Virus record (IMG/VR): IMGVR_UViG_3300020471_000006
Coordinates: 1 to 64,000 of that record
DNA from: a virus
Taxonomy: Duplodnaviria > Caudoviricetes
Reading direction: 5' to 3' (one strand)
Length of the DNA stretch: 64,000 nt
Part shown: one piece after another, positions 1-64,000 of the stretch
How positions within the stretch are numbered: position 1 is the first letter of the stretch
Layout of the letters: each line of letters starts with the position of its first letter
Notes under the pieces: generated by a model
Seen by the model: the letters and a program-made list of their open reading frames with translations, nothing else
Told to the model about the DNA's origin: nothing
The model's database searches: none
Translations under genes and position numbers: made by a program

Positions 1-122
1 TGCCCACTAATGTTACAACTGATCCCTCAGTTAAAGCCTTGCGTGAGTTGGCTTACTTACCAAAAGGAGAGATGGATCCCCATGAAGTACCCGATAGCGA
101 ACCACGTGTAGGTGCAAGATGA
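1..122 (+). CDS. 3' end of hypothetical protein (truncated by window start)
   Basis: Open frame from position 3 to TGA 120-122, overlapping the next ATG (ATGA). Confidence 0.6.
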
Positions 123-301
123 CTTTTCTATTTTTGTTATTCAAACCCTTACTATTCTTAATGGTAAGGAAGGTATTTAAAAAACAGATGAAAGTTTTCG
201 CTGTAGAGATGCTCGAAGATTTTGCTCAGTCCACAGATAACGATGTGGATGACCAACTCGTAGCCAGAGTCAAGAAGGCTATGAGATTGGGGGCGGTATA
301 A
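119..301 (+). CDS. small hypothetical protein with hydrophobic N-terminus
   Basis: 60 aa ORF coupled to the upstream stop. Confidence 0.65.
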
Positions 302-304
302 ATA
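297..304 (+). promoter_or_regulatory. T4-type late promoter
   Basis: Exact TATAAATA 35 nt before ATG 340. Confidence 0.75.
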
Positions 305-339
305 AGTTGTAGAAATGGTAATTTATTCGGAGAGTATCA

Positions 340-1179
340 ATGTCTCTATACGGTAGTACCGATAGTAATGCTAACAAAACCAAAGCTGGGATTGGTGTTG
401 CTTCGGATTCACAAACAAAAACAATAGTTTATATTGACGAAACAGAAGCAGCACTTGAGCAGAATAAGAAGCGAGGGTTGAATGCTCCTGGTTGGTGGTC
501 ATACTTCACTTATAACGATAGCTCAGGTAGAGCACGTCATAAAGCAGAGCAGATGGTGTTCATCGCTGGTGGTGAAGCAAACTCTGGAGAGACACAATCA
601 GACGATACACTCGCTGGTGACTTCCTTTCTACAGTTTCTATTGGTACACAACCTTCTGATGCATCGGTTGCTGCTACTAACACACAGAACTTCTCAGTTG
701 TTGTTACTCCAACAGGTGAAGCATCCGCAATTGATGGTGCTGCCAACGCTGGAAACACAGCAGGAAGAACTGCTGGTACATATACTGCAATAGCAGCAAC
801 AGGTGGTACTGGATCAGGTGCTACTGTTACTCTTGTAGTTGATGCTAACGGTGCTGCTACTCCTACACTAGTAAGTAAGGGTGGTGGATACACTGACAAT
901 GACACATTGACACTCAGCAGAACTGGTACATATGGTGGTGCTTCAGACGTTACAGTTAATGTAAATGGAGTAGGTGCTACAGCAACATATCAGTGGCAGG
1001 TCAGCACAGATGGTGTTAACTTCGCTGATGTTACAACTGGAACCAATGATACTACTGCTACATACACAACAGCAGCAACAGCCGCTGGTGACAATGGTAA
1101 CAAGTACAGATGTGTAGTTGGAACCTCACAGGGTGCAACTCCTGTGATCTCAAGTGCTGCCACATTAACAGTTACATAA
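340..1179 (+). CDS. virion structural protein with C-terminal Ig-like domain
   Basis: TQPSD...YQWQ...YRCVV...SSAATLTV Ig pattern; late promoter; GGAG RBS. Confidence 0.75.
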   Translation: MSLYGSTDSNANKTKAGIGVASDSQTKTIVYIDETEAALEQNKKRGLNAPGWWSYFTYNDSSGRARHKAEQMVFIAGGEANSGETQSDDTLAGDFLSTVSIGTQPSDASVAATNTQNFSVVVTPTGEASAIDGAANAGNTAGRTAGTYTAIAATGGTGSGATVTLVVDANGAATPTLVSKGGGYTDNDTLTLSRTGTYGGASDVTVNVNGVGATATYQWQVSTDGVNFADVTTGTNDTTATYTTAATAAGDNGNKYRCVVGTSQGATPVISSAATLTVT

Positions 1180-1186
1180 TATGTAA

Positions 1187-1543
1187 ATGAAATTTGATGA
1201 ATTGACACAGGATAACTGGATCCTATTCGCTATTAAAAATTATAATAATCCTCAATCAGTTACATATGCTGACTTCGAGGAGGATCTGAAAAGGTTCAAA
1301 TATATCAAGAGACTCCTCAGAAGGTATGAAACCACTGGGGAGTTTCGCAAGCATTTGATCCTGAATCATATTATATTATTATATAATGTCTTTGGTGATG
1401 CTGCCACACCACTCTTATTCTATAAGATTGAGGGTACGTACTGGCCAGTTATTAAATCATTCATGGTCTTCCTAGATAGGTTACCTGAATCACTAAATAA
1501 TGATATTGACAAGACGTGTCTCAAGGAACTCAATCTGATATGA
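1187..1543 (+). CDS. conserved T4-like phage hypothetical protein
   Basis: 118 aa; YNNP...FEEDLKRFKYIKRLL...LILNHII pattern typical of cyanomyoviruses. Confidence 0.8.
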   Translation: MKFDELTQDNWILFAIKNYNNPQSVTYADFEEDLKRFKYIKRLLRRYETTGEFRKHLILNHIILLYNVFGDAATPLLFYKIEGTYWPVIKSFMVFLDRLPESLNNDIDKTCLKELNLI

Positions 1544-2253
1544 AACGACTTTCCGAAATGATGGCTGGAGATGGTAGCGGTCTTGCACTGCCACCTGCTT
1601 TTGTCTTTGTTAATACTAAGTCGGCACGTAAATATAAGAAGGGTAACTCCAAGATTGATGGTCGTTCCAAAGATGCAAAAGATTTGATGTCACGTATCCA
1701 ACGTAGAAAGATGAAGAAAGAAGAATTAGAAACTCCTATTGCTGAATCCGTTCCTAACGAAACAGAACGTGCTCAGAAACAGATTGGGCAAATGAAAAAA
1801 CTCAATCGTAGGAAGGACTTACAGAAGAAGCGTGGTGAAGCCAAGCAAAAGATGCAGAATAAAACCAAAGAGATGGATATTCTGATGAAGGCAAGACTAT
1901 CTGACTTCAAAAAGAAGGCAGGTTCTCAGACCAAAAAATTAAAAACATTAAACAACTCTATAGAATTAAAAGGTGATGACATGATTAAAGAAACTACATT
2001 AAGTCAGAAGGATGCTCTTGAAGTAGCAGTTGCAGTAGCAACTAAGGATGTTCCTGATTTTGGTGAGAACGATATGGCAAAGATTCAGTTCTCTGATGGT
2101 GGTGTACAGAACTTAGATAATTTTTCTGCTAAGAAAATTGCAGCATGTTATGGTTCATTGGATGATGCCCATAAGGATCAGTTCAGATTCATGGTAAATA
2201 AGGATGCTGCTACATTCCAGTCTGCACTGGACTTCGCCATCCGTAACGTCTAA
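1540..2253 (+). CDS. hypothetical protein, Lys/Gln-rich coiled coil
   Basis: ATG 1540 overlaps upstream TGA, preferred over ORF-track start 1516. Confidence 0.75.
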   Translation: MKRLSEMMAGDGSGLALPPAFVFVNTKSARKYKKGNSKIDGRSKDAKDLMSRIQRRKMKKEELETPIAESVPNETERAQKQIGQMKKLNRRKDLQKKRGEAKQKMQNKTKEMDILMKARLSDFKKKAGSQTKKLKTLNNSIELKGDDMIKETTLSQKDALEVAVAVATKDVPDFGENDMAKIQFSDGGVQNLDNFSAKKIAACYGSLDDAHKDQFRFMVNKDAATFQSALDFAIRNV

Positions 2254-2255
2254 AA

Positions 2256-2666
2256 ATGGCCGAGAGTATTAATGCTGCTATCATTGAGCGGCTGGAGAAG
2301 GTTGTTGATACTCTCCAAGACAATTCAGTTAAGATGGGTAACCTTCTTGCTGTCCATAATGAAAAGTTGGATAAGCAAGATAGGATTGATGGTGTTCTCT
2401 TTGAGAAGATCGAGTCAGTCCATCGTGAAGTAAACCGTCAAGCAATTGATATAAAGAAAGGCTGTGAAAGAGATATCCGAAAAGTCGATGACCGTCTTAG
2501 AGCGATGGAAAAGAAGATGTGGTCTATTTTTGGTGCTCTGTCTATTCTATCTTTCGTGGTTAGTCCAATCGGACAAAGAATAATTAAACCAATGTTTCAA
2601 CCGTCACAACCTAGGTTGACACCAGTAGCAAGTCCTGTTAGTATAGAGTCACCTCAGATGAGCTGA
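2256..2666 (+). CDS. coiled-coil protein with C-terminal transmembrane segment
   Basis: 136 aa, heptads then WSIFGALSILSFVV. Confidence 0.75.
   Translation: MAESINAAIIERLEKVVDTLQDNSVKMGNLLAVHNEKLDKQDRIDGVLFEKIESVHREVNRQAIDIKKGCERDIRKVDDRLRAMEKKMWSIFGALSILSFVVSPIGQRIIKPMFQPSQPRLTPVASPVSIESPQMS
2616..2644 (+). promoter_or_regulatory. sigma70-type promoter for primase/nrd genes
   Basis: TTGACA-17 nt-TAGTAT with extended TG. Confidence 0.65.
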
Positions 2667-2667
2667 C

Positions 2668-3657
2668 TTGTCTTACCTTGACGTAAAGTACATACAATAC
2701 CTTTCACCTCGTCTGCCCCTCTTCAAGAAGAAGAAGGCAGACCTTTTTAATTTTAGGTGTCCCTACTGTGGTGATTCACAGAGGAAGAAGAACAAGGCTC
2801 GTGGATACTTATTCAAAATTAAAAATGAATTTGTATACAAGTGTCACAATTGTGGGTATGGAAGAACTTTTTCTAATTTTTTAAAGGATCAAGATACAAT
2901 GCTTCATGATCGATATATCATGGAGAAATTTAGAGATGGTAAGACTGGTAAGGGTACTACCACACCCAATCCTAAGTTTAATTTTACACAACCTAAATTT
3001 AAGAAAAAAGATATAGATTTAGATAAAATATCTGATCTAAATACATCACACACCGCACGAAAATATCTCCAAGATAGAAAGATAAAGGATCTATCTCAGT
3101 TCTATTATGCACCTAAGTTTAAAGCTTGGACTAATGAATTGAAACAAACTTTTGACAGTCTTAGAGGAGATGATTCAAGGATCATCATTCCATTCAGGGA
3201 TAAAGATGGTAAACTGTTCGGTTATCAAGGCAGATCTCTAGCCAAGACGGCTACGCTTAGGTACATAACGGTCATGCTTGATGAGGACAGACCCAAAATA
3301 TTCGGATTGGATAGGATAGATGACACAAAACCCATTTACATTACAGAAGGACCATTCGACGCAACGTTCATTCAGAATTCCGTTGCGATGGCTGGGTCTG
3401 ATGTTGATATTCGGACGTTTGGCTGGCGCAATTATATTTACGTTTATGATAACGAACCACGTAACACAGAAATCGTCAACCGAATCTCCAAGTCCATTGA
3501 TGGAGGAGGTAAAGTAGTAATTTGGCCTAAGAATATACAGCAGAAGGACATCAACGACATGTACCTAGCTGGACATGATGTGCAAAAGGTGGTAGAATCT
3601 AATTCATACAGTGGGTTAGAAGCAACTCTTAAACTAAACGACTGGAAAAAAGTATGA
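2668..3657 (+). CDS. gp61: DNA primase (T4 gp61)
   Basis: Zn finger CPYCGDS...CHNC; TOPRIM EGPFDA and YDNEPRN. Confidence 0.95.
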   Translation: MSYLDVKYIQYLSPRLPLFKKKKADLFNFRCPYCGDSQRKKNKARGYLFKIKNEFVYKCHNCGYGRTFSNFLKDQDTMLHDRYIMEKFRDGKTGKGTTTPNPKFNFTQPKFKKKDIDLDKISDLNTSHTARKYLQDRKIKDLSQFYYAPKFKAWTNELKQTFDSLRGDDSRIIIPFRDKDGKLFGYQGRSLAKTATLRYITVMLDEDRPKIFGLDRIDDTKPIYITEGPFDATFIQNSVAMAGSDVDIRTFGWRNYIYVYDNEPRNTEIVNRISKSIDGGGKVVIWPKNIQQKDINDMYLAGHDVQKVVESNSYSGLEATLKLNDWKKV

Positions 3658-5993
3658 GCAACGGCATTAAAGTAGTTAAACGAGACGGTGAGGTAGAACC
3701 TCTCAACCTTGACAAAATCCATAAGGTAGTAGAAGATGCCTGTGAAGGATTAGGAAGCGGTGTGAGTGCCTCACAGGTTGAAATGAACTCAGGTTTACAG
3801 TTTTATGATGGTATCAAAACACAAGACATCCAAGAAATATTGATTAGATCAGCGAGTGATCTGATTGATATAGAACATTACAATTATCAATACGTTGCAG
3901 CAAGGTTATTGTTGTTTACTTTATATAAAGAAGTTCATGGTCCACAGTGGATGGAAAATCATCCACATATTTCTGATCATATTTCAGGATGTATTAAGAA
4001 AGGTGTCTATGATCATGACATTGTAGCTAAGTATACAACAGAAGAGTGGGATAAGATTAACTCATGGATCGATCATGACCGTGATATGCTTTTCACTTAT
4101 GCTGGTCTTCGACAGGTAGCAGATAAGTATCTTGTACAAGATAGAAGTGTAAACTCAGTCTATGAGACACCTCAGTACATGTATATAATGATTGCTGCTA
4201 CATTATTTTCAAACTATTCTACAGATGTAAGGCTTAATTATGTCAAAAACTACTACGACGCAATCAGCAGACACAAAATCAACATCCCAACGCCCATTAT
4301 GGCAGGTGTCAGAACACCCATACGTCAATTTGCATCTTGTGTTCTGGTTGATTCTGACGATACCCTCGATAGTATCTTTAGCTCTGATATGGCTATTGGG
4401 AAATACGTTGCACAAAGGGCTGGTATCGGCATTAACGCTGGAAGAATCAGAGGAATCAACTCTCGAATCAGAGGTGGAGAGGTTCAGCACACAGGTGTTG
4501 TACCCTTCCTTAAGAAATTTGAGTCTACTGTCAGATGTTGTACGCAGAACGGGATCCGTGGCGGCTCAGCAACTGTCCACTTTCCGATCTGGCATCAAGA
4601 AATCGAAGACATCCTCGTCCTCAAAAACAACAAAGGAACAGAAGACAACCGAGTCAGAAAGCTCGACTACTCCATCCAGTTAAGTAAACTATTCTATGAA
4701 AGATTTATTACAAGTGAGGACATTAGCTTATTCTCTCCTCACGATGTTCCTGGTCTATATGATGCTTTCGGAACTGATGGTTTTGACGAACTCTACAGAC
4801 AATATGAGTCCGACCAGACCATCCCTAGAAAGACTATTGCTGCCCAAGAATTAATTCTTGATCTTCTTAAGGAGAGAGCAGAGACTGGTCGTATTTACAT
4901 AATGAATATCGATCACTGCAATGAGCATTCATCTTTTAAAGACAAGGTTACCATGAGTAACCTATGTCAAGAGATTACTTTACCTACTACACCTATCCAA
5001 CATATCGATGGTGGTGGTGAGATAGCACTGTGTATACTATCTGCTATCAATGTAGGTAAACTACGTAACCTTGAGGAGATGGAAGAACTATGTGACCTTG
5101 CTGTACGTGGACTGGAAGAGTTGATTGACTATCAACAGTATCCAGTTGAAGCAGCAGAAAAATCTACTCTAGCACGTAGGTCATTAGGTGTAGGATTCAT
5201 TGGATTAGCACACTATCTTGCGAAGCAAGGTGTTAAGTATGAGGATCCACAAGCATGGAAACTGGTACATGATTTGACTGAATCATTCCAATACTATCTA
5301 CTTAAATCATCTAATCAGATTGCTAAGGATAAAGGACCATGTGACTACTTCGAACGTACTAAGTATGCTGATGGTATTCTACCTATAGATACTTACAAAA
5401 AGGATGTAGATGAATTGGTTCCAAACGAACTTCACTGTGACTGGGAAGGACTCAGAGGATCCATTGCTATGCATGGACTCAGACATAGCACTCTATCTGC
5501 ACAGATGCCATCCGAATCATCTTCGGTTGTTTCCAATGCTACAAATGGTATTGAACCACCCAGAGATTATCTCTCAGTCAAGAAGTCTAAGAAAGGACCA
5601 CTTAAGCAAGTTGTACCACAGATTGCATCCCTTAAGAACAATTATACGTTGCTCTGGGATATGCCTAGCAATACTGGGTATATTAATATTGTTGCTGTTA
5701 TGCAGAAGTTCTTTGATCAAGCAATTTCTGGAAACTGGTCCTATAATCCAGAGCATTTCGAAAACTCTGAAGTACCTACTTCGGTGATGGCACAAGACCT
5801 TCTTACCACATACAAGTATGGTTGGAAGACCTCTTACTATCAGAATACATATGATAGTAAGAAAGATATAGATGAACCTGCACATCCAATAGGATGGAAG
5901 GATAATTTGCCAGATGAAAAGCAAAGTATGGTTAATCTACTTGATGATATATTTTCTACTGAAGAGGAGGCGTGTGAAAGCTGTGCGATCTGA
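3654..5993 (+). CDS. nrdA: ribonucleotide reductase class Ia alpha subunit
   Basis: ATP cone VVKRDG, FASCVL, SNLCQEI, KTSYYQ, C-terminal CESC. Confidence 0.98.
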   Translation: MSNGIKVVKRDGEVEPLNLDKIHKVVEDACEGLGSGVSASQVEMNSGLQFYDGIKTQDIQEILIRSASDLIDIEHYNYQYVAARLLLFTLYKEVHGPQWMENHPHISDHISGCIKKGVYDHDIVAKYTTEEWDKINSWIDHDRDMLFTYAGLRQVADKYLVQDRSVNSVYETPQYMYIMIAATLFSNYSTDVRLNYVKNYYDAISRHKINIPTPIMAGVRTPIRQFASCVLVDSDDTLDSIFSSDMAIGKYVAQRAGIGINAGRIRGINSRIRGGEVQHTGVVPFLKKFESTVRCCTQNGIRGGSATVHFPIWHQEIEDILVLKNNKGTEDNRVRKLDYSIQLSKLFYERFITSEDISLFSPHDVPGLYDAFGTDGFDELYRQYESDQTIPRKTIAAQELILDLLKERAETGRIYIMNIDHCNEHSSFKDKVTMSNLCQEITLPTTPIQHIDGGGEIALCILSAINVGKLRNLEEMEELCDLAVRGLEELIDYQQYPVEAAEKSTLARRSLGVGFIGLAHYLAKQGVKYEDPQAWKLVHDLTESFQYYLLKSSNQIAKDKGPCDYFERTKYADGILPIDTYKKDVDELVPNELHCDWEGLRGSIAMHGLRHSTLSAQMPSESSSVVSNATNGIEPPRDYLSVKKSKKGPLKQVVPQIASLKNNYTLLWDMPSNTGYINIVAVMQKFFDQAISGNWSYNPEHFENSEVPTSVMAQDLLTTYKYGWKTSYYQNTYDSKKDIDEPAHPIGWKDNLPDEKQSMVNLLDDIFSTEEEACESCAI

Positions 5994-7134
5994 GATTAAA
6001 GGAATGACAGTATTTAATACTAGTCATAACGATACCACCAAAGGACAAATGTTCTTCGGTCCTCCATTAGGAGTCCAGCGATACGATAAGTTTAAGTATC
6101 CTATCTTTGATAAGTTAACACAAACACAACTAGGATTCTTCTGGAGACCAGAAGAAGTATCTTTACAGAAAGACAGAGCAGACTATCAACAATTAAATCA
6201 TGCACAGAAACACATATTTACTAGCAATCTCAAATATCAAATCCTCTTGGACTCCGTACAAGGTCGTGCTCCTGGCATGGCTTTTGCTCCATACTGTTCT
6301 CTACCTGAGCTTGAAGGTTGCATGAATATATGGCAGACTATGGAGATGATTCATAGCAGATCATATACTCATGTAATTAAGAATGTATACCCTGACCCAT
6401 CAGAGGTCTTTGATACTATACTAGATGATGAGAAGATACTAGCACGTGCTGAGTCAGTGACCAAAGCATATGATGACTTCATTAACTATGCTAATGAGTA
6501 TGGTCAGAGCAGTGCTTGGACACCTGAGATGAAGGATCATCCTAACTCAGAGTGGACACGTAAAGATTTAAAACGACATTTATATAGAGCAGTTGCTAAT
6601 GTATACATTTTGGAAGGTATTAGATTTTATGTTAGTTTCGCTTGTAGTTTTGCTTTTGGTGAGCTTAAGTTACTTGAAGGTTCTGCTAAGATCATATCTT
6701 TAATAGCAAGAGACGAGTCACAACACATGGCAGTCACCCAAAACATTCTAAACAAATGGAAAGAGGGTGATGATCCTGAAATGATTGACATCATTAAGGA
6801 AGAAGAGGAAAATGTATACCAGATGTTTAAGCAATGTGTAGAGGAGGAGAAAGAATGGGCTCAGTATTTGTTTAAGGATGGATCTATTATTGGTTTGAAT
6901 GATAAACTATTACAGAACTATGTTGAGTGGACTGCTAATCGTAGATTAAAATCGATAGGATTGAAACCTATCTTTGATGTACCACTAGCAAACAATCCAT
7001 TACCATGGACTGCACACTGGTTATCATCTAAAGGTATGCAAGTTGCACCACAGGAGACAGAGGTCGAGAGCTACATGGTGGGTAGCATCAAACAAGACGT
7101 TAAGAAAGATACATTTGCTGGCTTTAAATTATGA
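5974..7134 (+). CDS. nrdB: ribonucleotide reductase class Ia beta subunit
   Basis: FFWRPEE, EMIHSRSY, ILEGIRFY, RDESQH, APQETE; GTG start near GAGGAGG (5974 or 5983). Confidence 0.97.
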   Translation: MKAVRSEIKGMTVFNTSHNDTTKGQMFFGPPLGVQRYDKFKYPIFDKLTQTQLGFFWRPEEVSLQKDRADYQQLNHAQKHIFTSNLKYQILLDSVQGRAPGMAFAPYCSLPELEGCMNIWQTMEMIHSRSYTHVIKNVYPDPSEVFDTILDDEKILARAESVTKAYDDFINYANEYGQSSAWTPEMKDHPNSEWTRKDLKRHLYRAVANVYILEGIRFYVSFACSFAFGELKLLEGSAKIISLIARDESQHMAVTQNILNKWKEGDDPEMIDIIKEEEENVYQMFKQCVEEEKEWAQYLFKDGSIIGLNDKLLQNYVEWTANRRLKSIGLKPIFDVPLANNPLPWTAHWLSSKGMQVAPQETEVESYMVGSIKQDVKKDTFAGFKL

Positions 7135-7877
7135 ACGACTATCCTGATCAGAGTAGGAAAGAGTTTGAATGTAATGATATAAGAACCTGTAGACTAAGAA
7201 AGGCAGGTGATTGGATTGGATATGACTTTGAGAATCCACCTATCTTTTCAGACTTTGCACCTCAGTGGAAGTATACTATAGGTCAAAAGAAAATAAATAT
7301 AGACCTTGATGTATTAACAGAACTATTATTAAAGAAAGAAAGAGAACTTATTGATACATATCCTGCTGCCAGTGATGGTAGTACTAGGTTGGGACCGAAG
7401 AGTGTTACTTCTAGGTTTCAATATTTTAATGTTATGGATAAAGAGACATGGGATTATGATATAATACATCAAGTTCGTAAAGAGATTAAGACTTTTCATA
7501 AACAATATGTGAGAAGTCTTTTTGGACAGGATCATAGAGTCCCTCGTACTCGTATTAGATGTTGGTTCAACGTCATGAGAAAGGGTGAGAAGATCCAACA
7601 ACATTATCATTCTGCACATGGATACACATATATTGGAGGTCACATCACTGTTAAGTGTGGTGATAGTTCTACGATATATGTGACACCATTTGAACATGAC
7701 AAACCATTTGAATTAAAGAACGAAGCAGGTAGTATAACTCTGTTTCCTAATTACATACCACATTACACAACAAGACACAAGACAGATGAACCTAGAATAA
7801 CTATGGCGTTTGATCTTACCTTGTTGAATAATGTAGTACAGTTTGATACTGATGCAAAACAACTACCGATACTATGA
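7131..7877 (+). CDS. 2OG-Fe(II) oxygenase superfamily protein
   Basis: WFNVMRKGE...HYH...GHI...LFPNYIPH...RITMAFD. Confidence 0.8.
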   Translation: MNDYPDQSRKEFECNDIRTCRLRKAGDWIGYDFENPPIFSDFAPQWKYTIGQKKINIDLDVLTELLLKKERELIDTYPAASDGSTRLGPKSVTSRFQYFNVMDKETWDYDIIHQVRKEIKTFHKQYVRSLFGQDHRVPRTRIRCWFNVMRKGEKIQQHYHSAHGYTYIGGHITVKCGDSSTIYVTPFEHDKPFELKNEAGSITLFPNYIPHYTTRHKTDEPRITMAFDLTLLNNVVQFDTDAKQLPIL

Positions 7878-8200
7878 CTAATGAAGAGAAAGACTGTACT
7901 GATGAATTGATGGAATGCACCAGTGAATGTGATGTAAATGATAAAGAATGTAAAGATGCTTGTGTTGAAGAATATAATGAGTGTGTCATTCCAGATTGGA
8001 GAGAGGAGTACAAAGCATATACCTCCAGCAAATATGAGTTAGATCTCTTAGAGAATGGACCTAAGAGTCTTGCTCAGTCATGGATGATGGGTGCATTACA
8101 TAACAAATGGAAGAAGATTAAAGGGATTAAGGATCCTGAACCACCAGATGTATCATCATCCTTGAGTGAGTTTTATAAGAAACAGAATGAGTATGACTGA
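7874..8200 (+). CDS. hypothetical protein with periodic six-Cys N-terminus
   Basis: 108 aa, coupled ATGA overlap. Confidence 0.75.
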   Translation: MTNEEKDCTDELMECTSECDVNDKECKDACVEEYNECVIPDWREEYKAYTSSKYELDLLENGPKSLAQSWMMGALHNKWKKIKGIKDPEPPDVSSSLSEFYKKQNEYD

Positions 8201-8915
8201 AATACATTCTTATGGTGATGACATGGAGATCCTTCATAAGTCTGAGAATGAAGGTAACAGAAATCTTATGGGGTTTGATTGTCCACAACCACTAACTCCT
8301 TATGCACCACCACAACAACGTTGGTTGATACTAGAAGGTACAGAGTTTGATGTTGACTGTGATGTATTAACAAAATTCTTTTTGAAAAAGGAACAATGGG
8401 TTATTGATACCTATGCTCCCGACACTGATGTTGCACCTCAAGCACCACCATTAACACAGAGACTGAGCCAGTATAATATATTTGAGTGGGAGTCTGAGTG
8501 TGTTGAATTGTTTAAACTACGTAAGATAATTAAAAAATTCCACAAGGAATATAATAAAGTAGTGTGGGGTAAAGACTATAGGTTTAAAGAAAAATTATGG
8601 ATACGTTGTTGGATGAATATCATGAGAGAAGGTGAGGTGATAGGAAATCATATTCATTCAACAAGTCCTATATCATATCTGGCAGGTCATATGACTATAT
8701 CTTGTGATGATTCTCAAACGATATACTCACATCCATTATTTCAATTACCTGATGGACATAAATTTTATAGTGATAACAAAGCAGGTACATTAACTCTTTT
8801 TCCTGCAACAGTACCACACTGTACTACAGTACAGAAAACTAACACACCTAGAGTTACTATAGCATTTGATTTAGCTATTAAAGATGATCCTGGAGCAGTA
8901 TTATTACCATTATGA
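8193..8915 (+). CDS. 2OG-Fe(II) oxygenase superfamily protein, paralog of 7131..7877
   Basis: WMNIMREGE...HIH...GHM...LFPATVPH...RVTIAFD. Confidence 0.8.
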   Translation: MTEIHSYGDDMEILHKSENEGNRNLMGFDCPQPLTPYAPPQQRWLILEGTEFDVDCDVLTKFFLKKEQWVIDTYAPDTDVAPQAPPLTQRLSQYNIFEWESECVELFKLRKIIKKFHKEYNKVVWGKDYRFKEKLWIRCWMNIMREGEVIGNHIHSTSPISYLAGHMTISCDDSQTIYSHPLFQLPDGHKFYSDNKAGTLTLFPATVPHCTTVQKTNTPRVTIAFDLAIKDDPGAVLLPL

Positions 8916-9130
8916 ACAAGAACGAAACAATTAAATTTATCATCAGACAAGATGGAACCGTAACTGAAGAGGTTATTGGAGTAGAATCTGGAAATTGTAT
9001 AAATCTTACAGAGTCTATTGAAGAAGCATTAGGTTCAGTAGTTACACGAGAATATAAACCAGAATACTATAACAATGTCACACTTCAGCACAATCAAAAC
9101 CAAGATCAAGAACAAACCACAACTGATTGA
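8912..9130 (+). CDS. DUF2997-like protein
   Basis: IKFIIRQDGTVTEEVIGV...C..LTESIEEALG pattern. Confidence 0.75.
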   Translation: MNKNETIKFIIRQDGTVTEEVIGVESGNCINLTESIEEALGSVVTREYKPEYYNNVTLQHNQNQDQEQTTTD

Positions 9131-9458
9131 AGCACTGGAACTTCTACAGTATAACGTAGAGGTTGATGTTACCTTAGAGAATCCATGGGATCATAAACAT
9201 AAACAATGGAACGTTGATGTTGCTGTTGGTAATGACATTGGATTCAGACTTAACAAGGAAGGTGTTTACGAACTTGTTACAGATCTTCAAACTTGGAAAC
9301 AACCTATTCCACCTCAGAGATTCATTGAAAAGGTTACCCAACAGTATGCTAGGATGACTGTTCACAACACAGTAAAGGACTTAGGTTTTCAAGTTCAAGA
9401 AGAGTGGGAGATGGATGACAACAGCATAGAACTTACTGTAAATAGGTGGGTTCATTAA
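9075..9458 (+). CDS. Ycf35 / DUF1257 family protein
   Basis: MSHFSTIKTKI start; DLQTW...QQYA...GF.V.EE. Confidence 0.85.
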   Translation: MSHFSTIKTKIKNKPQLIEALELLQYNVEVDVTLENPWDHKHKQWNVDVAVGNDIGFRLNKEGVYELVTDLQTWKQPIPPQRFIEKVTQQYARMTVHNTVKDLGFQVQEEWEMDDNSIELTVNRWVH

Positions 9459-9503
9459 TATAAAAACATTATTAAATTCTATATTATCTAACTAAATAGG
9501 TTT

Positions 9504-9653
9504 ATGAGCGTAATAATCTACCAAGAACATTGCGAGTATCTTGAGAGGCAAGTTGATGAACTCCAGGAGGAGGTCTTGTTTCTTAAGACTCAGCTGGAAT
9601 ACAAAACTATGGGCCTTCCATTAGGAGATGGAGGACTAAATACTGAGGACTAG
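9504..9653 (+). CDS. small coiled-coil protein (49 aa, below ORF-track cutoff)
   Basis: MSVIIYQEHCEYLERQVDELQEEV...; CTAAATA late-promoter variant just upstream. Confidence 0.6.
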   Translation: MSVIIYQEHCEYLERQVDELQEEVLFLKTQLEYKTMGLPLGDGGLNTED

Positions 9654-9664
9654 ATAATGAGTAT

Positions 9665-10120
9665 GTGGAAAAAGATAAGCAAACTTCAGAGGGAAGTTAT
9701 GAGAACCCCTGGACCTATCAGGGTTCAACTTTTACTTCTGCTGACATTAACGGCTTCTTCGGTTACGTCTACAGGATTACTAATCTGCAATCGGGCAAAC
9801 AATACATCGGAAGAAAATACTTTTACCAGCGTCGTAAACCTAGAGGTGGTAAGAGAAGGGTTACGTCTGAGAGTGACTGGAAAAGATACTATGGAAGCTC
9901 TGACGAACTTAAAGCAGATCGAAAGTTACTTGGGAACTCCATCTTCAAGAGAGAAATCATCTCTCTCCACACAACAGTCGGCCGAACCAACTACGCAGAA
10001 ACAAAAGAACTCTTCCTGAACAATGTGTTACAGGAAACTCTTGATGATGGTACACCAAAGTATTATAACAGTAACATCTTAGGACGTTATTATAAGAAGG
10101 ATTATTTTAAAGAAGAATGA
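9665..10120 (+). CDS. GIY-YIG endonuclease-like protein
   Basis: GYVYRITN...KQYIGRK...REII...YAE...YYNSNI; GTG start. Confidence 0.8.
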   Translation: MEKDKQTSEGSYENPWTYQGSTFTSADINGFFGYVYRITNLQSGKQYIGRKYFYQRRKPRGGKRRVTSESDWKRYYGSSDELKADRKLLGNSIFKREIISLHTTVGRTNYAETKELFLNNVLQETLDDGTPKYYNSNILGRYYKKDYFKEE

Positions 10121-10368
10121 CAGGCGTTAAATGTCTTGCTTGCGGTAAAGAACTGTTTGCCAATAAAGTACAGTTTGTATGCTGTGGATGTGCTAATATG
10201 ACATCCCTTCATGGAGATACTGTGTCTGCAAACAACATGTCTCAAGTAGAATTGTTACGAAATAATAAGAATGTTAAGAAAACATCACTTTTCTCCAGTG
10301 ATGAGTTAAAATACCAAGAGGCTCGCCGTAATCGGAAAGTCCGTAAAATGACCTTTGAGGAGAGATGA
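10117..10368 (+). CDS. Zn-ribbon-like hypothetical protein
   Basis: CLAC...CCGCAN. Confidence 0.7.
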   Translation: MTGVKCLACGKELFANKVQFVCCGCANMTSLHGDTVSANNMSQVELLRNNKNVKKTSLFSSDELKYQEARRNRKVRKMTFEER

Positions 10369-10583
10369 TTAACCTAGAAGAAAAATTTGGATCTTACATC
10401 AATAGTAGTAAGGGGTTTCGTATTGATGGAGTTAACGAACCAGTAACAGGATATGGTTACCATTGTGATGGTTCGGACATTATAGGGTACTGGGTTAACA
10501 CAAGAAACTATAAACTGTACTATAATATGAACGAACAGTTCTTAAAAATGGAACCTTTGAATGAACACAGCAACATAAAATGA
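10365..10583 (+). CDS. hypothetical protein
   Basis: 72 aa, overlapping neighbours at both ends. Confidence 0.7.
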   Translation: MINLEEKFGSYINSSKGFRIDGVNEPVTGYGYHCDGSDIIGYWVNTRNYKLYYNMNEQFLKMEPLNEHSNIK

Positions 10584-11239
10584 AAATATTTTTAGACACC
10601 GCAGAGGTGGGTCAAATCGTTGATGGGTATAAGACTGGTCTGGTTGATGGTGTTACCACTAACCCAACTCTTATACTGAGATCAGGTAGGCAGCAGAGTG
10701 ATGTGATAGAAGAGATCTATCAAGCATGTCCTAACCTTGAGTCTATATCTGCTGAAGTAGTAGCAGATACTGCTGATGAGATGATTGAACAAGCACAACC
10801 ATACATTGCTCTTAGTGACAACGTTACTATTAAAGTTCCTTGCACAGAAGAAGGACTCTTAGCATGTAAAGAGTTAAGTAATGATGGTGTACTTACTAAC
10901 GTTACTCTAGTGTTCTCAGTATCACAGGCAATTCTTGCTGCAAAAGCAGGTGCTACTTATGTTTCACCATTCGTAGGACGTGTGGATGATAACTCATTTG
11001 GTGGTCTTTGTTTGGTAAAAGACATCGCTAATACATATAAGAGGCATGATGTTGAAACACAAATCCTTGCTGCTTCCATTAGGAACGTCAGGGATGTAGG
11101 CAGGGCTTTTGAATACGGTGCAAACGTATGTACCTTACCTGTTAAAGTTTTCAAAGGAATGTATAAGCATATTCTAACCGACAAGGGATTAGAATTATTT
11201 GATAATGATTATCAACAAGCATTAAAAGAATCCACATGA
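10580..11239 (+). CDS. talC: transaldolase (TalC/fsa type)
   Basis: IFLDTA, GVTTNPTLI, TIKVP, NVTLVFS, YVSPFVGR, LAASIR. Confidence 0.97.
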   Translation: MKIFLDTAEVGQIVDGYKTGLVDGVTTNPTLILRSGRQQSDVIEEIYQACPNLESISAEVVADTADEMIEQAQPYIALSDNVTIKVPCTEEGLLACKELSNDGVLTNVTLVFSVSQAILAAKAGATYVSPFVGRVDDNSFGGLCLVKDIANTYKRHDVETQILAASIRNVRDVGRAFEYGANVCTLPVKVFKGMYKHILTDKGLELFDNDYQQALKEST

Positions 11240-11484
11240 AAAATTTCACCGTATATTCTAAGGACGGATGTCCTTACTGCCAAAAGATTATAGAGGTATT
11301 AGGACTATCAGAATTAAATTACGTTGAGTATAAGTTGGATATAGATTTTACAAGGGAAGCATTTTATGGCCAGTTTGGTGATAATGCTACCTTCCCTCAA
11401 GTTGTAATGGATCAAACGAATCTTGGTGGATGCCAAGAGTCTATAAGGTACATGCAGCAAGAGAATATATGTTGTGTGGTATAA
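11236..11484 (+). CDS. nrdC: glutaredoxin
   Basis: CPYC, TFPQV, LGG. Confidence 0.9.
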   Translation: MKNFTVYSKDGCPYCQKIIEVLGLSELNYVEYKLDIDFTREAFYGQFGDNATFPQVVMDQTNLGGCQESIRYMQQENICCVV

Positions 11485-11488
11485 AGCA

Positions 11489-11647
11489 ATGATAGAATTA
11501 GATGAATCTGAATTTCAGAAAGATGTTGACAAATGGCAACAAAAAGCTGAAGATGGTGAAGTAGTATTGATAAAAAAACCAAATGGTGCTACAATACTCA
11601 TGGTCCCACAAGATCCAGCAGATCTGACTGGTCTGTGTGACATTTAA
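11489..11647 (+). CDS. 52 aa protein resembling Phd/YefM antitoxin N-terminal fold
   Basis: Manual translation MIELDESEFQKDVDKWQQKAEDGEVVLIKKPNGATILMVP... Confidence 0.6.
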   Translation: MIELDESEFQKDVDKWQQKAEDGEVVLIKKPNGATILMVPQDPADLTGLCDI

Positions 11648-11665
11648 ACCTACAGGAGATACACT

Positions 11666-12067
11666 ATGTCCAACGTTAGAACACATTTGATAAAGGCAAA
11701 GGAAGAGATTAGATTAGGTTTGATTGGTGCGTTAGAAGAAGAGTATGCTGAGCTAATTCCACAATTAGCAGCAATGTATACAGATCTAACTGAAAAGTTG
11801 AAGGTGGTACGTGCAGAGTTTGGTGATCAAGATGATACAATAGAGTTTGGTGGTCATCTATATGATGTGCCTACTCAGTACAATTTTAATCTTGAAAGTA
11901 ATGTTGACCTGAATACAGGTCTATTCAAAGATGATATCATAAATGATAACACAGTTACATTTAATGATGATACAGTTACATTCATTGATCCATCTTTAGA
12001 TGGTGTTGATATTAAAATTGATACATCAAATCATCCAGACAATGTAGTTACGGTTGGTAAAGACTAG
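11666..12067 (+). CDS. acidic hypothetical protein
   Basis: 133 aa, AGGAG RBS. Confidence 0.7.
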   Translation: MSNVRTHLIKAKEEIRLGLIGALEEEYAELIPQLAAMYTDLTEKLKVVRAEFGDQDDTIEFGGHLYDVPTQYNFNLESNVDLNTGLFKDDIINDNTVTFNDDTVTFIDPSLDGVDIKIDTSNHPDNVVTVGKD

Positions 12068-12073
12068 ATAAAC

Positions 12074-12098
12074 AAGACCCCTTCGGGGGTCTTTTTTT
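12074..12098 (+). terminator. intrinsic terminator
   Basis: AAGACCCC-TTCG-GGGGTCTT plus T run. Confidence 0.9.
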
Positions 12099-12147
12099 AT
12101 TGCCTAAATACTTTTAGCTTAGAAAAAGTGTCTTCAGGACTAGAAGT

Positions 12148-14178
12148 ATGTCAAAACTCTTAGCGAATCAGATCGCAAATTACAATGATAACGGACCTGT
12201 AGAAGCGAAAGAAGGACTGAACCTTCCTACAGGAAAACCACTACAACTAAATGGTATTGTTGGTACATCAGGCCAATACTTGACTACTGATGGTACGTCA
12301 TTGCAATGGACAACACTACCTACTATTCCTCCTGCACAGATACAGGCTGACTGGAATGAATCAACACCTAGTGAGACAGATTATATAAAAAATAAACCTG
12401 CGTTAGCCAGTGTTGCTACCAGTGGTAACTATTCAGATTTAATTAATAAACCTACCATTCCACCTGCACAGATTCAATCTGACTGGAACGTAGGTACACC
12501 AAGTGATGTCGCATTTATTAAAAACAAACCAGCGTTTTCACCTGTTGCTACAAGTGGTGCTTACACAGATTTAACTGGAAGACCTAGTATACCTGCTAAC
12601 CTTGGTGATCTTGGAGTAGGGTCTAATGATATTAACTTTGCTCAATATAAAATACTTTATTCTAATGTATGGAGTACATTAACTGACCTACAGACAGTTA
12701 GTACCAGTACATATCATGGTATGTTTGCTCATGTTCACGCTACTGGTAGTGGATACTTTGCACATGCTGGAGCATGGGTTGAACTATTAGATGTAAACAA
12801 ATCTATTGGTAAACTTGCTGATGTATACACCACTGGTGTTACTGATGGTCAGGTATTGAAGTGGGATGCTGCAAATAATAGATGGTCTCCTGCTGATGAT
12901 GATAACTCTGGTGGAGGAGGTGGAGGTGGATCCAGTACATTTGCAGGTTTAACTGATACACCTGCTAACTTTACTGGTGCTGCTAATAAAAATGTAGTAG
13001 TCAATACTGCTGGTAATGCTCTTGAGTTTGTTGACTCAGGTACTAGTAGTAATGAAATTATCCCAGTAGCATTCGCACATGTTACTGCTGATACTGCTGG
13101 TACTGGTACTGGCGTATCATGGGGTGCTTATAATAGTTCTAACAATAGAATAGAATTTACATTTGACACTGCTCAACCAGATGCAAACTATTTTGTTCTT
13201 TGGTCAAGAGAACAGTATGCACAACATGAGATAACAGTAACTAATAAAACAACCACAGGATTTAGAACAACATGGACTAATAATGATGGATCTGATTTAC
13301 CACCTAGTATTTTTAATGGTGGTCTTGTAGTTTATGCTTCAACACCTACAAGAAGTGTTGGTGCTGGATGGAATGAAGCACTACCTATTGCAACAGCAAA
13401 TGTTCTTGGTGGTATTAAGGTTGGATCGGGTCTATCAATAAATGGTAGTGGTGTTCTTTCTACATCTGGTGGTGGAGGTGGAGGTGCTACAGCATTAGAT
13501 GGACTAACTGATGTTACTATCTCTAATGTACAAGTAAACCAAGTATTAAAATACGATGGATCTGAGTGGACTAACCAAGCAGATGCTACTGGTGGTGGCG
13601 GTGCTGGTGTTACCGATGGAGACAAAGGTGACATAGTTGTATCATCCAGTGGACAAACTTGGTTGATAGATACTGGTGTTGTTGATACAGATGAACTGGC
13701 AGACACAGCAGTCACTGCTGGATCATATACAGCAGCAGATATTACAGTAGATGCTAAAGGAAGAGTTACTGCTGCCACTTCAAATACATTATCAGGACTA
13801 GCATCTAGAGGTACAGACAGTGCATCGACAGGAGCTATTGCGGATCTAGCTGCACAAAATGTATCATGGACGTGTGCAAAAACATATTCATTACTAAAAG
13901 TACAAGTATCTCATCCATGTTGGGTAACACTTTACATTGATACTTTAACTAGAACTAATGATGCTAATAGAAACATACATACCGACCCTCTACCAGGATC
14001 AGGTGTGGTTGCTGAGGTTGTTTCAACAGAGTCTACTACAATTAATATTACTCCAGCAGTTACAGGTTGGAATAATGATAGTACACCAGGAGCAACTGTG
14101 TATGGAAAGGTAGTTAATATGTCTGGTCAAACAAATGATATAACAGTAACTTTAACTTACGTAAAATTAGAGGCATAA
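12148..14178 (+). CDS. tail-fibre-like virion protein
   Basis: Fibre motifs DWN..YIKNKP, GQVLKWD, LGGIKVG, LDGLTDV, ITVDAKGRVTAA; CTAAATA upstream. Confidence 0.8.
   Translation: MSKLLANQIANYNDNGPVEAKEGLNLPTGKPLQLNGIVGTSGQYLTTDGTSLQWTTLPTIPPAQIQADWNESTPSETDYIKNKPALASVATSGNYSDLINKPTIPPAQIQSDWNVGTPSDVAFIKNKPAFSPVATSGAYTDLTGRPSIPANLGDLGVGSNDINFAQYKILYSNVWSTLTDLQTVSTSTYHGMFAHVHATGSGYFAHAGAWVELLDVNKSIGKLADVYTTGVTDGQVLKWDAANNRWSPADDDNSGGGGGGGSSTFAGLTDTPANFTGAANKNVVVNTAGNALEFVDSGTSSNEIIPVAFAHVTADTAGTGTGVSWGAYNSSNNRIEFTFDTAQPDANYFVLWSREQYAQHEITVTNKTTTGFRTTWTNNDGSDLPPSIFNGGLVVYASTPTRSVGAGWNEALPIATANVLGGIKVGSGLSINGSGVLSTSGGGGGGATALDGLTDVTISNVQVNQVLKYDGSEWTNQADATGGGGAGVTDGDKGDIVVSSSGQTWLIDTGVVDTDELADTAVTAGSYTAADITVDAKGRVTAATSNTLSGLASRGTDSASTGAIADLAAQNVSWTCAKTYSLLKVQVSHPCWVTLYIDTLTRTNDANRNIHTDPLPGSGVVAEVVSTESTTINITPAVTGWNNDSTPGATVYGKVVNMSGQTNDITVTLTYVKLEA
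12331..12594 (+). repeat. two tandem 44-aa repeats in the fibre protein
   Basis: PAQIQ(A/S)DWN...IKNKPA...VATSG.Y.DL...P.IP twice, 132 nt period. Confidence 0.8.
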
Positions 14179-14179
14179 C

Positions 14180-16690
14180 ATGGCTGAAAGAATTTACTAC
14201 GTTACTCTTAAAAAGAAAGAGGATCTAGAAGGATTTTATGCTGACATGAAATCTGATGGTCACAGGTTAAATTTGAAGCGTCCTATTAGTAGGGTTACTC
14301 ATTATTGGTTGACTGATGAAGCAGCAGATGAAATAAGAAAAGATAGTAGAGTCCTTGCTGTAGAGCTTAACATTGAGGATTCAAATGTAATTGCTGTGCC
14401 TCATGCACTGATGCATAATTATGAACCAGTTGGATACACTGATCTATTCCAGAAGGATGGAATTTTTAATAGTGCTAACCATAGAGACTGGGCTAAGTTA
14501 TTTTGTAGTGGAACCGTAGCACAGAGAAGAAAGAATGTATGGGGTGATGGTGGATCAGGTCCAGAAACTGTCACTGATACTGCTGAATGGTTTAATAATG
14601 GTAAGCATGTTGATGTAGTTATCTGTGATCAACCAGTGTCAATTGACATGGCAGAATGGAATAGTCCTAGTACAGGGATGAGTAGGTATGTCCAGTATCA
14701 GTGGTATCAAGAATTAAATGGGTATGTTAGTAGTATAGATGATGATGGGTATACATTACCTACAGGTCCATATCCAAACTATGTAACGAATGCAAACAAC
14801 TTAAGTTATCATGGTACTCACGTAGCAGGTACTGTTGCTGGACAGTTTTATGGATGGGCTACTGAAGCAAATATCTATAGCATGGGTCTTCTTAGTGGTG
14901 CTGGTGGTAGTACAATTCGTACTGATCCTATGTTAGCCTTTGATTATCTAAGAGCATTTCATAGGTATAAAGCAGTTAATCCTGAGACAGGATTTAGAAA
15001 TCCTACTATCACAAATCATAGTTGGGGTTACAGTATCAGACAGACTGATATTTGGGAGTATCCAATAACAGAGGCTAAAGTTCTTGGTGTTTCTTGGCTT
15101 GGTACTTGGTATACTGCATCCAATCCTAACCCAAGTGGTTGGACTTTTGCTGGATTAGAAGCAGACTTTGGGTATAATACAACTAAGAACCTTCAAATAC
15201 ATAATGCTGCTAATTATGCAGACGTTGAGGATGCTATTCAGGATGGTGTTGTAGTCATTGGTGCTGCTGGTAATTCAGATGACTATGCACCTGAGTATCC
15301 AGATCAGTATTGGAATAACTTTATTCACTTAGATTTTCCTGGAAGTAGTTACTATTGGTATGGATGGAGAGGATCAAGTCCATCTAATGTAACTGGTATT
15401 GATCAGGCTATTAATGTTGGTAACTTAAGTAACTACGCTGACTTTAGAAAGTCTGCAAGTTCAACTTATGGTCCAGGTATTGCGATCTGGGCTCCTGGTA
15501 GTGATATATTATCTTGTTTTAATAATTCTACTGGGTATCTTGATACCAAGTATGGAGGAGATAACTTCTTTAAAGCAATATCTGGTACTAGCATGGCATC
15601 ACCACAGGTCGCTGGTGTAGCAGCATGTTTAGCGACTAATAAAATGAGGTTTACCAATCGTGATTTGATTGGGTACTTGGAGTATGCATCTATCAAAGAT
15701 GAGATGTCATGGGATTTAGGTACTGCTGGCAGTAATTATTTTATTGATATTAATGGTATTAACAGCACCCAATGGGATGTTTCTGGAACAGATGCAAGTG
15801 GAGCAATCTCTGGAAATAATATTCCCATAACAATAATGGCAGGAGATGCATTGTGGTTTAGTCAACCTTACGGTGGTTCTCATTACTATCTAACATCTGC
15901 ATCTAGTTCTGGATACTTCGGACATGTATATGATAGACAAAGTGGGTATGGTCAGTGGCAATACAATCAAAACAACTATACCATAACCGTTGAGAAAGGT
16001 GATGTAGTTCGTCTCAGTTTTAATGGTTTTACTAGTAACGAACCAATTTATATTAAGACACAAAATACAACTGGTACAGGTAACCAAGTTAATAGTGGTG
16101 TAACAAATCAAGGTGCTACCTCTGGATCTATTTACTTCTATACTGATACTCAAAACACAGGAACATATTATTATTGTTCTTCTAATAATAGTGGTGCTTC
16201 TGGAACTATTAATGTAGTTAATAAAGGATCCATATATAATCATCCACTTTATATTGTTACTCAAGCTGGAAGTACAGGTGGTACTAACCTATGGACTGGT
16301 AGTGGTGTTAATAATGGTGATGTATGGTATCAAGGTGAGACACACAGTTTAATTCAGGGTGCTTACAGATTTATTTGGTTTACTACTCAGTATAATCAAG
16401 GTGGACAAACAATATACTATCAGTGTGGTAATCATGCTAATATGTACGGTGAGATAAACATTGCACAACCACCAGGAAATATTAATGCACCAGGAAACTG
16501 GGGAGATTCTACAAGACGAGGAGGAAGTCCTGATGCTATACTATCTTCTACTAATCCTAGAGATATATCAAAGATGATAGGTGCATGGAATATCTCTAAC
16601 AATGGTAGGAGGTTCTCTCATAGTACAGATCTTAATACATTACAGACGGTACAAAATTTCCCTAGAACAAATACATTATTCCATAATTGA
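14180..16690 (+). CDS. subtilase (S8) virion protein with C-terminal cupredoxin-like domains
   Basis: Triad VDVVICD / HGTHVAGT / SGTSMASPQVAG; oxyanion AAGN. Confidence 0.85.
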   Translation: MAERIYYVTLKKKEDLEGFYADMKSDGHRLNLKRPISRVTHYWLTDEAADEIRKDSRVLAVELNIEDSNVIAVPHALMHNYEPVGYTDLFQKDGIFNSANHRDWAKLFCSGTVAQRRKNVWGDGGSGPETVTDTAEWFNNGKHVDVVICDQPVSIDMAEWNSPSTGMSRYVQYQWYQELNGYVSSIDDDGYTLPTGPYPNYVTNANNLSYHGTHVAGTVAGQFYGWATEANIYSMGLLSGAGGSTIRTDPMLAFDYLRAFHRYKAVNPETGFRNPTITNHSWGYSIRQTDIWEYPITEAKVLGVSWLGTWYTASNPNPSGWTFAGLEADFGYNTTKNLQIHNAANYADVEDAIQDGVVVIGAAGNSDDYAPEYPDQYWNNFIHLDFPGSSYYWYGWRGSSPSNVTGIDQAINVGNLSNYADFRKSASSTYGPGIAIWAPGSDILSCFNNSTGYLDTKYGGDNFFKAISGTSMASPQVAGVAACLATNKMRFTNRDLIGYLEYASIKDEMSWDLGTAGSNYFIDINGINSTQWDVSGTDASGAISGNNIPITIMAGDALWFSQPYGGSHYYLTSASSSGYFGHVYDRQSGYGQWQYNQNNYTITVEKGDVVRLSFNGFTSNEPIYIKTQNTTGTGNQVNSGVTNQGATSGSIYFYTDTQNTGTYYYCSSNNSGASGTINVVNKGSIYNHPLYIVTQAGSTGGTNLWTGSGVNNGDVWYQGETHSLIQGAYRFIWFTTQYNQGGQTIYYQCGNHANMYGEINIAQPPGNINAPGNWGDSTRRGGSPDAILSSTNPRDISKMIGAWNISNNGRRFSHSTDLNTLQTVQNFPRTNTLFHN

Positions 16691-16721
16691 TGCCTATATA
16701 TAATACACTCGTTGTATTATT

Positions 16722-17207
16722 ATGGCAGTAGAAGAAGAGAAAAAGGCAACAGATGTTGTCGAAGAGATTAAGGAAGAAGAGAAAAAAGGTATCTTTGCTA
16801 GGGCAAAAGATGCTATTCTTCCTGACCCAGAGGAACAGGCAGCGATCATTAGTACAATGGTCAGAATCACAGTGCTGGCCTGGTCTGGAGGCATCTTAAC
16901 TTTAAATTATGTCGCCATACCTGGCGTTCCTCAACAGAAAATAGATCCGACATTTATAGCTTCAGTTTTTACAGGAGTTTTAGCTAGCTTTGGAATTCAG
17001 ACAGCTTCTAAGAAGGGTGACGGTACTATGAAAATGAATGGTAACGGCAATGGTGGTTCCAATGGTGGAGCTCCTCCTGTTACTGCAAAAGAAATTGAGG
17101 CGATCATTGCTAAGGCTGGACCGACTCAAACAATTAGAGTTGAACAAGCACCTCTAAAAATAATCGGTGTCTCTGATGTCACTGATGAAAAACCATATAA
17201 AATGTAG
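16722..17207 (+). CDS. two-TM membrane protein
   Basis: 161 aa, two hydrophobic segments. Confidence 0.75.
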   Translation: MAVEEEKKATDVVEEIKEEEKKGIFARAKDAILPDPEEQAAIISTMVRITVLAWSGGILTLNYVAIPGVPQQKIDPTFIASVFTGVLASFGIQTASKKGDGTMKMNGNGNGGSNGGAPPVTAKEIEAIIAKAGPTQTIRVEQAPLKIIGVSDVTDEKPYKM

Positions 17208-17216
17208 GAGAACATT

Positions 17217-17519
17217 ATGAAATTTAATTTTAACGCTATTGCTAATGCAATTAGTATTGCATCAGGAGTAACACTCGCTGGTATTATAGGTGTAGGAACA
17301 TACATCTTTGTAAATAAGGATGCCATCATTGATGACATCAAGAAAGATGCTATTGAATCTATTGGTGGGGGTGCTTTAGGTGGTCTCGCTGGTGGATCTG
17401 GTGGATTTGGTGGTGCTCTTACAGGTGATGTAGGTAAAGCTCCACAACAAGCAGCACCTTCACAACCTTCACCTTCGTCACCAAGTCTTGTACCATTTGG
17501 TCCTCCTAAACCTTTCTAA
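17217..17519 (+). CDS. hypothetical membrane-anchored Gly/Pro-rich protein
   Basis: AGGAG RBS, N-terminal TM. Confidence 0.7.
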   Translation: MKFNFNAIANAISIASGVTLAGIIGVGTYIFVNKDAIIDDIKKDAIESIGGGALGGLAGGSGGFGGALTGDVGKAPQQAAPSQPSPSSPSLVPFGPPKPF

Positions 17520-17776
17520 TGGATCTACAGAAGATAGCGACAACTGGCACGGCAGTGACCGTGCTAGGTACTGGTGCGTTTGTCGGTGGCAATCATGTCA
17601 TCGACCAGAATACTGGTGGTCCTCAAAAGAGACAAGATGCACAGATAGAACAAATTAGACAGGTGGTTGCAGAAGAGTTGTACTTACAACTCAAGGATGC
17701 ATTCCCACCTAAAACTGGTGGTGTCTCTGGTAAAGCAGATGCTCCACCCTTGAACTATAGACAACAAATAAAATGA
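17519..17776 (+). CDS. hypothetical protein
   Basis: TAATG coupling, 85 aa. Confidence 0.7.
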   Translation: MDLQKIATTGTAVTVLGTGAFVGGNHVIDQNTGGPQKRQDAQIEQIRQVVAEELYLQLKDAFPPKTGGVSGKADAPPLNYRQQIK

Positions 17777-17979
17777 TTAATTTATTAGCAGCAGCATCAT
17801 TAGATCTTAATGAAGCATGGAACCTATCATGGAGTGAAGGTATTCAGTTCATACTGGTACTTGCTTTTGTGTATTGGTTGAAGGTAAAGATAGACACACG
17901 TGCTGGTCTAGGTAAGAAAAAGTTGAGACAGTTAAAGACAGTTATTAAAGAGGCGATTATAGAAGCCAAGAATGACTGA
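17773..17979 (+). CDS. small single-TM protein
   Basis: 68 aa, TM then basic tail. Confidence 0.7.
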   Translation: MINLLAAASLDLNEAWNLSWSEGIQFILVLAFVYWLKVKIDTRAGLGKKKLRQLKTVIKEAIIEAKND

Positions 17980-18259
17980 AATTTCTAATAAAGATTCAGA
18001 GCAAGACGTAAAGATTGCTGTCATTGATAGTACTCTTGAGAATGCTACTCGTAGAATGGAATTGATTCATAAAAGAATTGATAGGACAGACGAGAGAATC
18101 ACCAAACTAAATGAAGATGTACGAGAAAGGATCAGAGCACTTGAGAAATGGGTCTGGGGTGCTGGTGCTGTACTCACTGCTTTTATTGTTATAGGTGGTG
18201 TGGTCGGTGATTTAGATATACTTCCTAATAACGATGTCGATACCGTTCATTCCAACTAA
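17972..18259 (+). CDS. coiled-coil plus C-terminal TM protein
   Basis: 95 aa. Confidence 0.7.
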   Translation: MTEISNKDSEQDVKIAVIDSTLENATRRMELIHKRIDRTDERITKLNEDVRERIRALEKWVWGAGAVLTAFIVIGGVVGDLDILPNNDVDTVHSN

Positions 18260-19145
18260 TAGTAATCAAGGTATTCCTAACATTACCGTTAACGGTACAG
18301 GGATACCATTGATTCAGGGTAGTAGTATTAATAAAATAGGTGTTAACAATGCTTGGGTTTCAGATATAAGGAATGTTAATGTAAATGAGGTACGTCCTTG
18401 GTTAGTTAATCCTCCCAATGCAGTACCGATAGATGTACCTGTAACCGTTTATGCTGGTACACCTATTGTTAATATGCCTGGTTGTGTAACAGTACACAAA
18501 GAGAATGCTAAGAGGGATCCATCCACTAATAAGAATCTAGTTAATGATGATCCTAAAGGACAGACCACCCTGTGTGACGCTGGTATGCCCTACTACCAAC
18601 CACCTGATTATGATTATAGAGAATTATTTTGGCAGACAATTAATACAGAACCAGAAAAAGGTGATGAAGGTATTGAGTCACAAGAACAAGATCCTATAGA
18701 AGCACCTGCACCACCTCCACCACCCCCTGCTGGAGGTGAGACTGCTGGAGAGGTAGAATGTCCTCCTCTTAATGCTAGACGCATTGGAGACCTGAATCAG
18801 GCAGGTACGGAGAAGATTAAAGAATATAAATTGACAGTTGATGGTAAGAGATGTGAAACCATATGGGAACCTGTTCCAACAATAGAGCAATATCTGCCAT
18901 CTGTTGCTACCATTAGTACTACTGCAACAATCGCTACTGTTGCGACTGCATCCGCCCTACTTGCCAAACCCCTAGCAGATCTGCTCCTGAAGGTGGTGAA
19001 GCCTGTTGTGAAGAAAGCGATTGCGAAAGTTCAGAAGATGCTTGGGAAGAATCCACGCCGTCCGACCCTCCAAGAGATGAGGACTGATCAGTATCGAGAG
19101 AAGAAGGGTTTACTTCCGACGAAGAAGACTGGGAAGGGTCGTTGA
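18234..19145 (+). CDS. conserved cyanophage hypothetical protein
   Basis: 303 aa; PGCV...LCD, VECP, RCE Cys motifs and C-terminal hydrophobic helix. Confidence 0.75.
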   Translation: MSIPFIPTNSNQGIPNITVNGTGIPLIQGSSINKIGVNNAWVSDIRNVNVNEVRPWLVNPPNAVPIDVPVTVYAGTPIVNMPGCVTVHKENAKRDPSTNKNLVNDDPKGQTTLCDAGMPYYQPPDYDYRELFWQTINTEPEKGDEGIESQEQDPIEAPAPPPPPPAGGETAGEVECPPLNARRIGDLNQAGTEKIKEYKLTVDGKRCETIWEPVPTIEQYLPSVATISTTATIATVATASALLAKPLADLLLKVVKPVVKKAIAKVQKMLGKNPRRPTLQEMRTDQYREKKGLLPTKKTGKGR

Positions 19146-19995
19146 ATGTAGGTTGTGGGAAGTCATGGGTGTGAGGTTTGATAGTACCACCTGGATTTGT
19201 TACCACAACGTCAGCACATACAGATGCATAAGGTGACTTAGGATGGAACATGATACCAGCCTTGAGAAGTTCACCACAATTTTTTAATCTTGCGATCTCA
19301 AAATCTAACCGTTTGTTAGCAGTGGCTTGTGTAACTGATGCTATCTGTGCTGATGCTGCTTCAGAACACTTACGTTGCATACCTCTGTTCAATGGTATGG
19401 ATAGAGTAGCAGAGAGTCCTAAGTTGAAACTTTGGTTCGCTCTCATGTCTGTACGTACAGGTTTGTACCATGATGGTGTCATAGTACCACCACTATCAAC
19501 TACATCTGGTACACCATTAGGACTATCGATGTCTTGGATGATACTTATATCTGCACCATCTTCGAACCATCTAGTACCATCTGCTTTAGTTCTATCATCA
19601 TACCATTCTTCCCAAGGATAGTTCTTGACAGTAACATAGGTAGGAACCATCTTACCTGTAGCATCAGTAACGTTGTACTGTGGTTCGTTATAGAAATCTT
19701 CCCAAGGATCCTTACGTGAGTCAGCGAACTGAATGTATGGTGTCATATTGAGAGTCGTACCCTGACATGACACCCCACCACCGTAGGTGTTAGTTACATA
19801 TGGACCTTGTAAAACCTGTATTGCCTGGTTCGTGACCGAGCCCGAACTATTAGCGATTGGATTGGCAGTAGCAGATACACCACCAACCTCTGCGTTAACT
19901 CGCACAGGAAGTATAAAACTATTAAACCCAAGAACAGTCGCAACTACTGCGTAAACACGCTTGTTGTGTCTGTGACTGACTTTACGGTGGTTAAT
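18934..19995 (-). CDS. secreted hypothetical protein, start codon uncertain
   Basis: Signal-like KRVYAVVATVLGF...VNA then EVGGVSATANP; no ATG/GTG/TTG directly upstream of the signal region (see findings). Confidence 0.6.
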   Translation of the reverse strand: MNHRKVSHRHNKRVYAVVATVLGFNSFILPVRVNAEVGGVSATANPIANSSGSVTNQAIQVLQGPYVTNTYGGGVSCQGTTLNMTPYIQFADSRKDPWEDFYNEPQYNVTDATGKMVPTYVTVKNYPWEEWYDDRTKADGTRWFEDGADISIIQDIDSPNGVPDVVDSGGTMTPSWYKPVRTDMRANQSFNLGLSATLSIPLNRGMQRKCSEAASAQIASVTQATANKRLDFEIARLKNCGELLKAGIMFHPKSPYASVCADVVVTNPGGTIKPHTHDFPQPTFNDPSQSSSSEVNPSSLDTDQSSSLGGSDGVDSSQASSELSQSLSSQQASPPSGADLLGVWQVGRMQSQQ

Positions 19996-20408
19996 CTTTG
20001 TATGAGAGTTTGGTTGGTGATCCCTGGTCCTTGATAACTCTGGGTGAATTGAAATGCTGCACCTGGAGTCGTCTGTGTGAAGTTGCTTTGGCTGGAGAAG
20101 TCTAATGCATCGTGAGAAGATGTTACTGACCCTGTTATGGCTCCGTCTCCTGTTCCGACGCTCGGAGATATTGTTACTGTTGATGTGTTCACATTGGGAT
20201 TGAGTGGTTCTCCGTTGTTGGAAACCCCTACCCCTGTCACTGAATATTCCCATCCTGTCCTATAATCAATTGAATTTATTGTCTCCGTGACCGTAGATTC
20301 AGTCTCGGTGTGGCTCGTCATGGACCCTTGCTGGAAGTTGGGGACCACTGGTACAGCAAGGGTTTTAGACGGAATTAATAATATTAATATAGTTATAAGT
20401 CTTTTCAT
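19944..20408 (-). CDS. secreted hypothetical protein
   Basis: Signal peptide MKRLITILILLIPSKTLA. Confidence 0.8.
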   Translation of the reverse strand: MKRLITILILLIPSKTLAVPVVPNFQQGSMTSHTETESTVTETINSIDYRTGWEYSVTGVGVSNNGEPLNPNVNTSTVTISPSVGTGDGAITGSVTSSHDALDFSSQSNFTQTTPGAAFQFTQSYQGPGITNQTLIQRLTTVKSVTDTTSVFTQ

Positions 20409-20419
20409 GACCTACATTC

Positions 20420-20926
20420 CTAGTCAATCTGAAGCTCAGTTACAAACTGTCCAGTAGCTACAGTACCTGCCCCACCAGCTGTTACGGTCAGAGCACCCTG
20501 TGAATTTACAGTTCCAGCCAAGTTTCCTGCGGTTCCTGCTCCAGTAGACAATTGGTTACTCAATGCACTAACAGCACCTACTGAAGGAGCAGATGTTACT
20601 AGAGCATCACCTTGAGTGAACGCAGTAGAGAAGCTGAATGCCTCACCTGGATCGTCTTGTGTAGCACTAATAGTACCAGGACCATAGACACCTGATGCTA
20701 TAGCACCAGCACTCACTGTGTTAGCTGTCGTTCCATCAGTTGTGTCAACGTTAGTACCAGATATGCTATAAGAATTTCCTACTCGCTGCATCTGTGTTGC
20801 AGCTGCGTTAACCTGTAGTTGAACACTGGATGTAAATCTTGATGTTAGGTCTGCTCTCACTGGTGTCGCTAGAGCACCTACACTAGCAATCATCATTAAA
20901 GGAATAAATTTTTTCATTTTACTCAC
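20420..20926 (-). CDS. secreted beta-rich hypothetical protein
   Basis: Signal peptide MKKFIPLMMIASVGALATPVRA. Confidence 0.8.
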   Translation of the reverse strand: MSKMKKFIPLMMIASVGALATPVRADLTSRFTSSVQLQVNAAATQMQRVGNSYSISGTNVDTTDGTTANTVSAGAIASGVYGPGTISATQDDPGEAFSFSTAFTQGDALVTSAPSVGAVSALSNQLSTGAGTAGNLAGTVNSQGALTVTAGGAGTVATGQFVTELQID

Positions 20927-20940
20927 AATATCTCCGCAAT

Positions 20941-20948
20941 TATTTATA
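20941..20948 (-). promoter_or_regulatory. T4-type late promoter for minus-strand operon
   Basis: TATAAATA on minus strand, 15 nt before GTG 20926. Confidence 0.75.
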
Positions 20949-21048
20949 CTTCTTCATATTGTCTGCTTTGATACCATTTATATAAAGGTTTCTTATGCAC
21001 CTTATCAGCATCTTTTATAGAGGTTGTGTTGTCCGTACAATTACCTAG

Positions 21049-21077
21049 TTGACGGAGTTTAATCTTTGCTATATAAT
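21049..21077 (+). promoter_or_regulatory. sigma70-type promoter for hli cluster
   Basis: TTGACG-17 nt-TATAAT. Confidence 0.8.
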
Positions 21078-21103
21078 TATGTTACGTTTCTTTACAAACT
21101 ATC

Positions 21104-21292
21104 ATGACTACTATAACCGAATACGGCAAAGTAAACATGTTTGCTAAGGAACCACCTATCCAAGTTATACAACAGGACAAAACCATGAACGAGAATGCAG
21201 AGCTACAGAACGGACGTTGGGCTATGGTCGGCATTCTTGCTGGTCTAGGTGCTTACTTAACAACAGGACAAATCATACCAGGTATTTTTTAA
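21104..21292 (+). CDS. hli: high-light inducible protein
   Basis: AELQNGRWAM...TTGQIIPGIF. Confidence 0.95.
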   Translation: MTTITEYGKVNMFAKEPPIQVIQQDKTMNENAELQNGRWAMVGILAGLGAYLTTGQIIPGIF

Positions 21293-21361
21293 GATACTAG
21301 GTCTTTACACCACTCGCATAGCGAGACACTTTTAACCCTCAATCTAAAAAGGAGAATTACA

Positions 21362-21469
21362 ATGACACCAGAAGCAGAAAAGTTTAATGGCTGGATGGCC
21401 ATGCTAGGAATCGTTGCAGCACTAGGTGCTTATGCAACAACAGGACAAATCATACCAGGTATATTCTAA
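21362..21469 (+). CDS. hli: high-light inducible protein (35 aa)
   Basis: MTPEAEKFNGWMAM...TTGQIIPGIF; AAGGAG RBS. Confidence 0.93.
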   Translation: MTPEAEKFNGWMAMLGIVAALGAYATTGQIIPGIF

Positions 21470-21570
21470 TGACAAACGCAGCAATTTGGCAGAGAGCTAA
21501 CGGTAGGTTCGCAATGGTTGCTTTTTGGGCAATCGTAGGTGCTTATACGCATTTCAAATACTTCACATAA
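21469..21570 (+). CDS. hli: divergent HLIP-like protein (33 aa)
   Basis: WQRANGRFAM; TAATG coupling. Confidence 0.75.
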   Translation: MTNAAIWQRANGRFAMVAFWAIVGAYTHFKYFT

Positions 21571-21610
21571 CTAAATAGTTACTCGTAAAAATTTTCAAAG
21601 GGACATATTC

Positions 21611-21796
21611 ATGAGCGACTTAACAGCCGCATCAGATACAATTTCACCACTAGTAGCAGTCCTCTGGGTTTTATATCCCATGACTGCTTTAGTCTTGATT
21701 GAACTACTTCTTCGTGCGTTTAATGATGACGACGATGATGATGGTGGTAAAGGAGTGCGAGTAACACAACTTCAAACTGTCCCAACAGGAGCTTGA
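21611..21796 (+). CDS. small membrane protein with poly-Asp tail
   Basis: 61 aa, TM then NDDDDDDGG; CTAAATA upstream. Confidence 0.7.
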   Translation: MSDLTAASDTISPLVAVLWVLYPMTALVLIELLLRAFNDDDDDDGGKGVRVTQLQTVPTGA

Positions 21797-21821
21797 CACA
21801 GAGTAAAAATACCTATATAGT
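21793..21821 (+). promoter_or_regulatory. sigma70-type promoter
   Basis: TTGACA-17 nt-TATAGT. Confidence 0.7.
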
Positions 21822-21843
21822 ATGATAAGTATTTTTACTCACC

Positions 21844-21918
21844 ATGTATCAAGCATTATTTTTCTTAATCGTAGCATCATATACTTTTACCAATGTTGGT
21901 CAATACGCTTTTCAATAA
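21844..21918 (+). CDS. 24 aa hydrophobic micro-ORF
   Basis: MYQALFFLIVASYTFTNVGQYAFQ directly after a promoter. Confidence 0.4.
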   Translation: MYQALFFLIVASYTFTNVGQYAFQ

Positions 21919-21991
21919 TGAATGGTATCCATTAATTGAATTCTGTGGTATGATTACCATAGGAATAACTTTGGGACCAATAATCCAATGA
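21893..21991 (+). CDS. 32 aa hydrophobic micro-ORF
   Basis: MLVNTLFNNEWYPLIEFCGMITIGITLGPIIQ; TGA overlaps next ATG. Confidence 0.5.
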   Translation: MLVNTLFNNEWYPLIEFCGMITIGITLGPIIQ

Positions 21992-22269
21992 CATTTTTAA
22001 TTGCAGTAATGTCCTTTGCGAACTTTGTGTTCTATCCTCTAGTGGTAGGTACTATCATCGCAGTAATAATAGAACAGATCTTCAGAGCAACAGGTAACGA
22101 GGATGATCCTATAGCAGTAAGGAATGTGTTCCTTTCTATGGGTATCAGAAAGTATCTCTGGAGACAGGCATGGTTGTTCAACATCATTTGGTTTGTTGGA
22201 TACTTCATACTTCTAGTCACCAACAGACCAGGTCAATCAGCAATGCCTGACATGATCTGGCAAGGCTGA
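21988..22269 (+). CDS. membrane protein
   Basis: 93 aa, two hydrophobic segments. Confidence 0.75.
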   Translation: MTFLIAVMSFANFVFYPLVVGTIIAVIIEQIFRATGNEDDPIAVRNVFLSMGIRKYLWRQAWLFNIIWFVGYFILLVTNRPGQSAMPDMIWQG

Positions 22270-22348
22270 CATTACTTGACAAGTAAGCAGAAGTACCTAC
22301 TATATAATCATAACCATTAGGACTCGAAACTATCGTAACCCTACTACT

Positions 22349-22465
22349 ATGACTACTATCACAAAAAACAAGCACGAGATAATGTGGTGGATGAGCCGAC
22401 TCACCATCATGACTTGCTCACTCTTTCTTTCTTTCCGATTAGCCGCTAGTGCGTGGGCTGTATAA
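22349..22465 (+). CDS. 38 aa membrane micro-protein
   Basis: MTTITKNKHEIMWWMSRLTIM...; TTGACA promoter at 22276. Confidence 0.55.
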   Translation: MTTITKNKHEIMWWMSRLTIMTCSLFLSFRLAASAWAV

Positions 22466-22470
22466 CTATT

Positions 22471-22614
22471 ATGTCAACTGAAGAATGTCTTATAATACTA
22501 GAAAGATTTGGTTACTCTGGTAAGAATGCAGAAGCATGTGCTAAAGAGTGGTCAAGTAAGTTCAACGTTTCGTTTGGACTTGTGAAATATTATGAGACAT
22601 ACTTTAATAAGTAG
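22471..22614 (+). CDS. 47 aa hypothetical protein
   Basis: MSTEECLIILERFGYSG... Confidence 0.5.
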   Translation: MSTEECLIILERFGYSGKNAEACAKEWSSKFNVSFGLVKYYETYFNK

Positions 22615-22644
22615 ACTAAATAATAGTACGTTACTTATATAATA

Positions 22645-22872
22645 ATGCCACCATTACATATGAGAGAGCAACTATTACGTGCAGTATTAGCACATGCTCA
22701 AGGTGAGATCGCAAAACATAAAGCAAATGTTGAAGTGTATCTTGAACATCCAGCAGGTATCGGAGAGCACTCTGATATTACTGAAGCAATACAAGTAGAG
22801 TTAGATAAGATTGCAAGGTATGATGACCAAGTTAATGTCATCAATAAGTATTTTAAAAATCCTAGTACATGA
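22645..22872 (+). CDS. conserved small phage protein
   Basis: HAQGEI.KH.ANVEVYL.HP.GIGEHSDI; start may be 22660. Confidence 0.8.
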   Translation: MPPLHMREQLLRAVLAHAQGEIAKHKANVEVYLEHPAGIGEHSDITEAIQVELDKIARYDDQVNVINKYFKNPST

Positions 22873-22886
22873 TTTGATATTTTATA

Positions 22887-23600
22887 ATGACTTTATCATT
22901 ACAACTTAAAGAGGGGACCAAAGAGTCTCACTCAGCAGCAGAGAACACTAAGTTCGTTGCATCCTTTCTTAGGGGTGTGGTGGACTATGAAGAGTATCGT
23001 AAACTACTAACCAATTTCTATTATGTCTATGACACAATGGAACAGAGGATCAGAGAGACAGAAGATCCAATGGTTAAAGCAATCAGATCTGAAAGCTTAG
23101 AACGTAAGGAAGGTATCGAGAGAGATCTTGAATACTATTATGGTCCTGAATGGAAAGACAAACAGATACCATCAGAAGCATGTAATAAGTACTGCCACAG
23201 ACTTAATGAAGTAGCAGAAGAGAATCCTTATTTACTTGTCGCTCATCATTACACCAGATATATTGGTGACCTGTCTGGTGGAAAGATCCTTAAAGAAATT
23301 ACTAAACGTGTCCTCAACCCTCCAGTTGGTAAAGGACTAGACTTCTATGAGTTTCCTAGCATTCCTGATGCTAAGGAGTTCAAGAATAATTACAGAGCAT
23401 CATTGGATACACTTGGATGTGACGAACATCAGGTCAATGCATTGATTACTGAAGCAAACTATGCATTCAGGTTGAACATGTATATGTTTGATGAGATACA
23501 AGGCAAGGCATCACAAGGGTTCTTGAAACTGGCATGGAGTTATGTCCAACAAATATTAGGAGAACTTATAGTATCTAAAAGATTTCGTAATAAGACTTGA
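22887..23600 (+). CDS. ho1: heme oxygenase
   Basis: LKEGTKESH, HHYTRYIGDLSGG, EANYAFRLNM. Confidence 0.95.
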   Translation: MTLSLQLKEGTKESHSAAENTKFVASFLRGVVDYEEYRKLLTNFYYVYDTMEQRIRETEDPMVKAIRSESLERKEGIERDLEYYYGPEWKDKQIPSEACNKYCHRLNEVAEENPYLLVAHHYTRYIGDLSGGKILKEITKRVLNPPVGKGLDFYEFPSIPDAKEFKNNYRASLDTLGCDEHQVNALITEANYAFRLNMYMFDEIQGKASQGFLKLAWSYVQQILGELIVSKRFRNKT

Positions 23601-23630
23601 CACCAACTTAACATTGTGTTACTATAAATA
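23597..23630 (+). promoter_or_regulatory. overlapping sigma70 and late promoter for psbA
   Basis: TTGACA-17 nt-TACTAT plus TATAAATA at 23623-23630. Confidence 0.75.
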
Positions 23631-23635
23631 AATCG

Positions 23636-23695
23636 GTGAGCAAATGCTCATCATATACTCCCCCTAACCAAGACCATGGGGTTATAATGTCTTTT
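23636..23695 (+). ncRNA. psbA leader structure, PhotoRC-II-like
   Basis: Hairpin GAGCA/TGCTC, then crossing pairs CCCC/GGGG and AAGAC/GTCTT (pseudoknot); family name from memory. Confidence 0.55.
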
Positions 23696-23724
23696 TATAC
23701 CAACTCTAAACGCAATCTTCTTCA

Positions 23725-24807
23725 ATGACAAGTATTACTCGTAGAGAGCAAGGCTTGCTATCTGGATGGACTGAGTTCTGTGAGTGGGTTACTTCAACTA
23801 ACAACAGAATATATGTTGGTTGGTTCGGAGTCTTAATGATTCCATGCTTACTCGCAGCAACTACATGCTTCATCATAGCATTCATCGCTGCTCCTCCTGT
23901 CGATATCGATGGGATCCGTGAACCTGTTGCAGGTTCATTCTTATATGGTAACAACATCATCTCTGGTGCTGTCGTTCCATCATCCAACGCTATTGGATTA
24001 CACTTCTACCCTATATGGGAAGCTGCTACTCTAGATGAGTGGTTGTATAATGGTGGTCCTTATCAGTTGGTTATCTTCCACTTCCTCATCGGCATCAGTG
24101 CCTATATGGGTCGTCAGTGGGAGTTATCATACCGTTTAGGTATGAGACCTTGGATCTGTGTTGCATATTCTGCACCAGTATCTGCTGCATTCGCAGTCTT
24201 CTTAGTGTATCCATTTGGTCAGGGATCTTTCTCTGATGGTATGCCTTTAGGTATATCTGGTACGTTCAACTTCATGTTCGTATTCCAAGCAGAGCATAAT
24301 ATACTGATGCACCCCTTCCATATGGCAGGTGTCGCAGGTATGTTCGGTGGAGCACTCTTCTCTGCTATGCATGGTTCACTAGTTACTTCTTCACTCATTC
24401 GTGAAACCACTGGGTTAGATTCTCAGAACTATGGTTACAAGTTTGGACAAGAGGAAGAGACTTATAACATCGTTGCTGCTCATGGATACTTCGGTAGACT
24501 TATCTTCCAGTATGCATCATTCAACAACAGTAGAAGTCTTCACTTCTTCCTAGCATCATGGCCTGTGATCTGTGTATGGTTAACCTCTATGGGTATCTGC
24601 ACAATGGCATTCAACCTTAACGGTTTCAACTTCAACCAGTCAGTCGTAGACGCATCTGGTAAGGTGGTTCCTACTTGGGGTGATGTGCTTAACAGAGCAA
24701 ACTTGGGTATGGAAGTTATGCATGAAAGAAATGCACACAACTTCCCACTAGACTTAGCATCTGCTGAGACTAGTGAAGTTGCACTCGTTGCTCCTTCAGT
24801 TGGTTGA
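23725..24807 (+). CDS. psbA: photosystem II D1 protein
   Basis: Full 360 aa D1, no intron, C-terminal HNFPLDLA plus extension. Confidence 0.99.
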
Positions 24808-24830
24808 CACATAACTAACAACATGATAAG

Positions 24831-24858
24831 ATGGGTGGGTAATACCACCCATTTTTTT
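24831..24858 (+). terminator. intrinsic terminator after psbA
   Basis: ATGGGTGG-GTAATA-CCACCCAT plus T run. Confidence 0.85.
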
Positions 24859-25140
24859 ATGCATGGAAATCTAGAACCAGAGGAAAAAGTCTTTGGAATG
24901 AATGTCACAGTGTATTCTTCTCATGGTTGTTTTTATTGTGAACAGATGAAACTCCTGATGCAGAAGGCAAACTTAACTTACAAAGAGATTGAAGTTGATG
25001 TTACTAACCGTGCTTCTTTTATAAAAAAATATCCTGACGCTAAAGGATATCCGTATGTTATAATAGATGGCAAACCTATTGGTGGCCTTGTTGAGACTGC
25101 TAAAGAGTTGCTTAAGAAAGGATATATTCATGCCAGATAA
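24859..25140 (+). CDS. glutaredoxin-like protein
   Basis: CFYC, YPYVIIDG..IGG; start 24859 or 24898. Confidence 0.85.
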   Translation: MHGNLEPEEKVFGMNVTVYSSHGCFYCEQMKLLMQKANLTYKEIEVDVTNRASFIKKYPDAKGYPYVIIDGKPIGGLVETAKELLKKGYIHAR

Positions 25141-25312
25141 AAGTAAGCCTCCAGATCTGTCTATAAATAAAGGTATAGAATTAATGCTTAGGAGGAAGAA
25201 GACAGAACCTATACCAAAGAAAGGTTTTGGTTTTAAGAAAGCGTTCTCTCTGTTCAGACGTAATTATTATTTTGTAATTGATCTGAGGTGGGAGAAGAAC
25301 ACACAATCATAA
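25130..25312 (+). CDS. basic hypothetical protein
   Basis: INKGIELMLRR; ATG 25130 overlaps the glutaredoxin end. Confidence 0.7.
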   Translation: MPDKSKPPDLSINKGIELMLRRKKTEPIPKKGFGFKKAFSLFRRNYYFVIDLRWEKNTQS

Positions 25313-25325
25313 CTGGAGAAGTACA

Positions 25326-25559
25326 ATGACAGATACTACGATTCTTTATTTTTCGGCTACATTATCTTTTTTGTTTTTATGTGTTGGAGTCATTGTTGGT
25401 TGGACAGCAAAAGATTTTGCACATGATTACATGTGGTCTAGAGATGAGGTAGGATATCACCCAGAAATGTATGATGAAAATGGCATGATGATCAATGAAC
25501 AACTACTATCAGTAAAATTTATTAATGAGGATGAAATAGATGAAACTTCTGATGCATGA
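25326..25559 (+). CDS. single-TM hypothetical protein
   Basis: HPEMYDENG motif; GGAG RBS. Confidence 0.75.
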   Translation: MTDTTILYFSATLSFLFLCVGVIVGWTAKDFAHDYMWSRDEVGYHPEMYDENGMMINEQLLSVKFINEDEIDETSDA

Positions 25560-25971
25560 GGTACTACAAAAAGTATCCAACGCAAAAACAAAGAAAGAAA
25601 AGATTGCATTGTTGAAAGAGTATAACACTCAAGCACTGCGGTCTTTATTCATCATCAATTTTGATGACACAGTAATTAGTATGCTACCACCAGGTGATGT
25701 ACCTTACACACCTAACGATGCACCAGAAGGTACAGAGCATACTCTTTTAGAGAAGGAAGCAAGGTTGCTTCATCATTTCTTTAAGGGTGGATCAAATGTA
25801 TCTCAGGTCAAGCGTGAGAATATGTTTATTCAAATGCTAGAGGGTCTCAATAAAGGTGAGGCAGAAGTTCTTATCCTTGCTAAAGATAAAAAGATAGGTA
25901 AGCGATGGAAGATTACTAAGGCATGTGTGTCTGAAGCATTCCCTTCTATCCAATGGGGTGGTAGGTCATAA
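25540..25971 (+). CDS. conserved T4-like hypothetical protein
   Basis: HEVLQKVS...LP.G.VPY.PN...RE.MFIQMLEGL. Confidence 0.8.
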   Translation: MKLLMHEVLQKVSNAKTKKEKIALLKEYNTQALRSLFIINFDDTVISMLPPGDVPYTPNDAPEGTEHTLLEKEARLLHHFFKGGSNVSQVKRENMFIQMLEGLNKGEAEVLILAKDKKIGKRWKITKACVSEAFPSIQWGGRS

Positions 25972-26487
25972 GTGAAGAAAGATATCTTTGCTATCCCTGT
26001 CTTCGAAGAGAAGATTAACCTAAAGAAAATAAAGACTGGCGTTGGTGAGTTCTCACCCACTTGGGAGAGTGGGGTGCTCACCACTTTTAATAATGGTCTT
26101 AAGGTTTATGACAGTACATGGACATACTTGTTGACAGTAGTCAGACCACTGTTAGAATCCCTACCAGATACTCCTAAGTCGATTGAGTTTATGGGTATGT
26201 GGAGGAACAAATATGATCCTCGATCCTATCAAGGATATCATATTCATCCGAATGCACAGTGGAGTTACATCATTTATGAAACTGTAACATCCAAGACTGC
26301 ATTCGTTCATCCCATCATGCCATTGATTCAAAATCATTTTGGTGATACCTCAAAGGTATTCCGAATGGATTACAGACCTAACCTAGAACCAGGATCTATG
26401 ATAATGTTTCCATCCTTCTTAGGACATGAAGTATTACCTGGAAATACTGGTACAACTTTGTCTGGTAACATAACTGTTGAGTATTAA
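25972..26487 (+). CDS. 2OG-Fe(II) oxygenase superfamily protein
   Basis: HIHPNAQWSYIIY...FPSFLGHEV. Confidence 0.75.
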   Translation: MKKDIFAIPVFEEKINLKKIKTGVGEFSPTWESGVLTTFNNGLKVYDSTWTYLLTVVRPLLESLPDTPKSIEFMGMWRNKYDPRSYQGYHIHPNAQWSYIIYETVTSKTAFVHPIMPLIQNHFGDTSKVFRMDYRPNLEPGSMIMFPSFLGHEVLPGNTGTTLSGNITVEY

Positions 26488-26524
26488 ATGATACACTCTA
26501 TATAAATTACACGCATCAAACGCT

Positions 26525-27073
26525 ATGAGATTAGGAGTATTATGTTCTGGCAACGGAACCAACTTCGAAAATATCCTTAGATCATGTTGGGAAGATGAGG
26601 TTGTGTTGATGATACACAACAAGAAAGATTGTGGTGCTGCTAAGAGAGCAGAAAAATTTGGTGTTCCTCATTGTTATATAAAACATAAGGATGAGGAACA
26701 GATCATTCAACTAATGCAAGCATGGAGAGTTGATCTTATTGTTCTTGCTGGATACATGAAGGTGATTTCACCTGAATTTGTTAAAGCATTTCCCAATAGA
26801 ATAATTAATTTACATCCATCACTGCTTCCGAAGTACAAAGGACTTCATGCAATCGAACAAGCATTGGAGTCAGGTGATAAGGAAACAGGTTGCACAGTTC
26901 ACTATGTAAATGATGAGTTAGATTCAGGTGAGGTCATACTTCAATACGAAGTACCAATTGAACCTGATGATACAGTAGAAACATTAACACCAAGAATACA
27001 GAGACAAGAATATGCAATTCTTCCAGAAGCCATCAAACAAGTTAAGCAACGGAGAACAGTTGGAGTTAATTGA
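26525..27073 (+). CDS. purN: phosphoribosylglycinamide formyltransferase
   Basis: SGNGTNF, LAGYMK, INLHPSLLPKY, GCTVHYV..D.G. Confidence 0.97.
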   Translation: MRLGVLCSGNGTNFENILRSCWEDEVVLMIHNKKDCGAAKRAEKFGVPHCYIKHKDEEQIIQLMQAWRVDLIVLAGYMKVISPEFVKAFPNRIINLHPSLLPKYKGLHAIEQALESGDKETGCTVHYVNDELDSGEVILQYEVPIEPDDTVETLTPRIQRQEYAILPEAIKQVKQRRTVGVN

Positions 27074-27224
27074 TATAGTTTGTAGAATGATATCAACAGA
27101 CGGAGAAGTTTCTTTAAAGGAACGAATCTGGATGCAAGAAAAACTCGATAACAATATACCTGCCAGAGAAATGGTCGGTGCTATGTTGTGTCCTGATTAT
27201 GTACCACATTCATACGAAAATTAA
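27012..27224 (+). CDS. small TerB-like protein, start uncertain
   Basis: MISTDGEVSLKER resembles the TerB DG.v...E motif. Confidence 0.55.
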   Translation: MQFFQKPSNKLSNGEQLELIDIVCRMISTDGEVSLKERIWMQEKLDNNIPAREMVGAMLCPDYVPHSYEN

Positions 27225-27228
27225 GAAT

Positions 27229-27244
27229 TGTATCAAAGACTACA
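27229..27244 (+). promoter_or_regulatory. NtcA-type binding site
   Basis: TGTA-TCAAAGAC-TACA, exact TGTA-N8-TACA. Confidence 0.7.
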
Positions 27245-27251
27245 GTTTTAT

Positions 27252-27280
27252 TTGACTATATAATATAACTGTGTTAATAT
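27252..27280 (+). promoter_or_regulatory. sigma70-type promoter
   Basis: TTGACT-17 nt-TAATAT with extended TG. Confidence 0.65.
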
Positions 27281-27287
27281 TAACACA

Positions 27288-27335
27288 ATCGTTCATCCCG
27301 AAAGGGACGCAAGTAAGCCGACACGGAACGGAACG
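27288..27335 (+). ncRNA. glutamine riboswitch-like motif 1 (glnA/Downstream-peptide class)
   Basis: CGTTCA-TCCC-GAAA-GGGA-CGCAAGTAAG...GGAACG; P1 CGTTC/GAACG. Confidence 0.7.
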
Positions 27336-27520
27336 TTCATCCCATGTTTCATCTAGCAGTTATTGCAACTACCTTTTCTTGTATCGATGCTCAACTATTG
27401 GTTGATAAGATCAATGAGTTTAAGATAGAAGAAGAGACACGAGCTGAGATGATCAGTATAGTGTTAGAAGAAACAACTCATTGTGAGTGGGACGCAAATG
27501 CCGACTGAAGGAACGGGGTC
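27334..27520 (+). ncRNA. glutamine riboswitch-like motif 2 with an ORF in its P2 loop
   Basis: CGTTCA-TCCC-[145 nt]-GGGA-CGCAAATGCCGACTGAAGGAACGGG. Confidence 0.6.
27344..27508 (+). CDS. 54 aa peptide embedded in riboswitch motif 2
   Basis: MFHLAVIATTFSCIDAQ...HCEWDANAD. Confidence 0.6.
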   Translation: MFHLAVIATTFSCIDAQLLVDKINEFKIEEETRAEMISIVLEETTHCEWDANAD

Positions 27521-27548
27521 TTATACACCCTATCCAGAGGACACGCCA

Positions 27549-27689
27549 ATGGCACAAGTCACTTACCGTGGAGTCAAGTATGACTCTGAAGAGTACCGCA
27601 ACATGGTACAAGCAGAAGCACAACATAGAAACCATGATCTAATGTATCGTGGTATCAAAGTAGAACGCAAGTTCGCTTCTAAGAGCTAA
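27549..27689 (+). CDS. DUF4278-like small protein with YRG motifs
   Basis: MAQVTYRGVKY...LMYRGIK; GAGG RBS. Confidence 0.8.
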   Translation: MAQVTYRGVKYDSEEYRNMVQAEAQHRNHDLMYRGIKVERKFASKS

Positions 27690-27714
27690 ATCAAAAATCA
27701 CTTTTGATTTCTAT

Positions 27715-27747
27715 AAATCCAGGAAAAATTTTTCCTGGATTTTTTTG
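27715..27747 (+). terminator. palindromic terminator-like element
   Basis: 28 nt perfect palindrome AAATCCAGGAAAAA/TTTTTCCTGGATTT plus T run. Confidence 0.75.
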
Positions 27748-27780
27748 TGTTTGAAGTCTGATATAAATACCTAATGAAGT

Positions 27781-28113
27781 ATGACTACCCTTATGGTGGA
27801 AGAGAGTCAGAGAAAGGATAAAAGGAAGACAGCGAAAAGGATAATCAAGCTTGCCAAAAAGCATCCAGAGTGGTATACTAAAGAGGATGTCAAGTACGCT
27901 AAGTATATACGAAAATCACTGAAGAAAAAACATTATGCAACAGGTGAAGTTAGTAACGGTGACTCCGAAAGCGGAGGAGACGATGGGTTACGTGGCGAGA
28001 GTCAGCAATCCAAACAATCAAGACAACCCAAACGTAGCTGGTTTACTAAGTTACTGTATCAAGCACGGTCATTGGTCGGTCTTCGAGCAAGCACACATGA
28101 CGGTGGAGATTGA
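27781..28113 (+). CDS. basic hypothetical protein, 3' part overlaps thyX
   Basis: TATAAATA at 27762; Lys-rich N-half. Confidence 0.55.
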   Translation: MTTLMVEESQRKDKRKTAKRIIKLAKKHPEWYTKEDVKYAKYIRKSLKKKHYATGEVSNGDSESGGDDGLRGESQQSKQSRQPKRSWFTKLLYQARSLVGLRASTHDGGD

Positions 28114-28573
28114 GACCACTCGTGGTCTTGCTGCACAGATACTAAGACATAGATCATTCACATATCAAGAGTTCTCTCAAAGATATGCTGATGTTTCTCA
28201 TATCAGGGAAGATATTCCTCTACCTGAACTTCGTAGACAAGATACAAAGAACAGACAGAATAGTATTGATGATATAGATCCTCATACTAGACAGAACTAT
28301 GAGATTGAGATGCGAAAGCATTTTGATGCTGGTATTGATTTGTATAAGAAGATGCTTCATGCTGGTATAGCAAAGGAGTGTGCTCGGTTTGTACTACCTC
28401 TTGCTACACCGACTCGGTTATATATGACAGGTAGTGTACGTTCTTGGGTACATTACATTGACCTACGTTCTGCACATGGAACCCAAAAGGAACACATGGA
28501 TATAGCAGAGATGGTTAGGTCTATTTTTATTCAAGAATTTCCTATAGTATCTAAAGCATTGGAGTGGAATTAA
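27935..28573 (+). CDS. thyX: flavin-dependent thymidylate synthase
   Basis: HWSVFEQ, QILRHRSFTYQEFSQRY, ECARFVLP, TQKEH. Confidence 0.97.
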   Translation: MQQVKLVTVTPKAEETMGYVARVSNPNNQDNPNVAGLLSYCIKHGHWSVFEQAHMTVEIETTRGLAAQILRHRSFTYQEFSQRYADVSHIREDIPLPELRRQDTKNRQNSIDDIDPHTRQNYEIEMRKHFDAGIDLYKKMLHAGIAKECARFVLPLATPTRLYMTGSVRSWVHYIDLRSAHGTQKEHMDIAEMVRSIFIQEFPIVSKALEWN

Positions 28574-28574
28574 T

Positions 28575-28838
28575 ATGCCAACATATCCTGTAATAAATTT
28601 AAAAACTAAAGAGAAACAAGAACTCTCCATGACTATGAAAGAATATGATCAGTGGAGAAAAGATAATCCTGACTGGGATAAAGATTGGCAAGCAGGTGTC
28701 TGTGGTGATGTTGCAGAGGTGGGTGACTGGCGTGACAAGATGAGTAAGACACATCCAGGATGGAAAGATGTTATTGGTAGAGTTGGAAAGGTTGATAAGG
28801 GATGGGATCGTCGTGGATATGATTGGGGGCAAGGTTAA
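28575..28838 (+). CDS. conserved T4-like hypothetical protein upstream of phoH
   Basis: MPTYP..N..T.E... Confidence 0.8.
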   Translation: MPTYPVINLKTKEKQELSMTMKEYDQWRKDNPDWDKDWQAGVCGDVAEVGDWRDKMSKTHPGWKDVIGRVGKVDKGWDRRGYDWGQG

Positions 28839-29575
28839 TGGCAGTGAAACAAAGAAAAACTAAGATGTCTAAGAGGCAGATGAGGCGTAAGAAGCCTATC
28901 GATTCGTCTTATATGACAGACATCAAACCACTCACAGAGAACCAAGAGTTGTTCTTTAAAGATTGGAGTGAAGATAAAAACATCTTTGCCTATGGTTGTG
29001 CTGGTACAGGTAAGACATTCATTGCATTGTACCTTGCACTTAAGGATGTACTAAGTGACTTCACACCATATGATAAGGTCTATATTGTTAGGTCTCTTGT
29101 AGCAACAAGAGAGATTGGTTTCCTACCAGGAGATCATGAAGATAAGTCTGACATCTATCAAATACCATACAAGAATATGGTTCAGGCAATGTTTGAAATG
29201 CCTGATGACGCTAGTTTCGAAATGTTATATGAAAATCTTAAGCACCAAGAGACTATTTCCTTCTGGTCTACATCGTTCCTTCGTGGTACAACTCTTGACA
29301 ATGCTATTGTTATTGTTGATGAGTGTCAGAATCTTAACTTCCACGAGCTTGATTCTATCATGACTCGTGTTGGACAAGACTCTAAGATTATGTTCTGTGG
29401 TGATGTTAATCAGACAGACTTGACTAGAGACAAAGAGAAGAATGGTATCGTAGACTTCCAACGTATCCTTGAGAACATGGAAGAGTTTTCTATGGTTGAG
29501 TTTGGGGTAGGAGATATCGTTCGTTCTGGATTGATAAAGTCTTATCTCATTAGTAAGATGTCGCTTAGTTTATAA
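28838..29575 (+). CDS. phoH: PhoH-like ATPase
   Basis: GCAGTGKT, EIGFLPG, FLRGTTL, IVDECQN, GDVNQTD. Confidence 0.96.
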   Translation: MAVKQRKTKMSKRQMRRKKPIDSSYMTDIKPLTENQELFFKDWSEDKNIFAYGCAGTGKTFIALYLALKDVLSDFTPYDKVYIVRSLVATREIGFLPGDHEDKSDIYQIPYKNMVQAMFEMPDDASFEMLYENLKHQETISFWSTSFLRGTTLDNAIVIVDECQNLNFHELDSIMTRVGQDSKIMFCGDVNQTDLTRDKEKNGIVDFQRILENMEEFSMVEFGVGDIVRSGLIKSYLISKMSLSL

Positions 29576-30246
29576 TGTTTATACACAAGGAGGACATCGA
29601 TCCTATTGCAATGAATGCTAAGATGGTAGAAGGTAGGAGGTTGTATGCCACACCTAGTGGTCACAACTATCCTTCTATCACTACAGTCATTAGTAATAAC
29701 CCTGCTAAGAAGGCTGGCATTGCTAAGTGGAGAGCAAGGATAGGTAATGCTAAGGCAGATGCTATCTGTAAACGTTCTACTACTAGAGGGACAACGTATC
29801 ATTCTATTGTTGAAGATTACTTTAATAATAATCTAGACATAGATTCTTACAAGGATTCTCCTTTACCTGTAGTCATGTTTAATTCAAGTAGGCATGTTCT
29901 AGATAGGATAAATAATATATTCTTGCAAGAGGCAGCACTATACTCTGATCATCTTGAAATTGCTGGTCGTGTCGATTGTATTGCTGAATTTGATGGAGTT
30001 CTATCCATCATAGACTTTAAGACTGCTGCCGAACCTAAGAAAGAGGCTTACCTTTACGACTATTATATCCAAGAGACAGCATATGCATGTTGTTTACAGG
30101 AGATTTATGGTATAACTGTTAAACAACTGGTGACTATTGTCGCATGTGAAAACGGTGAGACACAAGTAAAAGTAATTCCACCAAAGAAAGAGTTTCTTTT
30201 GACACTCATTCAGTACATCGACCAGTATAAAAACAAGTATGGATAA
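29575..30246 (+). CDS. PD-(D/E)XK exonuclease
   Basis: YPSITTV, RGT.YH, AGRVDCIA, IIDFKT, Q..AYA. Confidence 0.9.
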   Translation: MFIHKEDIDPIAMNAKMVEGRRLYATPSGHNYPSITTVISNNPAKKAGIAKWRARIGNAKADAICKRSTTRGTTYHSIVEDYFNNNLDIDSYKDSPLPVVMFNSSRHVLDRINNIFLQEAALYSDHLEIAGRVDCIAEFDGVLSIIDFKTAAEPKKEAYLYDYYIQETAYACCLQEIYGITVKQLVTIVACENGETQVKVIPPKKEFLLTLIQYIDQYKNKYG

Positions 30247-30493
30247 ATCAAAACTACTAGAGGATAAATTTATGACACCTGCAAAGTTTTCGCAGGAAGT
30301 TGAGAAGATTGCTATCCACAATTCTGATATGAATTATATTGATGCAGTTCTACACTTCTGTGAAGTGAATGAGATTGAAGTGGAATCAGTACCTAAGTTA
30401 CTATCGAAACCACTGAAAGAAAAGATTAAATATGAAGCACAGGAACTAAACTTTATTAAAAAAACATCAAGAGCAAAATTACTTCTAGTCTAA
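30239..30493 (+). CDS. gp33: late transcription coactivator gp33
   Basis: YIDAVLHFCE.NEIE.E...LKEKIKYEA. Confidence 0.9.
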   Translation: MDKSKLLEDKFMTPAKFSQEVEKIAIHNSDMNYIDAVLHFCEVNEIEVESVPKLLSKPLKEKIKYEAQELNFIKKTSRAKLLLV

Positions 30494-30840
30494 TGGGAAA
30501 ATTCTTTCAGTCCGAACTGGTACGTGGTACTATACAAGAGATGACAGTACTCCAAGAGTTCTGTTTCAAGTCTGCTATGAACCTTCCCCTATTAAAAAGG
30601 GAGCAGCAGTTAGAATATTTTGATGCTTTGATACAGTTGATAGAGAAACAAAAGATATTTTATACTCGTATCCAATTGACTGATGATCCAGAGGCAGAGT
30701 CTATCAAGGAGAACATGAAGCAAGCAGCACTGTTGCTTGGTGGTGACCCTAACATGGATGTACTTAACATGTTCAACGACTTGTTAAAGAAAGTTACAGC
30801 ATACAGAAAACATGTTGAAGGGCTTGACAAAGGTTCCTAA
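30493..30840 (+). CDS. conserved cyanophage helical protein (DUF1825-like)
   Basis: FF.SELV...LIEKQKIFYTRIQLTDDPEA. Confidence 0.75.
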   Translation: MGKFFQSELVRGTIQEMTVLQEFCFKSAMNLPLLKREQQLEYFDALIQLIEKQKIFYTRIQLTDDPEAESIKENMKQAALLLGGDPNMDVLNMFNDLLKKVTAYRKHVEGLDKGS

Positions 30841-30854
30841 CCGTGCTATAAATA
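30824..30854 (+). promoter_or_regulatory. overlapping sigma70 and late promoter
   Basis: TTGACA-17 nt-TATAAA, with the -10 being part of TATAAATA. Confidence 0.75.
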
Positions 30855-30858
30855 TAAA

Positions 30859-31060
30859 TGTCGGGTTAGCTACCTGACAAGGGAGTGACTGAATTAAACT
30901 TGCTGGCAATGGTCTAGTTAAGGTGATGAGTCAGAGGTGGTGCTCGCTGTTGGGAACAACAGAACTGTCCAACCAGACAGGACTCATGCAGTACAGTAAA
31001 AATTTACTTATGTAGAAATGCCCTGTACTTGTAGGTACACATTATTCCTACCTCCCACCC
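30859..31060 (+). ncRNA. large structured leader RNA, manA-motif-like
   Basis: Stems TGTCGGGT/ACCTGACA, GGGAG/CTCCC, ATGAGTC/GACTCAT, CTGTTG/CAACAG, CTGTC/GACAG, GTACAG/CTGTAC, GTAGG/CCTAC; family name from memory. Confidence 0.65.
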
Positions 31061-31085
31061 CAAATCCAATTAAATCTAAAACAAT

Positions 31086-32003
31086 ATGTCATTCGCAGAA
31101 TTAAAGAAAAAATCAAGTAGCAATTTTCAATTCCTTCAGAAGGAACTAGAGAAATCATCATCAAACAACAACGCTGATGATAGATTTTGGAAACCAGAAG
31201 TTGACGCAAGCGGTAACGGTTATGCAGTCATCAGATTTTTACCAGCACCAGATGGTGAAACAGTACCTTGGGCAAAGTTATATTCACATGCCTTTCAAGG
31301 ACCAGGTGGTTGGTACATTGAGAACAGTCTCACAACATTAGGTGAGAAGGATCCAGTAGGTGAAGTCAACCGCAGACTATGGAACAGTGGTGAAGATGCA
31401 GATAAAGATACTGCACGTAAGCAGAAGCGTAAGCTTTCATACTACAGCAACATCTATGTTGTAAAAGATCCAAAGAACCCTGAGAATGAGGGTAAAGTAT
31501 TCTTGTACAAGTATGGCAAGAAGATCCACGATAAGATTCTTGCAGCAATGCAACCTGAGTTCCAAGATGAGACACCTATCAATGTGTTTGATCTTTGGGA
31601 AGGTGCTAACTTCAAGTTGAAGATCAAAAAGGTAGCAGGTTACTGGAACTATGACAGCAGTGAGTTTGATAGTGTTAGTGCTCTTAGTGCAGATGACTCT
31701 GAACTTGAAGCAACATGGAAGTTGGAGCACTCCCTCGAAGCGTTCACAGCAAAAGACAACTTCAAGTCCTACGACGACCTCGAAGCAAGATTGAATCTTG
31801 TTTTAGGTACTGGTCAACGTAGACAAGCAGCACCTGTTGCTGAAGAACTTGAGGTTCCTATTACTGCACCACCAACAGCAAGTGTTACTCCTTCATCTTT
31901 TAGAGAGAAGGTAGGTGCTGCTGCTAGTCCAGTTAAGAAGGAAGCAGTCGTTGATGATGACGATGCACTATCATACTTTGCATCACTAGCATCTGATGAC
32001 TAA
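31086..32003 (+). CDS. gp32: single-stranded DNA-binding protein gp32
   Basis: DDRFWK, GNGYAVIRFLP, HAFQGPGGWYIENS, NFKLKI, NYDSSEF. Confidence 0.97.
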   Translation: MSFAELKKKSSSNFQFLQKELEKSSSNNNADDRFWKPEVDASGNGYAVIRFLPAPDGETVPWAKLYSHAFQGPGGWYIENSLTTLGEKDPVGEVNRRLWNSGEDADKDTARKQKRKLSYYSNIYVVKDPKNPENEGKVFLYKYGKKIHDKILAAMQPEFQDETPINVFDLWEGANFKLKIKKVAGYWNYDSSEFDSVSALSADDSELEATWKLEHSLEAFTAKDNFKSYDDLEARLNLVLGTGQRRQAAPVAEELEVPITAPPTASVTPSSFREKVGAAASPVKKEAVVDDDDALSYFASLASDD

Positions 32004-32643
32004 CACAGTTGACCTCTGGGTCAACTATAAAAAAGTTCTTGATGATGTTTTCCCTGAGTTTAAATTTGATTCACGGTGGTGTGAGTGGACAGGTAAAGGT
32101 GGTATGCAATTAACAGCAGACATCTTTACTGCTCCTCATTTTATAAAGTCAAGACGAGTAGATATCTACAATAAAAAATGTGATATCTATAACAATGTAA
32201 TCTATCCTAAGACAGGGAGTTATCTTCCCTGTTTCGGGATGGATCTCATGGGTTTCCATGAAAAGAAAGTCATCATTGTATTTGACTTTCAACATCCAGT
32301 TGAAAAGTTTTTATTTTCTTTACCTAATTTACCTAAAGCAGAAAGAGACTACAGGTTCTTTGAGATGGGCAACCATTTTTCAGAGAACATTTTTGTTAGG
32401 TACTGTACCTTTGATGAAGTAGATAACTATCTACCAGAATTCAGACAGTATCTTGAGGTGTATCGTAGTATGATTGATGAAGCACTACCAACTGGTGAGG
32501 ACACATCATTCTATAAAGACTTTGATATTTACATGAAGAAACTTGATCCTATCTTAGGATATATGACAGGCATCTTCGGTAAAGATAAAGCTGACAAAAT
32601 GATGGATGAGTTCTTCTTCTCGTATGCTGATGAAAACAAATGA
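31996..32643 (+). CDS. pebS: phycoerythrobilin synthase
   Basis: YPKTG..LPCFGMDLM, IIVFDFQHP, YRFFEMGNHFS, LDP..GYM. Confidence 0.92.
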   Translation: MTNTVDLWVNYKKVLDDVFPEFKFDSRWCEWTGKGGMQLTADIFTAPHFIKSRRVDIYNKKCDIYNNVIYPKTGSYLPCFGMDLMGFHEKKVIIVFDFQHPVEKFLFSLPNLPKAERDYRFFEMGNHFSENIFVRYCTFDEVDNYLPEFRQYLEVYRSMIDEALPTGEDTSFYKDFDIYMKKLDPILGYMTGIFGKDKADKMMDEFFFSYADENK

Positions 32644-32809
32644 AGTATTGGGTAACCCACTTTGGTTTACCCCAGTCATGATGTTAGCAGTACTATTACT
32701 GATAGAAGGTCTTCACACCTCTGCACATCTTCATCAAGAGATAGATGTGCATGGTATCTGTAGGCAGAACAAAGAGTATATTCAGTCACTTGACGAGGCT
32801 GAGTATTAA
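32606..32809 (+). CDS. small membrane protein, start uncertain
   Basis: Hydrophobic segment; EGLHTSAH. Confidence 0.6.
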   Translation: MSSSSRMLMKTNEVLGNPLWFTPVMMLAVLLLIEGLHTSAHLHQEIDVHGICRQNKEYIQSLDEAEY

Positions 32810-32818
32810 TGCTATAAT
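32790..32818 (+). promoter_or_regulatory. sigma70-type promoter
   Basis: TTGACG-17 nt-TATAAT with extended TG. Confidence 0.8.
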
Positions 32819-32849
32819 ATAGGTCTATTGGCCAAATAGATGATAAGAT

Positions 32850-33410
32850 ATGGAAAAGATGAAACTGATAGGGATAGGTCTGGGAGGAATTCTAGGCGTA
32901 TCCCATCTTGCTATGATAGGTACGCTTGCTACTCGTAGTAACCTACCAACATTAAATGTACCAGTCAATGAGTACACATCCTACAGAGCAAGAGTTACTA
33001 AGGATGGATATGATATAGAATACCGAGCAAATGATCCTAAGACTGTTGTGATAACAGAGGAGGTCAAAGAGAAAGGTGGCTTTCTGGGACTCGCTAACGA
33101 AAATAAAACTGTCGTTAAAGAAGTACCTGTTGATGGGTCACTCTATCCTAGAACACAGAAATATCAAAGAGACGCTTGGGAATCAACAGAGAGAGAACAA
33201 AGATCTGAAGCCTGCGTCAAAGCAATCGGTGGAGGAGAAGGAACAGGTAGAATTGTCGGTGGTAGCGTTGGTGCTGCTGTTGCTACTACTGGTCTTGCCT
33301 CTATCCCTTATGTTGGTTGGGTGCTTGCTGGTGCTGCTACGATGATCGGAATGGATCAAGGTGCAGAGATCGGTGGTAACATGGCAGAAGACTTAAATAA
33401 AAATTGCTAG
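32850..33410 (+). CDS. glycine-zipper membrane protein
   Basis: C-terminal GGSVGAA...GAEIGG. Confidence 0.75.
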   Translation: MEKMKLIGIGLGGILGVSHLAMIGTLATRSNLPTLNVPVNEYTSYRARVTKDGYDIEYRANDPKTVVITEEVKEKGGFLGLANENKTVVKEVPVDGSLYPRTQKYQRDAWESTEREQRSEACVKAIGGGEGTGRIVGGSVGAAVATTGLASIPYVGWVLAGAATMIGMDQGAEIGGNMAEDLNKNC

Positions 33411-33491
33411 GACAGTATACAAACTGACACAAGGTAGTTACATTTCAATTCTTTTTTGTGTATAATATGATTATAGAATCTAAATAAGGAA

Positions 33492-33719
33492 ATGCTAGTA
33501 GGACTATTACAGTTGGCAGAAGCAACTATGATAGCAACAACACTGTCTATTGGACTAGTTGCTACAGGTCATTCTGTTATCAGTGGTGCAGCACCACCAG
33601 ACCTAAGTACATTCATTACATCTGTTCAACCACCATATGAATCAGATGATAAGAGAATATATCCTGACTCTACTAAGAAGCAGAGAGGGGATGAACTACC
33701 TGAACTAATCTCTAAGTAA
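33492..33719 (+). CDS. hypothetical protein
   Basis: 75 aa; AAGG RBS; promoters upstream. Confidence 0.6.
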   Translation: MLVGLLQLAEATMIATTLSIGLVATGHSVISGAAPPDLSTFITSVQPPYESDDKRIYPDSTKKQRGDELPELISK

Positions 33720-33726
33720 AAAACTA

Positions 33727-34131
33727 ATGACAAATTCAAACTTTACACCTGAGTATAACAATGAACCAGTGCCAGGCACTGAGGTGACAGAGCAACCTGG
33801 ATTGTATCCAGAGAACATTGCACCTGATACTCCTGATGGTGTTGTTAACGTACCATATCCAACAGATGATTCTGCTAATGGTAGTGTTACTTTCGATGCA
33901 TCAACTGCTGATGAAACTTTTACAGTAGACTATCCACCAGCACCTCTTGATCCTCGTGTAGATCATGTTCTTGGTTTGCTAGAAGAACTTAATGCAAAGG
34001 TTGAACATCTGCTAGAGCATGCACATAAAGAAGCTGACTGTTGTCCACCACCAGAACCACCAGTAGTGTACGAAGGTTTGGTAACGTTACAACCTGTGCC
34101 ACAGACACCACCACCAGAATACCAAAATTGA
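33727..34131 (+). CDS. acidic Pro-rich hypothetical protein
   Basis: 134 aa. Confidence 0.7.
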   Translation: MTNSNFTPEYNNEPVPGTEVTEQPGLYPENIAPDTPDGVVNVPYPTDDSANGSVTFDASTADETFTVDYPPAPLDPRVDHVLGLLEELNAKVEHLLEHAHKEADCCPPPEPPVVYEGLVTLQPVPQTPPPEYQN

Positions 34132-34148
34132 TTTTTCAATTCCATAAA

Positions 34149-34177
34149 ACCCCGAAAAATTTTCGGGGTATTTTTTT
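34149..34177. terminator. bidirectional terminator between convergent genes
   Basis: ACCCCGAAAA/TTTTCGGGGT inverted repeat with flanking A and T runs. Confidence 0.75.
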
Positions 34178-34190
34178 GCCTAAAAGTTTT

Positions 34191-34469
34191 TTATCCTACC
34201 CACTTAGGTATGTAAACAAAAAACAGAACACAACCCCAGAATGTTACAAGGGCAACGATGTCTGTAAGTCTTTGGTTACCTGCTAGTATGAGTCCTAGAA
34301 TAACTCCACCAAGCCATACCCAATCCATTGTTGAATGAAACTTCTTCCATCCATCACCAAATTCTTTGATGAGTTCGTCTCTTAATTGTGCAAAGAATTT
34401 AGACTGGTGTCGCATGATAACGAACCCTTCATTAAATACCATCACAAAAAATCCAATCCAAAATATCAT
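34191..34469 (-). CDS. membrane protein
   Basis: 92 aa, three hydrophobic segments. Confidence 0.75.
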   Translation of the reverse strand: MIFWIGFFVMVFNEGFVIMRHQSKFFAQLRDELIKEFGDGWKKFHSTMDWVWLGGVILGLILAGNQRLTDIVALVTFWGCVLFFVYIPKWVG

Positions 34470-35122
34470 ACTGTTGAAGTTTTCTTTAGTGTTGACGTTA
34501 TGAAGTCAGATGATTCTTTATACTTGTTAGTCTTCTTGAAATCTGATAAAAATACATCGATCAATGCTGGTTTGAGTAGATATATCTCTCTGTATTTTTC
34601 GTTCTTCTGTACTTCATAATCATAATTATATATTACCTTTGCCAATGCTGTGCCTGGTATACTAATAGGACCAGTTCCATTGTTGAGGTCATGGAAACTA
34701 TTATACCATGATTGATTTACTTTTAGACCAGCAGGTATTAAAACGTTACCTTTGATGTCTTTGTATTCAATAGTTTCGTAATGATGTACACCACTATATG
34801 CTTTGTCACCATACTTATTTTCACTATGAATTCTTATAGCATTATCATCCATTGGTAAATCATAACCAGGATTCACCATGTTATTTGTTATTGCTATCAC
34901 CCAGTCATATTTCACACTACCATAAACTTTATCTGAAATAGTATCTAATCTTTCACCTGTTTGTAAGACATACTTGTCAAAGTATATTGCAAAGTCATAT
35001 ATGTTTTCATCTATCTTATACTTCTTGAAGAAATTCTTCGCAATAGTATAGTCAGCTGCCGAAAACGGATAACTGATAGGAGATTTAGTATATTCTATAC
35101 TAGGTAGTAATGAAAAGAACAT
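34466..35122 (-). CDS. gp53: baseplate wedge protein gp53
   Basis: GERLDTISDKVYG...DWVI...HHYET...NE..R.I.LLKP. Confidence 0.88.
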   Translation of the reverse strand: MFFSLLPSIEYTKSPISYPFSAADYTIAKNFFKKYKIDENIYDFAIYFDKYVLQTGERLDTISDKVYGSVKYDWVIAITNNMVNPGYDLPMDDNAIRIHSENKYGDKAYSGVHHYETIEYKDIKGNVLIPAGLKVNQSWYNSFHDLNNGTGPISIPGTALAKVIYNYDYEVQKNEKYREIYLLKPALIDVFLSDFKKTNKYKESSDFITSTLKKTSTV

Positions 35123-36492
35123 TATAGTGTTGGACCGTTGTTTGCAATGTCATCTCTGAAGACAAGTTTTGTCTCTAAGAAGTCTAGTGATAGTTCTGTT
35201 GCTACTGGTGAACCATCTTCGTAAGTAGCATATGCTCCATCAGGAGTATAGTTTACTTGTACTCTTGTGATAGCACATGTTTTATATTGTGTTAGGTATG
35301 GGTGTGCTGTGTTACCTTTCATAAATGAAACCCTACATTGATGTGGTATTGTTATGAAATTTCCACCACCTAAAGCAGGATCATCTTCATCATTACTTCT
35401 ACCAAGTGTAACTAGTTCTTCTGCTAAAGATTGTTGTTCCCAATCTCTTTTACCACGAGAACCAAAACCTGGTAGTGAAGCACGTTTGAATGTGTTGCAG
35501 ATTGTTCTGATGACTTGAGCTTCTTTTTTATCATGTGGAGTCATCTTAAATTTTAATCCAAACTCTCTTAGATCTGGTTGATCGAATAGAACTTCGACGT
35601 TTGGGTTTAATATCACACCTCTAGTTGCTCCAGTAACATCATTAAAGGTTAAGTTTCCAGCCAAACCAGGAACGGCGTTGACACCTTGTGTAAACAATGA
35701 TGTGACTAGATTTTTCATACCTTGACCAACATTATAATCACCTAAAGTTTCCCATTTTCCATTAGCACCAGAAATTGCACCTCTACCTAGGTTACTAAAT
35801 GATTTAGCATTCCATGAAGTTTTATATTCAGTTGATACATCTTGAGGCATGTACATGATGATTGGTCTGTATTTTGCATTATCTTCAAATGGTTTGAAAG
35901 ATGCTGCTGATTCATTGTAACTAGCATATCTAGATCCACCTGTAGCAATATTTACAGCACTATCATCCATACCAGGAGGAACACCACTGGTATTCTTTAA
36001 CTGTAAGTCATAAAATGGTGGTAGATATTCACCAAATTCAAATAAAACATAGTCACTTTCTTTGGTTATATTATCATCATTAGGGTAACGTAATGAACCT
36101 GTTGATCCAGTTGCTTCTCCTCTTTTTTTAATTTCAATTGGGTTACCTTTAACCTCTTGTAGATTCATGTACGCAGAACTTTCTTCAGAATCTGGTATTT
36201 GAAATCCAACTTCAGGATACGCACCATTTTCTGCTACCCATTCTTCACGTAACTCCTGAATTTTCTTTTTTGTTTCCCAATCTTTTAGTAGTGCATCTAT
36301 TTCTTTCTGAGAAGCATAGAAGTATTGATTGACAGGATCAGCAGTAGAATCAGCCTTATGTACATAGAATGTATTAGTTGTTGCATCAAAATAGTAGGTC
36401 TGTCCAGCAGCATATCCTACATTACTCTGGCCATCGTGTTTTAATTGGGTTGCTGTTGATGGTATCGCTTCGATTTTTAGACTTTGTGTCAT
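35122..36492 (-). CDS. gp48: baseplate tail-tube cap gp48
   Basis: IIMYMP.D, ILNPNVE.LF, F..KMTP, K.C....V.VNYTP. Confidence 0.85.
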   Translation of the reverse strand: MTQSLKIEAIPSTATQLKHDGQSNVGYAAGQTYYFDATTNTFYVHKADSTADPVNQYFYASQKEIDALLKDWETKKKIQELREEWVAENGAYPEVGFQIPDSEESSAYMNLQEVKGNPIEIKKRGEATGSTGSLRYPNDDNITKESDYVLFEFGEYLPPFYDLQLKNTSGVPPGMDDSAVNIATGGSRYASYNESAASFKPFEDNAKYRPIIMYMPQDVSTEYKTSWNAKSFSNLGRGAISGANGKWETLGDYNVGQGMKNLVTSLFTQGVNAVPGLAGNLTFNDVTGATRGVILNPNVEVLFDQPDLREFGLKFKMTPHDKKEAQVIRTICNTFKRASLPGFGSRGKRDWEQQSLAEELVTLGRSNDEDDPALGGGNFITIPHQCRVSFMKGNTAHPYLTQYKTCAITRVQVNYTPDGAYATYEDGSPVATELSLDFLETKLVFRDDIANNGPTL

Positions 36493-37175
36493 TGTGCCAT
36501 TGCTACTGATTCTTGTGTTCCATAACCTCTCACAACTCTACGTGCTTTGATTTTATCGTAGAAGTTTTCATTAGTTTCATTCCACACCTCTTCCTTTCTG
36601 AAATTAAATTCAGATGCTTTCCGAGTAATAACAAAATCTTCTATTGGAAGTAGGATTGCTGTATCCCATTCTTCTGCATGAAGATCTAATAATAGACCAT
36701 CTATATTAGACTTAAGATATTTATGGAAGCAAGCCTTAGGTAAGTTGATTCTACCTCTCTGCAAGTCTCTTATAGCAAGTATCCTTTTCTTAGGTGTCAT
36801 ATAGTGTAGGTTAGCCCCAAAGAATTCTTTTGGATCTGATTTAATCACATAAACAAGCGGAAATTTGTCCCAATATGGTAGATATTTGGACTGTGCTTTG
36901 TATTCGAAGAGGAACATGTGACCTTGCACTGCATACCTTCTCAATACATTTCCATCTTGTTGATCTTCAGAGTCAAGAGAATCATATCTCTCATCTCTAA
37001 CAAATTTTTTATGATCTTCTTTGAATCTATTTACTTCTTTACGCACAGCATTTTTATACCATGTGTACGTTTTCTTTTCACCACCAGTTAATGTTGTTAT
37101 TTTTTCAAATATAGTTTCATATCCACTATCGTTTTTTACAGCAGATCGCTGTATGTCTCCAAATCCTTGTGCCAT
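36489..37175 (-). CDS. gp2: DNA end protector gp2-like
   Basis: FEY.A..K.LPYWDKFPLV...GANLHYM. Confidence 0.8.
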   Translation of the reverse strand: MAQGFGDIQRSAVKNDSGYETIFEKITTLTGGEKKTYTWYKNAVRKEVNRFKEDHKKFVRDERYDSLDSEDQQDGNVLRRYAVQGHMFLFEYKAQSKYLPYWDKFPLVYVIKSDPKEFFGANLHYMTPKKRILAIRDLQRGRINLPKACFHKYLKSNIDGLLLDLHAEEWDTAILLPIEDFVITRKASEFNFRKEEVWNETNENFYDKIKARRVVRGYGTQESVAMAQ

Positions 37176-37187
37176 TGTTCATATCTC

Positions 37188-37622
37188 CTACACTCCTAGG
37201 TTATCTTCAGTTAATATTAGAAAACCCATCTGCCTATCTCCACACCAGTCTTCGGCAGCATCCCATTTAGCACGGTTCTTTGCAAATGTTAGAGCAGCTC
37301 TCTTGTAGGCAGATGTTCTTTTATCTTTACCATAAGGGGGTTTTGTTTGTTTCTTTGGTTTTATTTCTATGATGTACTTACCATACGTTCCATCTTTCTT
37401 CTTTACTTTAATATAAAAATCAGGATAGTACCTGTGTGGTTTACCATCTAGAGGTGAACGGTATGGTATGATGACCTCTTCGCTACCCCATTCTATTATA
37501 GAGGTAGTTCTATCACAAAACTTCATAAAATGAAGTTCCCACGATGATCGGTAAACGATTGTAGTGGGATTACCTTTGTACTTTTTAGGGTTCTTAGGTT
37601 TATACAATCCAGTTTTAGCCAT
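37188..37622 (-). CDS. gp4: head completion nuclease gp4
   Basis: YKPKNP.KYKG, YRSSWE, W.SEE, HRYYPDF, EIKP; start ATG 37622. Confidence 0.92.
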   Translation of the reverse strand: MAKTGLYKPKNPKKYKGNPTTIVYRSSWELHFMKFCDRTTSIIEWGSEEVIIPYRSPLDGKPHRYYPDFYIKVKKKDGTYGKYIIEIKPKKQTKPPYGKDKRTSAYKRAALTFAKNRAKWDAAEDWCGDRQMGFLILTEDNLGV

Positions 37623-37671
37623 ATATAATATAGATCTCACGTTTTTATTTAGTGTGAATATTTCAAAAGTA

Positions 37672-38295
37672 ATGGCGAAAGTAGGTGCTAAGGGAGGAAT
37701 GTCCCTTACTACTTCGTATCGAATTAAATTTGCTAGAGCAGGTGGCACTAATGATGCGATCACAATGATGTGTGATGAAGCACAGTTACCTAACGTACAA
37801 GCTGCTACTGCACAGATGGCAGGTAGGTATCTTGGTGAAGGTCCGTTTCAGTATCCACACACTAGATTGTTTACTGATGTGTCTCTAGGATTCCTATGTG
37901 ATGCAGAGTTAACGCAGTTAAAGTATTTTCAAGTTTGGTATGATGAAATATTTGGTGCTAATAATCAACATTTTATAAAGGATGAGGCAACAGTTGAACA
38001 GATGCATGGTCAAGGAACACCTAATAGATTCAGAACAAATAGATTAAATTATCCAGCAAATTATACTGCTACCACATATATCACAAAGGTTGAACAAAGA
38101 GCAACAGATGTACCATCGATTACATATATGCTCGAAGGTTCTTATCCTTATGCTATTGATGCTGTTCCCTTGTCATATGGGTCATCTCAAATCACTAGAG
38201 TGAATGTTAATTTCCATTATGTTAGACACTCAATGATTTATAGCAATGGAATGGGTGGACTCACAGGAGCAGAGACACAGGTCTTTAACGACTGA
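37672..38295 (+). CDS. tail-tube-like baseplate protein (gp54/gp19 family)
   Basis: C....LP, AYP..I..V.LSY...V.F.Y. Confidence 0.7.
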   Translation: MAKVGAKGGMSLTTSYRIKFARAGGTNDAITMMCDEAQLPNVQAATAQMAGRYLGEGPFQYPHTRLFTDVSLGFLCDAELTQLKYFQVWYDEIFGANNQHFIKDEATVEQMHGQGTPNRFRTNRLNYPANYTATTYITKVEQRATDVPSITYMLEGSYPYAIDAVPLSYGSSQITRVNVNFHYVRHSMIYSNGMGGLTGAETQVFND

Positions 38296-38377
38296 TATAT
38301 ACCAGCAAATTCGGATTTTCAATTCCATGAAATCGGGAAAAAAATCTCCGCACATTTTTCTCTGAAAAAGTCGTATA

Positions 38378-38385
38378 TATAAATA
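38378..38385 (+). promoter_or_regulatory. T4-type late promoter
   Basis: Exact TATAAATA 20 nt before gp26. Confidence 0.75.
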
Positions 38386-38405
38386 TACGACTTGAATTAG
38401 TTTTT

Positions 38406-39119
38406 ATGGCATTACCGAAAGTTGGGTATCCCACCTACGAATTAGAATTACCTTCAAATGGCAAAACAGTCAAATATCGACCATTTTTGGTAAAAGAAGA
38501 AAAAGTACTTTTGCTGGCTTTAGAGTCAGAAGACGAAAAACAGGTTACATCTGCTGTTAAGGATTTAATCAAAAATTGCGTTCTTTCAAGAATTAAGGTA
38601 GAAACACTACCATTGTTTGATTTGGAATATCTGTTTTTGAGGATTCGTGGTGCTTCTATTGGAGAAACCATTACTTTGACTGTAACTTGTCTTGATGATA
38701 ATAAGACAAAAGCAGAAGCACATATCAATATTGATGATATTAAGGTTTTTAAGCCAGAAGGTCATTCTAACAAAATTGCGTTAACTGACGAAATGGGTAT
38801 TGTTATGAAATATCCAAGTATGCAGAGATTCATCGAATTAGACTTTTTACAGAAAGAATTGAATACTGAGGAAGTTTTTGAATTAATCGCAGAAAGTATA
38901 GATCAGATATATGATGGTGAAGACGTATTTGACTCAACTACCACTACAAAGAAGGAATTCCGCACATTTGTAGATACTTTGACTACTAAACAATTTGAGT
39001 CAATTCAACAATTTTATCAAACTTCGCCTAAATTGAGTCATACCTTCACAGTGGTAAACCCTAATACTGGAGTGGATTCGGAATATACAATTGAGGGTCT
39101 ACAGAGTTTTTTCGCATAG
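38406..39119 (+). CDS. gp26: baseplate hub assembly protein gp26
   Basis: MALPK...YRPFLVKEEK.LL, DLEYLFL.IR..S.GE, GLQSFF. Confidence 0.9.
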   Translation: MALPKVGYPTYELELPSNGKTVKYRPFLVKEEKVLLLALESEDEKQVTSAVKDLIKNCVLSRIKVETLPLFDLEYLFLRIRGASIGETITLTVTCLDDNKTKAEAHINIDDIKVFKPEGHSNKIALTDEMGIVMKYPSMQRFIELDFLQKELNTEEVFELIAESIDQIYDGEDVFDSTTTTKKEFRTFVDTLTTKQFESIQQFYQTSPKLSHTFTVVNPNTGVDSEYTIEGLQSFFA

Positions 39120-39136
39120 CACTCTTCCACAATAGT

Positions 39137-39301
39137 TTGGAAGGGTACTATAGAATGAATTTTGCTCTGATGCAGTACCATAAATACAGTTTGACGGAAG
39201 TAGAAAATTGGATGCCTTGGGAACGTGAAGTTTATGTAGCGTTTTTGATGCAATATTTAGAAGAAGTCAAACAAAAGCAACAACAAGCACAGAATGGCTA
39301 G
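39137..39301 (+). CDS. gp51: gp51-like hub assembly protein, possibly made as a -1 frameshift fusion to gp26
   Basis: NFALMQYHKYSLTEVENWMPWERE; frame open from the TTTTTTC at 39107. Confidence 0.75.
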   Translation: MEGYYRMNFALMQYHKYSLTEVENWMPWEREVYVAFLMQYLEEVKQKQQQAQNG

Positions 39302-42300
39302 GTACTCTTCAACATATAGTGGTGATATGACCTCCTTTATCGGGGGTAAGATTGCTAGTGCTGCTGGTATGGCAAGAGATGAGGCAGACGCACAAGAGAA
39401 AGATAAACAAGCTGGTCTGAATGTTGCAAATAGTGGTAATTTATTCATTAAAGCATTAGGAAGTGAATTTGGTGGAGATTTATTTGCTAGGACAATAGGT
39501 GTTTTTAATCCAAAGCAATCTGCTGCACAAACTGATAGAGCTTCTAGTAAAGCAAAAAGATTTGCTGCAAATTTTCCCAGAACAGAAAAGAAGGAAGACC
39601 AAGACATAAAAAAGTCTAGTAGAGAAGTTGATCGTGCTAAGGATGAACTTTTAAGAGATGATGATCACATACCAGTAAAAGACGAAAAACTAAGGGATTA
39701 TGTCACTCGTGTCTTTGGTGTTGGTATAGATTCAAAATTAACACAAGTAGATGCTAGAGTATCTAAGGGTTTAGGTGTATTATCTGATATAAGACAATCA
39801 CATGAGACTAATATCAATCTCATGGTTGATCATAATGAGTTAATTGCAAGTAAACTTGATAAAATATTGGAATTGTATAGTGAACAATATCAATATCAGA
39901 AAGGGTTAAAAGATAAAGCAGAAGCAAGTAGGACGGAGAATGAGTTAGAAAGGAGAAAGGATTTATCGATAACTAGACGTTATGGTGCTCTTGATCCAAT
40001 GGGAGGAATGGGTGGAATGCTTTTTGGTGGGTTAACTGATAACCTTGTCAAAAGGTTAGTAAAACGTTTACTCGATAAGGCTAGAAAATCTAAACTTTTA
40101 ACTAAATCCCAAGCTAGTCTACTAGAGACAATTTTAACAAAATCATCTACTAGAGCAGCTACTGGTGCAACTGCAACTGCTGTTTTAAGAAAAGCAAGGA
40201 AAGATCTAGCATTAGAGTTTGCAACAGAACTAGCAGCAGAACGAGCTAGGACAAAGGCAATTGGTGAAAGTTTCTCAGCAGTAACTAGAAGTTCTGGAGC
40301 ACTAGACTCATTAGCATTAAAACCTAAAAAAGCAGTAAAAACTACTGCTCAAAATGCACTTAGGAAACTTAGTATAAAAGAATTAACACCGTTCCTTACG
40401 AAAGACTTTTTGGAAATGTTTCCAGGATCAACTCCATTAGATATGTTACAATCTATGGAAGGATTTTTGAAAATGGGTGGAGATTTTGGAGGTGGATCTG
40501 CTGGTGCTGATACAGTTATTAGACCTTTTAAGGAATCTGCTGTTGCAATGACTCAGAGTAGTAATCCAAAAATTGCAGATGCAGGTAGGGCTCTAATTAA
40601 TGAAATCCAACAGTTTGCTCCAGGTGCGATTTCTCTTGATGATTTAGTTATGGGTGCTGATGCTCTTAGAGTAAGTAAACCAGCTACTGAAGTATTAGGA
40701 GCTGGAACTCCTAAAATGGCGAAGGCATTATCAGGTTCTGTTGCTCAAACAGCAGGTAAGAAAATAGCAACTAAAACAGGTGCAAAAGCATTAGCAAAGA
40801 CTGGTAAGTTTGTACCTGGAGTTGGTACAATGATAGCTCTTGGAGAGGCAGGTTATAGATTGGGTGCAGGTGATACTACTGGTGCAATTTTAAGTTTATT
40901 GAGTGCTATACCTATTTTAGGATGGGGTGTTACTGCTCTTGATATTGGTAGAGATTTTGGATTCAATCCACTTGGGTTGCCACCTCCACCAGATCAAACC
41001 ATAAGTGCAGATCAGAGTAATCTTGGTGGTTATTATGAAGCTGGTACTTCTATGTTGACCGAACCAGGAGTTAAAGTACTACATGGTGATGAGAAAGTTC
41101 TTGGTGTGGATCCTGGAACTGGTATGACAACAGATCATATTCAAAATATTGGTGACAGCATAGTATCTGCTAGTGCTAAAATGGCACAGGATCTTGCTGT
41201 CAGTAGGGATGTCGCTAATTCAATTTCAAGTCTACCTTTTACTGTAAAGAGAGTAAATTATAGTAGTGGTATAAAGACTGGTCCAGTAAAATCTAGAAGT
41301 GATACACAAAGTATATTTGATGTACAAAGTGATATCAGTCAGTTTAAGAAAGAAGCTGAAACTGCTGTTGAAGATCCTAGAGAAGAGAAGGCTAATGAGG
41401 CGTTAGATCGAGAAGAAAAGCAAAATAGTCGTTGGTTCACTGACCCTAGAAGGCATCTTAATTTTGGTAATGGTGGTAATAGTTCTATATTATCAAATAG
41501 TCCTCTTTTAGCACAACAAGGAGATACAACTATACAATTTCATGGCAAACAAGGTAGAGATTTGTCTGGAGAACCAGGTGTTGATTTTAGTTATGGTGAT
41601 TATAGAAATAATTACAGTTTATTCGATGGTACAGTTATAGAAACAGGATTATTATATGGTAAAAATTATGGTAACGTAGTAGTAGTTAGAAGTACTGATC
41701 CTAGTTGCGGTAAGCAATTTGATGCTTTGTATGCACACTTCCCTGATGGTGGAATTTATGTTAAACCAGGAGATCGTGTGACAGGTGGTGCTATTCTTGG
41801 TAAGGTTGGGTTTGTGAGTGTAAGTAAGCCTGGAGTTCCAGAACTACAACCAAATAATGCTGGTAACATGTCAGGATGGCATACCAGTGTTGATTTCTTT
41901 GAACCTGATAGTGCTACACGTTATGCTAATGCAGATAAAATAATTAATTTAATTTTATCTTCTAATGGATTAAAACCTAATAATCTTCTACAAAAATTAG
42001 CAATTACACAAGTTGAGGCAATAGTTCCTAATTCAACAGATAGTATTGTTGAATATTATACTGGTGATCAGTCTCATCCAAATTGGGAACCATATTTACA
42101 TGATGGAGGAAACGAGCATGAACATTATGGATTTTCTTCTAAAGAAGAAAGGGATCGTGCAATGGCAATCCTAAGACAACATGGACTTATAGTTGATCCT
42201 GGTGGTGAACCTGGTGATCATACAGAAGGATCATTACATTATGAAGACAGAGCACTTGATGTTCAGTTTGGTCCTCATATGATAAGAGATGAACATCCAT

Positions 42301-42746
42301 GGAAATTATGGATTAAACAATTGATTGGTCAATCAGGAGATATTCAGTGGGAAGATTCTCCAGCAGGTGAAGAAGCGTTTGCTGAATATGTAAGACAAAT
42401 ATTGATTGACAATAACTTCACTGGTATAACTCAAGATGAAGTTGGTCCAGAATATTTTCAAGAACACGGTACTATTGACTCTGAGAGATTTAATGATTTA
42501 AGTGATCCTTTCTTAAATAAGAATCAAAAACTCTGGGAAATTCCTGATTATTTACATAAGAGAAATTTAGAATTACAGAATAATAGCATGCTTTTGGATG
42601 AAATGGAGACTGAAGCTGCGAATAAATTTCAAATTGTTCTGTTAAATAATACTGTAGTGAACCATAACGATACCGTTAAGAGGGAATTTCTCATTGGTCG
42701 TGGATTTAATATGGATTCGTTTAGGATGGCAAAACTAGCAGGATAA
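39294..42746 (+). CDS. gp29-like hub/tape-measure protein with M23 and M15-like peptidase domains
   Basis: Long helical region; YGNVVVV...YAH...V..G..V; H..GSLHY..RALD; position after gp26/51. Confidence 0.7.
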   Translation: MARYSSTYSGDMTSFIGGKIASAAGMARDEADAQEKDKQAGLNVANSGNLFIKALGSEFGGDLFARTIGVFNPKQSAAQTDRASSKAKRFAANFPRTEKKEDQDIKKSSREVDRAKDELLRDDDHIPVKDEKLRDYVTRVFGVGIDSKLTQVDARVSKGLGVLSDIRQSHETNINLMVDHNELIASKLDKILELYSEQYQYQKGLKDKAEASRTENELERRKDLSITRRYGALDPMGGMGGMLFGGLTDNLVKRLVKRLLDKARKSKLLTKSQASLLETILTKSSTRAATGATATAVLRKARKDLALEFATELAAERARTKAIGESFSAVTRSSGALDSLALKPKKAVKTTAQNALRKLSIKELTPFLTKDFLEMFPGSTPLDMLQSMEGFLKMGGDFGGGSAGADTVIRPFKESAVAMTQSSNPKIADAGRALINEIQQFAPGAISLDDLVMGADALRVSKPATEVLGAGTPKMAKALSGSVAQTAGKKIATKTGAKALAKTGKFVPGVGTMIALGEAGYRLGAGDTTGAILSLLSAIPILGWGVTALDIGRDFGFNPLGLPPPPDQTISADQSNLGGYYEAGTSMLTEPGVKVLHGDEKVLGVDPGTGMTTDHIQNIGDSIVSASAKMAQDLAVSRDVANSISSLPFTVKRVNYSSGIKTGPVKSRSDTQSIFDVQSDISQFKKEAETAVEDPREEKANEALDREEKQNSRWFTDPRRHLNFGNGGNSSILSNSPLLAQQGDTTIQFHGKQGRDLSGEPGVDFSYGDYRNNYSLFDGTVIETGLLYGKNYGNVVVVRSTDPSCGKQFDALYAHFPDGGIYVKPGDRVTGGAILGKVGFVSVSKPGVPELQPNNAGNMSGWHTSVDFFEPDSATRYANADKIINLILSSNGLKPNNLLQKLAITQVEAIVPNSTDSIVEYYTGDQSHPNWEPYLHDGGNEHEHYGFSSKEERDRAMAILRQHGLIVDPGGEPGDHTEGSLHYEDRALDVQFGPHMIRDEHPWKLWIKQLIGQSGDIQWEDSPAGEEAFAEYVRQILIDNNFTGITQDEVGPEYFQEHGTIDSERFNDLSDPFLNKNQKLWEIPDYLHKRNLELQNNSMLLDEMETEAANKFQIVLLNNTVVNHNDTVKREFLIGRGFNMDSFRMAKLAG

Positions 42747-42747
42747 T

Positions 42748-45108
42748 ATGGCGAGGTATAGTAGCACAGTTAGTGGAGATTTAACTTCATTTGTACTAGG
42801 GAATCTAATAGATGCTGCTAGTATGGGTAAGGTTGAGAAAGCTCGTGCTCTGAGAGGTGGAGAGATTTCTGGAATGAAACCAGAAGATCTGATGCTCCGT
42901 CCTGGTGAATTTACTGCTCAAGCATTGAAATATAAGATGACTCCTAGATGGGCAAGGAGTCGTAGTTTTGGTAATAGATATCCAGATTATTTTGCTAAAA
43001 ATTTAAAGGGACAGAGTACACCATTTGCTAGTCCTATAAATCCAGAACCAACATTTGCTTCCATAAAGGAAAAGATGGTAGGGAATCCATTTCCTTACAT
43101 TGCAGCTCCATACAGAGAGCATCAAGTACAACCACAGACACCATTACTATCATCTGGTACTAAGAGGTATGAAAGTACTGTTTCAGAGAAGGAGAAACCT
43201 GTAGAGGTCAAGGATGAAAAACTTGGTGTATTCTTTGCTGCTATTGCAGAATCTTTAAACAGGACAGTATCTTCTATTGGTCAGAAACAGAGTCAGATTG
43301 AAGGTGAGATCTCTAGTGCTCAACAATCCAATCTTGCTATTGCTTCTGCATTAGAATATAGTAATGATCATATAGGATCTAAGTTAGATGCTATTGCTGA
43401 ACTATTAAATCAGCAAATGCAACTTGCTAAACAACAAGTTGATCAGTCAGAAACTGATGCTTCTGTCAAAGAATTTAGAGAGGAGGATGATCTCTCTGGT
43501 ACTGAGAGGTATGTTGATGTTGGAGAAAAGACTGAACCAATCAGACGTGCTAATGAGTTAGAGAATAATCTTGATGTTGATAATGATGAAATAGAAGACT
43601 TTGAGAAGGGTGGTATAGCAAGTGGTCCTGATAGCGGATACTTAGCTAGATTACACGGTGATGAACTGATTGTTCCATTAGATAATAATTACACACAGGG
43701 TCAACCAAGTGCTGTTGATGGAAAAGTTCGTAGTGTACCACAATACGAGACAGGTACTGGTGGTTTAACTCCGAAGACTCTTCCAATACCACAAACTCCA
43801 CCAACATCATCTCCATCATTCAATTTCTTTGCAAAGAATCAGTCAGAGCATGCAGGGACACCTAATGTATTGAATCTTCCTAAGACTGACACTAACGTTG
43901 CTGGTGAAGATTTAATGAAGGCTATGAAGTTACCGTTTGAGGTTGCTTCTTTGGGTATAATGCAAGCTACTGGTAATGCTGTCAGATCAATGCCAGGATT
44001 TAGTGAAATGAAAGGAACTGTTAGTTCTGTTATCAGTCCTGTTGCTCAAGCATTTAGTATTAAAGATACCATTAGTGGTAAAGTTAATAATTTATTAGAA
44101 AGTAAGTCACAACAGACTGAACGTAGGAATACTGAGATATACAAGAGAGAACAGAGTGAGAACAGACGTGCATGGTGGGATATATTTGGACTGTTTAGAG
44201 GTGGCGGTGGTGGTGATCGTTATGGTATTGGAGGTCCAGGTCTAAGTGGTGCTTCTAATCTACAGAACTTATATCATGGAACCAGTAATGCTAGAGCAGC
44301 TAAGATATTCTCTGGTGGATTTAAACCTAGCAATGCTCTGAGTTGGGCTGGTAGAGGTAAGTCATTCCTAACACCAGATTTCTGGAATGCTGCTCAGTAT
44401 GCTAGACCTGGTGCTACTGGTTTGAATCCTTTCAGTGTTAAGGGTCTTCCTAACACTGGTTTTGGTAATATGATGGGTAATAGAGGTCAGGTATTAAATG
44501 TACTACAACCTAGAGGTGCTGGTCTTAGATTGCCTGGTTGGTTGAAGGGTTTAGGTTTATCACCAGAGGTTGCTGTTAAACCTAACCAAGCAACTAAAGG
44601 AATGAATCTAGCTCAGAGATTATTGAGTGGTAAATATCCTAATAGTCCAACTGCTAATATGGTTAGAGGAATGATGACATCACCAGCAGGAGGTAGGGGT
44701 CTTGGTATGATGAGTAAGTTGTCACCATTCCTTCAGGGTGGTATGAGACTTGGATCAAAAGCACTTGGTATTGCAAGTTTCCTTACTGATTTTATATTCC
44801 CAGATCCAACTGCTCAATATGATCAGATGCATGGTCCAAATGCATACTATAATGATCCTAGATTTACTGGTGAGAGACCAGAGTGGGCTCCTCCATTATC
44901 CAGTAACAAAGCAGATATTGTTGACTTAGGATCTAAAGAACATGCTATGAGTAAATTTGGTAAGAAAGATATTGATCCAGCAATGATTACCCTTAATAGT
45001 ATGAATAATGCCAATTATAATCAGCCAAATGAATCAATATCTCATATTGATAATATGGGTGACTCTCAGGTCGATCAATACCAATTCGTTTATTCAGCAT
45101 TTAAGTAA
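42748..45108 (+). CDS. second gp29-like paralog with ADP-ribosyltransferase-like domain
   Basis: Shares MARYSST.SGD.TSF, VKDEKL, SKLD.I.EL, LHGDE with the upstream gene; YHGT motif. Confidence 0.65.
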   Translation: MARYSSTVSGDLTSFVLGNLIDAASMGKVEKARALRGGEISGMKPEDLMLRPGEFTAQALKYKMTPRWARSRSFGNRYPDYFAKNLKGQSTPFASPINPEPTFASIKEKMVGNPFPYIAAPYREHQVQPQTPLLSSGTKRYESTVSEKEKPVEVKDEKLGVFFAAIAESLNRTVSSIGQKQSQIEGEISSAQQSNLAIASALEYSNDHIGSKLDAIAELLNQQMQLAKQQVDQSETDASVKEFREEDDLSGTERYVDVGEKTEPIRRANELENNLDVDNDEIEDFEKGGIASGPDSGYLARLHGDELIVPLDNNYTQGQPSAVDGKVRSVPQYETGTGGLTPKTLPIPQTPPTSSPSFNFFAKNQSEHAGTPNVLNLPKTDTNVAGEDLMKAMKLPFEVASLGIMQATGNAVRSMPGFSEMKGTVSSVISPVAQAFSIKDTISGKVNNLLESKSQQTERRNTEIYKREQSENRRAWWDIFGLFRGGGGGDRYGIGGPGLSGASNLQNLYHGTSNARAAKIFSGGFKPSNALSWAGRGKSFLTPDFWNAAQYARPGATGLNPFSVKGLPNTGFGNMMGNRGQVLNVLQPRGAGLRLPGWLKGLGLSPEVAVKPNQATKGMNLAQRLLSGKYPNSPTANMVRGMMTSPAGGRGLGMMSKLSPFLQGGMRLGSKALGIASFLTDFIFPDPTAQYDQMHGPNAYYNDPRFTGERPEWAPPLSSNKADIVDLGSKEHAMSKFGKKDIDPAMITLNSMNNANYNQPNESISHIDNMGDSQVDQYQFVYSAFK

Positions 45109-46538
45109 TGAAAGCAGAAGATTTTACAATAAAAACTATTGAAATTAGAAGAGTTGGTGAAGACCATGCAATAGAACCTTATGCTATCTTAACTGATGTT
45201 GTTCTTGGATTTCAATATTACGAGGATATAACTACACCATCAATATCTGCTACGTTATTCATATCTGATAAGGCAGCAAATCTCCCTGCTTCTATGCCTA
45301 TACAAGGATTTGAGTTGGTTACTATGGAACTCACTGATAGGAATGGTAAAGATCATCAGTATGAGTTTCGTGTATGGAAAGTTGGTAATAGAGTTTCTAC
45401 AGAAAAAGGTCAAGGATATATTTTAGGTTTGATAAGTACAGCAGGATTAATTAATGAGGGCGTTAAAGTAAATGCACTATTGAAAGGTACAGCAAATACA
45501 ATAGTCAAAAAAGTATTACAAGATTATCTTAATATACCTGAAGCTAAGGTTAGGAGTGATGAAGCAACTAACATAATGAAGATATTCCCTGCTGGTAAGT
45601 CTCCATTTGCGGTTATTAGAGATTTGCAAGCTAAAGCGATTTCTAAAGATTCATTTGCTGCTAGTGGTAATAGTGCTACATCATCTATAGACATTGATGC
45701 TAGTGATTCAGTTACTGCAAGTTCTGATACAGCAGAAGATACTAAACAACTTAAGGGTAGTGCTGGATATTTCTTTTGGGAAACCGTAGATGGATTTAAT
45801 TTTAAAAGTATAGATTCAATGGCATCAAAAGATCCAAAGAAATTTGGTGGTAGTGAGCCTGTTGCAACATATGAATTTGCTCCAGCAATGATAGAACAAA
45901 CAGAAGCAATGGATCCATACAAGATACAAGAAGTCACCTTTGTATCTGAATTGGATATATTGAAAAAATTAAGAGAGGGTGCATACTCTGCCGAATGTAC
46001 GTTTTTCGACATAAATACTGGTGTTCTTACGGAGTATACCTATAAATTAAGTGAAAACTGGGACAAAATGGGTCATCTAGGTACTGCAACAAAGTTACCT
46101 TGGGGTCAAGAACAATTATCCCAGTATCCAACTAGACGATTATCCTCTGTCATTAACCACGAATTGTGGCATAATGGCACTGAAATTGCGTCAAATGAGT
46201 CTGAGGCAGATAGTGATGAACCAAGTGAAGTTACCGATAACCAGAAGCAATTTCTGGTACAATCTATAGCACGTGCTGGTTCATTGTTCAACCAGCGATT
46301 GATGATTTCGATTCCAGGTAACTTAGATCTCAGAGCAGGTCAAAAGATCACAGTTATGATACCAAACCAAATACCTGAAAAGGACAGGGAAGATCAAGGG
46401 GATTTCGACCCCGAACATAGCGGTGTGTATTTGATCAAAAAACTCAATCATCAATTTGACAGAATGAAGATGAGCGTTTATACTGTATTGGAACTTATTC
46501 GTGACTGTTATGGTTACGAAGACACAGCCACTAAGTAA
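45108..46538 (+). CDS. baseplate hub protein (gp27-like)
   Basis: YEDI..P, FFWET.DGFNFKS, I.GN..L.AG, SG.YLI..L.H. Confidence 0.75.
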   Translation: MKAEDFTIKTIEIRRVGEDHAIEPYAILTDVVLGFQYYEDITTPSISATLFISDKAANLPASMPIQGFELVTMELTDRNGKDHQYEFRVWKVGNRVSTEKGQGYILGLISTAGLINEGVKVNALLKGTANTIVKKVLQDYLNIPEAKVRSDEATNIMKIFPAGKSPFAVIRDLQAKAISKDSFAASGNSATSSIDIDASDSVTASSDTAEDTKQLKGSAGYFFWETVDGFNFKSIDSMASKDPKKFGGSEPVATYEFAPAMIEQTEAMDPYKIQEVTFVSELDILKKLREGAYSAECTFFDINTGVLTEYTYKLSENWDKMGHLGTATKLPWGQEQLSQYPTRRLSSVINHELWHNGTEIASNESEADSDEPSEVTDNQKQFLVQSIARAGSLFNQRLMISIPGNLDLRAGQKITVMIPNQIPEKDREDQGDFDPEHSGVYLIKKLNHQFDRMKMSVYTVLELIRDCYGYEDTATK

Positions 46539-46551
46539 AAGGTAAATTCAT

Positions 46552-46779
46552 ATGAAAAGTATAGAAGACCATATTAAAAAAGATCAGGAGATCTTACAAG
46601 ATCCTCAGACAAATCCTCAAATGCGTAGGCATGTTGAAGGTGAATTGCATGATCTAGAAGATTATGTTTCTCACCATGCAGCAGAGATAGCAGCAGGAGA
46701 TCACCATGACCCTAATACCATAGAACTATGGTGTGACCAGCATCCAGACGAGCCAGAGTGCTTAATTTATGACGACTAA
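46552..46779 (+). CDS. cp12: CP12 Calvin-cycle inhibitor (phage type)
   Basis: C-terminal ELWCDQHPDEPECLIYDD. Confidence 0.93.
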   Translation: MKSIEDHIKKDQEILQDPQTNPQMRRHVEGELHDLEDYVSHHAAEIAAGDHHDPNTIELWCDQHPDEPECLIYDD

Positions 46780-46781
46780 AC

Positions 46782-49622
46782 ATGGAAGGACTTAATCAAT
46801 TATATCCAATTCACCAAATTGGATCCGACGGGTTCGCCTGGTGGATCGGACAGGTTGAGTCGCCTATGCATTCTCAGGACGGCGAAGAGAATAAAGATCA
46901 GAAACGTTCTGGAAGATATAAAGTCAGGATTATAGGACATCATCCTAGATCATGTAATGCAGTAAAGAGTTCGGATTTACCATGGGCAATCACTATGATG
47001 CCTGTGACTACTCCGTATTCATCTGGTGCTGTGCGTTCAGCAACGCCACAGTTGGAGCCAGGTGATTGGGTTATAGGGTTCTTTTTAGACAAAGAACAGC
47101 AGCAACCTGTTATCATGGGATCTATTGGACAGGTCGCTAATTCTGGAACACCACCAGGAGAAGATCCTAATCCTGGAGAAGGTTGTAAGAGTCTTACAAC
47201 ATTTGTTGATGAAAATAAGAGACAACTAGATCAAGAAGTAAATGAAGTTGTTGAGTTTAGTGTTACTGATGCAGGTGTACCTTTAGATGGTACTAAATCT
47301 GAGGGAATTACTGATGGTGTTAATAATCTAACCATAGCAAAGTTTGCTGATGCATCGGAATCTAATAGAGCAGGTATCAACTTTACAGTTGAAGTTGCTG
47401 ATAAGTGTCCTGAGTTGCAGGGAAAGTTTAAACGTCTCTTAAGTGAGATGCTTCGTGATACTCAACAGAGTAATGGTCAGTTAGGAACATATGTTGTTAA
47501 CCAGTGGACTGGTCAGATTACTGACTATGTTGATATTGGTAGAAAATATGTAAATAAAGCTGTACTTATTATCAAGAAATTCATTGCTAAAGTTAAGGGA
47601 TTTGTATTAGAGAAGATTAAGAGAGTAGTTGATGATATTGTTAAAGCAATTCTATCACCAAGTGAAACTGGTAATAGATTGACTCCAGTGACAAAGTGGT
47701 TCAATAATATGTTATCAGATCTTGGATGTTCTATGGCAGATCTGGGATTGCGTTTAGAGAAGTTCTTAGAGGATCTTATCTTTGGTTATTTGTTTGATAT
47801 CTACAAAGCTGCTGCATGTCAAGTAGACAAGATGGTTAGTGGTATCCTTAATAAGATTCAGTCTTTGATGGAAGATTTACTATCCAGTATTCTTGGTCCT
47901 CTACAAGCTTTACTTGGTGCTATAGCATCACCACTCAATATGATTGGTGAAGCAATCAATTATGTATTGAATCTACTTGGTATCAAGTGTACTGGACCTG
48001 ACAGCAGATGTAATAAGGTCACTTCTGTAACTACTAAGTGTGAAACAGATAAGCGAGAGAATTTCTTAGACAGATTACTAGAAAGTCTACAAGATCCGTG
48101 GGACGGTGCTGGTGAGGATTGGGCTACCTATACATGTGAAGAAGCATATGAAGGTGTTAAGTTAAAGAACACTGAGGTTACATTTGTTGGTGGTAGACAA
48201 AAGACAGATGGATTGGAAGATAGGATAACATATAATATTAGTGACATACGTGTTAAGGAAGGTGATATAGCAAAGTTTGAAGTTATTAGAACTGGCAAGA
48301 CTGATATTGCTTCTAGTGTTTTCTGGAGAACTATAGAAGGTACGGCAGAGTATGTGACTGATTTTGAAGAAGGAAGTGGGACAGTAGGATTCTCTATAGG
48401 AGAAACGAAAAAGTTTATTGAAGTGAGAACACTTTATTCTGATGAGATAGAAGGTTCGGAAGATTTCTTTGTGTCATTGAGACCAGGAACTCCTGGTGTA
48501 GTCACTAGGTCATTTATCAGTAGTCTTGCTAGATGTGTTATTAACAAATCTAATATAGGATCTAGTTCAGATCCAAATGTAGATCTAGATGACACACCAC
48601 CTACTCCATCAAGGAATGCAAATGATCCTAATAATTTTGAATTTGGAGAAGTATTTGAATCACTAGCGAATGATAATGATAGTGATACTGTAGAGTCAAC
48701 ACCAGATGGACCAACTTATGCAGTGGAACCTAATAAGAGTTCTGTTGAAGAAGGTGAGTTTGTAACATATACTATAAAAACTACCAATGTTGATAGTGGT
48801 ACTGTATTGCAGTATCAATTATTTGGAGAGGGCATCACTAATTCTGATATTGTTGGTGGTCAGTTGAAAGGTCAGTGTGTTATTGAAGATAATAAATCCT
48901 TAGTTGTGGTTGGTATTGAAGATGATGCTACTATAGAAGGTGATGAGAGACTTATATTTGCTATAAATGGTACAGATGCTAGTGCTACTGTTCTTATTCA
49001 ATCTCAGTTAACAGATTTTGGTAGAGAAGATTTATTGAAAGAGTTAGATCAGTCTGAAGATATTGATAAGACCAATGTTTATACAAAAGCTACTAAACCA
49101 ACAGCAGGAGCACCTATAACAGATCCAAGTGGAGGTATCATACAAGTTCCTATAGAGAATCCTGGTACTGCATACACAGAACCACCTGCTGTCCTTATAA
49201 CAGGTCAAGGGTATGGTGCTGTTGGAATTGCTTTACTTGATAAAAATAGTCAGGTTTCAGAGATTAGGGTGACAAATCCTGGATTTGGGTATAAACTTAA
49301 TGCACCACAGACAGAGCAGAAACGTTGTATTATTGATAGTTTTACAATGTTAACACCTGGCACAGGATATACCAGTGCTCCTAGAGTCTATATTGATGGA
49401 GACTCAGATGTAGCAGAAGCTGTAGTTGAGAGGGGTATGGTTGTTAGTGTCAGAATTAAAAATAGAGAGAAGACATTCACTGAATATCCACGAGTCCAGA
49501 TCATTGGTGGTGGTGGGTATGGTGCAAGGTGGTTACCATCATTCAATTGCTTAAGTACCGAAGCACTTGTTAAAGTTGGATCTGCTAAGATTGGTACTGG
49601 TTCCTATATTGATTGTCCGTAA
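46782..49622 (+). CDS. gp5: gp5-like baseplate hub protein (OB fold, helical region, Calx-beta-like domains)
   Basis: WWIGQVE, GRYKVRI.G.H, DLPWA, V.GFFLD...QQPVIMGS. Confidence 0.85.
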   Translation: MEGLNQLYPIHQIGSDGFAWWIGQVESPMHSQDGEENKDQKRSGRYKVRIIGHHPRSCNAVKSSDLPWAITMMPVTTPYSSGAVRSATPQLEPGDWVIGFFLDKEQQQPVIMGSIGQVANSGTPPGEDPNPGEGCKSLTTFVDENKRQLDQEVNEVVEFSVTDAGVPLDGTKSEGITDGVNNLTIAKFADASESNRAGINFTVEVADKCPELQGKFKRLLSEMLRDTQQSNGQLGTYVVNQWTGQITDYVDIGRKYVNKAVLIIKKFIAKVKGFVLEKIKRVVDDIVKAILSPSETGNRLTPVTKWFNNMLSDLGCSMADLGLRLEKFLEDLIFGYLFDIYKAAACQVDKMVSGILNKIQSLMEDLLSSILGPLQALLGAIASPLNMIGEAINYVLNLLGIKCTGPDSRCNKVTSVTTKCETDKRENFLDRLLESLQDPWDGAGEDWATYTCEEAYEGVKLKNTEVTFVGGRQKTDGLEDRITYNISDIRVKEGDIAKFEVIRTGKTDIASSVFWRTIEGTAEYVTDFEEGSGTVGFSIGETKKFIEVRTLYSDEIEGSEDFFVSLRPGTPGVVTRSFISSLARCVINKSNIGSSSDPNVDLDDTPPTPSRNANDPNNFEFGEVFESLANDNDSDTVESTPDGPTYAVEPNKSSVEEGEFVTYTIKTTNVDSGTVLQYQLFGEGITNSDIVGGQLKGQCVIEDNKSLVVVGIEDDATIEGDERLIFAINGTDASATVLIQSQLTDFGREDLLKELDQSEDIDKTNVYTKATKPTAGAPITDPSGGIIQVPIENPGTAYTEPPAVLITGQGYGAVGIALLDKNSQVSEIRVTNPGFGYKLNAPQTEQKRCIIDSFTMLTPGTGYTSAPRVYIDGDSDVAEAVVERGMVVSVRIKNREKTFTEYPRVQIIGGGGYGARWLPSFNCLSTEALVKVGSAKIGTGSYIDCP

Positions 49623-50773
49623 TGCCTTTATCAGAAGTAAACAATAGAAGCGAAGAACTTCAGCAGAAGATGATCAAGGCTGGTCAGGCTGAAGAACAAG
49701 ATGTTACTATTGCTAGAGAGGTCACTGTTATATTTCAGAACAAACATTATGTTCTGAGAACTGATGGTGGTGACTTAGATGCTAGGAATAAACTAACAGG
49801 TCACGGATTTACTATCACACAGTCTGGTGATTTTGTCTATGTCTCTGGTCCTGGAGGCAAGGATAATCCTTGTGGTGGTAGGTTTATGGTAAACACCACT
49901 GGTGGTAAGTTAGAGAAGCATGGTGGACCTATTATTGTTGAAGCGAATGCAAATAAATCTAATGCTGTTGAGACAGATAATGAAGGTAGCACTGATGGGG
50001 TAGGAAGGTCAACAGTAATAAATGGTGATGACAATGAAGACATCACAGCTAATAAGAGAATTGATGCTCTTAATGTCACTATTGAAGCATCAGATCTATT
50101 AACTCTTATTGGTCACAATGGTATCAAATTACAAGCAGGACCAGAAGGTGGTGGTCCTATTACAATGCAAGCAGGTACAATAACACAGGTTGCTTCTAAT
50201 AAAGAAGAGTATGTTATAGGTCAGAAGATGGTTGTAGCATCTGAAAATACAGAACTCAACTACGATCCTAGAGGAACTAAAGCATTAATATCACCAGGTC
50301 ATCAGAGTATTAAGTATATGGGTGATGTCAAGCATCAGATTATGGGTGCTTATAGATTAGATGTTGCTGGTATTTCAACAGGTCCATTTGTTGTTGACAA
50401 GAAGACTGGTATTGCTATCAACACTAAGGCAGGAGATTTTAAACTTGGAACTGCTGCTGGTAGTATGCATATAAGTGCTACTGCTGGTGGTAAGATGCCT
50501 AGTTTAGATGGTGTTAAACCAGGAATGCTAACAATTAATTCAGCATTGGGTACTACTATCAAGTCTAGTACACCTCTTACATCTAAAGTAGTGATAGACA
50601 CTGGTTTTGTTGATATTAAAGCTGGTGCTAACGTTGATATAGATGCAGGTGCGAAGGGTACATACACTACTAAGACAGGTTTGGATCTCAAATCAAGTGC
50701 TGGACCAGTTAATATTGAGTCAGGTCCAGCAGCAAACGTAGTAATTAAGGGTAAAGTCATCAAACTCAATTAA
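49622..50773 (+). CDS. gp5 C-terminal-like beta-helix spike protein
   Basis: Short beta-strand repeats, ends IKGKVIKLN. Confidence 0.65.
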   Translation: MPLSEVNNRSEELQQKMIKAGQAEEQDVTIAREVTVIFQNKHYVLRTDGGDLDARNKLTGHGFTITQSGDFVYVSGPGGKDNPCGGRFMVNTTGGKLEKHGGPIIVEANANKSNAVETDNEGSTDGVGRSTVINGDDNEDITANKRIDALNVTIEASDLLTLIGHNGIKLQAGPEGGGPITMQAGTITQVASNKEEYVIGQKMVVASENTELNYDPRGTKALISPGHQSIKYMGDVKHQIMGAYRLDVAGISTGPFVVDKKTGIAINTKAGDFKLGTAAGSMHISATAGGKMPSLDGVKPGMLTINSALGTTIKSSTPLTSKVVIDTGFVDIKAGANVDIDAGAKGTYTTKTGLDLKSSAGPVNIESGPAANVVIKGKVIKLN

Positions 50774-50788
50774 AACTGTCACAAGGGG

Positions 50789-50819
50789 TTGACATTTATA
50801 TAAGTTCATGTTATAAATA
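50789..50819 (+). promoter_or_regulatory. overlapping sigma70 and late promoter
   Basis: TTGACA-17 nt-TATAAA, with TATAAATA at 50812-50819. Confidence 0.75.
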
Positions 50820-50834
50820 ACTATACAACAAAAT

Positions 50835-50932
50835 CAGGCCCGAAACTATCGTACCCTGTGCTGATGTACTAACGTTCCCCATGTCGGGGGAATTATCATC
50901 CGCAGGGTCTTTTAGTATCCTTGCGAGACACT
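50835..50932 (+). ncRNA. structured 5' leader of unassigned family
   Basis: CCCTGTG/CGCAGGG enclosing TGAT/ATCA and TTCCCC/GGGGAA. Confidence 0.55.
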
Positions 50933-50943
50933 ACAATACAAAC

Positions 50944-51339
50944 ATGTCTATTAAATCAACAATCGCTGCCGTTGCAGCATCTCCATTCCTTCTCGCTGGT
51001 GCAGCTTTTGCTGGTCCATACGTGAATGTCGAATCAAATCTTTCATATCCTGATGGAGACTACTCTTCTGCTGCTACCGATATCCATATTGGATATGAGG
51101 GAGTAACAGGTGCTACTGGTAACATTGCTTACTATGTACAAGGTGGTCCTTCACTTAACCATTCTGAAACTACTGACGATACAGAAACAGAACTTTCTGG
51201 TAAAGTTGGTGCTTCTGTTCCTGTTAGCGAAGATCTTGCTCTTTACGGAGAAGTTTCTGGTGCTTCTAATGGTGAAGATACAGATGGCGACACAATCATT
51301 GATTGGGGTGCTAAGCTTGGTGCTAAGTTCACATTCTAA
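50944..51339 (+). CDS. small outer-membrane beta-barrel protein
   Basis: Signal peptide, alternating beta pattern, C-terminal GAKFTF. Confidence 0.75.
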   Translation: MSIKSTIAAVAASPFLLAGAAFAGPYVNVESNLSYPDGDYSSAATDIHIGYEGVTGATGNIAYYVQGGPSLNHSETTDDTETELSGKVGASVPVSEDLALYGEVSGASNGEDTDGDTIIDWGAKLGAKFTF

Positions 51340-51367
51340 TTGACTAATCAATTAAATGTGGTATAAT

Positions 51368-51392
51368 GGAGGGGGAAACCCCTCCTTTTTTT
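51368..51392 (+). terminator. intrinsic terminator
   Basis: GGAGGGG-GAAA-CCCCTCC plus T7. Confidence 0.9.
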
Positions 51393-51845
51393 ATGTTAGA
51401 AGATTTTTGCGATAAACTAGAAGGATTCTATGATAATTGGAATCAAGCATGTAGAAACCCTGCTGTGTGGTCTCATGTTAAATTGCGGTGGAAACGTATA
51501 GGTGATCATGAGTTTGAATCAAAACAATGGTATGAATATCTTGGTGAGGAGAAAGCATACAGACATAAGTGGCATAAGGTATCTGAACAACAAGGTACGA
51601 TCATAGTACAGAATTGGACAGTTGATTGGAAAGATCATAATCATTGTTGTGATATGTTATTCTTTGAAGTTGGTGACTACTATGCTGGCAAGGTTAAGAC
51701 AGATGCTTGTATTGTTAATGGTGGTAGAGTAGTATCATTAGTTAAATTTGATGGTTCATACTATAAGAGTAGAGATCAAGGATGGAAAGATGATAAAGTA
51801 GTTTGGGGTAGTGACGTGATCTATAGATTTGATAAAATCGAATAA
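51393..51845 (+). CDS. cpeT: CpeT/CpcT-like bilin lyase
   Basis: FC..LEG.YDNW.QA..NP..WSH...YR...CDMLF...SRD.G. Confidence 0.75.
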   Translation: MLEDFCDKLEGFYDNWNQACRNPAVWSHVKLRWKRIGDHEFESKQWYEYLGEEKAYRHKWHKVSEQQGTIIVQNWTVDWKDHNHCCDMLFFEVGDYYAGKVKTDACIVNGGRVVSLVKFDGSYYKSRDQGWKDDKVVWGSDVIYRFDKIE

Positions 51846-51869
51846 ATAGTGACGTGACGCTATTATGTA

Positions 51870-52160
51870 ATGGCATTTAAGGGATATGATTTAGCATCAA
51901 AATATGTTTATTTGTATTTTGATGAGGCTAGATCTTCGGTTGTTAGAATGTGGTTTATAAATGGAATGCCATTTACATTCGATTCTTTGGAGAAAGAAGA
52001 CTTAGAGAATCCATGGAATCAGGGTGAAGCAGCACTTAACCCAGAATTTACACTAGAACAAGTTGAAAAGGTCTCTAGTTATTTGATGGAAGAGGAACTA
52101 CATCCTCTTTTGTTTGAAGTACCTTTAGTTGGAAAATTACCAGATGATACCCTTTCGTGA
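51870..52160 (+). CDS. conserved cyanophage hypothetical protein
   Basis: V.MWFINGMPFTFD...HPLLFE. Confidence 0.75.
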   Translation: MAFKGYDLASKYVYLYFDEARSSVVRMWFINGMPFTFDSLEKEDLENPWNQGEAALNPEFTLEQVEKVSSYLMEEELHPLLFEVPLVGKLPDDTLS

Positions 52161-52560
52161 ATGCCTTATAGGTAAATTTGATAATCATAAACAAGCATTA
52201 CAATACCCTAGTAGATTTGCTAGAATACTAATTCATCACGAGGATATGGGTGATGGATGGATCTCTGGGTTCCAAGCATATTTCCATAACCCTAAACCCT
52301 ACAGGAAATATCGAATGTGGGTTACACCAATTGGGGAAAAATTTCTCGTACAAAATTTTGACTCAGAAGGTTTGACATACAAGGAAGGGTATGATACAAT
52401 ATTTGAGTGGAAGAATGACCATTGGCATGGTAAATCCCACGATAATGCACAATATACAGTTGATGCTATACTTGACAAAGACAGGTATTATGTGCTAGAT
52501 AAAGGTGACACTTGGGGTTCTCAATGGGGTCACTTTAAATTTGATAGATCGCCATCATAG
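52144..52560 (+). CDS. second CpeT-like protein
   Basis: LIGKFDN..QA..YP..FA.I...H...PYR. Confidence 0.65.
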   Translation: MIPFRECLIGKFDNHKQALQYPSRFARILIHHEDMGDGWISGFQAYFHNPKPYRKYRMWVTPIGEKFLVQNFDSEGLTYKEGYDTIFEWKNDHWHGKSHDNAQYTVDAILDKDRYYVLDKGDTWGSQWGHFKFDRSPS

Positions 52561-52622
52561 CACAGTGGTAGTGCAGGGCTTTTGTAAAGCCAAGGTCGGG
52601 GGTTCAAATCCCTCTGATGGCA
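52551..52622 (+). tRNA. tRNA-Thr(TGT)
   Basis: Acceptor GCCATCA/TGATGGC, D arm GCAC/GTGC, loop TTTGTAA, T arm GGGGG-TTCAAAT-CCCTC; no encoded CCA. Confidence 0.92.
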
Positions 52623-52624
52623 TC

Positions 52625-52900
52625 CTCTTCTGAGGATAGGTGACGACACCTACATTCTGGACAGGGGTTCGATTCCCCTCATCTCCATTCAGGGGGATGC
52701 CACGGCTTCGACAGGGTATAAGGATCGGGACTGAAACCTGCTTGGATAAGCAAACCATATCTGCAAAAACAGATACACCTGCTGCGAATAACATCGTAGC
52801 ATTCTCACGTCCATTCAGCAAGGTTGCCAAGCGTGACCTCGTGGCTGTTTAGACCATAAGGTGAGATGGGGGTGAGGTTAGCCTTCTAACCCAAATAACC
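52625..52900 (+). ncRNA. ssrA: permuted two-piece tmRNA
   Basis: T arm plus CATCTCC-A precedes GGGGATG (G3:U70 pair); tag frame ANNIVAFSR...; outer ends approximate. Confidence 0.85.
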
Positions 52901-52904
52901 TACT

Positions 52905-52924
52905 GGGGGTGAGATACCCCCTTT
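52905..52924 (+). terminator. hairpin after tmRNA
   Basis: GGGGGT-GAGAT-ACCCCC-TTT. Confidence 0.6.
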
Positions 52925-52929
52925 ATATT

Positions 52930-53475
52930 ATGCAAATATTAGATAATCTATTACCTAAAGAAGAATTTAAGAAAATTGAACATTTTCTAGTAGGTGGAGG
53001 TGGTCTTCCTTGGACTTACTTAAACTATAAAGTTTATGGACCAAATGAAGAGGATCTCGACAACTATCAGTTTGTTCATCCATTTTATTTTCAAGAATCT
53101 TGTAATGGACAATTTCAAACTGAAATATCTCCATATTTTGATTATGTCATACCTATTTTGAATAAACTTGAGTTTATTGCATTACATAGGGTGAAAGGAA
53201 ATCTAGAACCTTTAAAATCTAAAAGGTTTTATAGTGATTTTCATACTGATTGGGGTTATATGGAAGATGGCAAAAAACATGTATCTAATAATATGACAAC
53301 TGCTATCTACTATGTTAACACATGTGATGGTTATACTGAATTTGAAGACGGCACAAAAGTAAAGTGTAAGGCTAATAGGTTAGTAAAATTTCCATCTTCT
53401 ACTGAACATAGAGGTGTTAGTCAAACTAATAAACGTGTTAAATCTGTTATAAATTTAAACTTTTTTGAATTATGA
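52930..53475 (+). CDS. 2OG-Fe(II) oxygenase (prolyl hydroxylase-like)
   Basis: FHTD, TAIYYVNTCDGYT, NRLV.F...HRG, VINLNF. Confidence 0.85.
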   Translation: MQILDNLLPKEEFKKIEHFLVGGGGLPWTYLNYKVYGPNEEDLDNYQFVHPFYFQESCNGQFQTEISPYFDYVIPILNKLEFIALHRVKGNLEPLKSKRFYSDFHTDWGYMEDGKKHVSNNMTTAIYYVNTCDGYTEFEDGTKVKCKANRLVKFPSSTEHRGVSQTNKRVKSVINLNFFEL

Positions 53476-53621
53476 AACTTAAAAAGAGCGAAACCGTAAA
53501 AAAATCTTTCACAAAAAAAGACTCAAAAGGTCGTGAGGAAACATGGGAGTGGGAAGAAACTCCTGAAGTACGTAAAGCATTGGAGGTTTTACATGCCCAT
53601 AAAGGACAAACAGAAAAATAG
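53472..53621 (+). CDS. 49 aa hypothetical protein
   Basis: ATGA coupling; KKDSKGREETWEWEET. Confidence 0.6.
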   Translation: MKLKKSETVKKSFTKKDSKGREETWEWEETPEVRKALEVLHAHKGQTEK

Positions 53622-53946
53622 AGAATATCAACGTGAGTGGGCTAGAAAAAATGGTAAGACTAAAAGAGTGAACCAAAGAGGTCCAAAGAATAGGCAAAAG
53701 TTAGTTGATGATGCTAAGTCGAACCCTTGTGTCATTTGCAACATTCAGTATCCTATTCCAGTTATGGATCTGCATCATGCAGATAATAGCGAAAAGACAG
53801 TAAGTATAACTGGTCTTATTAGGACAGGTCCATATACAGATTTACAAAAAGAAGTTGATAAGTGTGTACCACTCTGTGCTAATTGTCACAGAATGGTTCA
53901 TGCTGGTCTTAGAGAGTTACCTGATTTGGTACTACTACCTTCATAG
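53593..53946 (+). CDS. HNH endonuclease
   Basis: CVIC...DLHH...KC..LCANCHRMVH. Confidence 0.85.
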   Translation: MPIKDKQKNREYQREWARKNGKTKRVNQRGPKNRQKLVDDAKSNPCVICNIQYPIPVMDLHHADNSEKTVSITGLIRTGPYTDLQKEVDKCVPLCANCHRMVHAGLRELPDLVLLPS

Positions 53947-54028
53947 GGTTCAAATCTCATAATATAGTGGGTTAAAATCACATAAATGTGAATTCCTTAG
54001 AACCTAAGCGTAATCAAGGTTTTGCTTG

Positions 54029-54036
54029 TATAAATA
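54029..54036 (+). promoter_or_regulatory. T4-type late promoter
   Basis: Exact TATAAATA 34 nt before ATG 54071. Confidence 0.75.
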
Positions 54037-54070
54037 AAACGAGCACAGACTAGATTCAGCTTGAGCAATT

Positions 54071-57000
54071 ATGGCATTGACAAGACTTGACAATCTTATT
54101 AGTTCTAAAACTGGTAAGTATTTGTACGTCTCACCTGACGATTTTAACGCAACGGATGAGATTAATAATAGAGGTAACTCCCCTATTAGACCGTTTAAAT
54201 CGATTCAGAGGGCATTTTTAGAGATTTCACGATTCTCTTATCAACCTGGTCCTGATAACGACAGGTTTGATCAATTCACCGTCATGGTGATGCCTGGTAA
54301 ACATTATGTTGATAATAGACCTGGTCTTGCTACTACTGACGGAATTGATGCTTTTGCGTTTGATCAAGCACTTAATCAATGGATTGATAATTCCAATTTA
54401 GACATTGGAGATCCTAATAACTGTCTGTACAAGTTTAATAACACTGAGGGTGGAGCCATAATCCCTCGTGGTTCATCTATTATTGGTTATGATTTACGTA
54501 GAACATCAGTTCATCCACTGTTTGTTCCCGATCCTGCTGACAGGTTAGAAGCTCGCTCTGCTATATTCAATGTTACTGGTGGTTGTTATTTCTGGCAGTT
54601 CACTATTAGAGATGGTGACCTAGAGCCTGCGTCACCATTATATGACAATTCAGAAGGAATTGGTAAAGTTTATTATCAAAATGGTGATTGGACTGCAAAA
54701 GCTGTACCAAACTTCTCTCACCACAAACTGACTGTTTTTGAGTATGCAGACAAAGAAGAATTAGGTCTGTACTACCAGAAAGTTGCTAAAGCATTTTCAC
54801 AATATCAACCAACAATTGATGATCCTCGTGAATTCGGTGATAGAATCGAAGAGACTAGAATTGTTGGTCCTCTATCAGACATTCGTTCTGTTGAGAGTAT
54901 TAAACTTACAGATTCAGCACCTGCTGGAACAATAACAGTTGAAGTAACATCCAAAGTTAATCATGGATACTTCAGGAACCAATTTGTTGCTATTGAGAAC
55001 AATGGTCTAGATGATCAGCTCAATGGTGTGTTCTCTATTTCTGAGATTGATTTAGTTGATCAACGTAAGTTCTCATATAATATACCAGGAACTGTTGGTG
55101 CTCTTGGAACTAGTGCATCTTTGATAAGTGGCACAACTTATACTGCATCAAATGGTTTAGATTCTAATGCTGTAGTTAAGGCAGAGGTTGACTCTGTTGA
55201 ATCTGCATCTCCATACGTCTTTAACTGCTCCATCCGTTCAACATGGGGTATTTGTGGTATCTGGGCAAATGGTTTGAAAACCACTGGTTTCAAATCAATG
55301 GTTATCGCTCAGTATACTGGTGTATCTCTACAGAAAGACGATAGAGCATTCATCAGATATGATGAGTACAGTAACACATTTAATCAAGCATCACTATCAG
55401 ATGCATTTGCTACTGTTCCATATCATACTAAAGGTGATGCATACTGGAAGGATGACTGGAGAAACTTCCACGTTCGTGCATCAGAAGACGCATTCATTCA
55501 GTGTGTTAGTATCTTCGCTGTTGGTTTCGCTGATCACTTCCTAATGGAAAGTGGTGGTGATATGAGTATCACCAACTCTAACAGTAACTTTGGTAATACA
55601 TCACTACATGCTATTGGTCATAAAGGATTTGCCTTTACACAGGATAAAGGTGGATATATTACAGATATTGTTCCTCCACAGGTTGTAGATACAACTACTG
55701 GAAATATCAAGAAGAATGCTTACTATACTATTGATATTCCAGCTACCAAAAATCTTAACAGTGCATCAGACCAGACTAAGATCTATCTTGGAGACGATGA
55801 AGCATTTAATCCAGAGACACGTGTTGCTGCATCTATTGATGGATTCCGTATAGGTGCTAGGTCAGATGAAAAGTTATATGTAAAATTAATTCCTAGATCT
55901 GCTGGAAGTAGTAATATTTTCGAGGCAACATTATCTCCTAATGGATTTAAGAAGTTTAATGCTACTGCAACTATTCTTAATCCTACTGGTATTACAATTA
56001 ACAATAAGGATCTAGATGCTGCTGACCTTATTGAAGCAAACAAAGAGTTTATTGCTTACGAGGCATACGGATATATTACTAATAAGTATCCATACCTCTT
56101 AGATAGAGAAGGTATTGATATTGTCAAGTGTCGTCGTGACATTGGATATTTGCTTGATGCTACTATTCAGGATTTAAGACTTGGTGGTAACATTAATACT
56201 ATTCAAGCTGGTGAATCATACTATGTTGGTAATAACTTATCATACATTACATCAGAACTTACTGAAACTCTAGAAGGTTACGACTACGCTAGAGATCTTG
56301 CTATTGCATCTATACGTAATTTCACATATCTACGTACTGGATCAGAGACAACTGCTGGATCTGCTATTGTTGATGTCGGTGACACAAGTGGTATCGTTCA
56401 AGGTATGACTGTTGCTGACTATGATCCTACTCAGTTTACAGACAACAAACTTAATTCTGGTGCTTCACGTCCTGCATCTCCAGTTATTCCTGATAACACA
56501 TATGTTAAGAGTGTTATCTCATCAACAGAGATTGAACTTGGACAGAAAGCAACATTCTCTAGTAAGAAGGTAATCTCTGATCGTAATGGTGACGCTAGAA
56601 ACCTATTACTTTCAAACAAACTATTCATTGCTGCTGAAGCATTTGATAGGATGGTATTGGATTTCCCATCTTATACTTCACCAACAGGATACGGTCCACA
56701 GGATTGTAGGGATGACTTAGTTGACATCGTTGAAGCAATTGCTGAGAATACTGCTTATGGTGGTAACGATGAAGTATGGGATGCTGCATATCATTATGAT
56801 AGTGGTGCAGTTCAGTATATTTCACAGAAGAAAGAAGAGACCATTCGTGCGATTGAATATGCCAGAGATATGTCTGTGCAGATCATGCGTAATGAGAAGT
56901 CATTCATCTTTGGTAGTCATGGTCTAACTCAAACATATGATAATACTGTCACTTATGAACCACCTGAAGTGGTTAATGACAGAAATGGTGACGCACGTAA

Positions 57001-60000
57001 TCTAATACTTGCTAACAAGCATTTGATTGCTGCTGAATCTGTAGAGAGAATGTTGGTTCGTTCTTCTACTGCTGAGTATACACCAACTGATGCTGAGTAT
57101 GATCCAGCAACAGGTGATTTGACTCTTGATGTTCAGAGTCATGGATTAACTGCTGCTAGTGCTATTACAGCTTCAGATGCAAATTATAATCCTGAAACTG
57201 GTTGGTTGACTATTACATCTAATGGTCATGGTTTAGCTGCTGGTAGTAAGGTTAAGATTGAAGATGAATCATTGACATTGACATGTTCAATGGATGGTGA
57301 TGCTTCTACTCATGTATATCCTAGACCATCTGATCCTATTAGTAATAAGTGGGTTGAAGTTGCTGAGGCAGACACAAATACATTCAGTATTGATGTAGGT
57401 AAGTCTCTATTAATTGGACATAATGTAACTGCTGCTGAATATGTTCCTGCTACTGGATTGTTAACTGCAACTATTCCAGGTCACCAGTTAAGTGAAGGGC
57501 AGAATGTAAGAGTTGAAGACGGAGCATTTACATTTACATGTGCTCAAGATAACTATGGCACACAACATGTTTATCCACGTTCAACTGATCCAGCATATCA
57601 AAGTTCTGTTAAGATTGTAGCAGATGGTTCCAAGCACACAGTTACTGGTGCTGGATACAACCCTGATAAGGGTACTATGGAATTCACCCTTACAAATCAT
57701 GGATTTAGTAATGGTGATAAGATAAGAATTGATGATAATGCATTAGTCTTTACTTGTGCAATGGATGCTAATGCTACTGAGCATTCATATCCACGTAAGT
57801 CTGACCCTATTAGTGGTAAGTGGGTTACTATTACAAACAAAACTAACAATACTTTTGAAGCACATGTTGGAACTACTGGTGCGGTAACATATGATCTTAC
57901 TAACGCACTTTATGATCCTGCAAGTGGTGAGTTAACAGTTAGTGTTGATGGAAACCATGACATTGATGTTGGTGAGAATATTAGATTTGCTGATAATGCA
58001 TTAACATTTACATGTGGTATGGATGGAAATAGTTCTAACCACACATATCCTCGTACAACTGACCCTGCGTATAATACTGGGTTAGAAGTTATAGGTGTTG
58101 GTGGTAACTATGATATTTCTAATGCTAACTACAACCCATCTACAGGTGTACTTGAGTTCACTGTTGCTAATCATGGATTGACAAATGGAGAACTCATTAA
58201 GATTGCCAACAACTCTCTAACATTCACATGTGGCATGGATAATAATGCTTCCGAGCATAAGTATCCACGTGCAACTGATCCTTATTCTGGTGATTGGTTA
58301 TCTGTCTATGATGTAGCACAGAATTCATTTAAAGTTCAGATTGCAGATGCTGGATCTAACGTAGAGTTTACACCAACTGATGCTTCTTATGACCCTGCAA
58401 CTGGTGACTTAGAACTTACTGTTGGTGCTCATAATCTATCTGTTGGTGATGGAATCGTCATGGATGACGGTGCTGTATCCTTCACTTGCACAATGGACAA
58501 CAACCAAGTTGCTCAGTCATATCCACGTGCAAACTTAGATAAAGCTTCTGGAAGATCTCTTCCAATTACCTCAGTTGATACAGGTAAGTTTACAATTAAT
58601 GTAGGTGCTGCTGGTTCTAATAAGAACTTAACTCCTACTGGTGCAACATACAATCAGAACAATGGTGAGATGGTTCTTACTGTTGGTCAGCATGGATTGC
58701 GTGTTGGTACTGATATTACATTAAAAGATAACTCATTAACATTCACTTGTGATAAAGATGGTGGTGCTACTCAGCATTCATATCCTAGACCTGGTACTGA
58801 CCCTTATGCTGGTAAGTCAATTGCTATTACAGCAGTTGGTTCTTCACAACATACAGCAACTAATGTTGCATACACACCTTCTAGTGGTGTTATGGTTGTT
58901 ACTGTTCCTAGTCATGGATTCTCACCAGGAGATTACATTCAGGTAGCAGATAATTCTATTACATTAACATGTGATTTAGATGGTAACGTAAGTCAGAAGA
59001 CATATCCACGTACTAACTTTGATTCACTAAGCAACAGGTGGGTTCCTATCCTATCAGCAAGCACTGATACCTTTACTATTAATGTTGGTTCTTCTACTGA
59101 TAATTCAGTACACACATTTGTATCTGCTTCTGCTAATGGTATCTTAAAGCAAGACGGAACACTAACAATTAATGTTGGTTTCGATGCTGATCCTGCTAAC
59201 AGATATGCTCACACATTTGTATCTGCTCTTACCGATGCTGTAGAATATAAGCCTCAGTCAGCACATACATTCGTATCTGCATTAACAAATTCAGTTAAGC
59301 ATCTACCACAGTCTGCTCATACATTTAAGAGAGCAGCTAACTATGCTATCTCCAAGAGAGGTGGTGACATCACAGTTAATGTTGGTAAGTCTCCTATTGT
59401 AGAGTTCACACCAACTAATGCTACCTATGATCCTAACACAGGATTGATGGAATTAACTATAGGTAGTCACAGTTTAACTGCTGGCACAAGTGTTAAGGTT
59501 GATCCTAATTCTCTCAAGTTTACTTGTGAGATGGATGGAAACTATAGTGTCAAGTCTTATCCTCGTGCTACTGACCCTGTAAATGATACTTCTATTGAAA
59601 TTACAGCAGCGTCAGCTACAACTATTACTATTAATGTTGGTCAATCTCCAATAGTAAGTCACAATGTTGATGATGGTTCATACAACCCTGCAACAGGTGA
59701 GATGACCTTGAAGATTGGAAACCATAGTCTAACTGTTGGTGAGTCAATCAAGATTGCTGATGGTGGTGTAACATTCAGTTGTACTTATGGTAATGTTCCA
59801 CATACCTTTATAACTGGTGCTGCTGGTGGTATTACTGCTGATGGTAGCACAGCATTGACAGCAGCTTCTGGAACAACATACGATCCTATCACAGGTGAAT
59901 TGGTTCTTGAAGTTGGAGCACATGCTTTGAATGCTGCTTCTACACATACAGTAACAGACGCAACATATAATGCTGCAACTGGTGCTATGGTTGTTACCAT

Positions 60001-63000
60001 TGCTAATCATGGATTTAGTAATGGTGATAGAGTTAAATTTGCTGAGGGTTCCATATCACTTAACTGTGCTATGGATGGTAATGTTTCTACTAAGACATAC
60101 CCACGCAGATCTGATCCTACATTCGGTAAGTGGTTACAAATCTCTAATGTAACTCAAGATTCATTCTCAGTTGATGTTGGTTCATCTCCATTAATACAGC
60201 ATACACCTACAGGTGCAAATTATAATCCTACCACTGGTATAATGGAACTTACCATTGGTGCTCATAGTTTGACTGTTGGTACTGCTGTTAAGATTGCAGA
60301 TAACTCTCTAACATTCACTTGTGCTGAAGATAATCATCAAACAACACACACTTATCCTCGTGCAACTGATCCATTCTCTGATAAATCATTTGCTATTACT
60401 GATGTAACTGCTACAACAATTAGTGTTCAGGTATTAAGTACAATCCCATCTACTAATGTTACAGCACACTTATTTGTTTCTGCAACTGCTGACTGTGTTA
60501 CATCTGGTGGAAACTATGCACATACATTTGTTTCTGCAACTGCTAGTGGTCTTAAGAAAGCAAATAGTACAATCACATTTGATCAGGATGCATTAACATT
60601 CACTTGTAATGCTGATAACAACGCTACACAACACACATATCCTCGTGCTGGTGATCCATTCCGTAATGAAACACTAGGTTTAGATTCTGTCACTGGTACA
60701 ACAATGACAGTATTCGTTGGATTCTCTACTGGTAGTCAGAGTGCTAAATCTTATCCTAGATCTGCTACTGAAACACATACAGCTACTGCTGGTACAACAT
60801 ATGATCCAACTACAGGTATATTGAGTGTAACAACTGCTGCTCATAATATCAAGAATGGTGATTATGTTCAGTTTGCTACTGGTGCATTTACCTTCACATG
60901 TATGGAGGATAATAACAGCACCAACCACACATATCCTCGTGTAACTGATCCAGTAAGTAGTAAGTGGTTGAAGGTTTCTAATGTAACTTCAACTACATTT
61001 GAAGTACAAGTATTGGATGTTATTCCTTCTACTAACGTTACTGCTCATACATTCATAACTGGAAGCAACAACGGTATTACTTCTAAGGTTGACAGATCAT
61101 ATGATCAGGCAATAGAAATCACTGGTGTTACTGCTGATACTATTACAGTTAATGTTGGACCTTCAAGCAAGACTACAGACGTACATACTTTCGTATCTGC
61201 ACTAGCAGGTGCTGTTAAGTCTGGTGGTGGATATGTTCATACATTTAAGTCTGCTGATGCAGGTGCTCTTAAGACAGGTGGTAACTATCTACATCAATTT
61301 GTATCTGCTACTAGCGGTGCTTTAATTTCTGGTGGTAACTACGCACATACATTTGTAAGTGCTGTTGCTAATGGATTAACAAGATACGATGGAACAGTAA
61401 CTTTGGATGTTGGTACATCTTCTAACACTACTGCACATCAATTTGTATCTGCTATACCTAATGCAATTACTACTGGTGGAAACTATGCACATACATTCAT
61501 ATCTTCTAATCCAAATGGTATTAAGAAGGCTAATGATCGTATAAGAATTGATTATGGTGCATTGAACTTTACTTGTGACATGGATGGTCACAACAGTCAA
61601 CATGCATATCCACGTATTAGTGACCCTGCATATCAGGAAGATCTACCAGTTCTAGCAGCATCTACTAATCAGTTTACTGTTAATATTGGTACTACAGGTC
61701 AAGGTAATCTTGATGTAAGTGATGCAACTTACAATCCTTCTACTGGTGACATGACAGTCACAGTTGGATCACATGATTTGGAACCAGGTCAAGACGTTAA
61801 GATCATTGGTAACTCTATCAAGTTCTCATGTAATGCAGATAACAATGCTACAGACCATGCTTATCCTAGACCTACTGATCCTGCTGGAACATCATCTCTA
61901 CCTGTTAAGTCAGTTGGTTCTTCTTATCATAGTTCAACAGATGCTTCATACAATCCTTCCACTGGTGATCTAGTTCTTACTGTTGCTAATCATGGATTCA
62001 CTAATGGTGATAGAATTAAAATTGCTGATGGATCACTCACATTTACATGTGATATGGATAACCATGCAACTGAGCATGCATATCCAAGACTTAAGGATCC
62101 TAGCAATGGTAAGTGGTTAGTAATTTCTGATGCAACAACAAATACTTTCAAAGTTAATGTTGGTCAGGCTGGTGCTTCTCAAACATACACACCTACTGCT
62201 GCCACATACACAGCTGCAACTGGTCAGTTAGTATTAACTATTCCTAATCATAACATTCCTGTTGGTAAGAATATTACTATAGCACAGGATTCATTGAAGT
62301 TCCGTTGTGCAATGGGTGGTACTTCTGACATTAAGACTTACCCTCGTTCTAGTGATCCTATCTACTCAACAGGTACAGTAGTTACTGCTGCTGATGCTAC
62401 AACAGTTACAGTTAATGTTGGTGCTTCACCTTTAGTCAGTCACACTCCAACGGATGCATCTTTTGATCCTGCAAATGGTTTGATGACATTGACCATTGGT
62501 TCTCATAACCTAACTGTTGGTGAGTCTGTTAAGATTGCTGATGCTGGAGTTACATTCACATGTGGTCAGGATAATAATGCCACAAACCATGCATATCCTA
62601 GAACAACAATTGAAAGTCATACAGCAACCATGGCTGCCTATGATCCTGATACTGGTATCATTACAGTTACTGTTGCTGGTCACGGAATGCGTGATGGTGA
62701 TTGGGTTAAGTTAGCAGATGATTCTCTAACATTTACATGTGCTCAAGATGCTCATGCTACTAACCACACATACCCAAGAGCATCTGATCCTATCAGTAAC
62801 AAGTGGGTTAAGATTTCTAATACACAGACAAATACATTTGATATTCAAGTATTAGATTCTGCACCTTCAACCAACACTACAGATCATACATTTGTATCTG
62901 CTGTCGCTGGTGGTATTACTCAGAAGAAAGATAAGTCTTATGATTCACCTGTAGATATTACAGCTGTAACAGCAACAACAATTACTCTTGATGTTGGTAA

Positions 63001-64000
63001 GTCTTCTAACACTACTGTTCATGCATTTGTCTCTGCAACTGCTGACGCTATAACCAGTGGTGGTAACTATGGTCATACATTTGTTTCTGCTAATTATGGT
63101 GCTGTAACTGCTGACATAACTGAGAATCTATTTACACCAACAGGAGCAAATTATGATCCTGCAACTGGAGATCTTACTCTAACAATTGGTAGTCATTCTC
63201 TTGCAGTTGGTGATGGTATTACTATTGATGATAACTCACTGACATTCAAGTGTCAGATGGATGAAGAGCAGTCCAATAAACTTTATCCACGTCCAGCATC
63301 TAAAGGTCTTACTGCAACTACTGGTACAACATATAATCCTACAACAGGTATTGTTTCTATTACAACAACTGCTAATCATGGATTAAAAACTGGTGACTTT
63401 GTTAAGATCGCTGATGGTGCTCTAACATTCAGTTGTGGATTTAATGGAGCAACAGGTACTGCTGCTGAGAAATCATATCCACGTCCTAGTGATCCTGTAA
63501 GTGGTACATGGATTAAGGTAACAGAGACAGGTGTTGATTCATTTGAGTTCCAATGTCTTGAAGCTCTACCTTCTACTAACACAGACACACATGCATTTGT
63601 AAGTGGTGTTGCTGATGGAATCACACGTCAGACTGCTACTGATAGAGTATCTGGAAGATCTGTAGATATTATCGCTAGAACTGCAAATACAATTACAGTT
63701 AATGTTGGTGGAGCTGGAGATAACCAGACATGGACACCTTCTGCTGCTGATTATAACTCAACTACTGGTGATCTTATTCTTACAATTGGTCAGCATGGTC
63801 TTCGTGAAGGTGCAGGTATTGTTCTTAAGGATAATTCACTAACCTTTACATGTTCTAAGGATAATCATACTTCTAACCATAGTTACCCACGTCCTGGAAT
63901 AGATCCATATGCAGGTGATAAATCAATCACTGTTAATAGTGTTGGTGCATCTATGCATAGTGTTAGTGGTGCAGAATATACTCCTGAGACAGGTGTTCTT
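54071..64000 (+). CDS. giant virion/fibre protein, at least 3310 aa, truncated by window end
   Basis: Starts MALTRLDNLISSK...LYVSPDDFNA; same frame still open at 64000 (VSGAEYTPETGVL); absent from the ORF track because no stop is reached. Confidence 0.85.
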   Translation, partial: MALTRLDNLISSKTGKYLYVSPDDFNATDEINNRGNSPIRPFKSIQRAFLEISRFSYQPGPDNDRFDQFTVMVMPGKHYVDNRPGLATTDGIDAFAFDQALNQWIDNSNLDIGDPNNCLYKFNNTEGGAIIPRGSSIIGYDLRRTSVHPLFVPDPADRLEARSAIFNVTGGCYFWQFTIRDGDLEPASPLYDNSEGIGKVYYQNGDWTAKAVPNFSHHKLTVFEYADKEELGLYYQKVAKAFSQYQPTIDDPREFGDRIEETRIVGPLSDIRSVESIKLTDSAPAGTITVEVTSKVNHGYFRNQFVAIENNGLDDQLNGVFSISEIDLVDQRKFSYNIPGTVGALGTSASLISGTTYTASNGLDSNAVVKAEVDSVESASPYVFNCSIRSTWGICGIWANGLKTTGFKSMVIAQYTGVSLQKDDRAFIRYDEYSNTFNQASLSDAFATVPYHTKGDAYWKDDWRNFHVRASEDAFIQCVSIFAVGFADHFLMESGGDMSITNSNSNFGNTSLHAIGHKGFAFTQDKGGYITDIVPPQVVDTTTGNIKKNAYYTIDIPATKNLNSASDQTKIYLGDDEAFNPETRVAASIDGFRIGARSDEKLYVKLIPRSAGSSNIFEATLSPNGFKKFNATATILNPTGITINNKDLDAADLIEANKEFIAYEAYGYITNKYPYLLDREGIDIVKCRRDIGYLLDATIQDLRLGGNINTIQAGESYYVGNNLSYITSELTETLEGYDYARDLAIASIRNFTYLRTGSETTAGSAIVDVGDTSGIVQGMTVADYDPTQFTDNKLNSGASRPASPVIPDNTYVKSVISSTEIELGQKATFSSKKVISDRNGDARNLLLSNKLFIAAEAFDRMVLDFPSYTSPTGYGPQDCRDDLVDIVEAIAENTAYGGNDEVWDAAYHYDSGAVQYISQKKEETIRAIEYARDMSVQIMRNEKSFIFGSHGLTQTYDNTVTYEPPEVVNDRNGDARNLILANKHLIAAESVERMLVRSSTAEYTPTDAEYDPATGDLTLDVQSHGLTAASAITASDANYNPETGWLTITSNGHGLAAGSKVKIEDESLTLTCSMDGDASTHVYPRPSDPISNKWVEVAEADTNTFSIDVGKSLLIGHNVTAAEYVPATGLLTATIPGHQLSEGQNVRVEDGAFTFTCAQDNYGTQHVYPRSTDPAYQSSVKIVADGSKHTVTGAGYNPDKGTMEFTLTNHGFSNGDKIRIDDNALVFTCAMDANATEHSYPRKSDPISGKWVTITNKTNNTFEAHVGTTGAVTYDLTNALYDPASGELTVSVDGNHDIDVGENIRFADNALTFTCGMDGNSSNHTYPRTTDPAYNTGLEVIGVGGNYDISNANYNPSTGVLEFTVANHGLTNGELIKIANNSLTFTCGMDNNASEHKYPRATDPYSGDWLSVYDVAQNSFKVQIADAGSNVEFTPTDASYDPATGDLELTVGAHNLSVGDGIVMDDGAVSFTCTMDNNQVAQSYPRANLDKASGRSLPITSVDTGKFTINVGAAGSNKNLTPTGATYNQNNGEMVLTVGQHGLRVGTDITLKDNSLTFTCDKDGGATQHSYPRPGTDPYAGKSIAITAVGSSQHTATNVAYTPSSGVMVVTVPSHGFSPGDYIQVADNSITLTCDLDGNVSQKTYPRTNFDSLSNRWVPILSASTDTFTINVGSSTDNSVHTFVSASANGILKQDGTLTINVGFDADPANRYAHTFVSALTDAVEYKPQSAHTFVSALTNSVKHLPQSAHTFKRAANYAISKRGGDITVNVGKSPIVEFTPTNATYDPNTGLMELTIGSHSLTAGTSVKVDPNSLKFTCEMDGNYSVKSYPRATDPVNDTSIEITAASATTITINVGQSPIVSHNVDDGSYNPATGEMTLKIGNHSLTVGESIKIADGGVTFSCTYGNVPHTFITGAAGGITADGSTALTAASGTTYDPITGELVLEVGAHALNAASTHTVTDATYNAATGAMVVTIANHGFSNGDRVKFAEGSISLNCAMDGNVSTKTYPRRSDPTFGKWLQISNVTQDSFSVDVGSSPLIQHTPTGANYNPTTGIMELTIGAHSLTVGTAVKIADNSLTFTCAEDNHQTTHTYPRATDPFSDKSFAITDVTATTISVQVLSTIPSTNVTAHLFVSATADCVTSGGNYAHTFVSATASGLKKANSTITFDQDALTFTCNADNNATQHTYPRAGDPFRNETLGLDSVTGTTMTVFVGFSTGSQSAKSYPRSATETHTATAGTTYDPTTGILSVTTAAHNIKNGDYVQFATGAFTFTCMEDNNSTNHTYPRVTDPVSSKWLKVSNVTSTTFEVQVLDVIPSTNVTAHTFITGSNNGITSKVDRSYDQAIEITGVTADTITVNVGPSSKTTDVHTFVSALAGAVKSGGGYVHTFKSADAGALKTGGNYLHQFVSATSGALISGGNYAHTFVSAVANGLTRYDGTVTLDVGTSSNTTAHQFVSAIPNAITTGGNYAHTFISSNPNGIKKANDRIRIDYGALNFTCDMDGHNSQHAYPRISDPAYQEDLPVLAASTNQFTVNIGTTGQGNLDVSDATYNPSTGDMTVTVGSHDLEPGQDVKIIGNSIKFSCNADNNATDHAYPRPTDPAGTSSLPVKSVGSSYHSSTDASYNPSTGDLVLTVANHGFTNGDRIKIADGSLTFTCDMDNHATEHAYPRLKDPSNGKWLVISDATTNTFKVNVGQAGASQTYTPTAATYTAATGQLVLTIPNHNIPVGKNITIAQDSLKFRCAMGGTSDIKTYPRSSDPIYSTGTVVTAADATTVTVNVGASPLVSHTPTDASFDPANGLMTLTIGSHNLTVGESVKIADAGVTFTCGQDNNATNHAYPRTTIESHTATMAAYDPDTGIITVTVAGHGMRDGDWVKLADDSLTFTCAQDAHATNHTYPRASDPISNKWVKISNTQTNTFDIQVLDSAPSTNTTDHTFVSAVAGGITQKKDKSYDSPVDITAVTATTITLDVGKSSNTTVHAFVSATADAITSGGNYGHTFVSANYGAVTADITENLFTPTGANYDPATGDLTLTIGSHSLAVGDGITIDDNSLTFKCQMDEEQSNKLYPRPASKGLTATTGTTYNPTTGIVSITTTANHGLKTGDFVKIADGALTFSCGFNGATGTAAEKSYPRPSDPVSGTWIKVTETGVDSFEFQCLEALPSTNTDTHAFVSGVADGITRQTATDRVSGRSVDIIARTANTITVNVGGAGDNQTWTPSAADYNSTTGDLILTIGQHGLREGAGIVLKDNSLTFTCSKDNHTSNHSYPRPGIDPYAGDKSITVNSVGASMHSVSGAEYTPETGVL
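57070..64000 (+). repeat. about 24 copies of a ~95 aa domain (Y.P.TG...HGL...FTC..D...YPR..DP...NVG...HTFVSA)
   Basis: Manual translation; copies are nested, not tandem. Confidence 0.85.

Follow-up and report, generated by a model that had tools for sequence, protein, structure and literature searches.

A candidate phage nitrogen-status cassette with a small gene inside one of its two glutamine aptamers

Does a phage carry its own means of reading the nitrogen status of its host, and if so, why is one of its two glutamine-sensing RNA motifs split by a gene? The locus described here offers a handle on how cyanophages read host nitrogen, as 2-oxoglutarate via NtcA and as glutamine via RNA, and such reading is relevant to the outcome of infection in nitrogen-poor oceans. 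Phage riboswitches have been thought rare, with two cyanophage glutamine riboswitch matches in the survey of McCown et al. 2017 (PMC5473149); the present cassette suggests otherwise. We analysed a 64-kb stretch of viral DNA (64,000 nt, hereafter the window), in which the cassette spans positions 27229-27752 on the plus strand. It comprises a TGTA-N8-TACA box, promoter elements, a palindrome, two glutamine-aptamer motifs, a DUF4278 gene and a terminator, as listed below together with the flanking genes.

26525-27073: formyltransferase (purN-like), flank of the cassette
27229-27244, plus strand: NtcA-type box TGTATCAAAGACTACA (TGTA-N8-TACA), 15 nt before TATAAT and 8 nt before TTGACT
27252-27280, plus strand: promoter region; reading 1, TTGACT (27252-57), 17 nt, TAATAT (27275-80); reading 2, TATAAT (27259-64) alone
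27270-27287, plus strand: perfect 7+4+7 palindrome TGTGTTA-ATAT-TAACACA (18 nt), 2 nt before aptamer 1
27288-27334, plus strand: glutamine aptamer 1, compact; RF01739 at 32.1 bits, E 5e-5, hairpin covariation
27334-27343, plus strand: aptamer 2, 5' half; P1 5' strand CGTTC and inner-stem 5' strand TCCC(A)
27344-27508, plus strand: nested gene of 54 codons (phrog_504), in the hairpin loop of aptamer 2
27488-27516, plus strand: aptamer 2, 3' half; TGGGA, CGCAAATGCCGACTGAA junction, GGAACGG P1 strand
27517-27548, plus strand: expression platform, Shine-Dalgarno GAGGA at 27537-27541
27549-27689, plus strand: DUF4278 protein of 46 aa (PF14105, phrog_5049)
27715-27752, plus strand: intrinsic terminator, a 12-bp stem and then a T run
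27935-28573: ThyX, flank of the cassette

The elements that a sequence-only reading of this DNA had listed, namely the exact box, the promoter, the two motifs and a 46-aa protein with two YRG motifs, were all found where it had placed them. Its setting between purN and thyX is right for both flanks, with the addition that two small conserved ORFs separate the cassette from these genes. Its account of the cassette leaves out the nested gene, the 5' palindrome and the terminator, and the split of the second motif goes unmentioned there. A match to L20_leader (31.4 bits, 27604-27752) was dismissed, being weak and owed to the hairpin and T run of the terminator.

The closest counterpart of the cassette is found in the host. 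Prochlorococcus PMM1846 is reported to combine an NtcA motif with a glutamine riboswitch and to be switched on at nitrogen excess (PMC6316151, PMC6212724), and transcription of the host locus starts about 20 nt before the NtcA motif (PMC2864571). The host loci that we inspected have the order TATAAT-N6-GTA-N8-TAC-N4/5-aptamer-DUF4278, and one phage class shows identical spacing. PMM1846 (yfr6) and the phage locus share a -10 element, a palindromic box 4-5 nt before CGTTCA, a glutamine aptamer, a small DUF4278 protein that begins M-x-x-(V/L)-T-Y-R-G, and the inferred nitrogen logic. The host locus has a single aptamer, of the Downstream-peptide (pseudoknot, type 2) kind, and its protein is 57 aa long with three YR(G/R) repeats. 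In the phage there are two minimal glnA-like aptamers, a two-repeat protein of 46 aa, an additional NtcA box upstream and a gene lodged in aptamer 2. Since the cassette mirrors the Prochlorococcus locus in its NtcA box, aptamer and DUF4278 gene, we take nitrogen sensing as well supported. The proposal of a phage nitrogen-status cassette with tandem glutamine aptamers ahead of a DUF4278 gene is borne out in this host-like layout. We estimate a probability of about 0.7 that the locus is a self-contained phage transcription unit that has copied the regulatory design of the host DUF4278 (IF17-like, PMM1846-type) gene, with additions.

The cassette is not confined to the window. The DUF4278 gene was present in at least 549 IMG/VR loci (viral contigs) and in 54 cultured-phage records. 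It lies downstream in every related locus, and aptamers precede it in nearly all of the roughly 160 loci inspected. A profile search of genome contigs yielded seven loci with phage-like cassettes; a gp23 gene that shares the contig backs a phage origin for two of them.

The P1 strands CGTTCA and GGAACGG (P1, CGUUC/GGAACG) are exact in both aptamers. Their 5' halves, CGTTCATCCC, stand at 27290 and 27334, and the 3'-half pattern GGGACGCAA-N(4-8)-GAC-N(1-5)-GGAACGG occurs twice (27304-27331 and 27489-27516) against an expectation of 0. Judged by sequence, both aptamers are of type-1 (glnA) topology, with P1, an inner hairpin and no third stem; the junction strands of 5-7 nt (AGCCGA and AUGCCGAC) are too short for one. 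The inner hairpin of aptamer 1 is fully paired in 33 of 34 distinct variants among relatives, with all four closing-pair types, and its loop length varies freely (24 nt in aptamer 1 of S-SSM7). The Downstream-peptide model RF01704 gave 23.2 bits in the window against a gathering score of 33, and the pseudoknot hairpin that defines this class was not found. Its flanking stem GUGGA/UCCAC is present in AG-345-P14 (33.0 bits) and in the related locus L069 and absent from the window, where GCCGAC has no partner. The leader of Synechocystis gifB (encoding IF17) is a type 1 glutamine riboswitch (RF01739), and NtcA represses gifA and gifB. It resembles the phage leader in P1 (CGUUC/GGAACG), in the inner hairpin, in the glutamine-sensing position before a DUF4278-containing protein and, if the phage transcript starts near 27270, in an NtcA site over the core promoter. 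The phage aptamers differ from it in that they lack a third stem, score just under the Rfam cut-off and carry the junction CGCAA in place of CGGAA.

In aptamer 2 the two halves lie 144 nt apart, the interval being the 54-codon ORF, and the whole split aptamer measures 183 nt (27334-27516). It is invisible to Rfam because the ORF fills the hairpin loop. P-TIM68 and AG-345-P14 have compact orthologues, with almost the same 3' half, that score 35.4 and 37.8 bits, respectively (RF01739 cut-off, 35), and outside the hairpin these differ from the halves in the window at two variable-junction positions. The ORF-bearing arrangement was found in 115 distinct units of related phage sequences, in 113 of which the five-pair closing stem is kept, with C-G/U-A and A-U/C-G exchanges. 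Compensatory changes affect both strands of this stem (UCCUCA/UGAGGA, UCUCA/UGAGA, UUUCA/UGAGA). The 5' half does not code for protein, yet it hardly varies across about 80 loci. The 3' half also encodes the W-D-A-N-A-D-stop of the nested protein, but its conservation is at the RNA level, since phages that read it in another frame keep its RNA sequence. When the ORF-bearing units were folded without constraint, P1 was closed in 97% of the minimum-energy structures and the inner stem in 85%, compared with 21% for the inner stem when the insert was shuffled. Six loci have the ORF-bearing aptamer alone ahead of the DUF4278 gene.

A search with the Rfam covariance models had been proposed as a check on both motifs. 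Neither aptamer in the window reaches the gathering score of 35 bits for RF01739, aptamer 1 falling just below it and aptamer 2 going unreported. Formally, the lack of a covariance-model hit, which was to count against the proposal, is half borne out, and it is the comparative evidence that rescues both aptamers.

The nested gene begins with an ATG within the closing stem and ends with a TGA within the aptamer junction. In each of the 80 loci found to encode the nested protein, 0-8 nt separate CGTTCATCC(C/T) from the ATG that follows it, and the stop falls in GAC-TGA/TAA-GGAACGG. The start has no Shine-Dalgarno sequence and is always in or beside the closing stem, and the reading frame always enters the aptamer 3' half, in either of two frames. 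With a dN/dS of about 0.22 and an excess of third-position variation, the nested ORF is, by its codon signature, truly coding. The protein family comprises 222 clusters at 50% identity. Its members are small with two invariant Cys, and the AlphaFold model is a three-helix structure (pLDDT 81) for which Foldseek found no match in the PDB at E 0.001. Only unnamed viral clusters were matched in the ESM Atlas, and no Pfam family matched. A second, unrelated-looking ORF family is nested likewise in the first aptamer type, and the nested arrangement appears to have evolved repeatedly, given that it occurs with two ORF families, at two aptamer positions and in two reading frames.

What would such an arrangement do? 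A striking reading, which we hold less likely than not, is that the split aptamer forms a two-way switch, in which one glutamine-sensing fold turns DUF4278 on and buries the inner start codon, while ribosomes on the inner gene erase the sensor until they reach the stop in the junction. In our main reading, which takes the tested switches of Prochlorococcus and Synechocystis as its model, glutamine bound to the aptamers would turn on DUF4278 translation. The same fold would bury the nested start codon, which lacks a Shine-Dalgarno sequence and sits in the closing stem beside both P1 strands. Production of the nested protein would then occur mostly at low glutamine, or through early ribosomes that load while the 3' half is still untranscribed, and ribosomes translating the nested gene would unwind the aptamer. 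The net outcome would be a ratio of two small proteins set by the phage according to host nitrogen status. If the switch is two-way, a riboswitch ligand-binding domain would double as an mRNA coding region, and two small phage proteins would be under reciprocal, possibly hysteretic control by host nitrogen status. The nested stop lies 40 nt before the DUF4278 start, and positive coupling of the two genes could equally well result.

Whether or not the nested gene is present, the phages have almost the same expression platform. A simple thermodynamic model of Shine-Dalgarno exposure on 110 platforms, which compared a free with an engaged aptamer 3' half, gave no clear on/off contrast (0.48 against 0.39), and RNAalifold found nothing conserved on the platform. 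By eye, an anti-Shine-Dalgarno helix between the stop-codon region and CUUUCAG/CUUUAG/CUUUGG motifs is suggestive, though we make no claim for it.

A competing explanation, which we think unlikely, takes the locus as an ordinary tandem riboswitch for DUF4278, the 54-codon gene being passive cargo in a length-tolerant loop whose folding and translation are uncoupled. The freely varying loop length fits this explanation, as does the unchanged expression platform; aptamer-free, free-standing homologues of the nested protein exist, and compact and ORF-bearing forms occur side by side among close relatives. An indifferent insert, however, does not account for the placement of the start without a Shine-Dalgarno sequence, for the entry into the 3' half in two frames, or for the second ORF family nested in the same way. 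Moreover, a ribosome on the nested ORF and a folded aptamer are physically incompatible. The nested layout has a partial parallel in structured RNAs with ORFs in peripheral loops, such as group I introns, whose loops carry homing-endonuclease genes; there too, a gene lies in a length-tolerant loop and the RNA must refold around it. Unlike in those introns, the RNA that houses the phage gene is a 50-nt metabolite aptamer, and the gene borrows its start context and its last 6-9 codons from it. Because the nested gene borrows the conserved strands of the aptamer, translation and ligand sensing would compete directly, and a single RNA offers a direct test of this competition.

The DUF4278 product matches PF14105 with 27.1 bits (cut-off 25.3) over residues 5-36 and phrog_5049 with an E value of 3e-21, and its YRG motifs occupy residues 6-8 and 33-35. 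It had been suggested that the peptide acts like a glutamine synthetase (GS) inactivating factor, so that the phage tunes host GS by 2-oxoglutarate and glutamine. The Pfam match, the confirmed host-like layout, the presence of DUF4278 within IF17, and the host DUF4278 genes behind the same riboswitch and NtcA motif (PMC6212724, PMC6316151) speak for this suggestion. However, DUF4278 makes up the N-terminal part of IF17, and IF17 can inactivate GS without that part; the IF17-like proteins of Prochlorococcus lack the C-terminal GS-binding part, and for marine picocyanobacteria IF-type control of GS is reported to have been ruled out (PMC6316151, PMC6212724). Judged from the extent of the DUF4278 match, 46 aa leave no room for the C-terminal IF7-like region with its GS-binding arginines, whereas Synechocystis IF17, at 149 aa, possesses it. 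A search of 60 host genomes with the phage DUF4278 profile recovered none of their DUF4278 genes at E 0.01, which means that the phage proteins have diverged, and with this profile nothing significant was found among the PDB sequences, leaving no relative with a solved structure. The tuning of GS is thus speculation, and we consider it unlikely.

The remaining question on the DNA side is whether the upstream box is an NtcA site. TGTA-N8-TACA occurs six times in the window against 2.6 expected, which is weak alone. Among 59 distinct upstream regions of relatives, 24 have an exact GTA-N8-TAC at the same position, 42-46 nt before aptamer 1; about 0.04 are expected per 45-nt zone, and the enrichment over background is about 600-fold. 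Further regions have a box with one mismatch, and 11/59 have none. Class II promoters, which NtcA activates, have GTA-N8-TAC centred at -41.5, with about 22 nt between it and a TAN3T -10 box downstream. Here the gap measures 15-17 nt when taken to TATAAT/TAATAT (27259-27266) and 31 nt when taken to the TAATAT at 27275, which confirms the sequence-only remark that the spacing is non-canonical. At the NtcA-repressed gifA and gifB, in contrast, the site overlaps core promoter elements, with reported centres at -30.5 and -7.5. The position of the phage box suggests repression as much as activation.

Homology with the host loci (TATAAT-N6-box-N4/5-CGTTCA) favours the reading of the promoter as TATAAT alone. 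With the alternative, TTGACT-17-TAATAT, the start would fall inside the palindrome and the NtcA box near -50. If the host layout is taken as a guide, transcription from TATAAT (27259-64) would start near 27270 and give an RNA with a 5'-terminal hairpin. The NtcA box would then be centred about 33-35 nt upstream of the start and overlap the -35 region. Host NtcA with 2-oxoglutarate would modulate this promoter, most likely by repression, as at gifA and gifB.

The palindrome is probably this 5'-terminal RNA hairpin and would correspond in position to the NtcA box that host loci have close to their transcription start. Its pairing is kept by all of at least eight different, covarying stem sequences in relatives. 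In one phage class the palindrome itself reads GTA-N8-TAC with host-identical spacing; the palindrome of this window is not an NtcA box. Marine metatranscriptome assemblies contain RNA contigs that include the palindrome and run from aptamer 1 into the 3' half of aptamer 2 with one mismatch, though such contigs give neither transcript ends nor strand, and DNA carry-over is possible. No RNA contig covers the flanks, which is not evidence for absent expression there.

Could the box instead be a chance palindrome or a site for another factor, upstream of a plain constitutive early or late phage promoter? The window count, the non-canonical distance to either -10 candidate, the relatives that lack the box and the T4-late-like ATAAATA at the -10 position in many relatives are compatible with this. 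Yet a conserved position with a freely varying N8 spacer is what marks a site for a dimeric factor, the enrichment is strong, the host counterpart gene has an NtcA box (PMC6316151 and the host loci inspected), and NtcA sites are reported to be common in cyanomyoviruses (PMC3037559), so that we regard a chance box as improbable. We hold it very unlikely that aptamer 2 is dead and aptamer 1 alone senses glutamine, the halves of motif 2 being kept as C-terminus code (3') and translation leader (5'): Rfam does not detect aptamer 2 and the 3' half is under coding constraint (D50, A51 and D54 are invariant), but the compensatory changes in both closing-stem strands, the RNA sequence kept across reading frames, the fall in closure with shuffled inserts and the six loci with the ORF-bearing aptamer alone all speak against it.

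As far as we found, the gene-within-aptamer layout is undescribed in the literature searched, and cyanophage glutamine riboswitches are few there. A glnA RNA in S-CREM1 (PMC9964418) and riboswitches in Melnitz, Mosig and AG-345-P14 (PMC9004378) have been reported. These earlier examples belong to the same RNA class and to T4-like marine phages, AG-345-P14 being among the compact-aptamer relatives here, but they were reported as single Rfam matches, and no DUF4278 association, tandem layout, NtcA box or nested gene was described. Most such aptamers would be missed by standard searches because they score just under the database thresholds or are split by a gene, a caution that RNA family searches should allow long inserts in hairpin loops. 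Among cultured phages, the nested form was found in S-SSM7 and ACG-2014b, and the compact form in P-TIM68.

The viral record is 202,519 bp long with a CheckV completeness estimate of 100%, and the window is its first 64 kb. It is related to S-SSM7, P-TIM68, ACG-2014b and similar T4-like cyanomyoviruses. The cassette is a compact unit flanked by a formyltransferase gene (26525-27073) and thyX (27935-28573), and contains the following features:

27229-44, + strand: NtcA-like box TGTATCAAAGACTACA (TGTA-N8-TACA)
27252-57, + strand: TTGACT
27259-64, + strand: TATAAT
27270-87, + strand: perfect palindrome of 18 nt with TAATAT at its centre
27288-27334, + strand: aptamer 1 motif
27334-43, + strand: 5' half of the aptamer 2 motif
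27344-27508, + strand: nested ORF of 54 codons
27488-27516, + strand: 3' half of the aptamer 2 motif
27537-41, + strand: Shine-Dalgarno sequence GAGGA
27549-27689, + strand: DUF4278 ORF of 46 aa
27715-52, + strand: strong terminator

Two further ORFs border this unit. A conserved 70-aa ORF at 27012-27224 (+), assigned to phrog_19028 (E 1e-21), runs, in a different reading frame, through the final 62 nt of the purN-like gene and stops 5 nt upstream of the NtcA-like box; the single-cell virus AG-345-P14 has a similar ORF at the equivalent position. On the other side, a 110-aa ORF at 27781-28113 (+) matches phrog_14921 over residues 10-59 and has 179 nt in common with thyX from its annotated start (27935). 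Either the true gene covers less than the open frame, or its overlap with thyX is extensive.

The interval separating the halves of aptamer 2 is the 54-codon ORF, whose ATG immediately follows CGTTCATCCC and whose stop TGA lies inside GAC-TGA-AGGAACGG. The last six residues of the protein, W-D-A-N-A-D, are thus coded by the conserved 3' strand of the aptamer. Among 80 loci with the nested protein from an IMG/VR search, the ATG lies 0-8 nt past the aptamer 5' half in every case (80/80), and the stop (TGA or TAA) occupies the same junction position in all complete loci. Variation is two to three times greater at third codon positions (entropy 0.71) than at first (0.35) and second (0.24), dN/dS is ~0.22 over codons 2-46, and the two remaining forward frames are full of stops. 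By these coding signatures, the nested ORF is a real gene.

The nested protein belongs to phrog_504 (no assigned function), and its family comprises 222 clusters at 50% identity with two invariant cysteines. Its predicted three-helix fold (pLDDT 81) found no match among solved structures. The family was not found in ~500 genomes of Prochlorococcus and related picocyanobacteria, barring two assemblies whose hits look phage-derived; the contig is 7 kb long in one case and bears a gp23 capsid gene in the other. Free-standing two-cysteine homologues without an aptamer motif (L176:429-590, L177:501-677, L179:501-683 and L181:501-677) sit in tightly packed operons on viral-looking contigs, and their C-terminal tails are unrelated. 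Since these homologues occur without the aptamer, the nested protein has its own function and was brought under the aptamer.

A profile search of IMG/VR with the downstream DUF4278 protein returned at least 549 loci, of which the best 80 were classified. These 80 include ~50 in which a compact aptamer precedes an ORF-bearing one, ~27 with two compact aptamers and six with an ORF-bearing aptamer alone. Several also carry a second, different nested ORF of 66-68 aa in the first aptamer type, its stop being the TAA of CGCAAGTAAGCC:

L131:223-420, L133:199-402, L151:215-415, L112:401-601: 66-68-aa nested ORF family, ending ..IIGRK or ..ILGRK
L014, L066, L067, L169, L171: 66-68-aa nested ORF located 5' of aptamer 2

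As this ORF also lies upstream of aptamer 2, some phages have a gene in each tandem aptamer. The nested ORFs are 49 to 68 codons long. In some phages, among them the variants L194:401-577 and L196:39-206, the ORF runs through the 3' half of the aptamer in an alternative frame and stops directly past the P1 strand, with the RNA sequence retained; these two variants encode ..E-T-Q-K-P-T-E-G-T-G there and have the closing stems UUUCA/UGAGA and UCUCA/UGAGA. Conservation of the 3' half therefore acts at the RNA level. The five-pair closing stem around the insert is kept in 113 of 115 distinct ORF-bearing units. Exchanges on both strands give UCCCA/UGGGA, UCCUCA/UGAGGA and UCUCA/UGAGA within these 115 units and UUUCA/UGAGA in one further locus. 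When natural units are folded without constraint, the minimum-energy structure has P1 in 97% of them and the closing stem in 85%; shuffling the insert lowers the latter figure to 21%. The window's split unit adopts the same fold (-51.4 kcal/mol). On this comparative evidence, the nested arrangement is general and not a single case. The cassette also occurs together with a gp23 capsid gene on ~190-kb contigs of two assemblies filed as 'Prochlorococcus' or 'Synechococcus' (G001 contig 3 and G002 contig 1; L171 and L170), which are T4-like phage genomes filed as host DNA through infected cells or mis-binning.

The sequence-only reading had proposed tandem glutamine riboswitches, to be checked with Infernal against the Rfam glnA and Downstream-peptide models. 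At Rfam curated thresholds no RNA family was reported at the cassette, but at relaxed thresholds aptamer 1 aligned end-to-end with glnA RNA (RF01739; 32.1 bits, cut-off 35, E 5e-5) and scored 23.2 bits against the Downstream-peptide motif (RF01704; cut-off 33). Infernal gave no match to aptamer 2 in the window because its halves are 144 nt apart. P-TIM68 and AG-345-P14 carry a compact aptamer at this position, with a 3' half almost identical to that of the window. The compact forms reach or exceed the cut-off, with 35.4 and 37.8 bits. The two motifs thus stand on comparative support, although neither passes the Rfam cut-offs within the window itself. The conserved 3' pattern occurs exactly twice in the 64 kb, with 0 expected. 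The inner hairpin of aptamer 1 has 34 distinct sequences among 72 related loci, 33 of them fully paired, with U-A, A-U, G-C and C-G as closing pairs between constant flanking strands. Both phage aptamers share the P1 closing motif of type-1 glnA RNA, whereas they lack its third stem and have CGCAA in place of the consensus CGGAA. Given this type-1 topology and these two departures, we class both as a minimal subtype, present in phages, of the known glutamine aptamers; on the comparative data we regard membership of that class as settled.

A third exact CGTTCATCCC at 26304-26313 (+), inside the gene at 25972-26487, is probably a chance occurrence; the only aptamer 3' halves in the window are those at 27304 and 27489. 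At 27325-27338 (+), GGAACGG-AA-CGTTC places the 3' P1 strand of aptamer 1 next to the complementary 5' P1 strand of aptamer 2 with 2 nt between them (linker 2-5 nt in relatives). A small hairpin between the aptamers could form from them and, in the absence of ligand, rival the two P1 helices.

DUF4278 genes were found in 30 of 31 sampled host Prochlorococcus genomes. Four host loci read TATAAT-N6-palindromic GTA-N8-TAC-4 or 5 bases-one Downstream-peptide-type aptamer-57-aa DUF4278 protein. This is the published layout of the PMM1846/yfr6 module, which reportedly has an NtcA motif, a glutamine riboswitch with expression up under excess nitrogen, and transcription starting ~20 nt upstream of the motif (PMC6316151, PMC6212724, PMC2864571). 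One phage class reads TAAATA-N6-GTA-N8-TAC-N5-aptamer with identical spacing, so the phage palindrome by aptamer 1 is the counterpart of the host box. Unlike the host box, the window palindrome has diverged to TGTGTTA-ATAT-TAACACA and is no NtcA site. Its pairing is kept across at least eight different stem sequences in relatives, which suggests that the transcript carries an RNA hairpin at its 5' end; seawater RNA contigs take in the palindrome.

By homology with the host layout, transcription would start near 27270 with TATAAT (27259-64) as the -10 element. The centre of the box at 27229-44 would then lie ~33-35 nt before that start, on the -35 region, which is nearer the NtcA-repressed gifA site (-30.5) than the activating position (-41.5) (PMC6316151). 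An alternative promoter, TTGACT-17-TAATAT, is conserved in relatives as TTGnnn-17-TAnnnT, and transcription from it would begin inside the palindrome. The NtcA box of the sequence-only reading held up as a credible NtcA-type site: of 59 distinct upstream regions, 24 have an exact GTA-N8-TAC with variable spacer in the matching place (0.04 expected) and 11 have no NtcA-like box. NtcA sites in cyanomyoviruses were published in 2010 (PMC3037559).

The expression platform is almost identical whether or not a phage has the nested gene, so glutamine control of the DUF4278 gene would not require the insert. The DUF4278 gene has a good Shine-Dalgarno sequence behind the aptamers and, by analogy with two tested cyanobacterial switches, would be turned on by glutamine. 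The nested gene lacks a Shine-Dalgarno sequence, and its start codon is inside the closing stem with the P1 strands of both aptamers upstream; folding with glutamine bound is accordingly expected to prevent initiation there. Conversely, a ribosome translating the nested gene would have to open up the aptamer. On the simplest reading, the two proteins would be under reciprocal control. There may instead be positive coupling, as the nested gene terminates 40 nt upstream of the DUF4278 start.

The 46-aa product passes the DUF4278 cut-off, in line with the sequence-only reading, and its conservation extends to 54 cultured-phage records. The accompanying proposal that the phage tunes glutamine synthetase (GS) fared poorly. 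DUF4278 corresponds to the N-terminal portion of IF17 (a GS inactivating factor), which is not needed for inactivation, and the GS-binding part is missing from the short homologues of picocyanobacteria (PMC6212724, PMC6316151). A profile of the phage DUF4278 proteins did not retrieve the host ones. GS inhibition by the phage protein seems unlikely.

Assembled contigs from marine metatranscriptomes, which show presence in RNA libraries only and not ends, strand or level, cover 27290-27693 in three runs of one study. A single contig spans 27293-27517 with one mismatch. None of the contigs from these three runs matched the flanking genes. A fourth run, from a second study, gave a few short pieces, and contigs of the compact form are also present.

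Glutamine riboswitches, their tandem layout, the cyanobacterial DUF4278/NtcA link and a handful of phage hits are known (PMC2864571, PMC6212724, PMC5473149, PMC9964418, PMC9004378). The literature searched, with Ames and Breaker 2011 and Ren et al. 2015 outside it, described no widespread phage DUF4278 cassette, no minimal aptamer subtype escaping Rfam thresholds and no protein gene nested in an aptamer loop. Of these three, the last is the chief novelty.

Two other structured RNAs are found in the window. The manA RNA motif (RF01745), a known orphan riboswitch candidate of cyanophages, is at 30859-31061 (+; 162.7 bits, E 2.5e-43). A full-length permuted (two-piece) tmRNA gene of the cyanobacterial type lies at 52606-52921 (+), with an RF01851 score of 128 bits, well above the cut-off; a tmRNA and a glutamine riboswitch in one phage are a rare combination (PMC9004378).

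Follow-up and report, generated by a model that had tools for sequence, protein, structure and literature searches.

The window analysed here is a stretch of 64,000 nucleotides from the record of a marine cyanophage (IMGVR_UViG_3300020471_000006, Caudoviricetes), and all coordinates are positions in it on the + strand. Between an NtcA-type box (GTA-N8-TAC, 27230..27243) and an intrinsic terminator with a 12-bp stem followed by a T run (27715..27749) lies a cassette that our best explanation, on which as a whole we are evenly divided, treats as a small operon consisting of a promoter, a glutamine sensor, a gene for a DUF4278 (IF17-like) protein and the terminator. The box, read from the sequence, has a TATAAT downstream of it (27259-27264), and the two together form a putative nitrogen-regulated promoter of the cassette; a strict GTA-N8-TAC is present 53-62 nt upstream of the first aptamer in about 70 of 147 related units, which, as for all counts below, are non-independent samples. 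A perfect palindrome, TGTGTTAATATTAACACA, occupies 27270..27287 (sequence and fold) and may be either the 5' stem-loop of the transcript or a protein operator; a hairpin is kept at this site in related units with different letters, for example GTATGCTAACATAC and GTCATGTTATCATGAC.

The sensor begins with the 5' strand of helix P1, CGUUC(1) (27290..27294, by Rfam alignment), the partner of which is GAACG at 27326-27330 if two motifs are read in tandem, or GAACG at 27511-27515 if they are read as nested. The P2(1) hairpin TCCC-GAAA-GGGA (27296..27307) is placed by Rfam alignment and by covariation, 4 of its 4 pairs covarying in 40 short units; it is followed by the junction strand CGCAAGUA (27308..27315), which carries the AGUA half of an E-loop and fits the RF01739 consensus CGGAAGUA, and by segment X (AGCCGACA, 27316..27323), the 5' strand of an inter-unit helix, P3, that pairs with a downstream segment Y. 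GAACG(1), a GAA loop and CGUUC(2) fill 27326..27338 and, according to the minimum-free-energy fold, possibly form an inner P1' hairpin; the spacer between the two strands is always 2-5 nt, both strands are invariant, and CGUUC(2) lies at -10 to -6 relative to the start codon of a nested ORF. The 5' strand of the second P2 helix, TCCCA (27340..27344), has as its last base the A of that start codon.

The nested ORF is a gene of 54 codons that runs from ATG 27344 to TGA 27508 (27344..27508; ORF listing), is assigned to family phrog_504 by its PHROG profile, and ends in W-D-A-N-A-D-TGA. Motif 2 has two halves, CGTTCATCCC at 27334-27343 and GGGACGCAAATGCCGACTGAAGGAACGG at 27489-27516, which are separated by 145 nt (27344-27488) beginning with the start codon itself. 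The initial annotation had described a complete 54-codon ORF in the P2 loop of a second riboswitch, in which the tetraloop between TCCC and GGGA is replaced by these 145 nt and the core is made of the last codons of the ORF; all of these sequence statements hold, with P2(2) paired around the ORF and the codons W-D-A-N-A-D-TGA overlying the 3' half of the motif. The overlap of the two motifs by CG at 27334-27335 was also correctly noted; it is confined to the unpaired tail at the 3' end of the motif 1 Rfam model and involves no shared helix.

Base by base, the 3' strand of P2(2), TGGGA (27488..27492), is the Trp codon plus the GA of the Asp codon; in the second core, the junction strand CGCAAA (27493..27498) takes in the final base of the Asp codon, the whole Ala codon and positions 1 and 2 of the Asn codon; and segment Y (TGCCGACT, 27499..27506), the 3' strand of P3, ends on the T that opens the stop codon. 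The region 27507..27516 comprises GAA (the other half of the E-loop), a G, GAACG(2) and G27516, and fits the RF01739 consensus GAAGGAACG (short-loop homologues); its GAA (27507-27509) includes the last two bases of the TGA, GAACG(2) is a P1 3' strand, and G27516 is likely the partner of the junction C. The nested ORF has no untranslated regions of its own: its ribosome landing site is the sensor 5' strands CGUUCA-UCCC-AUG, and its last six codons and stop are the sensor 3' strands (P2, junction, helix Y and E-loop). Downstream, a Shine-Dalgarno sequence read as GAGGA (27537..27541) precedes the DUF4278 gene (27549..27689), which encodes an IF17-like peptide of 46 aa matching Pfam PF14105 (27.1 bits, E 5.5e-6) and phrog_5049 (E 3e-21). 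DUF4278 genes are the usual target of glutamine riboswitches (Klahn 2018, PMC6212724).

Motif 1, with CGTTC at 27290-27294, TCCC-GAAA-GGGA at 27296-27307 and GGAACG at 27325-27330, fits RF01739 at 32.1 bits, which taken alone is below the gathering score of 35 bits; an Rfam scan at the gathering threshold returned nothing at the locus, and the e-value mode returned unit 1 only. Motif 2 is missed by cmscan because of its 145-nt loop. Short-loop aptamers with halves letter-identical to those of motif 2 score 35.4 bits (L102) and 33.9 bits (L135) against RF01739, and the second aptamer of L004, also with a short loop, 37.8 bits. In both units of the window a covarying P2 hairpin directly follows CGUUCA, as in RF01739, and the leader position before a DUF4278 gene is that of RF01739 as well. 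The P1 strands (CGTTC at 27290-27294 and 27334-27338, GAACG at 27326-27330 and 27511-27515) are invariant as CGUUC/GAACG in 40 of 40 aligned units and show no covariation. Against the other glutamine family, RF01704, unit 2 of L004 scores 33.0 bits (equal to the gathering score) with a helix GUGGA/UCCAC; for this RF01704-type P2 helix the window has GAC/GUC only, and the helix is absent from many units. Motif 2 is predicted to be a split glutamine aptamer.

P2(2), formed by TCCCA at 27340-27344 and TGGGA at 27488-27492 with the ORF filling its loop, is paired over positions 1-5 in 99% or more of 143 units, and its mean length is 6.2 bp, as against 4.46 +/- 0.14 bp for shuffled partners (best of 1000 shuffles, 5.01). 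Four of its five pairs covary in short units, and across the ORF the codon before Asp (W/E/I/R/K/V/G) covaries with the non-coding 5' strand of the helix, compensatory changes bridging this codon and non-coding bases 140-190 nt upstream; the TCCC/GGGA covariation that the initial annotation had named as a check is thus found. P2 is predicted to close with a probability of 0.70 in native sequences, falling to 0.26 once the interior codons of the ORF are shuffled; the native value is the higher one in 131 of 135 units and likewise for 20 of 20 diverse representatives. The minimum-free-energy fold of the window has P2 closed around the ORF (z = -2.7). Among the 143 long loops the ATG lies 3-12 nt past the base of P2 in 139 (at 3-7 nt in 133), the ORF ends in the core at TGA or TAA in 139, and at least one base of the ATG is inside the P2 helix in 120 of 139 units (86%). 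Alignments and fold predictions alike indicate that the P2 fold is maintained across the ORF. It could be argued that the split aptamer is a dead relic in ORF-bearing cassettes, its halves serving as ORF leader and C-terminal codons while only the short first aptamer senses, as cmscan does not detect motif 2 and its 3' half is coding, such that conservation could stem from the protein. We consider this very unlikely, however, given that a codon is linked by compensatory changes to distant non-coding bases, that X/Y covaries in ORF-bearing units, that the 3' half is letter-identical to those of the ORF-less aptamers L102 and L135, and that the protein tail changes from DAxAD to GRK with the hairpin, the RNA dictating the tail.

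The two motifs also appear to be tied to one another. X (27316-27323) pairs with Y (27499-27506), N/N' covarying in about 150 of 154 distinct units; among the compensatory forms are AGUCG/CGACU and AGUCA/UGACU, and the column pair 40-88 is UA in 16 rows, AU in 15 and an unpaired combination in none. A pattern search for X6 variants (CGCAAGTAAGCCGB...) gave no matches. AGUA and GAA flank this helix, AGUA being found in unit 1 only (27312-27315) and GAA in unit 2 only (27507-27509), and the E-loop is complete only if both units are one nested sensor. Covariation thus indicates that the motifs are not independent, being tied by helix X/Y and a split E-loop, and the whole is probably one interlaced or nested double sensor. 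Its outer core would consist of CGUUC(1), P2(1), AGUA, P3 (X/Y) and GAAGGAACG(2), with an inner, permuted core inside the 'loop' of P3; three long-range helices (outer P1, P3 and inner P2) would then span the ORF, and ribosomes on the ORF would open both cores. A nested and a tandem-plus-pseudoknot topology look alike to covariation because the P1 strands never vary.

The initial annotation had proposed a relay between two riboswitches. According to such a scheme, riboswitch 1 alone would be an ON switch for the nested ORF, glutamine closing P1(1) and freeing CGUUC(2) from the GAACG(1)/CGUUC(2) hairpin, and translation of the ORF would unfold riboswitch 2 and set the DUF4278 output, either negatively or positively through termination/re-initiation. 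The ORF is indeed the first gene after motif 1, the local hairpin stands just upstream of the AUG in minimum-free-energy folds, motif 1 is transcribed about 150 nt ahead of the 3' half of motif 2, and the ORF stop and the DUF4278 ATG are always 35-44 nt apart. But the GAA half of the E-loop is missing from motif 1, whose X pairs with motif 2, so that motif 1 does not make a complete switch by itself; no expression platform lies between the motifs in ORF-less units; and the continued covariation of P2(2) implies that the second core must fold on ORF-bearing RNAs. As stated, with the motifs linked by a covarying X/Y helix, the relay is unlikely. What survives of the circuit, on grounds of geometry, is that ribosomes on the ORF would unfold motif 2, whereas independent tandem switches do not agree with the X/Y helix and the split E-loop.

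That the nested ORF is a real gene under coding selection is indicated by several lines of sequence evidence. In about 136 distinct related units its frame holds 0 internal stops, compared with 751 and 789 in the other two frames, and composition-shuffled ORF bodies are open in only 3.3% of trials. The median dN/dS is about 0.22-0.235, the codon-position entropy (0.36 / 0.24 / 0.74) shows three-base periodicity, and all 132 of 132 unique nested proteins form one BLAST component; together with its presence in 139 of 143 long-loop units, this bears out the ORF conservation in other phages that the initial annotation had suggested checking. Cys13 and Cys47 do not vary in 23 sequences sharing 13-45% identity with the window ORF, a profile search for the family returned 312 cluster representatives, and some members are free-standing genes with no aptamer halves around them. 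An untranslated insert, that is, a structured RNA expansion open by chance, would suit the missing Shine-Dalgarno sequence and the predicted structure of the insert, but it is barely credible in the face of the low dN/dS and periodicity, the contrast between no stops and about 750 in each other frame, two invariant Cys in a variable background, and the free-standing homologues.

The window ORF matches phrog_504 at E 4.4e-10, and a set of 23 diverse nested ORFs contains 15 with a match to phrog_504 and 6 with a match to phrog_6471, families that we take to be small cyanophage proteins of unknown function. AlphaFold2 models the product as a helical hairpin (mean pLDDT 77), and it is accordingly predicted to be a two-helix hairpin protein with two invariant Cys. 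A Pfam search of the nested ORF gave no family, and structural searches with its model gave generic helical hairpins only (Foldseek against the PDB, E > 2), uncharacterised cyanophage proteins only (BFVD) and unnamed viral clusters only (ESM Atlas). None of 105 candidate stretches from about 185,000 prokaryote genomes, scanned with one peptide pattern, encodes a relative of the ORF, which hints that the family may be restricted to phages, weakly so because the host scan used that single pattern. A leader peptide or mgtL-type sensor ORF was ruled out: such an ORF would be a non-conserved, codon-biased reporter, whereas this one, with a single Gln codon, encodes a conserved protein with low dN/dS, invariant Cys, a predicted fold and free-standing homologues. 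A lipoprotein or signal peptide, considered for the hydrophobic N-terminus, was likewise ruled out, there being no lipobox and no charged n-region.

The cassette is transcribed. RNA contigs from two metatranscriptome runs, which as assembled contigs record presence only and not ends, strand or translation, cover 27293-27517, including both aptamer halves and the ORF; their coverage ends at about 27679, with the DUF4278 gene in the same RNA contig set, and the flanking genes have zero RNA depth in a region that the DNA run covers throughout. In a variant phage, one RNA contig reaches 135 nt upstream of the sensor. An SD-like 4-mer is found upstream of the nested ORF in 0 of 136 units and before the DUF4278 gene in 122 of 122 related units. 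For the DUF4278 gene, a search for an expression platform with RNAalifold, run on 148 sequences, yielded no convincing structure, and no clear pairing against the DUF4278 Shine-Dalgarno sequence was found.

The 139 long-loop units with the same nested layout come from IMG/VR phage contigs, and the layout is also present in the isolates S-SSM7 and ACG-2014b; tblastn of the 54-aa ORF against phage isolates found only 5 records (S-P4, S-E7, P-RSM1, isolates with this layout too), few because the query is short. In other phages P2(1) carries an ORF of the same family (25 of 188 units, 61-69 codons), which ends at the TAA of CGCAAGUAAG, formed by the junction UA and the next A, and the ORF in P2(2) of L181 matches that in P2(1) of L092. 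The C-terminal tail of the protein, DAxAD or GRK, is set by which hairpin holds the ORF; since the tail tracks the hairpin, it is the RNA that imposes the protein tail, not the other way round.

The ORF is absent from 39 of 108 unbiased units that are otherwise alike, which suggests that the sensor works without it and that nesting could be optional cargo. The closest flank relatives of ORF-less units are ORF-bearing units (95-97% identity), ORF-less joined forms occur in DNA contigs of the same sample, and the conserved aptamer halves may serve as homology arms by which recombination swaps ORF modules in and out. If the P2 loop simply tolerates inserts, the gene might be a passenger, recombined through these arms and trimmed for genome economy with no selected regulatory link, and the near-identical cassettes with or without the ORF, the joined forms, the free-standing family members and the proportion of ORF-less units would all be in keeping with this. 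We nevertheless judge it rather improbable: the ORF is never accompanied by a leader or trailer of its own, its start codon is in the helix in 86% of units and a Shine-Dalgarno sequence in none, native ORFs favour P2 closure far above codon-shuffled ones, and an equally tight fit has evolved for two hairpins with different stop contexts. Even a passenger must physically collide with the fold.

The explanation that we prefer, with a confidence that reaches the halfway mark, is a coding gene nested in P2 of a glutamine sensor and acting as a toggle between folding and translation. A ribosome that starts at 27344 or stops at 27506-27508 must unwind aptamer strands, and from this geometry and the known size of the ribosome footprint we infer that ribosomes and the sensor fold are mutually exclusive. 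The sensor would fold only on RNA with ribosome-free ORF ends and, when stabilised by glutamine, would hide the ORF start. At high glutamine a closed sensor would leave the nested gene off and the DUF4278 gene on; at low glutamine ribosomes would translate the nested gene and hold the sensor open. This direction is conjectural; known glutamine riboswitches of DUF4278 genes are of the ON type (Klahn 2018, PMC6212724). Alternatively, a ribosome stopping 40 nt upstream of the DUF4278 start could promote its translation by RNA unfolding or re-initiation. More tentatively, the whole may be an interlaced double sensor with the ribosome as a part of the switch, the SD-less gene being on in the open state, the start codon buried and the IF17-like gene on in the glutamine-locked state, and the aptamer halves doubling as recombination arms. 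Co-transcriptionally, the first unit might initially fold by itself and then adopt the nested form by strand exchange, thereby acting as a timer.

The usual view of riboswitch aptamers is that of compact non-coding domains located upstream of the genes under their control. In the present case a conserved protein gene lies inside an aptamer, and its start, last six codons and stop are common with the ligand-sensing helices; a codon and distant non-coding bases appear to coevolve. Rfam/cmscan scans miss the split half, and the 'tandem' glutamine riboswitches of phages are consequently misread. The layout offers a natural system for the competition between translation and RNA folding, in which one sensor may control two genes in opposite directions; if true, two proteins would be reciprocally expressed from one aptamer system. 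The cassette, preceded by an NtcA-type box, occurs in abundant ocean cyanophages and makes a strong showing in metatranscriptomes; it probably shapes nitrogen handling in infected picocyanobacteria.

No published description of a gene in an aptamer hairpin was found in the accessible literature, and several known systems share parts of the layout. In the Salmonella mgtA leader, translation of the short ORF mgtL reportedly decides RNA structure (work said to be by Park et al. in Cell, 2010), and a short ORF inside a metabolite- or ion-sensing leader is the common element; mgtL, however, has just 17 codons, is part of the expression platform and acts as a sensor peptide with no other function, whereas the present ORF belongs to a conserved family with free-standing homologues, occupies the loop of an aptamer hairpin and has codons in common with the ligand-binding core. 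The type 1 glutamine riboswitch (RF01739) has a structure reportedly solved by Ren et al. in 2015. It has in common with the present sensor the CGUUCA-P2-CG(G/C)AAGUA ... GAAGGAACG core, the 5' leader site before a DUF4278 (IF17-like) gene and, if the two units are read as one nested sensor, the AGUA/GAA E-loop, and short-loop relatives of the sensor reach the gathering score; the Synechocystis gifB leader is an example (Klahn 2018, PMC6212724). It differs in that the P2 loop, 4-10 nt in a normal aptamer, here holds a whole gene, in that start and stop codons lie inside sensor elements, in that the place of P3 appears to be taken by a second, permuted core, and in that, relative to the consensus, the junction C has changed places with the G that follows GGAACG, an exchange also seen in type 2.

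The type 2 glutamine riboswitch (Downstream-peptide motif, RF01704) shares the ligand-pocket sequences CGUUC/GGAACGG and CGCA, but its flanking P2 helix is not consistent here and no nested gene has been described for it. A glutamine-II aptamer cut in two reassembles on glutamine addition (Huang 2019, PMC6698751), which by analogy makes a sensor with halves 145 nt apart plausible. Tandem riboswitches, such as those for glycine and the tandem glnA RNAs (Weinberg 2010, PMC2864571), likewise have two ligand-binding cores per leader, whereas the present cores share a covarying helix and one E-loop and are probably nested rather than side by side; two ORF-bearing scaffolds are found in the Weinberg glnA alignment, where only the first unit is aligned and the ORF and second half lie in the unaligned flank. 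Group I introns with ORFs in peripheral loops, for example the phage T4 td intron with I-TevI (Gibb and Edgell 2010; review PMC3984707), also carry a protein gene in a terminal loop, have conserved RNA parts flanking a swappable ORF, and face a conflict between folding and translation into the core. In the present case, by contrast, the RNA is a predicted riboswitch and not a ribozyme, the ORF encodes no nuclease, and its start and stop are themselves parts of the sensor helices.

The source record is a complete T4-like cyanomyovirus genome of 202.5 kb, in which a short cassette is flanked by genes for a PurN-like protein and a ThyX-type thymidylate synthase. In order, the cassette comprises a GTA-N8-TAC box (27230-27243) and a TATAAT (27259-27264), both read from the sequence; an 18-nt perfect palindrome, TGTGTTAATATTAACACA (27270-27287), directly upstream of the sensor; a first glutamine-aptamer-like motif (unit 1, 27288-27334); the two halves of a second motif (unit 2), CGTTCATCCC (27334-27343) and GGGACGCAAATGCCGACTGAAGGAACGG (27489-27516); a nested ORF of 54 codons (27344-27508) whose C-terminus, W-D-A-N-A-D-TGA, lies within the 3' half of unit 2; a 46-aa DUF4278 gene (27549-27689; PF14105, 27.1 bits); and an intrinsic terminator (27715-27742). 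RNA contigs from two metatranscriptome runs on the probable source sample of the genome cover only 27284-27679, and the flanking genes have an RNA depth of zero at a DNA run depth of ~37-50x. One 225-nt RNA contig (27293-27517) contains both unit 2 halves and the ORF. These data support one abundant transcript carrying the sensor, the ORF and the DUF4278 gene.

The box upstream of the TATAAT is of the NtcA type and has the extended form TGTA-N8-TACA, starting at 27229; the strict GTA-N8-TAC occurs 53-62 nt upstream of the first aptamer in ~70 of 147 related units. If NtcA drives the transcript (a low-nitrogen signal), its glutamine-ON sensor, which answers to high nitrogen, would make the arrangement an AND-like gate. 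At the palindrome (27270-27287) the hairpin is kept in relatives while the sequences differ; the element is therefore probably either a stem-loop at the 5' end of the RNA or a dimer-binding operator. A 70-aa ORF (27012-27224; phrog_19028, E 1e-21) overlaps the end of the PurN-like gene and stops just before the NtcA-type box. Elsewhere the window carries a manA RNA motif (30859-31061; RF01745, 162.7 bits), an orphan riboswitch candidate common in cyanophages, and a permuted two-piece tmRNA gene of cyanobacterial type (52606-52921; RF01851, 128 bits; RF04321, 76 bits). Phage tmRNAs are already known from marine myophages (PMC9004378).

Unit 1, whose 32.1 bits fall short of the gathering score (35), is the sole RF01739 match in the whole genome. 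The initial annotation described unit 2 as split by a 145-nt insert that begins with the ATG at 27344 and belongs to an ORF ending W-D-A-N-A-D-stop, and the ORF listing and the sequence confirm that description. In natural relatives, both halves of unit 2 are letter-identical to those of the window and enclose a 4-nt loop; these score 35.4 bits (locus L102) and 33.9 bits (L135) against RF01739, and the short-loop unit 2 of the ORF-less locus L004 scores 37.8 bits (33.0 bits with RF01704). The long loop is the sole cause of the window's unit 2 being missed by cmscan. By sequence comparison, unit 2 is a predicted glutamine aptamer whose P2 hairpin (the hairpin that follows CGUUCA) is stretched; that this second aptamer is dead seems very improbable.

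The nested layout is widespread. The phages S-SSM7 and ACG-2014b have an annotated 54-codon CDS at the same position, and P-TIM68 and AG-345-P14 have the short-loop form. IMG/VR loci were collected via ORF homology (80) and via the unit-1 core pattern (120), the latter set being unbiased as to ORF presence; among its 108 parsed units, 69 are of the long-loop and 39 of the short-loop form. The loop is an ORF in 139 of 143 long-loop units, with an ATG 3-12 nt past the P2 base (3-7 nt in 133), a TGA or TAA stop in the core, and a length of 49-66 codons. The exceptions are two units with a core 1 nt shorter, where the ORF continues through it, and two with a stop inside the 3' strand of P2. Also among the exceptions is one triple arrangement (L134, IMGVR_UViG_3300020370_000097), in which an ORF-bearing unit is followed by an extra short-loop aptamer unit and then the DUF4278 gene.

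Conservation of the ORF, which the initial annotation had proposed checking, is seen across the long-loop units: over ~136 distinct units its frame holds no internal stop, versus 751 and 789 in the other two frames, and shuffled ORF bodies are open in 3.3%. Within the window's subfamily (51 distinct sequences) the median dN/dS is 0.235 and the entropy at codon positions 1, 2 and 3 is 0.36, 0.24 and 0.74. By these coding signatures the nested ORF is a gene, and an untranslated insert is the least credible of the readings considered. All 132 unique proteins fall into a single BLAST component, and the families represented are phrog_504 and phrog_6471; an alignment of 23 sequences (13-45% identity to the window's ORF) has just two invariant residues, both Cys. 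A profile search of 1.84 billion representatives matched 312 clusters, and among the best 149 of these, 96 have the unit-2 tail (DAxxD) and 5 the unit-1 tail (xRK); of the other 48, at least three traverse the aptamer core in another frame (...TQKPTEGTG), and the four looked up (4/4) are free-standing genes without surrounding aptamer halves. An AlphaFold2 model of the window's ORF predicts two helices (residues 13-25 and 30-43; mean pLDDT 77). Fold searches with the protein suggested no function, and a limited scan of ~185,000 prokaryote genomes with one peptide pattern found no relative. At L209 (140-313), a free-standing family member lies directly 3' of a DUF4278-like gene, the stop and start codons overlapping as ATGA, so the two families travel together even without the sensor. 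In rare variants (cluster representatives P0190 and P0149) TGG replaces the TGA stop and reading continues through the platform; one is an in-frame fusion of the nested and DUF4278 ORFs (116 aa).

The helix that spans the ORF is also kept. At P2 positions 1-5, no fewer than 99% of the 143 long units have a base pair, with CG, UA, UG and AU alternatives; P2 averages 6.2 bp, and shuffled partners average 4.46 +/- 0.14. In P2(2), the P2 of unit 2, the 3' strand is coding, and the codon before Asp is TGG, GAG, ATA, AGG, AAG, GTA or GGG (W, E, I, R, K, V, G). Opposite this codon, the 5' strand lies 140-190 nt upstream in non-coding sequence and matches it by Watson-Crick complementarity or G-U wobble (CCA/CTA/TCA, CTC/CTT, TAT, CCT, CTT). 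The TCCC/GGGA covariation for which the initial annotation suggested looking is thus present, the helix being kept while the two strands co-change. The predicted P2-pair probability is 0.70 for native sequences versus 0.26 with interior ORF codons shuffled (native higher in 131/135 units and in 20/20 representatives sharing <=50% protein identity); for the window it is 0.83 versus 0.24, and the minimum-free-energy fold closes UCCC/GGGA around the ORF (z = -2.7). Such comparisons indicate that hairpin P2(2) is under selection across the ORF. A passenger gene with no selected coupling to the sensor appears unlikely.

The two units are also linked to each other. The base before CGGAACGG of unit 1 (A/T) covaries with the seventh base of CGCAAANG of unit 2 (T/A) in ~150 of 154 distinct units and across several sequence backgrounds, and these two bases close a helix (P3) between X (AGCCGACN, 27316-27323, right after the AAGUA of unit 1) and Y (N'GCCGACU, 27499-27506, right before the GAAGG of unit 2). 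Compensatory forms, from units collected for a different X, are AGUCG/CGACU (27 distinct units), AGUCA/UGACU (3/3), AGUUGACU/AGGCAACU and AGUCACA/UGUUGACU. The E-loop is split, unit 1 having the AGUA half but CAC/CUC in place of GAA, and unit 2 having GAA but AAAUG/AAAAG in place of AGUA. Read as a single structure, CGUUC(1)-P2(1)-CGCAAGUA-[X ... Y]-GAAGGAACGG(2) is the type-1 consensus, and the GAACG(1)/CGUUC(2) hairpin, P2(2) and CGCAAA form a second, permuted core within P3. Of 40 aligned short units, 16 have UA and 15 have AU as the terminal X/Y pair and none leaves it unpaired, and this nested structure has 95.0% of cells paired versus 87.8% in shuffles (0/500 reach 95.0%) and 32-57% for sliding partners. 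For the ORF-less L004, RNAfold returns the nested topology; for the window, it returns the inner hairpin. The two cores are probably nested; since the P1 strands (CGUUC/GAACG) are invariant, a tandem fold with an X/Y pseudoknot is a possible alternative topology. In either, P2(2) and X/Y span the ORF, as does the outer P1 in the nested reading. Two separate motifs acting in sequence, as initially supposed, are at odds with units whose shared helix covaries and whose E-loop halves are split, and we regard as improbable the proposed relay from riboswitch 1 through the ORF to riboswitch 2, with or without re-initiation 35-44 nt downstream.

Both translation signals of the nested gene lie inside the sensor. 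The AUG has one or more bases within the contiguous P2 helix in 120/139 units, and two or three in 75/139; in the window, A27344 is paired with T27488. Sensor strands (GGAACGG, a spacer and CGUUCAUCCC) make up the 20 nt preceding the AUG, and an SD-like 4-mer at -17 to -4 occurs in 0/136 nested ORFs versus 122/122 DUF4278 genes. The P2 3' strand, the junction, helix Y and the E-loop GAA together make up the final six codons and the stop. TGA/TAA alternation is seen in ORF-less units too, and the stop is therefore a sensor feature which the ORF uses. Over 27506-27520 and its counterparts in related units, the base after GGAACGG is G in 80/115 units with a TGA stop and A in 40/47 with TAA, a like-with-like association and hence no Watson-Crick pair.

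In both glutamine riboswitch types, glutamine binding raises translation of the DUF4278/IF17 gene (PMC6212724); the CGUUC/GAACG helix is stabilised by ligand, and glutamine brings an aptamer made of two pieces together (PMC6698751). From geometry, a ribosome initiating at 27344 would cover CGUUC(2) and the 5' strand of P2(2), and one terminating at 27506-27508 would cover Y, the E-loop and GAACG(2), such that translation and the sensor fold would be mutually exclusive. The reading we prefer, giving it about an even chance, is that the sensor fold and ORF translation alternate with glutamine level: high glutamine would close the sensor, with the nested gene off and the DUF4278 gene on, and at low glutamine ribosomes would translate the nested gene and keep the sensor open.

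ORFs also occupy the first hairpin. In 25/188 units an ORF enters the unit 1 core and stops at the TAA of CGCAAGUAAG; 24 of these 25 belong to the nested-ORF family (64-69 codons, the same two Cys), start just past CGUUCA and fill the P2(1) loop, and a few further P2(1)-loop ORFs have their stop within the P2(1) 3' strand or no more than 15 nt short of the core. One ORF type has the tail ...CEALGRK where it lies in P2(1), at L092, and the tail ...GCFRDAKAD where it lies in P2(2), at L181, so the RNA dictates the protein's C-terminal tail. Some phages (L085-L204; e.g. L101, L114, L128, L163) have nested ORFs in both hairpins simultaneously, so that three small genes (ORF in P2(1), ORF in P2(2), DUF4278) follow one another inside and after one sensor. 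The nearest flank relatives of ORF-less units are often ORF-bearing (97.3%, 96.0% and 95.6% identity over 222-275 nt), and ORF-less joined forms occur among DNA contigs of the source sample. The exchanged segment takes in the P2 3' strand, consistent with recombination inside the conserved aptamer halves.

Full-text literature searches returned no description of the nested-ORF layout, and it is absent from Klahn 2018 (PMC6212724), Huang 2019 (PMC6698751), the S-CREM1 paper, the Melnitz phage paper and the 2025 structural-variants paper. Weinberg 2010 noted tandem glnA RNAs in an account without the nested ORF (PMC2864571); in its glnA alignment, two GOS scaffolds that carry the nested ORF have only unit 1 aligned, with the ORF and the 3' half in the flank. 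By these sources, the cassette is a known riboswitch class in an undescribed architecture.

What the first reader, a model, noticed from the sequence alone, without database searches (positions are those of the whole stretch)
44260..44590. ADP-ribosyltransferase-like domain inside a hub/tape-measure paralog
Seen: LYHGTS...KIFSGGF...GRGKSFLTPDFWNAAQYA...GQVLNV...PEVAV. This fits the H-Y-E ART pattern (YHGT, G.G.(Y/F).T...A..YA, late Glu at 44566), with Phe at the usual Tyr position. Tape-measure-type proteins are ejected into the host. Inference: a virion-delivered NAD-dependent effector, functionally reminiscent of T4 Alt but carried on a different scaffold.
Basis: partly seen in the sequence, partly recalled or inferred. 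Interest (0 to 1): 0.75.

Follow-up and report, generated by a model that had tools for sequence, protein, structure and literature searches.

The report
ADP-ribosyltransferase-like domain in cyanophage tail protein
A tail-lumen-type (tape-measure-like) protein of a marine T4-like cyanophage carries a small, previously unannotated domain that belongs to the ADP-ribosyltransferase fold and keeps the catalytic His, aromatic and Glu residues. The phage may therefore deliver an NAD-using enzyme through its tail at the start of infection, but activity and delivery are untested.

Summary

- **Conservation:** this is the most conserved stretch of the protein.
- **Sequence links:** a sequence search from it reaches genuine PARP-domain proteins. 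It also reaches an unannotated ~125-aa domain family in marine phage structural modules (hhalign 99.6%).
- **Fold:** a confident AF2 model of that family (pLDDT 79.9) matches only ART-fold structures (DT, KptA, PARPs; Z 5.6-3.0; all 50 entries shown, from 48,161 chains). The spacing of His, Phe/Tyr, Tyr and Glu fits the H-Y-E triad. The window's own domain folded poorly (pLDDT 38.6), so its fold rests on homology.
- **Gene context:** the gene is the second of two tandem paralogues just after the gp26 tail chaperone. The first paralogue carries an M23 peptidase.
- **Orthologues:** genes in the same slot of other cyanomyoviruses have T-Y-Y-Q or H-Y-Y-A instead of H-F-Y-E, so in those clades the domain persists although His and/or Glu are replaced.

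The ART fold and the intact triad are supported. NAD use, the target, the tape-measure identity and ejection into the host are inferred.

I rate it a new variant of a known kind.

The parts
42748..45108 (+). ORF of 786 aa (P0001), the carrier protein. It is the second of two tandem paralogues in the tape-measure slot of the baseplate-hub module.
   Evidence: phrog_10925 (unknown function) covers residues 161-505. No Pfam or NCBIfam hit.
42748..43512 (+). N-terminal module (residues 1-255) shared with the upstream 1150-aa ORF. It contains the GSKLD..LL.Q motif, which T4 gp29 also has.
   Evidence: BLASTP 29% identity, E 5e-15. Motif comparison with T4 gp29.
43609..43752 (+). Highly conserved block GGIASGPDSGYLARLHGDELIVPLDNNYTQGQPSAVDG (residues 288-335). 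The LHGDE core also occurs in the paralogue.
   Evidence: Mean column identity 0.84; invariant columns; regular-expression search.
44197..44259 (+). Gly-rich linker (residues 484-504) in front of the ART-like domain.
44260..44622 (+). ART-like core (residues 505-625): strand 1 with YHGT, WAGRGKSF strand, AAQY helix, strand with PEVAV.
   Evidence: The fold comes from the model of a homologue. Mean column identity 0.86, against 0.69 for the whole protein.
44275..44277 (+). Codon of His510, the predicted NAD-binding His of the H-Y-E triad.
   Evidence: Invariant. It aligns to the His of the HGT motif in PARP10 and Tpt1 and in P0024.
44365..44367 (+). Codon of Phe540, at the canonical Tyr position.
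   Evidence: Aligned to the Tyr of GRGVYLS in PARP-domain protein P0024. This position is Tyr in 8 H-Y-Y-E family members.
44398..44400 (+). Codon of Tyr551, the second aromatic residue (equivalent to PARP1 Y907 by spacing).
   Evidence: Invariant in all 60 sequences of A3.
44404..44487 (+). Clade-specific insertion (residues 553-580, RPGATGLNPFSVKGLP...), absent from the compact family.
   Evidence: Alignments A2 and A3. Conserved at 0.86.
44566..44568 (+). Codon of Glu607, the predicted catalytic Glu and the only Glu in residues 494-650.
44581..44697 (+). Helical hairpin KPNQATKGMNLAQRLLSGKYPNSPTANMVRG (residues 612-650). This part is conserved in all three clades, including those without His and Glu.
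   Evidence: Helices 90-104 and 112-120 in the model.
39294..42746 (+). Upstream paralogue of 1150 aa, carrying a Peptidase_M23 domain.
   Evidence: Pfam M23 at 1.7e-7. Paralogy shown.
It lies directly upstream of the two paralogues.
   Evidence: Pfam 1.4e-71. The same order is seen in L004-L007 and in S-CAM3.
45108..46538 (+). Downstream 'tail protein' (phrog_350). It is followed by CP12 (46552-46779) and the gp5-like hub gene (46782-49622).

Best explanation
Residues ~505-650 of the 786-aa tail protein form a compact domain of the ADP-ribosyltransferase superfamily. It belongs to the His-Tyr-Glu (PARP / diphtheria toxin / Tpt1) branch and keeps the site residues H510, F540 (Tyr position), Y551 and E607.

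The carrier is one of two paralogous tape-measure-like proteins encoded directly after the tail chaperone. The sister protein carries an M23 peptidase.

The most likely mechanism is as follows. The protein is built into the tail lumen. On contraction it leaves ahead of the DNA. The domain then uses host NAD+ to ADP-ribosylate an early target. The strongly basic surface (net +15) makes a nucleic acid, or a nucleic-acid-bound protein, as likely a target as a free protein.

- Shown: the motif, its conservation, homology to an ART-fold family, and gene synteny.
- Inferred: that this copy folds, NAD use, the target, virion location, and entry into the cytoplasm.
For: - **Sequence links to genuine ARTs.** phmmer from residues 480-700 finds PARP-domain proteins P0024 and P0058 through YHGTS..GF..GRG.YLS..A.RY. 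hhalign of the cyanophage clade against the P0024 PARP repeats gives 92.8%. The only PDB sequences reached by the family profile are PARP10 and Tpt1 (E 0.3). PARP is hit weakly by 12 of 27 members, and little else is hit.
- **Homology to the compact family.** hhalign gives 99.6%, E 2e-24, over 112 columns that include all four site residues.
- **Fold.** The AF2 model of a compact member has pLDDT 79.9 and pTM 0.74. All 50 entries shown by VIA-align (best of 48,161 chains compared) are ART-fold or ART-like domains: DT Z 5.6 (rmsd 3.1, 83 aa), KptA Z 5.5, PARP1 Z 5.2. The Foldseek PDB top 50 is almost entirely ARTs. BFVD gives phage PARP and ART proteins at probability 0.98-1.0. The Atlas gives PARP and PTS_2-RNA clusters.
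- **Residue spacing.** Model residues 1..101 align to PARP1 850..1002, and model 5..101 to DT 13..162. This puts H13 on H862/H21 and E85 within 2 residues of E988/E148 (inferred from the ranges).
- **Conservation.** The domain is the best-conserved part of the protein. E607 is its only Glu.
- **State of the site residues.** In the aligned set His and Glu mostly go together: 41 of 60 have both and 14 have neither, but 3 have His without Glu and 1 Glu without His. These are a few clades, not independent events.
- **Slot.** The gene follows gp26 and sits next to an M23-bearing paralogue.
Against: - AF2 on the window's own domain was not confident (pLDDT 38.6). The domain is Gly-rich and has a 28-aa insertion.
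- All structural scores are moderate (Z <= 5.6; Foldseek PDB E >= 0.2).
- The Pfam PARP score is 11 bits against a cut-off of 26.7.
- The canonical Tyr is Phe.
- Orthologues in the same slot keep the domain with His->Thr and Glu->Gln, or without the Glu. The S-CAM3 orthologue lacks the domain altogether. Catalysis is therefore not what keeps the domain in this protein family.
- There is no evidence that the protein is in virions or that it reaches the NAD-containing cytoplasm.
- Homology to T4 gp29 is not significant.
- The genome has no Macro or ARH partner.
Confidence: 0.5

Rival explanations
1. The domain has an ART fold but works as a structural or binding module (a pseudoenzyme). It would be kept in the tail-lumen protein for packing in the tube, plugging the hub, or binding DNA or the envelope. 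The intact His/Phe/Tyr/Glu of this clade would be an ancestral remnant or would serve ligand binding only.
For: - Orthologues in the identical gene slot carry T-Y-Y-Q (14 of 60 aligned; 11 IMG/VR loci) or H-Y-Y-A (3; 5 loci) and are conserved within their clades.
- What all clades share is the C-terminal helical hairpin (ATKG..L..G.Y.NSP.A) and the following FPDPTAQYDQ..GPNAY block, not the catalytic residues.
- The net charge of +14 to +18 is kept in the degenerate clades too. This would suit an acidic tube lumen or DNA.
- Phe replaces the canonical Tyr.
Against: - His and Glu are both kept in 41 of 60 aligned family members.
- Within the H-F-Y-E clade, the N-terminal NAD-binding half is as conserved as the rest.
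- The degenerate clade has diverged most in exactly that half: hhalign aligns only 61 C-terminal columns between the two cyanophage clades.
- E607 is the sole Glu of the domain.
Confidence: 0.3
2. The domain is an active NAD-using enzyme but not a host-cytoplasm effector. It would act during assembly or on the phage itself, for example by modifying a tail or hub protein or the DNA end. Alternatively it works as an NADase or a Tpt1-like phosphate ADP-ribosylase outside the Alt-like hijacking scheme.
For: - KptA/Tpt1 are among the best structural and sequence matches.
- The domain is strongly basic.
- ART-superfamily enzymes can also release ADPr or attack phosphate groups (PMC9503650).
- The tape-measure C-terminal part may end up in the periplasm, where NAD is scarce (general knowledge of T5 Pb2-type proteins).
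Against: - The Tpt1 RNA-binding lobe with its catalytic Arg/His tetrad is absent.
- Nothing in the neighbourhood suggests RNA repair.
- The compact relatives sit between terminase and portal, the context that PMC9503650 links to packaged, injected ARTs.
Confidence: 0.12
3. There is no ART domain. The motif would be a chance resemblance in a Gly/Asn-rich, largely unstructured part of a tape-measure-like protein.
For: - The AF2 model of the window's own stretch has pLDDT 38.6.
- No curated family passes its threshold.
- The ESM Atlas feature search gave nothing.
Against: - Database-wide significant hits to PARP-domain proteins.
- 99.6% profile match to a family whose confident model retrieves only ART folds in four independent structure libraries.
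- The stretch is the most conserved part of the protein.
Confidence: 0.05

Closest known systems
PARP catalytic domain / diphtheria-toxin-type ARTs (H-Y-E clade; Pfam PF00644, PF09009)
   Same: - HG[ST] on strand 1, G-x-G-x-aromatic on the next strand, a second Tyr about 10-11 residues later, and Glu at the start of a late strand.
- They are among the best structural matches (DT Z 5.6, PARP1 Z 5.2, tankyrase Z 5.3).
- There is local sequence similarity over about 47 columns.
   Different: - Much smaller: about 100-residue core against about 200.
- The C-terminal half has diverged, with fewer strands.
- Phe replaces the first Tyr.
- Two family-specific helices are added.
- Scores fall below the Pfam thresholds.
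Tpt1/KptA RNA 2'-phosphotransferase, NAD-binding lobe (PF01885)
   Same: - The (V/L)LYHGT motif and a compact ART lobe.
- KptA Z 5.5, rmsd 2.5 over 74 aa.
- Basic character.
   Different: - No N-terminal RNA lobe and no Arg-His-Arg-Arg catalytic tetrad.
- A different genomic context.
ART-PolyVal and MuF/portal-fused ARTs of phages (PF18760; Iyer et al. 2017 PMC5512222; Iyer et al. 2022 PMC9503650)
   Same: - An ART domain embedded in a large virion-associated phage protein and presumed to be delivered at infection.
- The compact relatives lie between terminase and portal, as that survey describes for many phage ARTs.
   Different: - Those are head-packaged, whereas here the carrier sits in the tail tape-measure slot.
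- ART-PolyVal is hit only weakly, by 3 of 27 members.
- The 2022 survey text mentions no tape-measure or cyanophage case.
Phage T4 Alt
   Same: The concept only: a virion-borne ART that acts before phage genes are expressed.
   Different: - Alt is an R-S-E (VIP2-like) ART packaged in the head.
- hhalign of the family against Alt gives probability 0.2%.
Tape measure proteins with embedded enzymes (T5 Pb2 with an M23-type peptidase; mycobacteriophage TM4 Rpf-like motif) and T4 gp29. Comparison from my own knowledge of the literature.
   Same: - A long tail protein encoded just after the chaperone gene, with a catalytic-type module in its C-terminal part.
- The sister gene here carries M23.
- The GSKLD..LL.Q motif is shared with gp29.
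   Different: - Known embedded modules attack the cell wall. An NAD-dependent transferase module has not been described, as far as my searches reach.
- Homology to gp29 is not significant (probability 8%).

Membership tests
ADP-ribosyltransferase superfamily, H-Y-E clade | Split beta-sheet ART fold | tested here: met
   Met for the homologous compact family. The AF2 model has pLDDT 79.9, and all 50 entries listed by VIA-align are ART-type folds, Z 5.6-3.0. Foldseek PDB, BFVD and the Atlas agree. It transfers to the window by hhalign at 99.6%. The window's own model was unusable (pLDDT 38.6).
ADP-ribosyltransferase superfamily, H-Y-E clade | His of the HG[ST] motif at the end of strand 1 | tested here: met
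   H510 in LYHGT is invariant. It aligns with the His of PARP10, Tpt1 and P0024. In the model it lies in strand 8-15.
ADP-ribosyltransferase superfamily, H-Y-E clade | Tyr on the G-x-G-x-Y strand, plus a second Tyr about 11 residues later | tested here: inconclusive
   The first position is Phe540 here; it is Tyr in 8 H-Y-Y-E relatives and in the degenerate clades. The second, Tyr551, is invariant in all 60 sequences. Whether Phe can substitute cannot be judged from sequence.
ADP-ribosyltransferase superfamily, H-Y-E clade | Catalytic Glu at the start of a late strand | tested here: met
   E607 (PEVAV) is invariant in its clade and present in 42 of 60 family members. It starts strand 85-88 in the model. 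Its spacing to the end of the alignment fits DT E148 and PARP1 E988 (inferred from ranges, not from a residue-level superposition).
ADP-ribosyltransferase superfamily, H-Y-E clade | NAD+ binding and ADP-ribose transfer | not testable with these tools
   This needs biochemistry.
Pfam PARP (PF00644) | Score above the gathering threshold (26.7 bits) | tested here: not met
   11.1 bits, E 0.29, for residues 495-650. 10.7 bits in the genome scan. The match covers profile positions 47-100 only.
Pfam ART-PolyVal (PF18760) | Score above the gathering threshold (31.2 bits) | tested here: not met
   Only 3 of 27 family members hit, best E 0.016. The window's copy does not hit.
Tail tape measure protein (T4 gp29 type) | Encoded directly downstream of the tail assembly chaperone gene(s) | tested here: met
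   gp26 (PF12322, 1.4e-71) lies at 38406-39119 and is followed by the two paralogues. The same order holds in S-CAM3 and in metagenomic cyanomyoviruses.
Tail tape measure protein (T4 gp29 type) | Sequence homology to gp29 | tested here: inconclusive
   hhalign of A1 against T4 gp29 gives probability 8%, E 0.004, over 49 columns around the shared GSKLD..LL.Q motif.
Tail tape measure protein (T4 gp29 type) | Located in the tail-tube lumen and sets tail length | not testable with these tools
   This needs virion proteomics, cryo-EM or deletion mutants.
T4 Alt / VIP2-type (R-S-E) ARTs | Sequence similarity, R-S-ExE motifs | tested here: not met
   hhalign of A3 against T4 Alt gives probability 0.2%. 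The motifs here are of H-Y-E type.

The most novel reading that the evidence does not exclude
T4-like cyanophages use the tape-measure slot as a second, tail-borne route for delivering enzymes. One paralogue would carry a cell-wall peptidase. The other would carry an active mini-ART of a new family that enters ahead of the DNA and ADP-ribosylates a host nucleic acid or a DNA/RNA-bound protein. Sister lineages would have switched the enzyme off (T-Y-Y-Q, H-Y-Y-A) or swapped the module (S-CAM3), giving a polymorphic-effector system inside a tail protein. The same mini-ART is also used by unrelated marine phages in their head modules.
Probability: 0.3. Interest if true: 0.75.

Novelty: new variant of a known kind. 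Interest (0 to 1): 0.6.

Why it matters
Marine cyanomyoviruses kill a large share of Synechococcus and Prochlorococcus, yet nothing is known about what they do to the cell before their genes are expressed.

Virion-borne ARTs are known from T4 (Alt) and are inferred for head-packaged MuF and polyvalent proteins. An ART domain inside a tape-measure-type tail protein would be a different delivery route. In addition, the domain is a compact ART family that Pfam, NCBIfam and PHROGs do not cover.

The natural series of clades gives a ready-made comparison for testing whether catalysis matters: intact (H-F-Y-E), substituted (T-Y-Y-Q, H-Y-Y-A) and absent (S-CAM3).

If the domain proves inactive, it is still a clear case of an enzyme fold recruited as a structural part of a phage tail.

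Tried and rejected
- **AF2 on the window's own domain** (alignment A2, 27 sequences) gave pLDDT 38.6 and was unusable.
- **ESM Atlas** feature search on residues 495-650 gave no usable hit.
- **Curated family libraries:** Pfam, NCBIfam and PHROGs gave no family for the domain. Only phrog_10925 (unknown function) covers residues 161-505. PHROGs had nothing for the compact family either.
- **PDB by sequence** with the whole protein gave nothing.
- **T4 Alt** shows no similarity.
- **T4 gp29** comparison is not significant.
- **Partner enzymes:** no Macro or ADP-ribosylglycohydrolase in the genome.
- **The search for related loci with A3** failed because no block was conserved enough. It was redone with A4.
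- **Hydropathy scan:** no transmembrane-grade segment in the 786-aa protein (maximum 1.1). I therefore make no claim about a membrane channel.
- **S-CAM3 orthologue:** no hit to the domain profile and no Pfam hit.
- **Literature:** no paper links a tape measure, or a cyanophage, with an ART domain.
The equivalence of the site residues with DT and PARP1 therefore rests on alignment ranges, not on a residue-level superposition.
Full report
**1. What is in the sequence**

The window belongs to a complete 202.5-kb virus record. Its hub region resembles the T4-like Synechococcus and Prochlorococcus myoviruses (Kyanoviridae).

The finding lies in the 786-aa ORF at 42748-45108 (+).
- L505-QNLYHGTS, with H510 at 44275-44277
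- KIFSGGF
- GRGKSFLTPDFWNAAQYA, with F540 and Y551
- GQVLNV
- PEVAV, with E607 = GAG at 44566-44568

**2. The gene and its neighbours**

The local gene order is:
- a Phage_TTP_2 tube-like protein (37564-38295)
- gp26 (T4_baseplate, PF12322, 1.4e-71; 38406-39119)
- a 1150-aa ORF with Peptidase_M23 (39294-42746)
- this ORF
- a 476-aa tail protein (phrog_350)
- CP12
- a gp5-like hub/lysozyme protein
- a further 386-aa baseplate-hub protein (phrog_4540)

The first 255 residues of the ORF are 29% identical to the N-terminus of the 1150-aa neighbour (E 5e-15). The two genes are therefore tandem paralogues with different C-terminal halves, as earlier notes of this scan also said.

The same order recurs in S-CAM3 and in metagenomic cyanomyoviruses. 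Tail chaperone genes normally precede the tape-measure gene (general knowledge).

A direct profile comparison with the T4 tape measure gp29 is not significant (probability 8%). It does align a shared GSKLD..LL.Q motif. The tape-measure identity is thus an inference from position, size and this motif.

**3. Is the motif more than chance?**

- phmmer with residues 480-700 against 1.84 billion representative proteins gave 41 hits at E<=1e-3.
- P0024 (E 6e-11, summed over four repeats, each weak on its own) consists of four PARP catalytic domains by Pfam (4.7e-36). P0058 also passes the PARP threshold.
- Both are matched through YHGTS..GF..GRG.YLS..A.RY, and the alignment places F540 on their Tyr.
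- A profile of the family finds only PARP10 and Tpt1 among PDB sequences (E about 0.3).
- Twelve of 27 members hit Pfam PARP weakly and three hit ART-PolyVal. Nothing else is hit consistently.
- The PARP model run over all six frames of the genome hits only 44254-44403 (E 0.03).
- None of these passes a curated threshold, so the domain is not a member of any existing Pfam family.

**4. A new domain family**

Most of the remaining hits form an unannotated family of marine phage proteins of 160-1070 aa. They carry a compact ~125-aa domain: YHGT, WAGxGKxF(T/S), A.RYG, GISFGxE, QATKGMNL..L.SG.YPNSPTA.

hhalign between the cyanophage clade and this compact clade gives 99.6% (E 2e-24) over 112 columns, including all four site residues. 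Both contigs examined place the compact proteins just downstream of the large terminase, in one case directly before an SU10-type portal. The survey of viral NAD/ADPr systems links that context to packaged, injected ARTs (PMC9503650).

**5. Fold**

AF2 on the window's own domain failed (pLDDT 38.6). With a 60-sequence alignment and a compact member as the target, it gave pLDDT 79.9 and pTM 0.74, with a beta-alpha-beta-alpha-beta3-beta-alpha-alpha layout.

| Library | Result |
|---|---|
| VIA-align, 48,161 PDB representatives | All 50 entries shown are ART-type folds. Diphtheria toxin Z 5.6 (rmsd 3.1, 83 aa), KptA Z 5.5, tankyrase Z 5.3, PARP1 Z 5.2; then ExoA, cholix, Scabin, ParT, DarT, pertussis toxin, LT, an ART-type anti-CRISPR and pseudo-PARPs |
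| Foldseek, PDB | No significant E-value (>= 0.2), but the same families fill the list |
| BFVD | Phage 'PARP catalytic domain' and 'ADP-ribosyltransferase' proteins at probability 0.98-1.0 |
| ESM Atlas | PARP and PTS_2-RNA clusters, and small viral clusters, at TM 0.5-0.6 |

The Z values are moderate, and the tool warns that Z under 8 can reflect common arrangements. The uniformity of the lists across four libraries is what carries the argument.

From the aligned ranges (model 1..101 to PARP1 850..1002; model 5..101 to DT 13..162), model H13 falls on H862/H21. The two aromatic residues are 10 apart, against 11 in PARP1 and DT. E85 lies 16 residues from the end of the alignment, against 14. 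This is an inference from ranges, not a residue-level superposition.

**6. State of the active site across relatives**

| Pattern at the four positions | A3 alignment (60 sequences) |
|---|---|
| H-F-Y-E | 33 |
| H-Y-Y-E | 8 |
| T-Y-Y-Q | 14 |
| H-Y-Y-A | 3 |
| Other | 2 |

- In IMG/VR, 23 full-length tape-measure-slot loci are H-F-Y-E, one further locus is cut before the His (-FYE), 11 are T-Y-Y-Q and 5 are H-Y-Y-A.
- The T-Y-Y-Q and H-Y-Y-A proteins sit in exactly the same gene slot of other cyanomyoviruses.
- In the aligned set His and Glu are mostly kept together (41 of 60) or both replaced (14), with four exceptions. Active enzymes and their pseudoenzyme relatives would be expected to show such a split. 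These are a few clades, however, not independent events, so no statistical weight should be put on the pattern.
- The degenerate clade has diverged most in the His-bearing half.
- What all clades keep is the C-terminal helical hairpin and the following FPDPTAQYDQ..GPNAY block.
- The S-CAM3 orthologue has an unrelated module in place of the domain.
- In the window's clade the domain is the most conserved part of the protein (0.86 against 0.69 mean column identity). E607 is its only Glu, and the net charge of residues 494-650 is +15.

**7. Reading**

I hold the ART-superfamily assignment (H-Y-E branch) with high confidence for the family. By homology I extend it to the window's copy.

Whether this copy is active is open. 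In favour:
- an intact His, aromatic, Tyr, Glu set
- strong conservation
- the contrast with clades where His and Glu are replaced

Against:
- Phe at the Tyr position
- a small, diverged C-terminal half
- the poor model of this copy
- the fact that the carrier tolerates inactive-looking versions, or no domain at all

Delivery through the tail is inferred from the gene slot and from the M23-bearing paralogue. No proteomic or structural data were found. The genome has no Macro or ARH gene.

My best explanation is an NAD-dependent transferase delivered by a tape-measure-like protein, with an unknown and possibly nucleic-acid target; I give it 0.5. A structural pseudoenzyme gets 0.3, an active enzyme with a non-effector role 0.12, and a chance motif 0.05.

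**8. Novelty**

Head-packaged ARTs are established or widely inferred: T4 Alt, MuF and portal fusions, and polyvalent proteins (PMC5512222, PMC9503650). Tape measures with cell-wall enzymes are known (my knowledge).

I found no report of an ART-type module in a tape-measure-slot protein, nor of any ART in T4-like cyanophages. The domain family itself is absent from Pfam, NCBIfam and PHROGs.

I therefore class it as a new variant of a known kind. It is interesting mainly because it is directly testable and because nature provides inactive-looking and domain-less controls.

The scan had already noted this same stretch of this genome, read in another window.

Noticed in passing
L001:7407-10094 (Synechococcus phage S-CAM3, NC_031906, gene BOW87_gp010): The S-CAM3 gene in the same slot shares the middle part with the window's ORF (residues 163-447, 30% identity). 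After a Gly-rich linker it has an unrelated C-terminal module (…KESGNSYTKLVGG…FAMGRYQIQ…, lysozyme-like by eye only). It does not hit the ART-like profile or Pfam. The C-terminal module of this tail protein therefore seems exchangeable between cyanophage lineages.
   Followed up: partly
L004:8001-10385, L006:7281-9518 and 16 IMG/VR loci (L035-L050): Orthologues in the identical gene order (gp26, M23 protein, this gene, 470-aa tail protein, CP12, gp5) carry the same domain, but with GFTGM / GRG-AYSAP / EPQ (T-Y-Y-Q) or HGT / G.G-VY / no Glu (H-Y-Y-A). Each state is conserved within its clade.
   Followed up: yes
L002:2900-5404 and L003:6523-7809 (marine metagenome phage contigs): The compact ~125-aa version of the domain (YHGT, WAGxGKxFTS, A.RYG, GISFGxE, QATKGMNL) occurs in proteins of 160-1070 aa. 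In both contigs examined it lies just downstream of the large terminase, in L002 directly before an SU10-type portal. The family has no Pfam, NCBIfam or PHROG entry.
   Followed up: partly
P0024 (571 aa, metagenomic; not in the window): A protein made of four tandem PARP-type catalytic domains (Pfam PARP 4.7e-36), each with HGTS, GRGVYLS and LEEDCV. It was the bridge between the window's motif and the PARP family.
   Followed up: partly
P0049, P0051 (metagenomic; not in the window): In these two proteins the helical 'A.K..L....L..Y.TSPTA' hairpin lies before the YHGT core instead of after it, and the Glu position is Leu. This may be a permuted or duplicated-and-decayed arrangement of the domain.
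   Followed up: no
window 43369-43428, window 39840-39900, and T4 gp29 residues 100-118 (L008:6879-8651): The motif (I/L)(G/A)SKLD(A/K)(I/L)..L(L/Y).(Q/E)Q occurs in both tandem paralogues and in the T4 tape measure gp29, at a similar N-terminal position. The profile comparison is not significant (probability 8%), so this is only a hint of common origin.
   Followed up: partly
window 37564-38295 (+): A 243-aa ORF just upstream of gp26 matches Pfam Phage_TTP_2 (tail tube protein, 1.6e-49). It is conserved at this position in L004-L007.
   Followed up: no
P0032, P0052 (metagenomic; not in the window): Long proteins (about 900-1100 aa) with many weak tandem repeats resembling the 'T.(H/G)LNL....LSGK(Y/R)P' hairpin of the domain (up to 14 repeats by phmmer). 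Their nature is unknown.
   Followed up: no
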